From contig DUII01000092.1 in assembly GCA_013330365.1 (NCBI GenBank), forward strand, positions 21,225-60,050: a DNA stretch of 38,826 bases, given 5' to 3'. This DNA comes from Thermococcaceae archaeon (lineage in GTDB: Archaea; Methanobacteriota_B; Thermococci; Thermococcales; Thermococcaceae). The notes under the pieces were generated by a model. It was not told where the DNA came from and did no database searches. It saw only the letters and a list, made by a program, of their open reading frames with translations. Shown here piece by piece: positions 1 through 38,826 of this stretch. The position numbers and the translations under genes are program-made. Positions within the stretch are counted from its first letter, which is position 1. Each line of letters starts with the position of its first letter.

Positions 1-302
1 GGGTCTTCGTTGATTTTTTCTGGAGCGTCTTCAAGTTCTTCGTTAACTTCAATTACCTCACCGCTAACTGGTGCGTAAACTTCGCTTACGGCTTTTACGC
101 TTTCTACTTCGCAGAGTACATCTCCTTTTGCCACCTCTTTCCCAACCTCTGGAAGTTCTACATAAGCGAGGTCACCAAGTTCCTTTTGTGCATAGTCGGT
201 TATTCCCACTAAAACCGTGCCATCCTCAAGCACTTGAGCCCATTCGTGGTCTTTGGTGTAGTATAGTCCCTCTTTAATCTTGTATTCTCCAACCTCAATC
301 AT
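1..302 (-). CDS. gcvH: Glycine cleavage system H protein (lipoyl carrier), 3' end runs off the window
   Basis: Not in the ORF track. Manual translation from ATG at 302 gives [54 protein letters not shown]...[38 protein letters not shown], with the ESVKA lipoyl-Lys motif. GGTGAT RBS upstream; minus-strand AAAAGCTTTAAAT TATA near 337-348. Confidence 0.97.
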
Positions 303-416
303 AACAATCACCATAGCGTTTTATAGCTGAAAAACATTTAAAGCTTTTCCTACTTGCGGTCAGTTCTGAACAAAATTATTATTTGATGGCCACAAATCAA
401 CTTAATGGGGAGAGCA

Positions 417-1696
417 ATGAAGGACAATCGGAACTTTTGGCTCTATGCAATGGGTCGGTTTGTTTCCCTTGTGGGCAGCGGGGTTCAGGATGTGGCGTTG
501 CCATTGTTTATCCTCGATTTAACGGGATCGGGCACTATAATGGGCATTTTTATGATAATTTCAATGCTTCCAAGGTTGATTCTTTATCCAATTGCTGGAG
601 TGGTGGGAGATAAAATCAATAGAAAGTGGATAATGGTGTGGATGGACTTTGGTAGGGGAGCGGTTATTCTGTTTCTGGCCCTTCTGGCTTCAAGAAATTT
701 GATAACAATACCTATCCTTTTTGGAACGCAGTTTGTCGTCTCGCTCATGAACGCTTTGTTCGGGCCGGCAACCAGTGCTATGCTGCCGGATATAGTAGAA
801 AAAGAGGAATTAATGAGAGCAAATTCAATTTTGATGAGCCTCAACAGCACAGCTTATATAGTAGGCCCAGCCCTTGGTGGGATAATTTATGGGATGGGAG
901 GAATAATGATAGCGTTTCTTATCAATGGTGTGTCGTTTATAGCTTCAGGTGTTAGTGAGCTTTTTATAAGATTATGAACAAAAAGTAGAGAAGATAAAAA
1001 AACATTGGCGAAGTTTTTGAGGGTTTAAGAGATGGCTTAAACTACATAAGAGTCCAAAGAGGGATATTAATTTTGATGGGCTTTGCTTTGGTAGTTAACT
1101 TTCTTGCAGCTCCAATATTTGCAGTTCTTTGCCCTTATGTGATGAGGATAGTTATTAAATTCACTGCAGAACAGTACGGTCTTTTAGAGACTTCGTTTAT
1201 GGGGGGCATACTTCTCGGAAACATCTTAATCGGTGCACTGTTTGCGAAGAAAAAGGCTGAGAACCTTTTAGTTAAAGGTTTGATATTTGAAACAATTCTA
1301 CTGTTGATTTTTGCCGTTTTAATGTTTCCACAAAGCATTGCCTTCTTTTTGGGTCCCAGCTGGAGGATGTTTGGAGCTATTGCTCTGGTATCTGTTTTGA
1401 TGGGGATTTCAAATGCTTTTGTAACTACTCCATTAAACGTGGAATTCCAGCAGCTTGTTCCCACAGAATACAGGGCAAGAGTGTTTTCAGTTGTGGAAGT
1501 TATGAGTCAAGGAATAGTTCCTATAGGCTACGGTATGGTGGGAATACTCCTTGATAAACTTCCAGCCCATTGGATAGCTTTTAGCCTGACGGTTCTAATA
1601 CTTATCTCAGTCTTGCTGTTTGTAGCGAAATATTCAAGGGTTGTGTTTATGGAATTTGAAAATAAGAAGAAAGAAGTTGAAATGAACCTTCCTTGA
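417..1696 (+). pseudogene. MFS transporter (DHA3/macrolide-efflux-like) split by two +1 frameshifts
   Basis: ORF 405/417-977 (about six TM; motif A-like GVVGDKINRK) and ORF 1073-1696 (about six TM; PTEYRARVFS) join into one MFS protein (...ELFIRYEQKVEKIKNIGEVFEGLRDGLNYIR...) if one T at 972-973 and one A in the A7 run 996-1002 are removed. Could also be sequencing error. Confidence 0.8.
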
Positions 1697-1714
1697 GGTC
1701 TCCCTATCTTGTTC

Positions 1715-1729
1715 CAAAAGATTTAAATA
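1715..1729 (+). promoter_or_regulatory. BRE/TATA promoter upstream of the leuS leader element
   Basis: CAAAAGA followed by TTTAAATA (1722-1729). Standard archaeal spacing puts the TSS at about 1750-1753. Confidence 0.7.
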
Positions 1730-1747
1730 TCCTAATATTAAGATAAA

Positions 1748-1840
1748 AGGCGATGCTTATGAGGGGGGATCGAGTTCTCCACAGCCTGGCACTCCTCTTA
1801 TGCTGAGTCTATTAGCTGTCCCCCTAGCTTCGATTCTGAA
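1748..1840 (+). ncRNA. Structured GC-rich leader or small RNA upstream of leuS (possibly the Thermococcales SscA RNA)
   Basis: GC-rich island in AT-rich intergenic DNA. GGATCGAG (1767-1774) is complementary to TTCGATTC (1829-1836); AGCTG/TAGCT hairpin at 1814-1829; G tract 1762-1769 is complementary to TCCCCCT (1819-1825) or CTCCTC (1792-1797). The SscA identity is from recollection and unverified. Confidence 0.6.
1753..1806 (+). CDS. Putative Leu-rich leader peptide MLMRGDRVLHSLALLLC
   Basis: ATG at 1753 (at the predicted TSS) or 1759 (preceded by AGGCGATG); TGA at 1804-1806. 6 of 17 codons are Leu, including CTC-CTC-TTA at 1792-1800. Lies directly upstream of leuS. Confidence 0.45.
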   Translation: MLMRGDRVLHSLALLLC

Positions 1841-1899
1841 TTATTCTGGTGGCAAACTCTTTTAAAAGACGTTTTTAACAACATCAGGGAGGTTAGGGT

Positions 1900-4776
1900 A
1901 TGGTAGATTTCAAGGCTATTGAAGAAAAATGGCAGCAGAAGTGGCTGGAAGAAAAGGTATTCGAACCTCAGATAGATGAAAAGAAGCCAAAGTTCTACAT
2001 AACGGTTGCATTCCCCTACTTGTCAGGCCACCTTCACGTGGGACATGCAAGGACCTACACTATACCTGACGTTATTGCAAGGTTCAAGAGGATGCAGGGA
2101 TACAATGTCTTGTTCCCAATGGCGTGGCATATAACCGGCTCTCCAATAGTCGGGATAGCGGAAAGAATAAAGCATAGAGATCCCCAGACAATCTACGTTT
2201 ATAGAGATGTCTACAAAGTTCCAGAGGATATTCTATGGACATTTGAAGATCCAGTGAATATAGTTAAGTACTTCATGAAGGTCGCAAAGGAGACTTTTAT
2301 TAGAGCTGGTTTTAGTGTTGACTGGAGCAGAGAATTCCACACGACGTCGCTCTTTCCTCCGTTCAGTAAGTTTATCGAGTGGCAGTTCTTGAGATTAAAA
2401 GAAAAAGGGTTGATCGTTAGGGGAACCCACTACGTCAGATGGGATCCAGTTGTTGGAACCCCCTTGGGAGATCACGACCTGATTGAGGGAGAAGATGTAC
2501 AGATACTGGATTACATTCTGATAAAGTTCGTTCTTGAAGAGGAAGGCGAAGTTTACTATCTACCTGCGGCAACTCTAAGGCCCGAAACCGTTTACGGAGT
2601 AACCAACATGTGGTTAAATCCCGAGGCAACTTACGTGAAAGCCAGAGTTAAGAGCGGAGACAAGGAAGAGAAATGGATAATAAGCAAGGAAGCCGCTTAC
2701 AAGTTGAGCTTCCAAGATAAGGATACTGAAGTTCTGGAAGAGTTCAAGGGAGAGAAGTTAATTGGAAAGTGGGTCAAGAACCCGGTAACTGGAGATGAGG
2801 TAATTATTTTGCCCGCTGAGTTCGTTGATCCAGATAACGCTACCGGAGTAGTCATGAGCGTTCCTGCACATGCACCCTTCGATCATGCAGCCTTAGAGGA
2901 CATAAAGAAGAACACAGAAATTCTGTTGAAGTATGATATTGATCCAAGGATCGTTGAAAACATAAGCTACATCTCCCTGATTGAGTTGGAGGGCTATGGT
3001 GAATTTCCGGCTGTTGAAGAGAGTGAAAAGCTTGGAGTAAAGAGCCAAAAAGATGTGGAAAAACTTGAACAGGCTACAAAAAACATCTACAAAGCTGAAT
3101 ACCACAAGGGCATCTTCAAGATTGAGCCCTACAAAGGAAAACCCGTTAACGAGGTAAAGGAGCTAGTAGCTAAGGAGATGTTCGAAAAAGGAATAGCTGA
3201 CAGGATGTATGAATTCTCGGACAAAAACGTCATCTCAAGGTTTGGAAACAGGGCGGTTATAAAAATAATCCACGATCAATGGTTTATCGACTACGGAAAC
3301 CCAGAATGGAAGGCAAAAGCAAGAGAGGCTTTGGCGCAAATGAAAATCCTGCCGGAGTCAAGAAGGGCACAGTTTGAAGCCATAATAGAGTGGCTCGACA
3401 AGAAAGCCTGCGCGAGAAAAGTCGGCCTTGGAACTCCTTTACCGTGGGATCCGGAGTGGGTGATCGAAAGTCTGAGCGACTCAACAATTTACATGGCTTA
3501 CTACACCATAGGCAGAGCCGTAAATAAGTATGGCATTAAAGGAGAACAGCTAATCCCAGAAGTTTTTGACTACATATTCCTTGAGAACTTCAGTGAGGAA
3601 AAAGAAAAGCAGCTAAGCGAAAAAACAGGCATTCCAAAGGAAGTTATAAGAGAAATGAAGGAAGAATTTGAATACTGGTACCCGCTGGACTGGAGATGCT
3701 CGGCTAAGGACTTAATTCCAAACCACTTAACGTTCTTTATCTTCAACCACGTTGCCATATTCAGAAAAGAGCACTGGCCGAAAGGAATAGCGGTCAACGG
3801 CTTTGGAACCCTTGAAGGACAGAAAATGAGCAAGAGCAAGGGGAACGTGCTCAACTTTATCGATGCCATTGAAGAGAACGGTGCAGATGTGGTTAGACTT
3901 TACATCATGAGTCTAGCAGAGCACGACAGCGACTTTGACTGGAAGAGAAGTGAAGTGGGCAAATTAAGAAAGCAAATAGAGAGATTCTATGAGCTGATAA
4001 CTGAATTTGCCAAATATGAGGACAAAGACGTTGAGCTAATGGACATTGACAAGTGGCTCTTGCACAGAGTTAACAAAGCCATAAAAGGCGCCACTGAGGC
4101 ATTGGAGGAATTTAGAACAAGAACGGCTGTTCAATGGGCTTTCTACAGCATACTGAACGACTTAAGATGGTACATGAGGAGAACAGAAGGAAGGGATGAT
4201 GAAGCGAAGAGGGCTACTTTAAGGAGACTTGCTGATATCTGGGTTCGCTTGATGGCTCCGTTTACACCACACATAGCTGAAGAACTTTGGACAAAGCTCG
4301 GTGGAAAGGGCTTTGTAAGCCTTGCCAAGTGGCCAGAGCCGGTTGAAGAATGGTGGAACGAAACAATAGAACTTGAGGAGGACTACATCAAGGCACTAAT
4401 CGATGATATAAAGGAAATTATCACCGTTGCAAAGCTCGAAAATGCAAAGAGAGCCTACATCTACACAGCTGAAGAGTGGAAGTGGAGAGTAGCAGAAATA
4501 GTTGCGGAGAGGAAGGACTTCAAGGCAGCGATGAGTGAAGTAATGAAAGACCCAGAGATGAGAAAGCGTGGTAAGGAAGTTTCAAAGCTGATTCAAAAGC
4601 TTGTCAAGGAGAGAGCTTTTGAACCCAAGCGCATCGATGAGGAGAAAGCCTTAAGGCAGGCAAAGGACTTCATAGAACGCGAGACTGGGCTGGAAATAAT
4701 CATAAACCCAGAGGAGGACAAGGGTGGAAAGAAGAAGCAGGCAATGCCGATGAAGCCTGCAATATTTGTGGAGTGA
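1900..4776 (+). CDS. leuS: Leucine--tRNA ligase (archaeal type)
   Basis: [13 protein letters not shown] (HIGH motif), KMSKS, CP1 editing motifs ATLRPET and [15 protein letters not shown], archaeal C-terminus [11 protein letters not shown]; GGAGG RBS. Confidence 0.98.
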
Positions 4777-4785
4777 GTTCTAGCT

Positions 4786-4804
4786 TTCTACCTCTTTTTC
4801 TCTT
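4786..4804 (+). terminator. Pyrimidine/oligo-T terminator after leuS
   Basis: TTTCTACCTCTTTTTCTCTT about 10 nt after the stop codon, in a convergent intergenic region. Confidence 0.6.
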
Positions 4805-4860
4805 AAGAATATTCTAAAAAGGAGAAAAGCGGCATTAAAGACCGAGCTCAAAATTCGAAA

Positions 4861-5412
4861 TTATGAGTTTACTTGAAACCTTTTTATCGTATCAATGTAA
4901 AACGGGGCTGTTGCAAATACAGAGACGAGCTCTGGGATTGCTACTCCCTCTGGAATATTGTACGCAAAATGAATGAGCCACGCCAGTATCGCAACTGTTA
5001 GAGCAGGAATAGGCAAATAACTTCTAAAGTAGACCCCATAGGCAACTAGGAATACTGCAAGGGAGAGAAAGAACGCCACCGAGACTTTGAAGTGCAGCCC
5101 CCTGTAGATTTCATCAAAAACAGCCACCAGAATTAGCGTAAACCCAACTAAGAATCCCACGGCAGAAAAAGCTTTGCTGGTTTTGTATATGCACAGTGCT
5201 GAAACGTATATGATAAGAGCCCCTCCGAGACTCAAGCCAAAGTTAAATATCGGCGCAACGGAGCTTCTTGTGGCATGTCCAAGATCGCTTAGGGCGTTGT
5301 TTGTGATACTGAACCAATCTGAGAGAAGTATTGCTATTGCAATTGATATTAAAGGTATTGCTATTGAGAGATACGCCAGGTATAAACAGGGGGCTTTATT
5401 TATTGCTTTCAT
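4861..5412 (-). CDS. DUF998-family membrane protein
   Basis: About six hydrophobic segments; NNALSDLG and IFNFGL motifs; conserved His in GLHFKVS. Confidence 0.8.
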   Translation of the reverse strand: MKAINKAPCLYLAYLSIAIPLISIAIAILLSDWFSITNNALSDLGHATRSSVAPIFNFGLSLGGALIIYVSALCIYKTSKAFSAVGFLVGFTLILVAVFDEIYRGLHFKVSVAFFLSLAVFLVAYGVYFRSYLPIPALTVAILAWLIHFAYNIPEGVAIPELVSVFATAPFYIDTIKRFQVNS

Positions 5413-5475
5413 GGTTTTGACTTGGCACCAACCTAAATAAGGTTTTTTTGGAGAAATTTAAAATTAAAGAGGGGA

Positions 5476-6801
5476 TCAGAACTTCAAGACCCTTGCTAGA
5501 ACTACCAGTGGATCCCAAACCGGGGCAAAAGGTGGTGCATAGGCTAAATCGGCAAAGAAGAGGTCTTTTGTTGTAAATCCTGCTTGTAAAGCTACTGCAA
5601 AAGCATCCACTCTTGGAAGTATCTCTGCTCCAACTGCCTGTAAGCCTAAGAACCTTCCGTTCTCTTTGTCTGCTACAGCTTTGAGCCATATCTTCTTTCC
5701 GCCTGGATAATAATGGGGTTTTGTCCTTGCCTCTATGAATGCCGTCTTAACATCATATCCTTCTTTTAGTGCTTCTCCTTCTGTTAGCCCGGTTTTCCCA
5801 ATTTCAAGATCCATGAATTTGGTTATGGCCGTTCCAAGAACTCCTGGAAAGGTTATGTCAACACCCGCTATGTTGCTTCCCGCTACGTAGCCCATCTTGT
5901 TACCCGGTGGAGCCAATGGCACCCATACCCTTCTGCCAGTGATCAAATGTTTTGTCTCGGCAACGTCTCCAGCAGCATAGACATTCTCAACGCTTGTTTG
6001 CATTCTCTCGTTTGTCCATATTGCTCCAGTTTCTCCTATCTTAACTCCCAGTTGTCGTGCAAGCTCTGTGTTTGGCTTGATTCCAGTGGCTATGATGACT
6101 AGATCGGCTTTATACTCCCCTGCATCAGTGACTACCTTCTCTACCTTCTCTTCTCCTTCAATCCTAAGGGTTGCCTCTTCCAGACGGAGGTTTAGGTGTT
6201 CCCTGAGTTTTGCCTCTACTATATCGGTGATTTCCTTGTCAAAGGTTTTTCTTAAGACCCTCTTACTTCTGCCGATTAGTGTTACATTCTTCCCCTGAAC
6301 CACAAACGCTTCGGCCATCTCAAGTGCTATATAGCCAGTTCCAATCACCACAACGTTCCTTACATCATTTTTCTCCATATATTCTTTTATTGCAAGCGCA
6401 TCTGGAGGCAGGTCTGCTGTAAAAACTCCCCTCAAATCTACACCCTCTATTGGCGGTACTTGGGGAGAGGCACCGTTTGCAAAGACCAGGTAGTCCCACT
6501 CGTAGGTTTTCTCTTCACCATTCTCCCTTACTCTCACACTTCCCTGCTCAACTTCTATCACTTCTGCATTCAAGTGCAGGTCAATTCCTCTCTTTTTGAT
6601 GAAAAACTCGGGTGGATAGTGCATAAGTTTCTCCTTTGGAGAAATTCCTTCAACAACATAAGGCACTCCACAGGGGGCATGACTGACCCATTCAGTCGCT
6701 TCAAACACCTTTACATCCCATTCAGGTTTCAGCCTCTTCACTCTTGATGCGGTGCTCATTCCAGCAGCTCCGCCACCTATGATAACAACTGTCTTTTTCA
6801 T
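5476..6801 (-). CDS. cdr: CoA-disulfide reductase / CoA-dependent NAD(P)H sulfur oxidoreductase (NSR)
   Basis: GGGAAG FAD motif, SHAPC redox Cys, [11 protein letters not shown](P)H motif, [12 protein letters not shown]-terminal YAPPF. Start at ATG 6801 after a GGTGAT RBS. Confidence 0.95.
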
Positions 6802-6819
6802 ACTTATCACCACAGAAGG

Positions 6820-6836
6820 GTTGTAAACCTAAGGTT
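6820..6836. promoter_or_regulatory. SurR operator (long form GTT-N3-AAC-N5-GTT) overlapping the cdr/nsr promoter
   Basis: Exact match GTT GTA AAC CTAAG GTT, abutting the minus-strand TTTTTTAA TATA box (about 6835-6842), a repression geometry. Confidence 0.85.
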
Positions 6837-6854
6837 AAAAAAGTTAATGAAGAA

Positions 6855-7922
6855 TCAAATGTTCAAAGGAAGTTTCACATAGTCGAGGACGCTTCCGTAA
6901 CTCTTCTTTATCTCAACGTGTTCAACAAGCTCCTTAAACTCTCCTCCAGCAAGTCCGTCTCCGATTATTGCACTTCCTTGGGCGGCCTCTTTCGCTTTCC
7001 CCTCAAGGCCCCTCTGCTTAACCACTGGAAGGCCAAAGCGCTCCTCAAAGAGGTCTTTAACATCTTTTCTAATCTCATCTATGCGCATAAGTCTGCCGGA
7101 AAGAAGTATTTCCTTGGCATCTCTCACAACGGCGAGTTCACTCGCCACTGCCTTTATAAAGCCGTCCTTCATGGCTTCCCAGGCTTTTGCAAAAGGCTCC
7201 TCGTCAAGCCTCTTAGCAAACTCTTCGGGTGGGAGTATCTTCTCGGCAGCTATTATGCTTGCTCCTCCCCAGAAGAGGTGCCACTTCTTGATTTTTCCCA
7301 TGAGATATGCCACCTCACCGTCGAGAGCGCCGCTGTTCACGTATGCCGGGCCGGGGAATATCGTACCCCCAATGCCGTCCACTATCTTTCCACCCTTGAC
7401 CGCCCCAGCGTAGTTGTAGCCGAAGCCGACCTCAAGGAGCACGAATGAAACGTCGGAATACTCAATGTTAAGCCTCTTGGCTTGGTCGTAGATTCCGAGA
7501 ACTGTTATCGCCATTTTATCCGCTGTTCCCATGTCTATTTTGTTGTACTTCCTCCATTCTGGCACAGTTGGAAGGTGTATAACGCCCGGAATAAACCACA
7601 CGTTCATATTCTTTTCAGCCATCTCGCTTACCATCTTTTGCAATCCAATGAGAACTGGTATTTCTTTCATTTCTTCTTCTCTAACTAGCGTCATCTCAAA
7701 GCGGTCTTTTTCAGTTAATTCACTTATGTGCTTAAGCGGAACTCCGTACCCTGAGGGACCGATTATTAAGTCTGCACTGAATTCTTCTATTGTCCTAACG
7801 ATTTTGCTTGGCTCTTCCGCAACTACTTCACTTGGAAAGCTGAGATCGAGTTTTATCTTTCCGTCTTCAAGGCCAATAATGTCAAAGCTCTTCGTGCCTG
7901 GATCGACGCCTATAACCCTCAT
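6855..7922 (-). CDS. DUF1464-family protein (ASKHA/butyrate-kinase-like fold)
   Basis: MRVIGVDPGTKSFD phosphate-1 motif, GPSGYG, NKIDMGTADK, KIVDGIGGT, LSGR, KEAAQG. Start at ATG 7922 after a GGTGAT RBS. Confidence 0.85.
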   Translation of the reverse strand: MRVIGVDPGTKSFDIIGLEDGKIKLDLSFPSEVVAEEPSKIVRTIEEFSADLIIGPSGYGVPLKHISELTEKDRFEMTLVREEEMKEIPVLIGLQKMVSEMAEKNMNVWFIPGVIHLPTVPEWRKYNKIDMGTADKMAITVLGIYDQAKRLNIEYSDVSFVLLEVGFGYNYAGAVKGGKIVDGIGGTIFPGPAYVNSGALDGEVAYLMGKIKKWHLFWGGASIIAAEKILPPEEFAKRLDEEPFAKAWEAMKDGFIKAVASELAVVRDAKEILLSGRLMRIDEIRKDVKDLFEERFGLPVVKQRGLEGKAKEAAQGSAIIGDGLAGGEFKELVEHVEIKKSYGSVLDYVKLPLNI

Positions 7923-8111
7923 TTTATCACCGTTTTGCTTATGCACTCTTGCTTCTTTAAGTTTACTGAACACAATAACGTGTTTTGTGTAGATATTTGT
8001 GTATGTATAAAAATTCTTTTTAAATATTGAGATTTTTAGGCATAATTAAACAAAAATCCAAAATAATGTGTTGAAATTCAAATTTTTTTAGAGGCTCTGG
8101 GGGTACTCAAA

Positions 8112-9353
8112 ATGGTATCGTTAGCGGAAGTATATGAAAAGATCAAGGACGATGTAGAGCGAATAATTGATACAACCCATTATCACCTTAAGGTTCCGGA
8201 AAACATAAGAAATGCTCATGCCACAGCAATGAAAAACTACATCAGAGACTTATGCTACGGCAAAATTGACAAAGATTTCTTAATAAAATCGGGAAAGGCA
8301 CATTTAGAGGAATATAATTTTGATTTTGATCATTTTATGGAAGTTCATTACAAACCTGTTGTTTACAAAATTTTGCCTCTGATCATCAAGGCATCTAATG
8401 GGGATCCTTATGTTCTTCTTGAATTTATTCAAAGATTAATTGAAGGAAATGGATACCTAGAGCAGGGGTGGGTTCAAGCACTTACTGAAGAACTTGATAC
8501 TACTGGTAAAAATATAAATGAAGTTAATACCTCTATGAACGAAGTTTCTCAAGCACTCTCACAGATTTCTGAAGCTACACAGAGCATATCATTAGGTACT
8601 CAAGAAATTGCAAAAATGACGGAGGACTCTATTTCTGCGTTATCTACCACTCTTCAGGAATTGGAGGATATAATCAGAAAAGGAGAGAAAATAAGTAGTG
8701 GATTAAAAGAAACATCAAGAAAGAGTGAAGAAGAAAGCTCCTCATTGGAACACTTGAAAGGAGAATTAGAACAGCTTAGAGGACATTTAAACGATATGCT
8801 CAGGACAAATGTTGATGTTGCTAAAAATGTTCAAGTAATTTCGGATATAGCAAAACAAACTAATTTATTGGCTTTGAATGCAGCTATTGAAGCAGCTAGA
8901 GCCGGAGAAGCTGGAAGAGGGTTTAGAATAGTTGCAGATGAGGTAAGAAAACTTGCAGAGGACAGTAGACAGGTTGCTGAAAGAATTAGAGCTATTGCTG
9001 AAGCATCAGAAACCACAACAAAACTTACGGTGAAGATAATAGAAGACAACATTGAGAAAATTTTGAAGGCTATCGGGAATGTCTCCAACATTACCAACGA
9101 ATTAAGCAAGCATTCGGAAGAGATAGAAATGTTTCTAGGAAGCCTTGTAGAAATTTCTCATTTGTTGAATGATTTCAGGAAATCCGTGGAGAAAGTTGCT
9201 GACAACGTTAATGCCACCATGAGTGCAATGGAAGAGGAGACCTCTGCAGTTGAAGAGATAACAGCTTCTGCAGAAGAAATCGCGGCAAATTTAGAGGAAT
9301 TAGACAAGAAAATTAAAAGGGTTATATCAATACTCCAAAATAAATCTCGTTAG
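8112..9353 (+). CDS. Soluble methyl-accepting chemotaxis protein with N-terminal globin-like sensor
   Basis: MCP hairpin [41 protein letters not shown]; methylation-like sites ([16 protein letters not shown]); no TM segment; N-terminal ~125 aa resemble the HemAT globin. Confidence 0.92.
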
Positions 9354-9358
9354 ATTAC

Positions 9359-10516
9359 TCACTTTTTCCCTTCAATATAATATTTCCCTTTAACCCTAAC
9401 GAGCCTGTAAATTTCTCCTTCCTTTACTTCAAATTCTGGTTTTTCGAGCTCAAAGGTCTCATAGCTGTTCATGTCCATAAACTGGACTTCTCTCGGAGTT
9501 GAACTTGTTGCCATAGCTTCCAGTCTCTCGTGCTCTACTGTGTCTATTTTATCTCGTTTTGCACTTTTCCAGTCTTTGTGTTCATTTTCGTGAGTAGAGA
9601 GGTTCTTTAAGAACAGCCCTTTTCCGTTCACATCTTCAACCCTGTATATATTGCCTTTTTTGTCTCCAACTATGTCTCCTTTTCTAAACTTCGGGATTCT
9701 AACGCTAACACTTGTCCTATAAACTTCCTTGCTCGTCATTCTGTCCTGCCCAATCAGCTGATAAGCCTCACTTATACTCCCTCCATATTTATCCCTTATC
9801 GCTTGGGCAAGCTTTCTTGCAGCACTTGTTGATCCCATGTAAAAGTCTATTCCTTCTTCTTTTTCAACAGTATCTTGGATGAAGCCCATTCTGTCGCGCT
9901 TCATTATTTCGTCAACTTTTTCCTCAACTAGTTTTGAGATTTCATCTTTCTCTTCTTTTGTTAAGACTCTATCTTCAGCTCTAACCTGCAAAATTGCCTC
10001 GAAATAACCTCCTAGGAATTTTTGGCACCTTGGACATACTGTTTGCCTTACATAGACTGTTAACATCTTCTTTTCATGGTGAAGTTCCTTTTGCATTTCG
10101 TGAATTCTCGCTTTAACTTCCACTTCATAGTTGATTATTGCCGGAAAGTACTCTATGTGCCACTCAATTGGCTCAAAGCTCACATATGCAGTTCCTACGG
10201 GCACTTCTTCAATTTCCTCAAACTCCTCTTTCGGAATAATTTTTACTTCTTTAACTCTCTCATCAAGGAGTAGATTCTCAACGAGAGCATTATCCGCAAC
10301 TTCGAAGATGAGCTCTTCAAGTTCGTAATTCCTTGGATCAACCCATGTCCCCTTAACCTTATAGCTCCCACAGTTTTGGCATAGCTCGGTATTTATTTCA
10401 TCTTCTATGAGAAGCACGGGGTTTTCCTTTCTAAAGCATACCTGACAGAGGCCGTCTATCAACGGTCCCCCTTCGTTCTCGCTAATCCCACATCTGTAGC
10501 AAAATCTCTCGCTCAT
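9359..10516 (-). CDS. nmd3: NMD3-family large ribosomal subunit biogenesis protein
   Basis: Four CxxC pairs (CYRC, CQVC, CQNC, CPRC), GGYFEAILQVR, C-terminal eIF5A-like QFMDMNSYETFEL. Start at ATG 10516 after GGTGAG. Confidence 0.93.
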   Translation of the reverse strand: MSERFCYRCGISENEGGPLIDGLCQVCFRKENPVLLIEDEINTELCQNCGSYKVKGTWVDPRNYELEELIFEVADNALVENLLLDERVKEVKIIPKEEFEEIEEVPVGTAYVSFEPIEWHIEYFPAIINYEVEVKARIHEMQKELHHEKKMLTVYVRQTVCPRCQKFLGGYFEAILQVRAEDRVLTKEEKDEISKLVEEKVDEIMKRDRMGFIQDTVEKEEGIDFYMGSTSAARKLAQAIRDKYGGSISEAYQLIGQDRMTSKEVYRTSVSVRIPKFRKGDIVGDKKGNIYRVEDVNGKGLFLKNLSTHENEHKDWKSAKRDKIDTVEHERLEAMATSSTPREVQFMDMNSYETFELEKPEFEVKEGEIYRLVRVKGKYYIEGKK

Positions 10517-10635
10517 TTTTCTCACCACTACAAGCTGAGGTTTCATGATTAAAAACTTAACTTCCATTAGGAATTAAGTGGGAGAGGGAAGGCACTCTCA
10601 AGGCCAGCAGATTTCTTCTTGGGAGAAGAACGAAA

Positions 10636-10935
10636 TTATAACAGCTTTGCCATCTGGGCATGAGGGACGCCTTGGATGTAAAGGACTCTCTTTTCATCTA
10701 CATAGCCCAGCTCGATGGCCTTTTTTACGCACCTCTCCCCGGTGAGGTTTGCTATTGTGGCTTCTTCTAGAAGTTCTTCGAGGGCGTCAACATCCTTAAG
10801 TTCTCCTTTATAAAATCTCTCTTTCACTTCCAATTTAAGCTCCCCTTCTCTAAACGTTTTACCCAGAAGCTCTTCATCACATGCTGCTACAAGAACTTCT
10901 CCCTGAACACGATAAACCTTGACATAGATTTTCAC
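10636..10935 (-). CDS. DUF424-family protein
   Basis: VLVAACDEELLGK, FYKGE, ATIANLTGERCV, IQGVPHAQ; GTG start with GGGGAG RBS. Confidence 0.9.
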   Translation of the reverse strand: MKIYVKVYRVQGEVLVAACDEELLGKTFREGELKLEVKERFYKGELKDVDALEELLEEATIANLTGERCVKKAIELGYVDEKRVLYIQGVPHAQMAKLL

Positions 10936-11033
10936 TTATCTCCCCCTACTGACTACAAACAAAGCGGTTTAAAACTTTTTTCTTTAAAATCTAGAGATTG
11001 AGAATTTGTTTGTAAGTTGTCCAGCAATTTAGG

Positions 11034-11060
11034 AAAAAACAAAATAAAATAGTAAAAAGT
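11034..11060 (-). terminator. Oligo-T terminator after the subtilase gene
   Basis: Minus strand reads CTTTTTACTATTTTATTTTGTTTTTT shortly after the stop codon. Confidence 0.6.
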
Positions 11061-11068
11061 TAGGGGGT

Positions 11069-14000
11069 CTAAGAGCTTTCTAACAACTCAATTGCCTCTT
11101 TTAGGAATAGATATGCTTTTCTAAGATGCCTGAATACTCTTGGGTCACCTAGTCCCCTGTATATTGATCCTGGGGAAATCTCAAGAGCTTTCTGATATGC
11201 CTCCTCTGCAGCTTTCTTAAGCTCTTCTGCCTTTGTAAGTACTTCTTCGCTAATACCTTCTTCTTTTGCTTGTGTTATTAATTTCTCATATTCTTTGAGC
11301 ATCTTTGTGTACTGCCATGTGTAGAACATTCCGATGTTTCTGAGCATATTTATTATCATTGAGGGAGTCGTGTATTCTACCCATACCTCTACTGGCGATG
11401 ATGTAATTGTTTCAACGTAGAGGACTATTGCATTTTCTGTTTTGATTTCCCTATATCCAATGACTTTTCCTCCCACCGTATAGCTTGATGTGTCTGCTGG
11501 AAGTTTAAATGCTAATGTAATTCTTGTTCCTGTCTCCCCATTGAGCTTTACGTAATACCTTCCTGGTAGTTCGTTGATGAAGGTTATCCAACCCTTTCCT
11601 AAGCTTTCGACCATTAGCACATTGGGCTCTGATTGAATATTCTCAAGATTTATTGGCCTTATATAAACAGTAGCTTCGTTGTTTTCGGTGTTAACGTCGT
11701 GTGGTGCGCTTACAACTACTTTGTAGGTGTGTCCTGTAGCTTCCTCTAGCGGAATGCTGAAGGTTACATTATAAACCTCACCTGTTGCAATAGTTGGAAC
11801 TAGCACGTTGACATCAACAGGAACGTTGTCTCTTAATAGGGTTACCTCTACGTTAGTGGCATTGTAAGGCCCTTCATTTGTTAAGTATACGGTTATGTTG
11901 TATGTGCTGTCGAGGGAATACATTTCGTTGGTTGTGACTCCTGTTACTCTGACGTCATAGGGTGCGGGAACTAGGGTTACCGGTATTTGGAAGAGAAGTG
12001 GGTTCTTGGTGGTTCCAATTAGTATCATTCCTTGGAGGGGCAAGGTTGAGTTTAATTCTTCATCTGTTAGGTTGTAAGCAACGTCGACGTTGTAAACCCC
12101 GCTTTCTTCTTTTATGTTTTTGACCTGTAGGGATGTCCCTTGTATTGTTGTGACTTTTAAATTGTAAGTGGCTTCTCCCGGAGCTGGATTGCTCCATGAG
12201 TATACTTCAATTACATATTGGCCAGGTTCTGGGAAGTTAATTGTTACTCTTTCATCTGATGTGGGTGTAGTTGAACTTCCCACTTCTATTAAAGTTCCAC
12301 TTGCGTTATAGTATACATATAGATCAAGATCCAAGCCTGCCAAGTCATCCCAAATGCTGGTAAGTTCTACCTCAAGGATTGGAGAGTTACTCACGTTAAC
12401 AGTGTAATAGTCTGAGAACTCAGTTGGTGGAGCTATAACATTTTCGAATGCTAATGGCATGCTAAATCCGAATGCTGAAACTATTATATCTCCCGCCCAT
12501 TCTGGGAGTTCTACTGTAACTCTCTTTTGCCCAGTTTTGCTCTCCAGAGGCTCTACCCATGTTTGTGGATATAGTCTTGCAAGTCCTACTTTTCCAGTAA
12601 ATGTTTCATAGCTCTTGTTTGCTTCGAACAACACGTTGTGGAGTAGCAAGACATTCAAACCAGGAATAGCTTTTGCTGCTATTAGTTCCTCGTTTCCACC
12701 GCTTGTTGTTTTATGTATGAATAACCCTGCCCCTACGTAGCCATCGTCACTTCTGGCTATTTCTTTTAGGGTGTAGGGACCATATTCCGATGGATACTCC
12801 AAACTCCATTCATCTACACTGGGCCCGAGCAAGTGCAAGTTTATGTCTGTCTTCTCTTGCTCCCAAGCAACACTGGCCAAGACATAGGTGTTTTCATCGA
12901 CTTCTGGCACATTAAAGTGGAACACTCTCCAGTCTCCGCTTTCATATCTCCATCCCCAGTCAAATGTTCCATAAACATTGCTGTTGTCGTAGAGTCCTGT
13001 AGCATTTGAATTGCCTCCAAAGGTGAATTCTGCAGTTGGTGATGCAACAGTAACGCTTATTGGGACAACTGTCTCATATTCGCCATACTTGAGGTAGATA
13101 GCACCTCCGTAAGTTCCAAACGAGGCGTCTTCTGGCACTGTAACGGTCGCTGTAAATGTGGCTGTTCCGTCAGCTGGAATAGTTAATGTGTTCCTATCGA
13201 GAGATACCCATTCCCATGGAACTCTCTTGTAGAACTCAAGTTTAAGCTTTGCTGGATAAGTGTCTGTCTTTCCATAATATCTCCATAAGTCTCTAACTTG
13301 TACCCACAAGTCATCGTGCATCTTTTCTAAGGGATTTCCGATAGCAGCCCACGTTGTAGTTCCTTCATTGAGACCCTGTTGGAGTAAGTTGAGTGTTGGA
13401 GTGCCATCTATATAAGTCACGTCAAACACTCTGAACCATGGGTATGCATCGGATGAATAGTCCCTATCAGGGTCAAAGTATTCGTAACTTGTGTACAGGG
13501 TTACCTTCATCAACTCAGTTCCGTTGGGTATTAAATGTCCTATGGGATAATAGGCAAATGAATTCCCTACGACATCCAGTTCTACCTCTCCGATCTTCTG
13601 GAATATTTCAGCAGAAACCTCTACGTTTACAGTTTCATTTGGATTTACATTTTTAATTGTGAATGTTTTTGAGGCGCTTTCTCCGGGATAAAGTACATTG
13701 GCAAACATTGGATAATCGGTTTTGCCTGCTTGCCATGAGGATGGTGACACTCTAATTCCTTCTTGACTCATTGCAAGTTTGACGGCCCTATAGGCATCTA
13801 AGAATCCAGCTCCTTGGCTGAAGACATCGTGGTTTACGTTCTTTGCACTGTTCATTAGGATTTCTTTCACTTCTTGGGCGGTTGGCCATCTTCCATGGGC
13901 CTTGTAGTATGCCTCGTAGACCAAAGCTGTAATACCTGCAGCCATTGGTGTAGCCAAACTGGTTCCGCTCCATAGATCAGAAGCCCAAAAGCCGTCTCCT

Positions 14001-16660
14001 ATGGAATTAACAGGTAGGCTTCCAAGAGCGTAGGCTCCTACGGCTATAACATCTGGCTTTACTCTTCCCATTGCGTTGGGGCCTCTGTCAGAGAACCCCA
14101 CTACGTCTCCGTAGTTTGCCAATTCGAAGCCCCATGGTCCGTTATCGTAACCGAAAAGGGCCCTATAACCGAATTCAACGGCTGCACCTACACCTATTAC
14201 CCCTGGTGAGGATGCGTATCTATGAGTTGTGCCATATCCTGGTCCTCCATTGCCCATAGCAAACAGGAATGCAGTATTCGGAGCGTACATGGTTGTTAGC
14301 CAGTAGAGGTATCTTTCATACCAGCTGAATCCTTTTTGGGTATCAGCAGATACTGAATAGCTGTTGCTTACCACTAATGCCTCATCTCCAGTTCCTACAA
14401 CTCCATCGTAACCCTCAACAGCGAAGTGAAGGTAATCTATGTAGCTTCCTCCTTGATAGAGGGAACCTTCTGCAATGATTTTTGCTTCGATAGCATTACC
14501 AAAAGTAAGCCCAAGGAAAGTTCTTCCCCTTGCCCCAACGGCGGCAGCACAGAGTGTTCCATGATCTCCACCAGCGGTATATACGTTGCCAATCATGAAA
14601 GCAACGAGATCACCGTTTCCAGGGATTCTAAGTGGGATTCCCCATCTCTCAGCCACTCTATCTGAGTATGGTATTGGAGTCTCTCCATCGGCTATGAAGT
14701 AAATTAGCCCTCCGGAGAGGTCTGCATATCCATCTTGTCCAAACCATCCTTCAAAGGTATTCCAGAAGTCCAATTGAACTACTGGATTGTCCTTCGTGTG
14801 TCCAACGTCTTTGTTGAAGTCAATAACTACAGAAGGAGCTAAGTCAACATAAACTGTATCGTACGTTTGATTTGCATTTGGATCTGTTACGAGGACAAAT
14901 CCTCCGAACCAGTAAGCCCATAAGGCAAGGTCGGGGTGAAGTCCGATTTTCATAATTCCGCTCTGAGTGGGAATGGACAGATCTTTTGTAAGTGGGAGTT
15001 TTATGTCGAAATAGAAGCCTCCTAGTTGTGGATCGTATGCATAGGCTGTGTATCCAGTAAGGAGAACTGTCGCATTGTCATCTGGGATGAGATAGTCTGC
15101 ATATATATCAGTTAGGCTTACCCATAATCCTTGGTAGACTTCTCCTCCATAATAGGCATCTCCAGCATAGTCATAAATTACGGTGGGTACGGGATAATCT
15201 TGAATGGCATCTGAAACGTGGAGATATTTAGTGGTGAAGTTGTACTTTGTGGTGGTGTTATCAAGACCTCCGTCATAGAGGTAGTCGCTGCTTATAAGCC
15301 AGAGTTTTCCTCCATTTTCAAGGTATTGTGTAAGATTTCCGACATCTGCTTCGGTTAACGTGTTGTTATATGTAGCTCCTGTGAACCAGATAACGAGGCT
15401 ATAGTTGCTTAGTGTTGTAACATCTGGACCGTTTGAGGTCTCTTCGGGCACTTCATAGTATGTGTAGTTGACTCCTAAGGAATCTAAAGCACTCATGTAG
15501 AATAGCTCTAGTATATCCCCTCCATCGTCGTCTACTAGAAGAACATTGCTCACGTTTCCTACCCATTCAAGCGTGTTGTTAATTAGCTGGGCCCTTTCGT
15601 TGTCATCTGGAATGTTTGCGAGGCTCATGGATGTGAATACTGTGGTATAGTTTCCTTTGTAACCAATTCCAAAGTAGCCATATACGGGGAAGGGTTCAAT
15701 TGGGTAGCTTGTATCGGCATACCATGAATACAAGTATCCAGAGAATGTTGCGAAATCTGCGAACGTGTATCCAAAGAGCAAATAGTAAATCATTGAATTT
15801 CCATCGAAGGCTATTGGCCACCCATAGTAAGGTGAGTTTGGATTCGTGTCCACAGCATAGGCATCTTGGAGGTCTGGATTCCCAAAATCAACACCGCTGT
15901 CTATAACTGCGACATTTACTCCCTTTCCGGTAATTCCAAGATCAAGCCATGTGTTCCAAGCTCCATGGTGATAGATTGCAAAATAGTCTGCTGGTCTTGG
16001 AGAGTCTTTTATTTCAACGTTTTGGGCAGCCAGCTTGGCTTCTCCTTTAGCTGCAGGGCTGTTTTCTCTTAAGGTTTTGAGCTTTTCAGGAAGAGCTTCT
16101 TTGAAGGATAGAACCTTCTTTCCATCAAGAGATTCTTTTGGTTTTAGTGTTTTGGCTCTTTCGGCGAATTTTGATCTTGGCAACTTGACCCATTCTGAGG
16201 AGCTTTCTTCATTTTTGTAAATTTCCACTGGTTCCACGGGGTTTGTTCTGGTTATTGCCTCAACACTGGGAATTGAAGCTATCTTAAGAAGGCTCTTAAC
16301 ACTCTCTTCCTTTAGGGGTATCTCTGCCAGATACACATAGCTGTCCAAAAGTTTTGCTTTACCGTGTATTTTTACTCCCCTTATTTTGTGTGTTATATCT
16401 TCCTTAGATATTATGTGTATTAAGATTTTGTCTAGATTTTCTGGTGCCGTTCCTTCTTTTGTTTTTAGAATTTCCAAAAGCTTTGGCTCTATTTTGTCAG
16501 TGGGGTTTGTTGAAGTGATCTCTGTTTCTTTTTGTCCAGTGGTAACTTTGGTAACACTGTAACTAACATTTGTAGAATGTTCATTTGCTGAAGTATAGCC
16601 GAAAGGCACTAGCGAAAACACTACTATAAATAAAAGAACTACACTTAGCGCTCTCTTCAC
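11069..16660 (-). CDS. Large secreted S8 (subtilisin/pyrolysin-like) serine protease, about 1863 aa
   Basis: GTG start after GGAGGG; signal peptide KRALSVVLLFIVVFSLVP; catalytic Asp (IDSGVD, 15899-15901), His (DHGT, 14561-14563), oxyanion Asn (AMGNGG), Ser (SGTSLATP, 13958-13960); PPC-like (DLDLYVY...PEPGQYVIEVY), CARDB-like and pyrolysin-type helical (LRKAYL) C-terminal domains. Confidence 0.95.
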   Translation of the reverse strand: MKRALSVVLLFIVVFSLVPFGYTSANEHSTNVSYSVTKVTTGQKETEITSTNPTDKIEPKLLEILKTKEGTAPENLDKILIHIISKEDITHKIRGVKIHGKAKLLDSYVYLAEIPLKEESVKSLLKIASIPSVEAITRTNPVEPVEIYKNEESSSEWVKLPRSKFAERAKTLKPKESLDGKKVLSFKEALPEKLKTLRENSPAAKGEAKLAAQNVEIKDSPRPADYFAIYHHGAWNTWLDLGITGKGVNVAVIDSGVDFGNPDLQDAYAVDTNPNSPYYGWPIAFDGNSMIYYLLFGYTFADFATFSGYLYSWYADTSYPIEPFPVYGYFGIGYKGNYTTVFTSMSLANIPDDNERAQLINNTLEWVGNVSNVLLVDDDGGDILELFYMSALDSLGVNYTYYEVPEETSNGPDVTTLSNYSLVIWFTGATYNNTLTEADVGNLTQYLENGGKLWLISSDYLYDGGLDNTTTKYNFTTKYLHVSDAIQDYPVPTVIYDYAGDAYYGGEVYQGLWVSLTDIYADYLIPDDNATVLLTGYTAYAYDPQLGGFYFDIKLPLTKDLSIPTQSGIMKIGLHPDLALWAYWFGGFVLVTDPNANQTYDTVYVDLAPSVVIDFNKDVGHTKDNPVVQLDFWNTFEGWFGQDGYADLSGGLIYFIADGETPIPYSDRVAERWGIPLRIPGNGDLVAFMIGNVYTAGGDHGTLCAAAVGARGRTFLGLTFGNAIEAKIIAEGSLYQGGSYIDYLHFAVEGYDGVVGTGDEALVVSNSYSVSADTQKGFSWYERYLYWLTTMYAPNTAFLFAMGNGGPGYGTTHRYASSPGVIGVGAAVEFGYRALFGYDNGPWGFELANYGDVVGFSDRGPNAMGRVKPDVIAVGAYALGSLPVNSIGDGFWASDLWSGTSLATPMAAGITALVYEAYYKAHGRWPTAQEVKEILMNSAKNVNHDVFSQGAGFLDAYRAVKLAMSQEGIRVSPSSWQAGKTDYPMFANVLYPGESASKTFTIKNVNPNETVNVEVSAEIFQKIGEVELDVVGNSFAYYPIGHLIPNGTELMKVTLYTSYEYFDPDRDYSSDAYPWFRVFDVTYIDGTPTLNLLQQGLNEGTTTWAAIGNPLEKMHDDLWVQVRDLWRYYGKTDTYPAKLKLEFYKRVPWEWVSLDRNTLTIPADGTATFTATVTVPEDASFGTYGGAIYLKYGEYETVVPISVTVASPTAEFTFGGNSNATGLYDNSNVYGTFDWGWRYESGDWRVFHFNVPEVDENTYVLASVAWEQEKTDINLHLLGPSVDEWSLEYPSEYGPYTLKEIARSDDGYVGAGLFIHKTTSGGNEELIAAKAIPGLNVLLLHNVLFEANKSYETFTGKVGLARLYPQTWVEPLESKTGQKRVTVELPEWAGDIIVSAFGFSMPLAFENVIAPPTEFSDYYTVNVSNSPILEVELTSIWDDLAGLDLDLYVYYNASGTLIEVGSSTTPTSDERVTINFPEPGQYVIEVYSWSNPAPGEATYNLKVTTIQGTSLQVKNIKEESGVYNVDVAYNLTDEELNSTLPLQGMILIGTTKNPLLFQIPVTLVPAPYDVRVTGVTTNEMYSLDSTYNITVYLTNEGPYNATNVEVTLLRDNVPVDVNVLVPTIATGEVYNVTFSIPLEEATGHTYKVVVSAPHDVNTENNEATVYIRPINLENIQSEPNVLMVESLGKGWITFINELPGRYYVKLNGETGTRITLAFKLPADTSSYTVGGKVIGYREIKTENAIVLYVETITSSPVEVWVEYTTPSMIINMLRNIGMFYTWQYTKMLKEYEKLITQAKEEGISEEVLTKAEELKKAAEEAYQKALEISPGSIYRGLGDPRVFRHLRKAYLFLKEAIELLESS

Positions 16661-16873
16661 TGCTATCCCTCCTAGAGTATAATTCATCCATAACATTATA
16701 ATGTCCATCAATATAAGCATTTCGGCATTACTGTATGAAGATGACCTCAAGCTGTTTTAGTTGTTCTACAATGATATAAGTTTGTTAATGGGGTATCACT
16801 AGCAAGAAGTCAAAACTTATGCATAAATTTCAGTAGGCATTGGATATTATACAAAAGATGAAGAATAATTCAA

Positions 16874-18016
16874 TCAAATTCTTTCAAAAGCTAATCCCAC
16901 TTCCAACGCAGTTCCCAAGTGAAGAACATCTTCATCAACATCGAACTTTGGATGGTGATGTGGATATACTATGCCCTTTTCCTCGTTTCTAATGCCTAAA
17001 GCTATGAATGCTCCCGGTACTTTTTGGAGATAGAAGGCAAAGTCTTCAGCTCCCATGGTCTTTGGAACTTCTTCCACTTTCAATTCCAGATTTTGGGCAA
17101 CTCTCTTGGCGAGAGAGGCCATTTGTGGGTTGTTTATTGTTGGCGGACCAACTTCCTCTATTTTGAGCTTATACGAGGCATTGTTGGCTAATGTTATGCC
17201 TTTTAAAATCTCCTCAATTCTTTTTTCAACAAGGCTTTTTGTTTCTGGTGTGAAAAACCTGTAAGTTCCGTTCATATAAACCCTTTCTGGAATCACGTTA
17301 AAGGCTTCTCCGGCTTTTATTGAGCCCACGCTCACAACTCCACTTTCCAGGGGATTAAGGTTCCTGCTTATGATTGTCTGGAAAGCTAAAACAGCTTGGG
17401 CCGCTATTGGAATTGGGTCGATGGTTTCATGTGGCGAAGCTCCGTGTCCTCCTTTTCCCAATATCTCAACATCAAACCTTCCCACTCCAGCCATGAAGGG
17501 GCCTTCTCTTATACCAACAACACCGCTCGGTAGTTCCATCCATACGTGGAGGCCGAAAATAGCATTGACACCTTCGAGGGCCCCGCCTTCTATCATTTTT
17601 AATGCTCCATTTCCTCCTTCCTCAGCCGGTTGAAAGAGTAGTCTCACTTTATTGGGGAGCTCTTTTTCATGCTCGGCTATTATCTTTGCCGCTCCGAGGA
17701 GCATTGCTGTGTGAGCATCATGCCCACAAGCGTGCATTTTTCCCGGAATTCTGGACTTATAGGGAGTGTCAGTCTCTTCCTGAACAGGCAAAGCGTCCAT
17801 ATCAGCCCTCAAAGCTATAGTATTTTCTCCTTTGCCAATATCCGCTATTATTCCAGTTCCGACGCGCTTAATTTTGTACCCCCACTCTCTCAAGTGTTCC
17901 TCAACAATTTTTGAAGTTCTTTCTTCCTCATAGCCGAGCTCAGGATGCATGTGAAAATCCCTGCGCCAGGCAATTATCTGGTTTTTAATTTTGAGGGCTT
18001 CTTCGAGAGGATTCAT
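16874..18016 (-). CDS. M20D amidohydrolase (thermostable carboxypeptidase/aminoacylase)
   Basis: RRDFHMHPELGYEE, LRADMDAL, MHACGHD, FQPAEE, GAEDF, HHHPKFD. Confidence 0.95.
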   Translation of the reverse strand: MNPLEEALKIKNQIIAWRRDFHMHPELGYEEERTSKIVEEHLREWGYKIKRVGTGIIADIGKGENTIALRADMDALPVQEETDTPYKSRIPGKMHACGHDAHTAMLLGAAKIIAEHEKELPNKVRLLFQPAEEGGNGALKMIEGGALEGVNAIFGLHVWMELPSGVVGIREGPFMAGVGRFDVEILGKGGHGASPHETIDPIPIAAQAVLAFQTIISRNLNPLESGVVSVGSIKAGEAFNVIPERVYMNGTYRFFTPETKSLVEKRIEEILKGITLANNASYKLKIEEVGPPTINNPQMASLAKRVAQNLELKVEEVPKTMGAEDFAFYLQKVPGAFIALGIRNEEKGIVYPHHHPKFDVDEDVLHLGTALEVGLAFERI

Positions 18017-18053
18017 TGGAGTTCACCGATGTGACTAAGTTCAAATTTGTATT

Positions 18054-18500
18054 TTAGCCTTTCGATGCGTACTTTGAATAGACCCCACCAAAAAGCAACA
18101 ACATGGAAAGAATAAAGGCATCCACTCCGCTCTCAAGGGCATATATTAACGTCGCCAAAACAACACTTGCGGTTTTTTTGTCAGTTTCTGATAATCTAAG
18201 CAAACTTCCAAATAGATACGCCTCAACTACCCCAAGGATTCCAAAATCCGCTATTGGCTGGCCGAAGAGGAAGTAAGTGTACCTACCATTAAGGGTAAAC
18301 ATAAATGCAACTCTCCACCTTGGGTCGCTGTGGAGTAACAATTTGCCATGGAAAAAGCCAAATGGGAGAGAGACTGAAACTATGTTATGGAAAATCAAAA
18401 ATGTAAATCCCATTCTGACCAAAAGGGCTTCAAGATTTCCACTTAAGAAGACAACAAATAAGAAAACTGGTAGTCCGATTAAGGCTTGTCTGAACGTCAA
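18054..18500 (-). CDS. Short (probably N-terminally truncated) oligosaccharide repeat-unit polymerase-like membrane protein
   Basis: YTYFLFGQPIADFGILGVVEAYLFG and ALESGVD match the C-terminal part of the 19959-21053 paralog (YTYTIFGQPAYDLGIFGLFEAFLMG, AIENGFD). Only 148 aa; TTG start overlaps the upstream stop. Confidence 0.6.
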   Translation of the reverse strand: MTFRQALIGLPVFLFVVFLSGNLEALLVRMGFTFLIFHNIVSVSLPFGFFHGKLLLHSDPRWRVAFMFTLNGRYTYFLFGQPIADFGILGVVEAYLFGSLLRLSETDKKTASVVLATLIYALESGVDAFILSMLLLFGGVYSKYASKG

Positions 18501-19969
18501 TTTGTTTTCGTAATCTCTTGGTAATTTGACTGAGTGGCTTCAGGAGGTGATGCCACAGTTATCTTGACAAAAATCTTTATTTTTCCATCATTGAATTCAT
18601 TGACGAGTTTGTATTTGTGGGATTCCTCTATATCTTTTATTATACTGTTTCTACACTGCCACACTATCAAGTCAAACCTCCCATTCTTAACGCTAGTTTT
18701 TATGTAATCTGTCAAGAGCAAGGGATAAACTCTGGAGTTAGGGAAGTAATAACCAGCCAGAGTGTAAAGTCTAGGGCTTACTCCAATAAACCTCGGATTG
18801 AAGTTCTCACTAGCATATTGAAAAGCCTTCCCCTCTTCAAGGTATTGAATGTCCCAAGTTTGCTTATATTGAAGCAAATGATGGATAGATGATACAAGAC
18901 CAATTCCAATAATTAGAACTAAAAACACCATTTTGAATCGGTTTAAAAATGAAACGTGCTTGAAAAATAACTCACTCACCGAGAAAACACCTTGTGCACA
19001 AAGGATTCCCACTAGAGGCATTAGAAAAGTCAGAAATCTTGGCTCTTTGTGCGTGACGGTTAATATCCCAAAGATGCCAACAATTCCCCAGCTGATTGTC
19101 AACCACCCAATATCGTCTTTTTTAAGACTTCCAAATCCTAAGAGGGTTAATATTATGATTGGAACTCCTAAGATTTCCAAAACTTCACTAAGGTACCTGA
19201 ATGTTGAAACTGGTGTATCTTTTGTAACAACCGCCATTGCAACTGAGAATGGTTTAAGAGCACCATCATAACGAGTGTGAGCTAAATACAGCCAAGGTGC
19301 TAGAGTTAAGGCAAAGAGTGCAAATCCTATGTAAGTTTCTCTCTTCCTGAGCCAGTTCCAGTGGGAGATTAAGTATAGATATGCTACAAAAACTCCAATT
19401 ATGGAAAGTCCCGTATAACGTGTTAAAACTGCCAAACCTGCTGATACGAAGGATGCATAAATTGTTTTATTGTTTCTGTCCCTATATCCCTTGTATAATA
19501 AAAAAACTGCTAAAGTGTAGAAAAAGGAAAACTCGCTGTGGACTAGGGCCCTATTTGACATTGTGAAGCTTAAGGGGTTTAGAATGTAGAAGATACTTGC
19601 AGCAACACCTTTCTTCTGATCCTTGAAAAGCCCTACTGTGAAGAGGTATACTAACGTGGCGGTTAGTGCGTAGAAAATTGCAGAAATTACTCTCGCTATT
19701 CTCAGGTGATGATCATAGCTAAAAAGGCGATAAAAAATTGAGAGGGTGTAGGGGTATAGAGGAGGGCGGTACATCATATATGCTCCTTGATATGTAAAGC
19801 TCGAGACATCCTTTGCGAGGTTTCTTGCAATGATCATGTAGAGAGCCTCATCGTAGGTTATACTCAACTTAGGAGGCTGAAAAAGTAAGCTTAGACTCAA
19901 AGCCACTAGAAATATGCAAACTAAAACCAAATTGCTCCCAACAACCCTCTTCACTTTATTAACATGCAT
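18497..19969 (-). CDS. GT-C fold glycosyltransferase (family 39 / ArnT-PMT-like)
   Basis: YDEALY first-loop motif, YRPPLYPY, multiple TM helices, HKEPRFL, soluble C-terminal domain. Confidence 0.88.
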   Translation of the reverse strand: MHVNKVKRVVGSNLVLVCIFLVALSLSLLFQPPKLSITYDEALYMIIARNLAKDVSSFTYQGAYMMYRPPLYPYTLSIFYRLFSYDHHLRIARVISAIFYALTATLVYLFTVGLFKDQKKGVAASIFYILNPLSFTMSNRALVHSEFSFFYTLAVFLLYKGYRDRNNKTIYASFVSAGLAVLTRYTGLSIIGVFVAYLYLISHWNWLRKRETYIGFALFALTLAPWLYLAHTRYDGALKPFSVAMAVVTKDTPVSTFRYLSEVLEILGVPIIILTLLGFGSLKKDDIGWLTISWGIVGIFGILTVTHKEPRFLTFLMPLVGILCAQGVFSVSELFFKHVSFLNRFKMVFLVLIIGIGLVSSIHHLLQYKQTWDIQYLEEGKAFQYASENFNPRFIGVSPRLYTLAGYYFPNSRVYPLLLTDYIKTSVKNGRFDLIVWQCRNSIIKDIEESHKYKLVNEFNDGKIKIFVKITVASPPEATQSNYQEITKTN

Positions 19970-21053
19970 TTTCTATCCCTCCAATAGTGGCAATGTCTTT
20001 ACTAAGAAATAAGGCAAAGTAGGCTGAAACCATTAAAATCCCAAAGTTTAAAGCGTCAAAACCATTCTCAATTGCCAAGATTAAAAAAGTCAAACTGAGG
20101 GCTTTAAACGCGGGCAACCTCTCAGAGTCTCTCAATGCTACTCCCATGAGGAAAGCTTCAAAAAGCCCAAAAATACCCAAATCATAAGCCGGCTGCCCAA
20201 AAATTGTATAAGTGTAATTGTTTGCCTTGCCAAAAAGGGCCGCGACGTATTCTCTCGCATTCGGGTTGAGGAGAAGTCCGAACTTCCCAACAGGCATGCC
20301 TAATGAGAAGAGCTTTTCGTAAACCATGTACGAGAAACCAGCCCTATAAACCAAACTTTGAGCAAAGCCGAGCTTCCAAATGGAGTACACACTCTTCGTT
20401 GCGTAGAAGCGCGCTAAGAACGCCAAACCCACCAAAGGGACGCCAATTATTAAAAGCCGTTTGAGCTCCTTTTTCTCAGCCCTAAACAAGTAGGCTAAAA
20501 AAATTATGAGCGCATTGCTCCTAAAAGTTGAAACTACTGCAAAAGCTTCCCCCACGAGGAAAACAATGAGGCTCGGCTTATATGCAAGGAGGAAAGAAGC
20601 AAAAAGGGCAGATGCCAAGTATAGGTCTTTTAAATCACTGTACCTCGTTTGGGGGTTTAGAATGGGGATTACGCCTTTACACATCGCCAAGAGGGGAAGG
20701 ATCACCACCAAAGCTATTCCGGCGTAGTAAGCGTGTTTATAGTACCCATCCACGCTTCTTCTTAGAATAAGCATCCCGCCAAAGAGAACGGTCAAAACAG
20801 CCACAACCCCCAAAATTCCCGCCGCTGAACTGACTAAAATGCTAAGTATGAGGTAAACATAAGCCCGCTCAAATGGAAGGTTAAACCTCTTTTCACTGTT
20901 ATACCCCAAGAATAGCGTCAAAGAAAACGTCAAGGCATAGAGGAGGGCACTTAAGTTAAGCTCGCCGAGATAACTCTTAAACGCGAACTTTCCGAGTAGT
21001 GCAAGCGAGAGGTAGGTGGCTAAAAAGAGTGCAAAGATTCTATCACTCTTCAA
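19959..21053 (-). CDS. Oligosaccharide repeat-unit polymerase family (archaeal Wzy-like) membrane protein
   Basis: About 10-11 TM helices, IPILNPQTR, STFRS, TYTIFGQPAYDLG. Confidence 0.7.
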   Translation of the reverse strand: MKSDRIFALFLATYLSLALLGKFAFKSYLGELNLSALLYALTFSLTLFLGYNSEKRFNLPFERAYVYLILSILVSSAAGILGVVAVLTVLFGGMLILRRSVDGYYKHAYYAGIALVVILPLLAMCKGVIPILNPQTRYSDLKDLYLASALFASFLLAYKPSLIVFLVGEAFAVVSTFRSNALIIFLAYLFRAEKKELKRLLIIGVPLVGLAFLARFYATKSVYSIWKLGFAQSLVYRAGFSYMVYEKLFSLGMPVGKFGLLLNPNAREYVAALFGKANNYTYTIFGQPAYDLGIFGLFEAFLMGVALRDSERLPAFKALSLTFLILAIENGFDALNFGILMVSAYFALFLSKDIATIGGIENAC

Positions 21054-22035
21054 CTTTCATCACCCTTACGGCGTATTTACCCCTTATCAAGGCGTAGAAG
21101 CCTACGAAGAAGAACAAATAAACTGGTAAATCCAAAATTCCCGTCTCAACACCTACGATGCCGTAGGCGAGAGTAGTGTAGTAAATCACTTTCAAAAGAA
21201 GACTCTTAGCCTTGCTTATCATGCCGTAATACACTCCGAGCAAAAAGCCTTCAATGATTGAGAAAACTCCAAAATCCAAGTACATACCCCCCAAAAGTGT
21301 TGGTGTTATTGAAACACCCGTCGTCATGTGCAAAAAGCGTGCCACTAGGACCCTTGGTGAATAACCACCCAGGAGGTATGATCTAATTCCCGTCCACTGG
21401 AGATAACCGTGATAAAAACCGTGCCAAGGAGTCCTATCGATTATGACATCTAAAACAGAAGTCGTCGCTTGAACCCTAATGAGCTGACTGCTTATCGCAT
21501 CTCCCCTCGCGAGAGCAATCCCTACAAGCCCAGCCAAAATTAGGAGCGAGAAGCCTGCTAAGTGCTTTAATTCGATGTCTTTCCCATCAAAATAAGCGAC
21601 TGCAAACGCTAAAAAGCTCACTAAAACAGGAGTTCTATACCCATATAATGCTACGAGAAATGGGTAAACGAGCGAATATTTCTTCCCTTTTGAAAAAAGA
21701 TATACGCTTGAGGGAACACCTAAAAAGTATGTTAAAGCTGTTAGGTGGGGATTTAATAGGTGCCTAGCTGACGAATCCAAGAGGGGTACCTTCTTAATCA
21801 TAAATATCTGGAGCGCGATCAAAAGCAGCGATATTAAAAAAGCCCAAACTAAGTGTTCTTCCTTTATGACTTTGAACTCTTTCTCTTTCCAAGGCGTCTC
21901 TTCGCCTTTAAAAATCCCGTACGAAAAAGCCATCGCGAAAAGGGTGCCTACTAGGAGCGTCTTGTATGAAGCGGTGCCTAAAGCTATAAACGTCATGAAG
22001 AGGATGGGAATTACAAGAGGGAGCTTCAGCCTCAT
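21043..22035 (-). CDS. Oligosaccharide repeat-unit polymerase family (archaeal Wzy-like) membrane protein
   Basis: About 10 TM helices, VPLLDSSAR, LYGYRTP, SITPTLLGGMYLDFG, VETGILD. Confidence 0.75.
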   Translation of the reverse strand: MRLKLPLVIPILFMTFIALGTASYKTLLVGTLFAMAFSYGIFKGEETPWKEKEFKVIKEEHLVWAFLISLLLIALQIFMIKKVPLLDSSARHLLNPHLTALTYFLGVPSSVYLFSKGKKYSLVYPFLVALYGYRTPVLVSFLAFAVAYFDGKDIELKHLAGFSLLILAGLVGIALARGDAISSQLIRVQATTSVLDVIIDRTPWHGFYHGYLQWTGIRSYLLGGYSPRVLVARFLHMTTGVSITPTLLGGMYLDFGVFSIIEGFLLGVYYGMISKAKSLLLKVIYYTTLAYGIVGVETGILDLPVYLFFFVGFYALIRGKYAVRVMKVEE

Positions 22036-22697
22036 AGGGTCTTCACCCCTAGCACCCTGAGGGGCAAATTGCGCTCCTCTGAGTTCACGTAGAGCGTCCC
22101 GTACATGTAAACTTCCTTATCTCCAATGTACTTCTCCAGCATCTCAATTGGCACCATTCCTGCCGTCAAAATCACGCCATCTTGGAGGGACTGCTTTACA
22201 TCAATGGAACCATAAGTGAGGTAATCCACGTTGTATTTGAGCTTTCCTATCTCTATGGGGTCAGTAAGGCCCTTTACGAATATTATCCCCGAAAAGCGCT
22301 CGGAGTAGGCGTCCACCTTGAGTTGCTCAATGACTTCACTGCACTTGCCGCTCCTGGGAGGGAGCTCATAAACGTAAACACTTCCCTTTGCTTTAATCTC
22401 AATATGCTTTGCCCTTATATCCTCCTTTGTGGCGGATGGTCCCCCTATAGCAAGCGTCTTTCCATCCTTGATGATGTAAATTGTTGAGCCGCTAACCGAA
22501 AAAAGCTCGCCCTCTAAAGTTTTTCCATCCACAGTTTCCACAAAAACAGTAACGTTAAATCCTTGTGTGAGTAAAGTAAAGCCTCTATTCGCGGCTTCGT
22601 AGATTTCTCCGCCTCGATAGTGGTCGGTGTAGTAATTAACCACAAAGCCAAGGAAAGCAATTACAACTATTAGCGCAAAGACGTTTTTATTCTCCAT
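22032..22697 (-). CDS. Membrane-anchored, probably exported hypothetical protein leading the glycosylation operon
   Basis: One N-terminal hydrophobic helix followed by a beta-rich soluble region; GGTGAT RBS before ATG 22697; ATGA overlap with the next gene. Confidence 0.8.
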   Translation of the reverse strand: MENKNVFALIVVIAFLGFVVNYYTDHYRGGEIYEAANRGFTLLTQGFNVTVFVETVDGKTLEGELFSVSGSTIYIIKDGKTLAIGGPSATKEDIRAKHIEIKAKGSVYVYELPPRSGKCSEVIEQLKVDAYSERFSGIIFVKGLTDPIEIGKLKYNVDYLTYGSIDVKQSLQDGVILTAGMVPIEMLEKYIGDKEVYMYGTLYVNSEERNLPLRVLGVKTL

Positions 22698-23177
22698 GCT
22701 CATCACCAAGGGCTTTTTGGACTTGAAATCTATAAAAAACTTGTGCTAACTAGCCAGGAGATCAAGCATTCAACCACATTAGGCATATTGACGGGCAAGT
22801 TAGGGGTAAATTTTAACAGGCTTATCCCTCGAAATCTTGTGAGAGTTCCCACAAACAACTTCAAGACCTTTCCCCAAGTTTCCTTTGAAGTAAACAACAA
22901 TATCACCAATCTCAATGAACAAACCAACCAAATACTAATCCACAAAACCACAATTTTAAGGGAAGAATTAACCCTTTAATCGTTGATTCGGTTATCTGGT
23001 AGAGGGAACCCCGGCCTCTCCAAGCCACATTGGATATTTTTAGGGCTTTAAAATATGCGTATGGGATTGAGAACGCTGTTGAAACCCTCAATGAGATTCT
23101 AGCGTTCCAGAACTTTTAATTTTTTAGCCTTATGATGTTTTATTTTATGAGTTCAAAAGCCATCTTTGGACAGTTAA

Positions 23178-23214
23178 TTTTAAATAGGCTCTCTCTATAT
23201 CACCCACGGTTATT
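23178..23214 (+). promoter_or_regulatory. ppsA TATA box plus Thermococcales glycolytic motif (TGM; TrmBL1/Tgr site)
   Basis: TTTTAAATA at 23178-23186; TATCAC-CCACG-GTTATT at 23198-23214, two mismatches from TATCAC-N5-GTGATA, overlapping the predicted TSS. Confidence 0.7.
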
Positions 23215-23233
23215 CTAAGAAGGAGGGATCGAG

Positions 23234-25615
23234 ATGGCGTACAGATTCATAAAATGGTTTGAGGAATTGAGAAAAGAAGACGTCCCCCTTGTGGGTGGAA
23301 AAGGTGCAAACCTTGGAGAAATGACAAACGCTGGAATTCCAGTCCCACCAGGGTTCTGTGTTACAGCTGAAGCGTACAAATACTTTGTTGAAAACGTTAG
23401 GGTTGAAGACGGAAGAACTCTCCAAGAGTGGATTATGGACATTATAAGCAAAACCAATGTTGATGACAGCAAGCAGCTCCAGGAGAACACCGCTAAGATT
23501 AGGGAAAAGATAATCTCACTTGAAATGCCTGAGGAGATTGCCAAGGAGATTGAGCAAGCCTATAAGGAGCTCAGCCAAAGGTTTGGCAAAGATGAGGTTT
23601 ATGTCGCTGTTAGGAGTTCTGCTACAGCAGAAGATCTCCCAGAGGCTTCATTCGCCGGACAGCAGGAGACTTTCTTGGATGTTCTTGGTGCAGATGACGT
23701 TAAGGATAAGGTAAAGAGATGCTGGGCTTCACTTTGGACCGCAAGAGCTACATTCTACAGGGCAAAGCAAGGATTTGACCACTCAAAGGTTTACTTGAGC
23801 GCTGTTGTTCAAAAGATGGTTAACAGCGAGACAAGCGGTGTTATGTTTACCGCAAACCCCGTCACAAACGATAGAAATGAGATAATGATCAACGCAAGCT
23901 GGGGACTTGGTGAGGCTGTTGTTAGCGGTGCCGTAACTCCAGATGAGTACATTGTCGAAAAGGGCACCTGGAAGATTAAGGAGAAGTTCATTGCCAAGAA
24001 AGAGATAATGATTGTTAGAAACCCAGAGACCGGTAAGGGAACCGTTAAGGTTCCAGTTGCTGAATATCTCGGCCCAGAATATGTTGAAAAGCAAGTCCTC
24101 ACCGATGAGCAGATAATTGAAGTTGCAAAGATGGGTGCCAAGATTGAGGAGCACTACGGATGGCCACAAGACATTGAGTGGGCTTACGATAAGGACGACG
24201 GCAAGCTCTACATCGTCCAGAGCAGGCCTATTACCACACTCAAAGAGGCCGAGAGTGCCGCTACCGAAGCCGCTGAGACTGAAGAAGCCGAGGTCATTCT
24301 CAAGGGTCTTGGTGCCTCACCAGGTATCGGTGCTGGTAGAGTGGTTGTTATCTTCGATGCTAGCGAGATCGACAAAGTTAAGGAAGGAGACGTCCTTGTA
24401 ACAACAATGACAAACCCAGACATGGTTCCTGCAATGAAGAGAGCCTCTGCTATTGTCACTGACGAAGGTGGAAGAACCAGCCACGCTGCTATTGTTTCAA
24501 GAGAACTTGGTATCCCAGCTGTTGTTGGTACCAAAGAGGCTACCAAGAAGCTTAAGACCGGCGACTACGTCACAGTTGATGGTACCAGAGGTGTCGTCTA
24601 CAAGGGCATAGTCAAGAGTCTCGTTGAGAAGAAGGAAGAAGCAGCTGCTGGAGCCGCTGGTGGTCAAGTCGTAGTTGCAGGCGCTCCACTTATCACGGCA
24701 ACCAAGGTCAAGGTCAACGTTTCAATGCCAGAGGTAGCCGAGAGGGCTGCAGCAACTGGAGCAGATGGTGTTGGTTTGCTTAGAGCAGAGCACATGATCC
24801 TCAGCATTGGTCAGCACCCGGTTAAGTTCATCAAGGAGGGCAAGTTCGACGAGCTCGTTGAGAAGCTCGCCGACGGTATTAGAACTGTCGCAGCTGCCTT
24901 CTATCCAAGGCCAGTATGGTACAGAACACTTGACGCTCCAACCAACGAGTTCAAGGAAATGCCAGGTGGAGAAGACGAGCCAGATGAGAGAAACCCAATG
25001 CTTGGATGGAGAGGAATTAGGAGAAGCCTTGACCAGCCAGAACTACTCAAGGCCGAGTTTAAGGCTATTAAGAAGGTCGTCGAGGAAGGTTACAACAACA
25101 TTGGCGTCATGCTTCCACTTGTGGGCCACCCAGAGCAGATCAGGAAGGCTAAGGAAATTGCTCTCGAGGTCGGTCTCGTTCCACACAAGGACGTCGAATG
25201 GGGTGTTATGATAGAGGTTCCAGCAGCAGCTCTCATCATAGAAGAGCTCGTTAAGGAGGGCATCGACTTCATAAGCTTCGGTACAAACGACCTTACCCAG
25301 TACACCCTTGCTATCGATAGAGACAACGACAGAATAGCTTACCTCTACGATGAGACCCACCCAGCAGTGCTCAAACTCATCAAGCATGTCATTAAGGTCT
25401 GTAAGAAGCACGGAGTTGAGACCAGCATCTGTGGACAAGCTGGAAGTGATCCAAAGATGGCTAAGATACTCGTAAGGCTTGGCATTGACAGCATCTCAGC
25501 CAACCCAGATGCAGTAGAGCTCATCAGAAAGGTTGTTGCTCAAGAAGAGCAGAAGATTATCTTCGAGGCAGCCAGAAAGAAGCTCTTTGGAGAAGAGGAC
25601 GAGCTCGAGTTCTGA
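23234..25615 (+). CDS. ppsA: Phosphoenolpyruvate synthase (pyruvate, water dikinase)
   Basis: VGGKGANLGEM, AVRSSATAEDLPEASFAGQQET, phospho-His motif GGRTSHAAIVSRE, ERNPMLGWRG, SFGTNDLTQ, ICGQ; GGAGG RBS. Confidence 0.98.
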   Translation: MAYRFIKWFEELRKEDVPLVGGKGANLGEMTNAGIPVPPGFCVTAEAYKYFVENVRVEDGRTLQEWIMDIISKTNVDDSKQLQENTAKIREKIISLEMPEEIAKEIEQAYKELSQRFGKDEVYVAVRSSATAEDLPEASFAGQQETFLDVLGADDVKDKVKRCWASLWTARATFYRAKQGFDHSKVYLSAVVQKMVNSETSGVMFTANPVTNDRNEIMINASWGLGEAVVSGAVTPDEYIVEKGTWKIKEKFIAKKEIMIVRNPETGKGTVKVPVAEYLGPEYVEKQVLTDEQIIEVAKMGAKIEEHYGWPQDIEWAYDKDDGKLYIVQSRPITTLKEAESAATEAAETEEAEVILKGLGASPGIGAGRVVVIFDASEIDKVKEGDVLVTTMTNPDMVPAMKRASAIVTDEGGRTSHAAIVSRELGIPAVVGTKEATKKLKTGDYVTVDGTRGVVYKGIVKSLVEKKEEAAAGAAGGQVVVAGAPLITATKVKVNVSMPEVAERAAATGADGVGLLRAEHMILSIGQHPVKFIKEGKFDELVEKLADGIRTVAAAFYPRPVWYRTLDAPTNEFKEMPGGEDEPDERNPMLGWRGIRRSLDQPELLKAEFKAIKKVVEEGYNNIGVMLPLVGHPEQIRKAKEIALEVGLVPHKDVEWGVMIEVPAAALIIEELVKEGIDFISFGTNDLTQYTLAIDRDNDRIAYLYDETHPAVLKLIKHVIKVCKKHGVETSICGQAGSDPKMAKILVRLGIDSISANPDAVELIRKVVAQEEQKIIFEAARKKLFGEEDELEF

Positions 25616-25616
25616 G

Positions 25617-25638
25617 CTCTTTACCCTCTTTTCTTCTT
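25617..25638 (+). terminator. Pyrimidine/oligo-T terminator after ppsA
   Basis: CTCTTTACCCTCTTTTCTTCTT directly after the stop codon. Confidence 0.6.
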
Positions 25639-25673
25639 AGATTAATCTTTTATTTCTGAAAGACCTATTCTAC

Positions 25674-25744
25674 GGATAATTTATCCATAATAAGCTTTTT
25701 ATAGTAACGTTTCGATTTTCATTTAAGCACAAAGTGATCACTTT
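25674..25744 (+). promoter_or_regulatory. MATE promoter: TATA flanked by two palindromes
   Basis: GGATAA-T-TTATCC (25674-25686), TTTTTATA (25696-25703), perfect 14-bp palindrome AAAGTGATCACTTT (25731-25744). Confidence 0.5.
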
Positions 25745-25797
25745 TGAACAGAATTAAGATATGCAATGATCAATGATATCTCACTAAGGTGGCCTAT

Positions 25798-27168
25798 ATG
25801 GACGGAGAGAAGATTCAAGCAATGAGGCAGGAGATAGTAGAGGGCAACATAGAGAAAACAATGCTGAAGCTAGCCTATCCTTTAATAATCAACAACATGG
25901 TTCAAGTTCTTTATAACCTCACAGATACTTTTTGGCTGGGGAGATTGGGTACGGAAGAACTCTCCGCCCCAGGGACGGCTTGGCCTCTCGTGTGGTTTTT
26001 TATGAGCATTGGAATGGGCTTTGCGACTGCGGGCTTTGCCTTTGTGAGCCAATATATTGGGGCTAGGGATTACGAGAAGGCTAATAGAGCTGCTGGAGCG
26101 CTGTATTCCTTGATGATGTTCTTTGCTATATTTGTGGCAGTTTTTGGACTTTTGATCGCACCTTTCGCCCTTAAGTTCATGAAGGTCACGCCTGAGGTTT
26201 ATCCTTTTGCCTTGAACTATATTAGAGTGATTTTCATAGGTATACCCTTCTCCTTTACTTTGTTTGCATTTAACTTCCTTCTCAGGGCAGTTGGGGATAC
26301 AAAAACTCCTGTGAAAATCAACATGTTCACTGTTTTCCTTAACATTATTTTAGACCCCCTCTTGATTTTTGGTTGGTTGGGGTTTCCGAGGCTTGGAGTT
26401 ATAGGGGCTGCAGTGGCAACAATGTTTTCAAATAGTGTTGGTTCTTTGATTGGAGGATATCTACTGTTTAAGGGGAGAACTGGAATTCATCTTACTTTAG
26501 AGAACCTCAAGCCAGAGTGGGATTTCTATGCCAGAATTTTCAGAGTGGGACTGCCCTCAAGTGTGGGCTTTTCTACGGATGCCTTTGGCTTTGTTGTGCT
26601 TACGAGGATAATCTACATCTATGGAACCGTCGCCTTCGCTACCTATACCATAGGAAACCGTCTTACAAATTTTATGTTCGCTATAGCTAACGGAATAAGC
26701 CAAGCAATGGGAACCATGGTGGGCCAGAACGTTGGTGCCGAGAAATATGAGAGGGCAAAGAAAATAGCAGAGAGAGCCATGCTGACCAATTTAATTGTCT
26801 TAACTGTTGGAACTGCTATAGTGGTAGCGTTCAGAGCCCAAATATTTGGATTTTTCGTGAAGGATGAAAGAGTTTTAGCGGAAAGTGCTAAGTTTGTTAG
26901 GTATTTTGCATTTTCCTTGCCGTTTTTTGGCATTTTTTCCGCTGTAAGCAACGTATTTCAGAGCTCTGGACATACTAAAAAGAGCATGATACTTGGCATG
27001 GTAAGGTTGTGGGTACTTAGAATCCCCCTTGCATACAGCCTCGGAAAGTTTATGGCAGATACAACTGGAGTATGGCTTGGAATGGGCTTAAGTAACTTTC
27101 TGGCGGCATTAATTGGCTTTGCTTGGTTCCTTAGGGGGAGCTGGATGAAGCGGATAATAGACCATTAA
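25798..27168 (+). CDS. MATE-family (DinF/NorM-like) efflux transporter
   Basis: VQVLYNLTDTFW, RAVGDTKTP, NIILDPLLIFG, LGVIGAAVAT, GQNVGA; about 12 TM. ATG 25798 follows AGGTGG. Confidence 0.95.
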   Translation: MDGEKIQAMRQEIVEGNIEKTMLKLAYPLIINNMVQVLYNLTDTFWLGRLGTEELSAPGTAWPLVWFFMSIGMGFATAGFAFVSQYIGARDYEKANRAAGALYSLMMFFAIFVAVFGLLIAPFALKFMKVTPEVYPFALNYIRVIFIGIPFSFTLFAFNFLLRAVGDTKTPVKINMFTVFLNIILDPLLIFGWLGFPRLGVIGAAVATMFSNSVGSLIGGYLLFKGRTGIHLTLENLKPEWDFYARIFRVGLPSSVGFSTDAFGFVVLTRIIYIYGTVAFATYTIGNRLTNFMFAIANGISQAMGTMVGQNVGAEKYERAKKIAERAMLTNLIVLTVGTAIVVAFRAQIFGFFVKDERVLAESAKFVRYFAFSLPFFGIFSAVSNVFQSSGHTKKSMILGMVRLWVLRIPLAYSLGKFMADTTGVWLGMGLSNFLAALIGFAWFLRGSWMKRIIDH

Positions 27169-27202
27169 TCTTATATATTAACGCTTCGATATGTATTTTA
27201 CC

Positions 27203-28576
27203 ATGGCTAGAGTAGAAGAGATGAGAGCAGAAATTCTGGAAGGAAATATTGAGAAAACTCTCTTCAAGTTATCTTGGCCTTTAATCCTTAATAACCTTGT
27301 TCATGTACTCTACAATATAACCGATACTTTCTGGCTTGGAAAAATTGGAAGAGAAGCTCTTTCTGCTCCAGGTGTTTCTTGGCCTTTAATTGGAACTCTA
27401 ATGAACCTCGGCCAAGGATTTGCCGTTGCTGGTTTCGCTTTTGTTGGTCAGTACATAGGGGCAAAGTTGTATGATAGAGCTAATAGGGCCGCTGGTGCAT
27501 TATATTCTCTGGTTCTATTTTTTGCATCCTTAACAGCGTTTATAGGGTTTCTTATAACCCCCAAAGCCTTGGAATTTATGAAGGTTACTCCAAATGTTTA
27601 TCCCTATGCCCTCACATATGTTAGAATAGTCTTCTTGGGACTTCCTTTTTCTTTTATGGGCTTTGCGTTTAGTGCCCTGATGAGGGCCACTGGAGATACA
27701 AGAACTCCAGTGAAAATCAACATGTTTACGGTATTCCTGAATGTAATTCTTGATCCTATCTTGATATTTGGTCTTTTTGGGCTTCCTAGACTTGATGTTA
27801 CCGGAGCTGCTGTGGCGACTGTTTTCTCAAATACCCTCGGTTCTATAATTGGAGCATACCTTCTCTTTAGTGGAAAAGCTCCCATCCATCTAAAGTCAAG
27901 GGAGCTTAAGCCAGATTTTGAATTCTACAAGCGCATTTTCAAGGTAGGGTTGCCCTCTGGAATAGGCCAATCTGCGAACAGTTTTGGCTTTGTCGTGCTT
28001 ACTAGAATAATATTTGGGTTTGGGGATGTTACTTACGCTGCTTATACTATAACGACACGCTTAGTGAACTTTCTTACCAGCATTTCTAGGGGGATAAGTA
28101 TGGCGATGGGAACGATGATCGCCCAGAATGTTGGTGCTGAGAAATATGAGAGGGCAAAGAAGATTGCAGAGAGAACTATGATCATCAACATCCTAATAGC
28201 TACAAGTGCAGTTGTGATTATAGGGATTCTGAGAGTTCCAATATTTAGGGTTTTTCTCAATGATGATGAGGTAATAAAGGAAAGTGCCGTCGTTTGGAAG
28301 TATTTCCTCACTTCTGTTCCCTTCTTCAACGGCATTTTTGTTGTGGTAAACAATGTGTTTAGGGCATCTGGGCATACTAAGAAAAGCATGACGTTGGGAA
28401 TTCTACGGCTTTGGGGGTTGAGGATTCCGCTTAGCTATATTTTGGGTTATATCCTGTTGGGATCTTCCATAGGCGTTTTTCTGGGCATGGGTCTTAGTAA
28501 CATTATCGCTGGAATATTTGCTTTTATCTGGTTCCTTAAAGGAAGCTGGATGAAGAGGATTATAGATGAGGGTTGA
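27203..28576 (+). CDS. MATE-family efflux transporter (tandem paralog)
   Basis: VHVLYNITDTFW, RATGDTRTP, NVILDPILIFG, AQNVGA. TTATATA at about 27171 suggests a near-leaderless start at ATG 27203. Confidence 0.95.
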   Translation: MARVEEMRAEILEGNIEKTLFKLSWPLILNNLVHVLYNITDTFWLGKIGREALSAPGVSWPLIGTLMNLGQGFAVAGFAFVGQYIGAKLYDRANRAAGALYSLVLFFASLTAFIGFLITPKALEFMKVTPNVYPYALTYVRIVFLGLPFSFMGFAFSALMRATGDTRTPVKINMFTVFLNVILDPILIFGLFGLPRLDVTGAAVATVFSNTLGSIIGAYLLFSGKAPIHLKSRELKPDFEFYKRIFKVGLPSGIGQSANSFGFVVLTRIIFGFGDVTYAAYTITTRLVNFLTSISRGISMAMGTMIAQNVGAEKYERAKKIAERTMIINILIATSAVVIIGILRVPIFRVFLNDDEVIKESAVVWKYFLTSVPFFNGIFVVVNNVFRASGHTKKSMTLGILRLWGLRIPLSYILGYILLGSSIGVFLGMGLSNIIAGIFAFIWFLKGSWMKRIIDEG

Positions 28577-28627
28577 GGCGCCAAAATATTTATATGGTGA
28601 GAATTCTATATAGATTGGGTGTTTGGT

Positions 28628-29542
28628 ATGGAGTTCAGGAAGATACAGTTTACTGGACGGAGCTCATACATAATCTCGCTTCCAAAAAAGTGGGTTAAGG
28701 AAAATAACCTGAAGCAGGGGGATGTCGTCCCGATAGTGATCAATCCCGATGGGTCTTTGTTAATACTTCCCAAGGAACCCAAAGAAGTTAGCGAGAGCAA
28801 GGAGCTTGTAATTTCTAAGGATATTTCACCAGACATGGCGGTTAGGCTTCTGATTTCTGCCTACATACAAGGGTATGACGTTATTGATGTAAAATTTACA
28901 GAGGACATGCCTCTATATAAGGTAAAGATACGGGGGACAATCCAGAACCTTCCGGGATTGGAAATAATCTTGGAGGAACCCCTTAGGATTACGAGCAAAA
29001 GCCTATTGGCGGATGAGGAGGTAAACTTAAAGGAGATAATAGAAAGACTGACTTCTATCTTAATTTCAATGATAGAGGACTTAATGCTTATAAGTGAATT
29101 CGAAAAGAAAGAAGTTCTCAGAGATATCAACGGGCTGGAAAACGAACTGGATCGCTTTTATTTCCTAACGCTGAGAGCGGTAAACAAAATACTCTCAGGG
29201 GGCAGCATAGTAAAGGATGGAGGACTAATAAAGAGGAATTTTGACCTTTTAGGGGTTCTCTTTATAGTACGCAATATTGAAAGAATAGGCGATCACATGG
29301 TTAGAATAGCTGAAAACTTTGATCCTGATTTGGATATTTCGTACTTGAGGGAGATAATCCAAAAGGTTATAGATCAAATAATCCAAAAAGACCTGAAAAA
29401 GATTGACAAAATAATGCTTGAACTAAAGGCTCGTATAAAATCTATAGACTACAGAAAGTCCGTTGCCATGGACAGCTATCGGAGGATACTGGAATACCTT
29501 GAGAACATAGGAGAGACAATAATAAACATGAGCCTGAGTTAA
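28628..29542 (+). CDS. phoU: Phosphate uptake regulator, AbrB-like DNA-binding domain plus PhoU domain
   Basis: RKIQFTGRSSYIISLPKKWV N-terminus, SAYIQGYD, ENELDRFYF, RNIERIGDH. Confidence 0.9.
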   Translation: MEFRKIQFTGRSSYIISLPKKWVKENNLKQGDVVPIVINPDGSLLILPKEPKEVSESKELVISKDISPDMAVRLLISAYIQGYDVIDVKFTEDMPLYKVKIRGTIQNLPGLEIILEEPLRITSKSLLADEEVNLKEIIERLTSILISMIEDLMLISEFEKKEVLRDINGLENELDRFYFLTLRAVNKILSGGSIVKDGGLIKRNFDLLGVLFIVRNIERIGDHMVRIAENFDPDLDISYLREIIQKVIDQIIQKDLKKIDKIMLELKARIKSIDYRKSVAMDSYRRILEYLENIGETIINMSLS

Positions 29543-29611
29543 TGAAACTTCTCTCTTTTCGTTTCCATAATGCTTTTAACCTTTCGAAGACATTACGTAA
29601 TGGTGATTCTG

Positions 29612-30529
29612 ATGGTTGCGATTATTGTTCATGGTGGCGCCGGCACAATAAAAAACGAGGATAGGATTCCCAAAGTCCTTGAAGGAGTTAGGGAGGCTGT
29701 TTTAGCAGGTTGGAAAGAATTAAAACGAGGTTCTGCTCTGGATGCCGTTGAAGAAGCCGTTAAAGTACTGGAGGACAATCCTATCTTTAACGCCGGAACG
29801 GGTAGTGTTTTAACCTTGGATGGGAAAGTGGAGATGGATGCCGCTATTATGCGTTCCAATCTTGAAGCTGGTGCAGTTGCGAGCATATGGGGAGTTAAAA
29901 ATCCTATAAGCGTGGCAAGAAAGGTTATGGAAAAAACTGATCACGTTCTCCTTGCTGGAGAAGGAGCGGTTAAGTTTGCCCGTTTGATGGGATTTGAAGA
30001 GTATAATCCCATAACCGAGGAGAGAATTGAACAGTGGAAGAAGCTTAGACAAAAGCTCCTGGAAGAGGGAAACATCCCACATTGGAGAAAGATCAGTGAA
30101 CTGATACGGGAATACCCCGAAGTTTTAAGGAGTACTGTTGGGGCGGTTGCCTTTGATGGGCAAGAGATAGTAGCCGGCACTTCTACAGGGGGAGTTTTCT
30201 TGAAAATGTTTGGAAGAGTTGGTGATACCCCGATAATAGGAGCCGGAACCTATGCTAATGAATTTGCTGGAGCTTCATGTACTGGACTTGGGGAAGTTGC
30301 CATAAAGCTTTCTCTTGCAAAAACCGCTACAGACTTTGTTAGGTTCGGATTGAATGCACAAAAAGCTAGTGAAGCTGCAATAGAACTTGCAACGAAGTAT
30401 TTTGGGAAAGACAACATGGGAATAATCATGGTTGATAGAGAGGGGAACATAGGCTTTGCTAAAAATACCAAGCACATGAGTGTTGCATATATGAAAGACG
30501 ACATGGAAAGTCCAGGAGTGGAGATTTAG
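29612..30529 (+). CDS. Plant-type L-asparaginase / isoaspartyl peptidase (Ntn hydrolase)
   Basis: IIVHGGAG, LEDNPIFNAGTGS, EMDAAIM, nucleophile S|TVGAVA, TSTGG, GRVGDTP, SCTGLGE. Confidence 0.95.
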   Translation: MVAIIVHGGAGTIKNEDRIPKVLEGVREAVLAGWKELKRGSALDAVEEAVKVLEDNPIFNAGTGSVLTLDGKVEMDAAIMRSNLEAGAVASIWGVKNPISVARKVMEKTDHVLLAGEGAVKFARLMGFEEYNPITEERIEQWKKLRQKLLEEGNIPHWRKISELIREYPEVLRSTVGAVAFDGQEIVAGTSTGGVFLKMFGRVGDTPIIGAGTYANEFAGASCTGLGEVAIKLSLAKTATDFVRFGLNAQKASEAAIELATKYFGKDNMGIIMVDREGNIGFAKNTKHMSVAYMKDDMESPGVEI

Positions 30530-30539
30530 GGGGTAAAGA

Positions 30540-31709
30540 ATGAAAAGAAAAGACTTATGGCTTCTTCATTTTTCGACACTTTTCTTCTTCTTGGGATATA
30601 TCCTAGTGGCACCTCTAATTTCCCCCCTTGCCATAACGTTTGGTGCTAGTCCATTCTTAGTTGGCTTCGTAGCTTCAGTGTCTTCAATATTCGCCTTTGT
30701 ACTAAAGCCCGTGGGAGGTATCTTGGGAGATAAGGGAAAAAGTTTTGAGGCAATGATGATTGGGACGATTCTTGGAGCTGTTGCGGGGGGATTCTATCTC
30801 CTCTCATTCTTCATGCGAAGCTTGACTATTTTTGCCATAGGGAGGGCGGTTCACGGTGCTGCATCGGCGTTTTTCTTTCCCTCCTCTCTCTCAACAGCCA
30901 TAAACCTAGCCCCTAAAGGAAGAGTCGGGGAGACTTTGGGGTGGAGAGGAACTATGTTCTCTCTGAGCCAGCTCATTGGTCCAGCTGTAGGGGGGCTAGT
31001 TGCAGATTACTTCGGATTTCATTCAGCCTTTGTTCTTGCAATCTTGTTTTCTTTAGTGGGCTTCCTATTTGTCTCAAATGCATATAGGGAAGTTAGGGCC
31101 AAGATACCGGTCAAAGAAAGCGAGGAAAAGAAGGGTTCTTACAAGGATCTGATCAATATATCTTTTGTTGGTGCTTCGATTTCGCTGTTCTTTATGGTCT
31201 TCGCCTATAGTGGTATGTACACGTTTCTTCCAGCATACTATAAGATCCTTGGATTGGGCACTAGTATCTTTGGAATATACGCGAGTATCATGGGTGGTTT
31301 TAGCCTTCTCACAAGGGTTTTTGGTGGGAGGGAAGCGGATAAAAGGGGGCCAATTCCAGTAGCTTCTTCTGGATTGCTTTTAATAACATCCGCTTATGTT
31401 ATCTTATTCTTCCACCTTCTGCCTCCCGAAGCGTATCTAAGCGCGGTTGTTCTGGGAATGGGATTCGGGTTAACTGTTCCCTCTCTTCAAATGCTGGCTC
31501 TAGCTAATCTTCCAAAGAATATAAGGGGAATAGGTTCGAGTGTCTACACAATGTTTTTTGATTTGGGCTACCTTTCTGGACCTTTGGCCCTTGGTTATCT
31601 GGCGGAAATTGAGGGGTATGAGAGGATATTCCTTTTCCTCCCTATGCTAACATTTTTATCTCTATCTAACATCATATTGCTCAAGATGCTGGGGAGGAAA
31701 AGATCATGA
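30540..31709 (+). CDS. MFS transporter
   Basis: About 12 TM; motif A-like GGILGDKG and GGREADKRG; APKGRVGETLG, LIGPAVGG. Confidence 0.92.
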   Translation: MKRKDLWLLHFSTLFFFLGYILVAPLISPLAITFGASPFLVGFVASVSSIFAFVLKPVGGILGDKGKSFEAMMIGTILGAVAGGFYLLSFFMRSLTIFAIGRAVHGAASAFFFPSSLSTAINLAPKGRVGETLGWRGTMFSLSQLIGPAVGGLVADYFGFHSAFVLAILFSLVGFLFVSNAYREVRAKIPVKESEEKKGSYKDLINISFVGASISLFFMVFAYSGMYTFLPAYYKILGLGTSIFGIYASIMGGFSLLTRVFGGREADKRGPIPVASSGLLLITSAYVILFFHLLPPEAYLSAVVLGMGFGLTVPSLQMLALANLPKNIRGIGSSVYTMFFDLGYLSGPLALGYLAEIEGYERIFLFLPMLTFLSLSNIILLKMLGRKRS

Positions 31710-32656
31710 AAATAAGGGCTTCATACGGAACTGCAGTTGTCTTGGGACTTAAGAAGGGAAAAATGTTTGCAAAGCCCACAACGGCGTATTTTATGACCTA
31801 TTATGAGGGGAGATGCCTGAACAATTGTGCCTTTTGTGTTCAGGCTAGAGAGAGCAGGGCAGATGTAGAAAAGCTTTCGAGAATAACTTGGCCTGCATTT
31901 GAGTTGGATGAAGTTGTGGAAAAATTAAAAAGTTCAAAATTTGCGAGAATATGTCTGCAAACTATAAATTATCCGAATTTAAGGGAAGATGTCTTAAAGA
32001 TTCTAAAAGCTTTTTACCCATTGGGTCTTCCAGTTTCTCTCTCGATAACTCCTGTTGACAAAAAGTCTCTTAGAGATTTTCAAAAGCTTGGAGTGGACTA
32101 TGTTGGTGTAGGGATAGATGCAGCGAGTGAAAGGGTGTATAACAAGGTGAAAGATTCCATGTACTCCTGGGGGGATATGTGGCGGTTTGTTGATGAGGTT
32201 ATTGATGTTTTTGGCAAGGGGAAGGCATTTGTCCATTTAATCTTTGGATTGGGCGAGAGCGAAGAAGAGTTTTTACAAGCAGTTCAAAGGGCGTATGATT
32301 CAAAGGCTAAGGTTTCAATTTTTGCATTTACCCCAATTAAAGGGACTATACTAGAAAACAAGACCCCTCCAGACCCAAATAGGTACAGGTTGATGCAAAT
32401 TGGGGTTTATTTAATTGAAAACAAGATCGCAAGGGTCGAAGAGTTTAGGTTTGAGAGTGAGAGGCTTGTAGATTTTGGTCTTTCCAAAGAGGAACTTTTG
32501 AAGGTTCTCGACGAGAGTGCATTCATGACTCACGGCTGTCCCGGATGTAATCGACCCTATTACAACGAGAAGCCCAGCAAAGAGCCCTATAACTTTCCGG
32601 TAAGGCCTGAAAAGAAACAGTTTGAAAGATTATTGGGTAGACTATTCCATGAGTGA
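31706..32656 (+). CDS. lipS2: Radical SAM protein, archaeal lipoyl synthase subunit LipS2
   Basis: CLNNCAFC (CxxxCxxC) plus C-terminal THGCPGCNRP, matching the TxGCPxC(N/D)RP signature described for LipS2 of the two-protein LipS1/LipS2 lipoyl synthase. Confidence 0.82.
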   Translation: MKIRASYGTAVVLGLKKGKMFAKPTTAYFMTYYEGRCLNNCAFCVQARESRADVEKLSRITWPAFELDEVVEKLKSSKFARICLQTINYPNLREDVLKILKAFYPLGLPVSLSITPVDKKSLRDFQKLGVDYVGVGIDAASERVYNKVKDSMYSWGDMWRFVDEVIDVFGKGKAFVHLIFGLGESEEEFLQAVQRAYDSKAKVSIFAFTPIKGTILENKTPPDPNRYRLMQIGVYLIENKIARVEEFRFESERLVDFGLSKEELLKVLDESAFMTHGCPGCNRPYYNEKPSKEPYNFPVRPEKKQFERLLGRLFHE

Positions 32657-33130
32657 TTCTATAATTTCCTTGAGTTTTTCTGAGCCTATATCTTTGGCCA
32701 AAAGCTGTGCTTCTTTCTCATTTCCCTTTGTAAATGCATCTAATGCCAGTACAAAGGTGTGGAGATCTCTGTTAGTGGATGTTTGAGGGAGCAAAATCTC
32801 CAGTCTACCCTTGAGCAGATCGAATTTATTATTCTTCTTGATTATTGCAAGAACGTTTTTTAGTCTCTCAACTCCAAGTGAAAACATCTCTCCATCTGAA
32901 GCGTTCAGAAGTGCTCTAATTGAGCATTTTACGGCACCGCTGTAGTTGCCTTCTTCGATAAAAGCCTCGACCAATCCAAAACAGGCTTCAAAATAAATCC
33001 ATGGATAAGAGCCCTTTGAGAGGTGCATGACCTCGTCGAATTTCCTCTTGGCAGCATCAATCTTTCGTTCGTTTAATGCTCTTTGAGCTTCCCTCAAGAT
33101 AGATACAATGACTTCTTCTTTCTTTTTCAT
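32642..33130 (-). CDS. Hypothetical helical, TPR-like protein
   Basis: TPR-like pattern (EACFGLVEAFIEEGNYSGAVKCSIRAL); 4 nt downstream of rio2. Confidence 0.75.
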   Translation of the reverse strand: MKKKEEVIVSILREAQRALNERKIDAAKRKFDEVMHLSKGSYPWIYFEACFGLVEAFIEEGNYSGAVKCSIRALLNASDGEMFSLGVERLKNVLAIIKKNNKFDLLKGRLEILLPQTSTNRDLHTFVLALDAFTKGNEKEAQLLAKDIGSEKLKEIIESLME

Positions 33131-33134
33131 CGAT

Positions 33135-34058
33135 TTACGCCTCTTTCAAGCTCTTTTTAAAGGCATCCTCAAATTCCTTCCAGACTTCATTCCAATCTTT
33201 TTCTACCCGCCATTTTCGTTTAAATGAGTTTAGGAGCACCCTTAAATCCCTTTCCAGATAATACTTGGCATCTGGGAAAGCCGTTGTTACGTATTGAGGC
33301 CAGTCTATTATTAGTATATCCCCATCCTTTTTAAGAACTATGTTGTAAAGGCTCATATCAGAATGAATTATTCCAAACTCGACTATTTTCTTGTACTCTT
33401 CCAGAACTTTGTCTAATATTTCTGAAGCATCCTCTTTTGTCAAATCGGTGTCTGCAAGCTCTACAAGTTCGACCCCTTCTATAAACTCCATAACAATCGC
33501 ATGTCTGTTCCAGGCAATAGGTTTGGGAACTTTGGCTATTGGGCTCAAGAGTTGAAGAGCCTCATACTCTCTTTGGGCAACGAGTCTTGAAATGTAGAGC
33601 CATGATATATGCCTTTTGTTAACAAAATCTGGCCGGTAGAGCTTTATCCTTGTGAAGCTCGTTCTTCCTATCCGATTAAATTTAACGGCCACTTTTTCTT
33701 CATTTGGAGTTATCCCGACATAAACGTCCGCTTCTTTCCCTACCCCAATTTGTGTTTGGCTTATTGCCTTAATTATCCCCTTTTGAGCAAATGCCCTTAT
33801 TGCCAAGGCATCGTATCCATGTATTGTGAGCTGGTAGCCTATGTAGCCTATATCACTTCTTCTCCTCACGAGTCCCCAATTGTCGAGTTTCCCTAGGCGA
33901 TAGGAGGCAGTTTCAATATCCACTCTGGAAAATTTGGCTATTACCTCAAGGGGCACCCACTCATAATGGCGCATATTAAGCTCTACCCCTCTAAGTACCC
34001 TAAAATCGAGATCCTTGAGATTTGGATATACTTCGAGTGCAAGAAGTTTGCTTACCAT
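33135..34058 (-). CDS. rio2: RIO2-family atypical Ser/Thr kinase
   Basis: N-terminal winged helix (DFRVLRGVELNMRHYEWVP...GYQLTIHGYDALA), GVGKEADVY, IVMEFIEG, IHSDMSLYNI, IIDWPQ. Confidence 0.93.
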   Translation of the reverse strand: MVSKLLALEVYPNLKDLDFRVLRGVELNMRHYEWVPLEVIAKFSRVDIETASYRLGKLDNWGLVRRRSDIGYIGYQLTIHGYDALAIRAFAQKGIIKAISQTQIGVGKEADVYVGITPNEEKVAVKFNRIGRTSFTRIKLYRPDFVNKRHISWLYISRLVAQREYEALQLLSPIAKVPKPIAWNRHAIVMEFIEGVELVELADTDLTKEDASEILDKVLEEYKKIVEFGIIHSDMSLYNIVLKKDGDILIIDWPQYVTTAFPDAKYYLERDLRVLLNSFKRKWRVEKDWNEVWKEFEDAFKKSLKEA

Positions 34059-34142
34059 GGCTCTCACTTAGCCCTACATCATCTCCTTTTTATATTTAAC
34101 TCTTCGATAATTTTTTAAACGTTCAGCCTCTCACCTCAAAAT

Positions 34143-35249
34143 ATGCAGAGAAAACTTCTCTTACTGCTCTCTCTTGGGTGGATATTTAATTATGCTCACA
34201 GAATGGCTATTCCTCCCCTTATCCCACTAATTAAAGAAGAGTTAGCTATAACAAACGCTCAGGCTGGACTTCTAATGACATCCCTTCTCCTTCCCTACGC
34301 TTTGATTCAAGTCCCAGCTGGTTATTTTGGGGACAAACTCGGAAGAAAAAAGCTTGTAGTTATCAGCATTGTTGGTTATTCGTTAGCAAGCTCCTTGATT
34401 ATTTTCGCCCGGCAATACTGGCATCTTATTGCCATTAGGGCTCTCTATGGGATTTTTGCTGGTTTCTACTATGCTCCAGCAACTGCTCTTATAAGCGAGA
34501 TTTACAGGGAGAAAAAAGGTTCCGCATTGGGTGTTTTTATGGTTGGGCCTCCAATAGGAAGTGCCATTGCTCCAGCAATTGTTATTCCAATAGCCTTGGC
34601 CTTAGAGTGGAGGTATTCGTTTTTGGTTCTCTCGCTTATGAGTTTAACAGTTGGACTGGCGCTTATGCTGATAATCAAGGGGGAAGTAAAGCAAGTTGAA
34701 CGGCCAAAGTTCACGGTGCCTAGGGAGGTGTTCAGCTTAAGTGTTATGAACTTCATAGTACTAGCAGCCTTTTTTGGAATGCTGACTTTCCTTCCAGATT
34801 TCTTTGTAAACAAAGGCAGAAGTGTAGAAGAAGCTTCCTTTTACTTCTCTCTCCTCTCGATAGTGGGGATCTTTGGCTCTATTGCTGGAGGAGGTGTGTA
34901 TGATAGGATTAGAGAAACTAGTCTTTTCTCTGTTCTCGCTCTAAATGCTTTCTTGTCTTTTCTGTTGGTGAAAACGGCATATCCCATGCTGGTTTTGTTA
35001 TTGGGGTTATTTTTCTACTCCGTTGGTCCGATAGTTACCGCTTATACAAGTGAACATGCAAGTGAGGGAAATCTTGGCACAGTAATGGGGTTTGTGAACA
35101 TGATGGGGTTTTTTGGAGCAACCGCTGGCCCGTATTTTATAGGCCTTTTGATCGATACTGCAGGTTATGAAACAGCGTTTTATTCAATTTCGGGGATGTA
35201 CCTGCTAAGTTTCCTAATTTTGATGTTTTCAAGGAGAGATATTCGTTAG
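34143..35249 (+). CDS. MFS transporter
   Basis: FNYAHR, motif A GYFGDKLGRKK, about 12 TM. TTTTTTAAA at 34111-34119 implies a leaderless start. Confidence 0.92.
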   Translation: MQRKLLLLLSLGWIFNYAHRMAIPPLIPLIKEELAITNAQAGLLMTSLLLPYALIQVPAGYFGDKLGRKKLVVISIVGYSLASSLIIFARQYWHLIAIRALYGIFAGFYYAPATALISEIYREKKGSALGVFMVGPPIGSAIAPAIVIPIALALEWRYSFLVLSLMSLTVGLALMLIIKGEVKQVERPKFTVPREVFSLSVMNFIVLAAFFGMLTFLPDFFVNKGRSVEEASFYFSLLSIVGIFGSIAGGGVYDRIRETSLFSVLALNAFLSFLLVKTAYPMLVLLLGLFFYSVGPIVTAYTSEHASEGNLGTVMGFVNMMGFFGATAGPYFIGLLIDTAGYETAFYSISGMYLLSFLILMFSRRDIR

Positions 35250-35390
35250 TACCTATGACTTGTTTCTTTTGGTTACACTTTTCTGTACATCTAAGCTTAA
35301 AACCAGTCGTTAGTGCAACTTATCTGAACTGTGATGTTGGTTTCTGTTGTTTAAAGAATATATGAATAAAGTATTTTGGGCGAATTTGCT

Positions 35391-35440
35391 GTGTTAAACC
35401 TTTGGTTAAAAATCTAAGGGTTTAGAAATGCTTTTTTATA
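35391..35440 (+). promoter_or_regulatory. Hydrogenase I promoter: degenerate SurR sites upstream of TATA
   Basis: GTG-TTA-AAC-CTTTG-GTT-AAA-AAT (35391-35413) and GTT-TAG-AAA (35420-35428) directly upstream of TTTTTATA (35433-35440), an activation geometry. Confidence 0.6.
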
Positions 35441-35516
35441 CACAAAACAAGCTTTCAATGAGGATGAATAAAAATGTTCACCGGGACTATTTGTGTACAT
35501 CAGTGGGGTGATGGAG

Positions 35517-36620
35517 TTGAGGTATGTTAAGTTGCCGAAGGAGAATACTTACGAGTTCCTAGAGCGATTAAAAGACTGGGGAACACTTTATGCTCCAGTG
35601 AAAATTTCAGAGAAGTTCTACGACTTCAGAGAAGTTGAAGACGTGAGGCAAATAGAATTCAAATATAACAGGACAATAATGCCTCCGAAGAAGTTTTTCT
35701 TCCTTCCGAGGGAAAAAATGTTTGAATTCAGCATTTCGAAGGCAGAATACAAGGAAGCTATTGAAAAAGTCGAACCGTTTGTGGTTTTTGGAGTGCATGC
35801 ATGTGACATCTTCGGGCTTAAAATAATGGATACCATATACTTGGACGAGCTTCCAGACAAATATTACAAGGTTAGAAGGGAAAAAGGCATTATCATAGGC
35901 ATTAGCTGTGTCCCAGATGAGTACTGTTTCTGTAATCTGAGGGAGACGGATTTTGCAGACGATGGCTTCGATTTATTCCTCCATGAACTTCCCGATGGCT
36001 GGCTTGTTCGTGTCGGGACTCCCACTGGTCATAGGATAGTTGATAAGAACTTACGTCTCTTTGAGGAAGTAACATCTCAGGATGTGTGCAACTTTAGAGA
36101 TTTTGAAAATAAAAAGCAGCAGATGTTCAAGTACCACGAAGACTGGGCGGACTTGAGGTATCTGCTTGAGCTCGAGACAGAGCACCCGATGTGGGACGAG
36201 CAGTCCGACATATGTCTTGCATGTGGCAACTGCAACACTACCTGCCCGACTTGCAGGTGCTTTGATGTCCAAGATATTCCAAATATCGATGGAGTTACTG
36301 GGGCAAGAGTTAGGAGATGGGATTCTTGTCAGCTGGTAAGACATGGAATGGTGGCAGGTGGACACAACTTTAGGCCAACAAAGAAATCTAGATTTATGAA
36401 CAGGTATATGTGCAAAAATTCATATGTTGAAAAACTTGGTCTCAGCTATTGTGTTGGATGTGGTAGGTGTTCATACTTCTGTCCTGCAGAGATAAGCTTT
36501 GTGAGGAATTTGAGAACCATTTTGGGTCTTGAAGAAAGCTCATGTCCACCGAGAATCTCGGAGGAGATTCCAAAGAGAGGATTTGCGTATGGTCCTTCTG
36601 TTGGAGGTGGTGAACAATGA
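35517..36620 (+). CDS. hydB: Soluble NADP-reducing hydrogenase I (sulfhydrogenase) beta subunit
   Basis: [22 protein letters not shown]-terminus; [14 protein letters not shown] and [12 protein letters not shown] 4Fe-4S motifs. Start is TTG 35517 (or ATG 35511) after GGGGTGA. Confidence 0.93.
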
Positions 36621-37507
36621 CCGTACCAAGACCTGTTCCTCGGAGCAATACTTTTGCAGAGGACAATCCCTACGCCTTGGAAAGGGTTAGAGTTCTCAGG
36701 GTATATCAGCTTACCGAGTTGGAAAAGCTGTTCTTATTTAGGTTTGAAGACCCAACTATTGCAGAGAACTGGACATTTAAGCCGGGTCAGTTTGTTCAGC
36801 TTACAATACCGGGAATAGGGGAAGTACCTATTAGCGTGTGTTCTTCTCCTATGAGACAGGGTTTCTTTGAACTATGTATTAGAAAAGCTGGAAGGGTAAC
36901 TACTGCAGTCCACAAGCTTAAGCCTGATGATACCGTACTCGTGAGGGGCCCATATGGAAACGGTTTTCCTGTTGACAAATGGGAAGGGATGGACTTGCTC
37001 TTAATAGCAGCTGGTCTCGGGACGGCTCCTCTAAGGAGTGTTTTCCTTTATGCGATGGACAACAGGTGGAAATACGGTAACATAACATTCATAAACACTG
37101 CCCGCTATGGGAAGGATTTACTCTTCTACAAGGAGCTTGAGGCAATGAAAGACATAGCGGAGGCTGAGAACGTTAAGATAATTCAAAGTGTCACCAGAGA
37201 TCCTGATTGGCCGGGACCAAAAGGTAGGCCCCAAAACTTCATAGTCGAAGCAAATACAAACCCCAAGAACACAGCAGTAGCAATCTGCGGTCCTCCAAGG
37301 ATGTACAAAGATGTTTTTGAGGCCCTTATAAACTACGGCTACAGACCAGAGAACATCTACGTGACGCTTGAGAGAATGATGAAATGTGGAATCGGTAAGT
37401 GTGGCCACTGCAACGTAGGAACAAGCACATCATGGAAATACGTCTGTAAAGATGGCCCCGTATTCACGTACTTTGACATAGTATCAACACCAGGAATGCT
37501 CGACTGA
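36617..37507 (+). CDS. hydG: Hydrogenase I gamma subunit (FAD/NADP-binding, 2Fe-2S)
   Basis: [45 protein letters not shown]...CKDGPVF. Confidence 0.95.
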
Positions 37508-37517
37508 GGTGGTGAAG

Positions 37518-38309
37518 ATGGAGAACGAAAAAGTTCGCATCGGGTTTTACGCTCTCACTTCATGTTATGGTTGCCAACTCCAGTTCGCTATGATGGACGA
37601 GATAATTCAGCTTTTGGACAAGGCAAAGATAGAATGCTGGTTCATGCTGGATAGAGATAGCAGCGAGGATAGGGAAGTGGATATAGCCTTCATAGAGGGA
37701 AGCGTGTCCACTCAGGAAGAAGTTGAGCTTGTAAAGAAGATCAGAGAGAAGGCCAAAATAGTTGTTGCTGTGGGATCATGTGCCGTTCATGGTGGAGTGC
37801 AGAGCTGGGAGAAAGATAAAGAGCTCAGTGAGCTCTGGAAGACAGTTTACGGAGATGCACATGTTAAATTTGAGCCCAAGATGGCAGAGCCCGTTGAAAA
37901 ATACATCAAGGTTGACTATAAAATCTATGGTTGCCCGCCAGAGAAGAAGGACTTTCTCTATGCATTGGGCACATTCTTGGTGGGCTCATGGCCCGAAGAC
38001 ATTGATTATCCCGTATGTGTTGAGTGCAGAATCAGGGGAAACCCATGTATTCTTATAGAAAAGGGAGAGCCGTGCTTAGGGCCGGTGACAGTTGCCGGGT
38101 GTGATGCAAGGTGTCCCGGCTTTAACGTTGCTTGCATTGGGTGCAGAGGGGCTGTAGGATATGACGTTGCGTGGTTTGACTCTCTAGCCTTAGAGTTCAA
38201 GAAGAAAGGTCTTACAAAAGAGGAGATTCTTGAGAGAATGAAAATCTTCAACGCTCACAATCCAAAGCTTGAGGAGATGGTTAACAAGATATTTGGGGAG
38301 GGAGAATGA
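37518..38309 (+). CDS. hydD: Hydrogenase I delta (NiFe small) subunit
   Basis: [30 protein letters not shown]...[10 protein letters not shown]...CP...CIGCRG. Confidence 0.95.
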
Positions 38310-38826
38310 TGTATATCCCGATTACTGTTGACCACATAGCCCGTGTTGAGGGTAAGGGAGGAATAGAGATAGTTACAAGTGATGAGGGCGTAAAAGAGGT
38401 AAAGCTCAACATCATTGAGGGACCGAGGTTCTTTGAGGCTATTACACTTGACAAGAAACTTGAAGAGGCATTGGCAATCTATCCGAGAGTTTGTTCTTTC
38501 TGTTCAGCAGCCCACAAACTTACCGCTGTAGAAGCTGCCGAAAAGGCCATAGGTTTTACCCCAAGACCTGAGATTCAAGACTTGAGAGAACTGCTCTACA
38601 TGGGAGATACCATAGAAAGCCATGCTCTACACCTTTACCTACTAGTTCTCCCAGATTATCTCGGCTATTCCAATCCACTGGCAATGGTTGACAAATATAA
38701 GAGAGAAATTGAATATGCAATGGCACTAAAGAACATTGGTTCAAAGATAATGGATTACCTTGGCTCAAGGGCGATTCACCAGGAAAACGCTATACTTGGA
38801 GGCTTTGGAAAGCTTCCAACAAAAGC
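38306..38826 (+). CDS. hydA: Hydrogenase I alpha (NiFe large) subunit, 3' truncated by the window
   Basis: Not in the ORF track. Manual translation gives (M)[21 protein letters not shown]...EGPRFFEAI...[12 protein letters not shown], with the L1 RxCxxC motif; ATGA overlap with hydD. Confidence 0.95.

Follow-up and report, generated by a model that had tools for sequence, protein, structure and literature searches.

Organization of the leuS leader

The window, the whole 38,826-nucleotide stretch of Thermococcaceae DNA that was analysed, carries the gene for leucine-tRNA ligase (leuS) behind a leader that contains a promoter and a short upstream open reading frame (uORF). The parts of the leader and the gene are as follows.

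1714–1729, plus strand: BRE (1714–1721, purine-rich) and TATA box (TTTAAATA, 1722–1729) of the leader promoter, assigned from the sequence
1752, plus strand: predicted transcription start, the G one base 5′ of the first ATG, placed by inference from a relative
1753–1806, plus strand: leaderless uORF MLMRGDRVLHSLALLLC* in the 0 frame, 17 codons (11–22 in relatives)
1759–1761, plus strand: second ATG of the uORF
1765–1770, plus strand: Shine-Dalgarno (SD)-like hexamer GGGGAT inside the uORF, 3 nt 5′ of the predicted P-site codon
1774–1779, plus strand: predicted +1 shift site, with GTT in the P site and the sensing codon CTC (Leu, codon 9, 1777–1779) in the A site
1778–1906, plus strand: open +1 frame of 42 codons without Met, ending at a TAG (1904–1906) within leuS codons 2–3
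1820–1827, plus strand: C-run and YTAG/CTAK motif 3′ of the 0-frame stop, able to pair with the G-run of the uORF
1857–1863, plus strand: pyrimidine/U tract CTCTTTT, which may act as a signal for transcript termination or cleavage
1887–1894, plus strand: leuS ribosome-binding site, assigned from the sequence
1900–4776, plus strand: leuS, leucine-tRNA ligase, 958 aa (TIGR00395 leuS_arch, 1184 bits)

These assignments agree with a sequence-only reading of the same DNA, which had located the BRE and TATA box here, had described the uORF with its six Leu codons, four of them among the last six, and had named leuS as the next gene, 93 nt 3′ of the uORF stop. The chance of at least six Leu in 15 codons is about 0.006 at the local base composition, a post hoc figure. 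The TAG that ends the +1 frame falls four bases into leuS. Upstream of the leader, an MFS transporter gene (window 405–1696) is split by a stop at 975–977, with its second half in another frame; a pseudogene and an assembly error are both possible readings.

Conservation across the Thermococcales

The leuS region of the window matched 93 of the 99 genomes of the order, and the upstream region was fetched for all 93; nine Thermococcales loci (L031–L039) are duplicates and were left out of the counts. The genomes are related, and leader counts therefore overstate independence. The start, frame and stop of the uORF are conserved in 91 of the 93 leaders, the exceptions being G091, where the 5′ end is replaced by other sequence, and G002, which belongs to another family. 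All 91 share one layout: a TATA box, about 29 nt, ATG-NNN-ATG-AGG-RGG-GAK, a uORF of 11–22 codons, and a stop 56–108 nt before leuS. TTAAA lies 28–31 nt 5′ of the first ATG in 88 of them.

The alignment of upstream regions that the sequence-only reading had proposed supports the start, frame and stop but not the Leu codons, which vary everywhere except at codon 9. Codon 9 is Leu in 91/91 leaders and is the one invariant Leu; its neighbour, codon 8, is split between Leu (61) and Val (30). The Leu-rich tail, which had been put forward as the sensor, is a trait of the window's genus, and in the largest genus the last six codons are devoid of Leu in 41 of 57 leaders, which speaks against that role. 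The 0-frame stop is TGA in 85 leaders, TAA in 5 and TAG in one, and this interchange suggests that it is read as a stop and hence that the uORF is translated. Beyond it, a YTAG/CTAK-type motif with a C-run is found in 87/91 leaders, a CTCTT-type tract in 87/91 and U4 in 80/91. The second TATA-like sequence (1860–1867), once considered as a possible promoter of leuS itself, reads CTCTTTTG in most of the largest genus among the leaders listed, and no second leuS start was seen in the RNA reads of one relative (G026). In G091 (L017), the replacement sequence brings ATGs in the +1 frame as well as GTG and TTG in the 0 frame, and leuS expression there may be constitutive or rewired.

A predicted shift site behind an internal SD

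Codon 9 belongs to a cassette with a common order in leuS, ileS, trpS and valS leaders: an SD-like hexamer, three bases, a U-rich codon and a codon for the cognate amino acid. In the 91 leuS leaders the predicted P-site codon is CTT (61) or GTT (30), and the A-site codon is CTC in 90 and CTT in one. The hexamer fits the published ribosome-binding-site consensus GGDGRD (PMC5316973, PMC4247193) in 85 of these leaders, and the remaining six read AGGGAK. A GGDGRD-type hexamer stands 3 nt 5′ of the P codon in 85/91 leuS, 64/65 ileS and all trpS leaders; the valS spacer is 4 nt. In prfB, the gene for release factor RF2, the SD spacing is 3 nt. Ordinary starts often have this spacing as well (100 versus 141 with 4 nt). 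The hexamer presumably pairs with 16S rRNA; no 16S rRNA tail was found in this assembly.

The P-site tRNA would re-pair well in the +1 frame at CTT-C and TTT-T, the latter perfectly at Trp sites, partly at GTT-C (30/91 leuS leaders, the window included) and at TTT-A (ileS), and not at ATC-G (valS). The layout resembles the bacterial RF2 +1 frameshift site, with a cognate sense codon and not UGA in the A site.

Cassettes with swapped cognate codons

In the window genome, ileS is preceded by the same motif with ATC replacing CTC, and an unbiased scan of this genome yielded related uORFs before trpS and valS. With gene names taken from NCBIfam, the ileS cassette is present in 65 of the 66 loci examined (96 genomes with a match), the one miss being cut by a contig end, the trpS cassette M-x-G-x-x-F-W in 51/51, and the valS cassette in 50/54, one of the four without it being cut by a contig end. 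The matching position holds the cognate amino acid throughout: Leu in 91/91 leuS, Ile in 65/65 ileS, Trp in 51/51 trpS and Val in 44/44 short valS leaders. Among the ileS leaders, 18/65 have ATA in place of the first ATG, and the second, which the motif search required, is invariant. TGA, TAA and TAG interchange as stop codons in all four synthetase leaders. Following the stop, a pyrimidine tract with a TTAGY/CTAKY motif occurs in 87/91 leuS, 59/65 ileS, 43/51 trpS and 39/44 valS leaders, counts that come without a background rate; the motif region is a possible protein-binding or cleavage site. The tract and motif are also seen in trpB2 and asnS leaders. In addition, valS has its own primary promoter 29–31 nt upstream (supplements of PMC4247193 and PMC5316973).

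No cassette was found before the ser, pro, thr, gly, his, tyr, met, cys, arg, phe, asp, ala and lys synthetase genes in up to five genomes each, a survey in which several G000 loci were incomplete or masked. The trp operon leaders (15 loci) are short and have no uORF cassette. Directly 5′ of the TATA box, the trp operon promoters (L484–L498) carry a conserved C(T)GTCCAAA motif, likely a transcription-factor site.

Several other leaders of amino acid genes have features of their own. The asnS leaders are long, with a uORF ending in L-W-x-N-stop in L450 (G096), L451 (G026) and L452 (G004), not seen in G009; by eye, the shifted frames appear closed in G026, and this uORF may encode a leader peptide of another kind that senses Asn. 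The first gene of the ilv/leu operon, which we take to be ilvB, has Ile/Leu/Val-rich leader peptides in six of seven operons (L534–L538, L540; none in G071), without a consistent +1 frame, and these are candidates for a second, bacterial-style attenuator. In G001 and G002, the ileS leaders (L520, L521) share a hairpin-like AGAGG/AGTTGC...CAGGTGGC segment in place of the uORF cassette. The ilvD gene was seen in just 8 of the 99 genomes of the order, and most carriers of Leu, Ile and Val cassettes are therefore probably unable to synthesize them.

The +1 frame is open up to the start of the synthetase gene

A frame was scored as open if its first stop lay at most 20 nt before the gene start, with expectations taken from dinucleotide shuffles; six valS leaders that contain a gene were scored apart from the 44 short ones. 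The +1 frame is open in 91/91 leuS (25.5 expected), 65/65 ileS (24.6), 51/51 trpS (19.5) and 44/44 short valS leaders (7.9), which amounts to 251/251 with the four genes pooled. The −1 frame is open in 43/91 leuS leaders and in 10 ileS, 0 trpS and 1 valS leaders. Among representatives less than 65% identical, the +1 frame is open in 18/18 leuS, 9/9 ileS, 14/14 trpS and 13/13 valS leaders and the −1 frame in 7, 0, 0 and 1, respectively, and the joint shuffle null for these representatives is about 1e-33, a figure overstated by the relatedness of the genomes. At loosely defined control sites genome-wide, aminoacyl-tRNA synthetase sites included, the +1 frame is open in 30/100 and the −1 frame in 26/100.

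From the Leu codon to the 0-frame stop, 72 distinct leuS leaders contain no +1 stop versus 11.4 expected, and 20 stops in the −1 frame versus 24.7 expected. In ileS leaders both the +1 and the −1 frame have fewer stops than expected over the corresponding interval (2 versus 11.5 for −1), and this test therefore does not discriminate for ileS. Furthermore, the +1 frames are kept open through many changes in leader length.

Stacked Trp cassettes and whole genes in the +1 frame

The leaders of trpB2 (TIGR01415) carry two or three Trp cassettes in series, and in the window genome the leader of a sodium-dependent transporter also carries serial Trp cassettes. Across the 39 leaders scored, the spacing between Trp cassettes is 1 mod 3 in 60/65 cases. 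Three of the other five are 2 mod 3, the spacing expected if the middle site is skipped, as is demonstrated for G016, and two are 0 mod 3 (G013 and G040, true misses). Four further genomes have spacings of 58, 58, 73, 64 and 28. The last frame of the cascade stops on an ATGA or GTGA overlap with the start codon in 33/39 leaders. In G069 the third Trp codon is lost and two shifts would suffice; no Trp cassette was found before trpB2 in G011. A sodium-dependent transporter lies behind two Trp cassettes in G000 (C96, L459) and behind one in G008 (L546), and this position predicts a tryptophan transporter.

In seven genomes in all, a whole gene lies in the +1 frame of a uORF. Six of them have an MFS transporter gene of about 400 codons as the +1 frame of the valS uORF, ending 7–17 nt before valS. 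In G091 and G097 this gene has no ATG, GTG or TTG in its first 60 codons, and the other four have just an unconserved GTG or TTG within the conserved N-terminal segment, inside which several database entries of this family begin. In the seventh, G009, it is trpB2 whose coding sequence forms the +1 frame of the uORF. Its match to the family model begins at residue 8, about 95 codons 3′ of the site are free of start codons, and the SD hexamer holds its sole in-frame start, a GTG. Where valS leaders lack the MFS gene, as in L359, the +1 frame has a 3′ part that resembles, by eye, the MFS C terminus and holds the internal TATA of valS, which suggests that the MFS gene was deleted in frame.

Leader RNA and leader structure

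Raw reads from one short-insert library (run X24, unspecified growth conditions) of one relative, G026, place the 5′ end of 133 RNA molecules at the G before the first ATG of the leuS leader, and that of 88 at the equivalent G of ileS. In the 20 kb examined around ileS, the only larger 5′ peak belongs to an unrelated small RNA. An abundant RNA of about 65 nt lies between two genes of G026 (L542:9183–9250) and is probably a guide RNA. Read depth is about 325 on the leuS leader versus 1–5 on leuS, which reflects a discrete leader RNA and is not a termination rate. Its best-supported 3′ ends lie at +82 to +90, just past the C-run/YTAG-type motif.

Published 5′ UTRs of leuS are 128 and 126 nt long, those of ileS 103 and 118 nt and those of trpS 94 and 95 nt (supplements of PMC4247193 and PMC5316973). 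These lengths equal the leader-length classes, 125–127 nt for leuS, with one base added for leuS and ileS and no base added for trpS, and the uORFs are therefore leaderless.

The window leader folds no better than shuffles (z = −0.29) and contains no terminator hairpin that we could find; RNAalifold gave no fold common to all genera, and a stable structured RNA was rejected on these grounds. Sequestration of the leuS SD is no stronger than in shuffles (0.62 versus 0.60), with no excess in any of the four genes, and SD occlusion was dropped as the output. The leader has no tRNA match and no Rfam match at gathering thresholds or at E ≤ 1, the T-box Stem I/antiterminator model included, and a T-box riboswitch was set aside, as was a C/D box or H/ACA guide RNA, the CTGA being the uORF stop and CTAA in relatives. 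A K-turn reading of ATGA...CTGA was discarded since CTGA behaves as a stop codon.

Proposed mechanism and alternatives

We consider it likely that the leuS leader is a hungry-codon +1 frameshift sensor of Leu-tRNA charging, which probably switches leuS on. In this model the uORF would be translated leaderlessly. With Leu-tRNA plentiful, the ribosome would read CTC and stop at 1804, leaving about 90 nt untranslated, and the untranslated leader transcript would then be cut or terminated. With Leu-tRNA scarce, the A site would stay empty, the internal SD would hold the ribosome, and the P-site tRNA would re-pair one base on; the shifted ribosome would traverse the leader and shield the RNA, terminate on the leuS start and re-initiate. 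As the output we favour anti-termination combined with re-initiation, and archaeal termination at U-tracts and by FttA/aCPSF1 is described in PMC8116511. The promoter spacing, the uORF, the cognate codon and the open +1 frame with its stop beside the start codon are seen in the leaders themselves, and the 5′ end and the short leader RNA in one relative; slippage itself is inferred. Against the model stand the imperfect re-pairing of GTT-C and TTT-A and its failure at ATC-G, the 4-nt SD spacer of valS, the −1 frame open in nearly half of the leuS leaders and depleted of stops in ileS, the ordinary 3-nt SD spacing, the GTG of trpS leaders and G009, the two 0-mod-3 spacings in the Trp cascades, the separate promoter of valS and the four valS loci that have no cassette.

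The sequence-only reading had proposed that a leaderless uORF senses leucyl-tRNA to control leuS. This is probably correct, given the order-wide ORF and its Ile, Trp and Val paralogues; the codons on which it relied were the wrong ones. Stalling on a Leu run, as in the leu, ilv and pheST attenuators, is probably wrong, there being a single codon 9, a +1 layout and no terminator hairpin.

A pause at codon 9 could act without a frame change, by altering the G-run/C-run pairing so as to permit read-through or to free the leuS SD. The RNAalifold consensus of two genera does contain this pairing together with an anti-SD/SD helix, a short leader RNA exists, and mycobacterial leaderless Cys-rich uORFs are described as working in this way (10.1101/834739). 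However, such a pause leaves unexplained the universally open +1 frame, the 1-mod-3 spacing of the cassettes and the +1-frame genes without ATG; furthermore, there is one codon and not a run, no terminator hairpin is present, and SD pairing equals the shuffle control. We regard it as unlikely.

Access to the +1 frame might also come without any slip of the ribosome: RNA polymerase could slip in the G or T runs that flank the site, or translation could initiate directly in the +1 frame, at GTG or a non-standard codon behind the hexamer. Indeed, a +1-frame GTG lies inside the SD hexamer of 51/51 trpS leaders as well as of G009 trpB2, and direct initiation is conceivable for first sites of the Trp type. 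However, no indel reached 5% of the reads in the leuS leader (X24, depth about 325), a +1-frame start 5′ of the site occurs in only 1/91 leuS, 0/65 ileS and 0/44 valS leaders, the second and third Trp sites have no GTG, and neither route needs a cognate codon. Entry of this kind is very unlikely.

We give still less credence to a different shift, be it a −2 slip at the predicted site or a +1 slip on reaching the 0-frame stop, where release factor would be sensed. A −2 shift reaches the same frame, and valS re-pairs poorly in +1; RF2 itself shifts at a stop codon. Yet the TTT-T of the Trp sites re-pairs perfectly in +1, and an SD placed 3 nt before the last sense codon is found in 0/72 leuS, 0/43 ileS, 1/37 trpS and 0/36 valS distinct leaders, which speaks against the stop as the site. 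Moreover, the last sense codon varies freely, and leuS +1 stops are avoided from the cognate codon onward.

Least credible is an RNA-only element, a T-box-like specifier codon or a tRNA mimic binding the synthetase with the ORF incidental: the first 27 nt are conserved as nucleotides, third positions included, and the sensing codons CUC, AUC, GUC and UGG resemble T-box specifiers, but the lack of an Rfam match, the interchange of stop codons in all four genes, the survival of open frames through many length changes and the absence of a fold common to the genera make it highly improbable.

Reach of the cassette and relation to known systems

Among 59 leuS loci scored from archaea outside the Thermococcales, four have a matching cassette and 55, a single Nanohaloarchaea locus included, do not. 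The matches are the three Heimdallarchaeota loci scored (3/3) and one unclassified archaeon, with GTT or TTT before the Leu codon of the uORF and +1 stops at +1, +11, +5 and −16; under a stricter filter no matching cassette was found outside the order. In G002, which belongs to the other family, the trpS cassette is present and that of leuS is missing. The balance leans towards a portable +1 cassette, codon-swappable, stackable and fusible to genes, as an archaeal counterpart of attenuators and T-boxes that reads tRNA charging and reaches at least to Heimdallarchaeota.

If this is true, hungry-codon slippage, usually deemed an error, becomes a programmed sensor, and stacking two or three deep would sharpen the response. 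The model gives a precise, base-level hypothesis, in an order amenable to genetics, for how archaea detect at the level of mRNA that amino acids or tRNA are in short supply. It predicts mis-annotated starts (the MFS transporter and trpB2) and the amino acid specificities of orphan transporters, and it offers a potential compact amino-acid-inducible switch for hyperthermophiles.

We found no description of the cassette in the open-licence literature. One study records long leaders for the leu, val and trp synthetases and gives no mechanism (PMC3849170), and a term search of PMC3124441 returned no mention of synthetases. In 2014, archaeal attenuators were said to have no direct experimental support, and 11 aminoacyl-tRNA genes to have unexplained long 5′ UTRs (PMC4247193); a 2021 review listed a single instance of programmed frameshifting in a cellular archaeal gene, of the −1 type (PMC8211752). 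Closest to the present reading, the authors of a study on Haloferax leuA2 speculated that an out-of-frame ATG together with slippage permits translation only without leucine (PMC8305020). As described there, this concerns one gene in one genus, with neither a cassette nor a shift site defined, unlike the Thermococcales cassette.

The leader belongs neither to the classical attenuators nor to the T-boxes. Like T-box riboswitches, the cassettes assign each gene a single specifier codon, which changes from one synthetase gene to the next. T-boxes have a conserved fold and recognize tRNA with no ribosome involved, whereas the leuS leader, as noted above, has no Rfam match. The leu, ilv and pheST attenuators, the leuS and trpS attenuators of Streptomyces and the actinobacterial LEU element (PMC1262725) similarly place a cognate uORF before a synthetase or biosynthesis gene, but they are described with runs of cognate codons and with alternative hairpins or a pseudoknot, and the leuS leaders have no conserved run of cognate codons, only codon 9 being invariant. 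The mycobacterial polycysteine sORFs (10.1101/834739) are likewise leaderless uORFs that form an amino-acid-sensing regulon; there, stalling on a Cys tract frees an SD, and the abstract does not mention frameshifting.

Closest are two bacterial systems in which the ribosome shifts. The RF2 site comprises an internal SD, the shift site CUU_U and a slow A-site codon (PMC5009743), and the cassettes similarly combine a short 0-frame ORF, an internal SD, a U-rich P codon (CUU in 61/91 leuS leaders) and a slow A-site sensor. In prfB the +1 shift makes good the shortage of the limiting factor, as it would in the cassettes, and the two-frame gene layout of prfB recurs in G009 trpB2 and in the MFS gene linked to valS. 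The cassettes differ from prfB in that the sensor is a swappable sense codon and not UGA, in being stackable, archaeal and leaderless, and in a +1 frame that is usually a throw-away spacer ending at the start of the next gene. In the ketolide-induced ermC leader (PMC5009743), too, shifted ribosomes translate through a spacer and the downstream gene is turned on, but there the trigger is a drug and the output is the unfolding of an SD-hiding structure, for which the leuS leaders have no excess over shuffles. Regulation of the leuS type would work most like RF2 autoregulation combined with the logic of the ermC leader, with a sense codon as the sensor.

Follow-up and report, generated by a model that had tools for sequence, protein, structure and literature searches.

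Bacterial leader-peptide attenuators and T-boxes match the level of an aminoacyl-tRNA synthetase to the charging of its tRNA through a cognate codon in the leader, and bacterial T-boxes carry a single fixed cognate triplet before the synthetase gene. In archaea, control of the attenuator or riboswitch kind had no direct support at the time when transcription starts were mapped in T. kodakarensis, according to that study (PMC4247193). The long 5' UTRs of Thermococcales synthetase genes have been suspected of being regulatory, with no mechanism offered, in two studies (PMC3849170, PMC4247193), one of which noted long leu-, val-, and trp-synthetase leaders in P. abyssi, likewise without a mechanism (PMC3849170). 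Several described translational systems bear a likeness to the leader analyzed here. In the +1 autoregulation of prfB (release factor 2), as is proposed for this leader, a short frame-0 ORF contains an internal Shine-Dalgarno (SD) tract immediately ahead of an NUU codon in the P site, and a slow A-site codon serves as the sensor; the distance from SD tract to P codon in prfB is 3 nt (PMC5009743). The likeness extends to particular letters (PMC5009743), with CUU found in 22 of the 49 unique leuS leaders compared here and CUU_U at many winged-helix loci, and with GGGGG and GGAGG interchanging in the SD tract. In the ketolide-induced leader frameshift of ermC, a shift within the uORF causes the spacer to be translated and the downstream gene to be activated (PMC5009743), and in hungry-codon frameshifting the ribosome slips at an A-site codon that is short of charged tRNA (PMC5009743, PMC8211752). 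A 2016 review knew no example of hungry-codon frameshifting being put to productive use under starvation (PMC5009743), and for cellular genes a 2021 review of archaeal recoding gives a single example, the -1 frameshift of fucA1 (PMC8211752). Archaeal termination-reinitiation couples translation through a stop codon that overlaps or lies near the next start (PMC6728339, PMC10666635). No report of the frameshift-leader system described here was found in the open-licence literature.

The leader lies in a window of 38,826 nt (the whole stretch of DNA that was analyzed) from a genome placed in the Thermococci by its relatives and by named matches. It lies within the 203 nt that separate a split MFS transporter gene (405-1696) from leuS (1900-4776, + strand), which encodes an archaeal leucyl-tRNA synthetase of 958 amino acids (TIGR00395 leuS_arch, 1184.5 bits against a cut-off of 648.5) and is preceded by a GGAGG ribosome-binding site (RBS; 1888-1892, + strand). 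A BRE/TATA-like archaeal promoter, CCAAAAGA TTTAAATA (1714-1729, + strand), with a TATA-like box at equal distance in the homologues, predicts a transcription start at ~1752, so the stretch is the 5' leader of leuS; the median distance from TATA box to transcription start in T. kodakarensis is ~23 bp (PMC4247193). A second TATA-like box, CAAACTCTTTTAAAA (1853-1867, + strand), is kept in the alignment rows of the organism's own genus and may be an internal promoter, possibly giving basal leuS expression that bypasses the leader. TK1874 of T. kodakarensis is presumably trpS. The mapped starts of T. kodakarensis yield 5' UTRs of 128 nt for leuS, 103 nt for ileS, 161 nt for valS (a secondary start), and 94 nt for TK1874 (PMC4247193 supplements), all of which fall inside the leader-length ranges measured across the homologues; the primary start mapped for valS lies 29 nt upstream (PMC4247193 supplement). 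Supplement file 8 of the same study records a secondary start 141 nt upstream of metG and an antisense start inside the leuS leader (PMC4247193). RNA-library contigs from a relative begin at 1756-1793 and continue into leuS, which is weak evidence from one study (four runs of one sample), contigs giving no start, strand, or level.

The MFS gene is in two pieces in different frames, with a stop at 975-977 and the second piece at 1073-1696, and is either a pseudogene or the product of an assembly error. At a related locus (L004), gcvH (3-302 of the window, minus strand; Pfam GCV_H) immediately precedes the leader, which makes the MFS gene of the window look like an insertion. The leuS leader of another genome (L020, genome G002) is the same as that of the window up to ~1869, yet the LeuRS it precedes is 85% identical (trpS 99%, valS 100%); the leuS coding part seems, from these identities, to have been exchanged, with the leader's +1 frame still ending at +4.

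The leader opens with a uORF, MLMRGDRVLHSLALLLC (1753-1806, + strand), whose conserved start is the second ATG (1759), the first ATG being replaced by ATA in many ileS copies. An internal SD-like tract, AGGGGGGATC (1762-1771, + strand), is the G tract of the original prediction and is predicted to form a duplex of -15.2 kcal/mol with the 16S 3' end, which for all duplex predictions was taken from five relatives. Leader comparison places a predicted shift site at 1774-1779 (+ strand), with GTT in the P site and CTC (Leu, codon 7 counted from ATG 1759) in the A site. This single CTC (1777-1779) is the conserved Leu position; the Leu-rich tail of the uORF, LALLL (1786-1800, + strand), which is able to pair with the 5' tract, is limited to the organism's own genus and a few relatives. 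The stop codon of the uORF is TGA, TAA, or TAG depending on the homologue, and no stop was seen at codon 5, though most codons there are one change from a stop. The synonymous stops and the absence of a stop at codon 5 point to translation, and 1753/1759-1806 is a real uORF carrying the Leu codons.

The first seven codons recur as a cassette, ATG-NNN-RG(G/T)-GRN-NNN-NTT-[codon], which in leuS leaders stands right behind the promoter as GATGCNN ATG AGG RGG GAN NNN NTT CTC. The leuS-type motif occurs in 97 of the 99 genomes of the order at about two copies each, the second copy lying before ileS with ATC in that position. Throughout the unique leaders, codon 7 specifies the amino acid of the enzyme encoded downstream (Leu before leuS, 49/49; Ile before ileS, 30/30; Trp before trpS, 45/45). 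It is CTC in 48 and CTT in one of the leuS leaders, ATC in 29 and ATT in one of the ileS leaders, and TGG in all 45 trpS leaders, always behind NTT; the P-site codon ends in TT in all 124 leu, ile, and trp leaders and is GTT in 27 and CTT in 22 of those before leuS. The trpS loci, found by protein search, have the form ATG NNN GGT GRT NGY TTT TGG, which lacks a G run, and 36 unique valS leaders carry a variant, GTG GTG NNN ATC GTC. When codon 7 was left free in the search pattern, 73 loci matched, 47 in the Thermococci and 26 elsewhere. The former comprised 27 with a Leu codon (26 before leuS and one with incomplete downstream sequence) and 20 with an Ile codon before ileS; the latter had scattered codons, as chance matches. 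The leuS cassette of families f3, f5, and f6 ends in TTT|TTA or TTT|TTG at all nine of their loci (9 of the 14 loci outside the organism's own family), and this replacement of CTC in distant families means that the amino acid is kept, not the letters.

The cassette is not universal. In families f2 (two of two loci) and f4 (three of three loci), leuS lacks it, as do 7 of the 44 parsed valS loci and two further ones. It was also absent in the own genome before the genes taken for serS, proS, glyS, hisS, tyrS, aspS, and pheS (from Pfam matches and N-terminal sequences), in the upstream region of one metS locus (L307), at seven other loci with one-mismatch motif matches (L169-L175), and at L187. 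The own genome's assembly lacks the DNA upstream of thrS and metS. Scanned for the cassette, the whole genome yielded 70 matches, of which the length filters left 14, and leuS, ileS, and a winged-helix gene were among the matches listed. Behind two looser matches (G000:C176 and C181) lie long +1 frames of more than 300 codons, with a stop 12 nt upstream; these two may overlap the starts of ordinary genes by chance. A GGTTAG-like motif is also present in ileS, trpS, and valS leaders (e.g., L184, L109, L139), ~20-100 nt before the start codon.

Downstream of the cassette in the window, the +1 frame is open for 42 codons (1778-1906, + strand) and ends at a TAG (1904-1906) that overlaps the leuS start (ATGGTAG). 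In the window alone this openness is unremarkable (P = 0.12), and the case is comparative. In all 160 unique leaders (75-197 nt), a +1 frame read from the cognate codon meets its first stop at a position from -20 to +32 nt relative to the synthetase start; frame 0 ends 48-167 nt before that start, and the A-site codon is a sense codon in all 160. Between the cognate codon and ATG-20, these leaders contain 438 stops in frame 0, none in frame +1, and 272 in frame -1. For 51 representatives below 70% identity the respective counts are 134, 0, and 88, and dinucleotide shuffles lead to an expected open +1 frame in 16.3 of the 51; the probability product of 10^-28 for +1 openness is overstated, since the kin are related and the -20 cut-off was chosen after seeing the data. 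For comparison, any one frame is open in 25-53 of 277 ordinary upstream regions taken from this genome. The overlap of the +1 frame with the gene reaches +23 (leu) and +32 (val). Leader length modulo 3 is 0 or 2 in 153 of the 160 leaders, and in the seven whose +1 frame would fuse with the enzyme the stop comes at -3, -6, or -15. Outside the 160-leader count are the leuS loci L013, L021, L083 (stop +4), L092 (incomplete), and L308-L312 (stops -5 to +5), the trpS loci L197, L198, and L199 (variant, +8), and the valS loci L138 and L148-L152 (four with a leader, +26/+31). Judged by the leader comparison, the open +1 frame downstream of the cassette appears to be selected.

The short upstream frame of this leuS leader likely acts as a leucyl-tRNA sensor, and the mechanism that we regard as probable is an SD-assisted +1 ribosomal frameshift at the hungry cognate codon, which would deliver ribosomes to the synthetase start. 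We infer for this mechanism that the uORF is translated, that ribosomes pause and slip on it depending on tRNA charging, and that the slip is coupled to leuS initiation. Translation would begin at ATG 1759, and as long as charged tRNA-Leu is plentiful it would end in frame 0 at TGA 1804. When charged tRNA-Leu is short, the ribosome would pause at CTC 1777 (codon 7); the SD being engaged and the tRNA on NUU wobble-paired, a +1 slip would be helped by the internal SD tract. The shifted ribosome would then follow the open frame across the leader as far as the leuS start and there reinitiate or unmask the RBS, and the additional synthetase would restore charging. The comparison itself gives the cassette, the match between codon 7 and the enzyme, a frame 0 that closes early, a +1 frame free of stops up to the start codon, and the 16S complementarity.

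The predicted SD duplexes range over the cassettes from -8.6 to -16.1 kcal/mol and end 0-4 nt before the P codon, in a register that differs from that of prfB. CUU|C, CUU|U, and UUU|U would allow the P codon to re-pair in full after a +1 step, GUU|C (the window) and UUU|A only in part, and the valS site not at all; the GUU of the window would re-pair on UUC with a first-position mismatch, as would 27 of the 49 leuS leaders. G34 tRNAs for Leu, Val, Ile, and Phe were found in a congener (30 of 45 tRNA loci read). Several observations count against the frameshift reading: the valS site ATC|GTC offers no re-pairing and the GUU|C of the window is imperfect; the SD duplex, which ends 2-4 nt before the P codon, uses the inner 16S tail and, at the CCUCC register, its distance is by our own count longer than the 3 nt of prfB; some overlaps are long for termination-reinitiation; the leuS RBS is strong and might also be open to frame-0 or free ribosomes, its predicted accessibility being 0.02 in the window and 0.30 in the mean, and the exact helix with the downstream C tract that hides it in the window is kept in 2 of the 49 leuS leaders; the second TATA-like box may bypass the leader; an in-frame ATG occurs at two of the 30 winged-helix loci; and the kin are not independent.

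Set against the described systems, the cassette would work like prfB on the input side and like the ermC leader on the output side, but it is a member of neither type: its A site holds a sense codon for the amino acid of the downstream enzyme, whereas that of prfB holds a stop. The +1 product of a synthetase leader would be a throw-away peptide that ends on the gene start, whereas in prfB it is the protein; the present system is also archaeal, and its SD register and spacing differ. The trigger of ermC is an antibiotic, whereas here a shortage of aminoacyl-tRNA is predicted and the cassette recurs before several genes. Unlike in termination-reinitiation, the upstream frame would here be entered only by a frame change, and the overlaps run from -20 to +32; those of +23 (leu) and +32 (val) are longer than the typical -1 and -4 (PMC10666635). 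In contrast to attenuators and T-boxes, no codon run, terminator/antiterminator, or T-box fold was found.

Two further kinds of locus serve as natural controls. The third motif match leads to a winged-helix gene (Pfam HTH_5, ~70-90 amino acids; own copy at G000:C115:15359-15563, L252), orthologue-level matches of which occur in five genera, with weak ones only in genus g3. In the 30 best loci by protein similarity (L228-L257), codon 7 is TGC after NTT without exception, the protein lies in the +1 frame, and that frame contains no ATG, GTG, or TTG in 28 of the 30 (the other two have an in-frame ATG). At seven of these loci a +1-frame TAG stands directly ahead of the shift site, which leaves NTT|TGC as the only point of entry. 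The TGC could be fixed by the protein instead of by Cys sensing. At L018, a TnpB-like ORF (4364-5647, minus strand; Pfam Cas12f1-like_TNB) lies inside the leuS leader without a start of its own and in the +1 frame of the cassette, which in this single genome runs through 428 codons without a stop and closes at +11 of the leuS ATG; the TnpB-like ORF was not seen at the leuS leader site in four congeners. Taking all of these genes together, we lean toward the view that a portable seven-codon cassette in the Thermococci gauges the charging of individual tRNAs, switching on LeuRS, IleRS, TrpRS, and ValRS by bringing +1-shifted ribosomes to their start codons, with the winged-helix factor made only when cysteinyl-tRNA is short.

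The alternative that survives best, itself unlikely, is a stall-driven RNA switch, in which a ribosome paused on the Leu codons changes a helix and thereby frees the leuS RBS or prevents termination, with no frameshift. The original prediction had proposed such a switch from mutually exclusive pairings in the leader, and its segments are in place and complementary: 1761-1769 (GAGGGGGGA), 1792-1797 (CTCCTC), 1819-1826 (TCCCCCTA), 1814-1829, 1781-1785 with 1815-1819, and 1767-1774 with 1829-1836. The C tract TCCCCCTA (1819-1826, + strand) is conserved and complementary to the 5' G tract and, in the window, to the leuS RBS. Of the two partners offered to the G tract, TCCCCCT holds up, the helix being kept in 35 of the 49 unique leuS leaders (register 1762-1768), which favors a switch; no change on both sides of this helix was observed among the 49. 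The alternative helix with CTCCTC is kept in only 13 of the 49, and the 12 of 12 own-genus loci tested that have it are all among these 13. The AGCTG/TAGCT hairpin that the suggested pseudoknot requires, the ACAGC/GCTGT pairing, and the GGATCGAG/TTCGATTC pairing are each kept in two of the 49 leaders, namely that of the window and a near-identical one, and the pseudoknot and three of the five pairings were rejected as conserved features from these pair counts. The region as a whole folds no better than chance (z against shuffles of -0.00 for 1753-1845, 0.16 for 1759-1840, and -0.05 for 1753-1899), and the RNAalifold consensus of the leuS leaders amounts to one 4-bp hairpin and a 2-bp stem (-2.5 kcal/mol).

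The further proposal that a ribosome would mask some of the partners, as a switch requires, holds on the folding predictions for the window and fails for the conserved codon. The predicted accessibility of the window's leuS RBS is 0.02 at 37 C and 0.25 at 75 C; with a mask over 1777-1812 these values rise to 0.23 and 0.52. Over the leuS leaders, mean accessibility is 0.30 for the naked RNA, 0.26 with a ribosome stalled at the conserved codon, and 0.31 with one at the stop (means that have no reference set from ordinary genes), and the ile, trp, and val leaders show the same pattern. That the conserved-codon mask does not open the RBS counts against plain attenuation. A switch is further favored by the valS leaders, with their GGTGGTG and CACC(A/G)CC tracts, and by the leaderless short-ORF attenuators described in mycobacteria (10.1101/834739); it leaves unexplained the absence of +1 stops against 272 in the -1 frame, as well as the winged-helix gene without a start. 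Most leaders have one or two cognate codons and not a run (the leuS uORF has one invariant cognate control codon, the Leu run occurring only in the own genus), and a bacterial pattern scan found no terminator-like hairpin. Pair counts and masked folding gave overall no conserved mutually exclusive helices that switch with a stall. Since masking LALLL opens the RBS in the window, the switch originally proposed may be a local, genus-level second layer, and on these folding predictions such an RNA switch may sit on top of the frameshift leader. In the valS leaders (L139-L165), the 5' GGTGGTG tract stands opposite the downstream CACC(A/G)CC tract in parallel to the G and C tracts of the leuS leaders, and the downstream tracts of both read Pro-Pro in the +1 frame.

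It is quite improbable that the +1 frame is reached without a starvation-dependent P-site slip (e.g., by frameshifting at a fixed ratio, by a tRNA that binds out of frame, by slippage of the polymerase on the G or T runs, or by restarting on a non-standard codon), so that the leader would set a low constant level. The poor re-pairing at GUU|C and its absence at the valS site would fit this explanation, as would the existence of G6 and T4-T5 runs and the in-frame ATG of two of the 30 winged-helix loci. However, codon 7 follows the amino acid of the enzyme across four genes and through synonymous Leu codons, none of which a constant mechanism needs; the TAG between the G run and the shift site at seven winged-helix loci excludes G-run slippage there, and the trpS leaders have no G run. 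A T-box-like leader, in which uncharged tRNA binds the RNA directly and codon 7 is the specifier, is very improbable. It would account for a single cognate triplet, in most cases with C as its last letter, being fixed in front of synthetase genes, but this triplet shares its reading frame with an ATG, the uORF stops vary synonymously with none at codon 5, and the frame asymmetry would go unexplained. A T-box riboswitch was rejected as an identity for the stretch, there being no Rfam match and no conserved structure of the stem I/antiterminator kind (RNAalifold -2.5 kcal/mol).

That the stretch is the SscA RNA or a constitutive C/D guide RNA has next to no probability: its SscA-like length and the resemblance of ATGCTGA (1800-1806) and CTGA (1836-1839) to C and D boxes are outweighed by the lack of an Rfam match, by the poorly aligning SscA elsewhere in the genome, by the lack of conservation of the second CTGA among leuS leaders, and by the RNA-library contigs of the relative that run from 1756-1793 into leuS (one study, weak). 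The suggested identity with SscA is refuted, RF00063 having no match in the window at the gathering score or at E values up to 10; the true SscA of this genome lies on another contig (G000:C24:3226-3326; 63.5 bits, membership threshold 60 bits) and before a different gene. The gene downstream of SscA in this genome is one that we take, from its N-terminus, to be that of EF-1alpha, and it is the window leader that precedes leuS. In T. kodakarensis, the aEF-1alpha gene carries SscA in its 5' UTR (PMC4247193), and SscA and translational coupling have been treated elsewhere (PMC3124441, PMC6728339). SscA is likewise a Thermococcales 5' leader of ~100 nt before a translation gene, with a different locus, gene, and sequence. 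The own SscA starts with a three-codon frame, ATG AAC TCA TGA (L031:1591-1602, minus strand), just behind a TATA-like box. What stands of the earlier claim, in spirit, is a leucine-linked and probably translated leuS leader.

If the proposed mechanism is true, the long 5' UTRs of synthetase genes in the Thermococcales would have a defined mechanism, which can be tested by single-base changes in the genetically tractable T. kodakarensis or P. furiosus. It predicts that the winged-helix gene is a mis-annotated transcription factor whose production depends on frameshifting. The leader would then be a natural, productive use of hungry-codon frameshifting, the case that the 2016 review called unknown (PMC5009743). 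It would also be an archaeal counterpart of T-boxes and attenuators, giving these organisms a previously unreported archaeal way to gauge the charging of their tRNAs.
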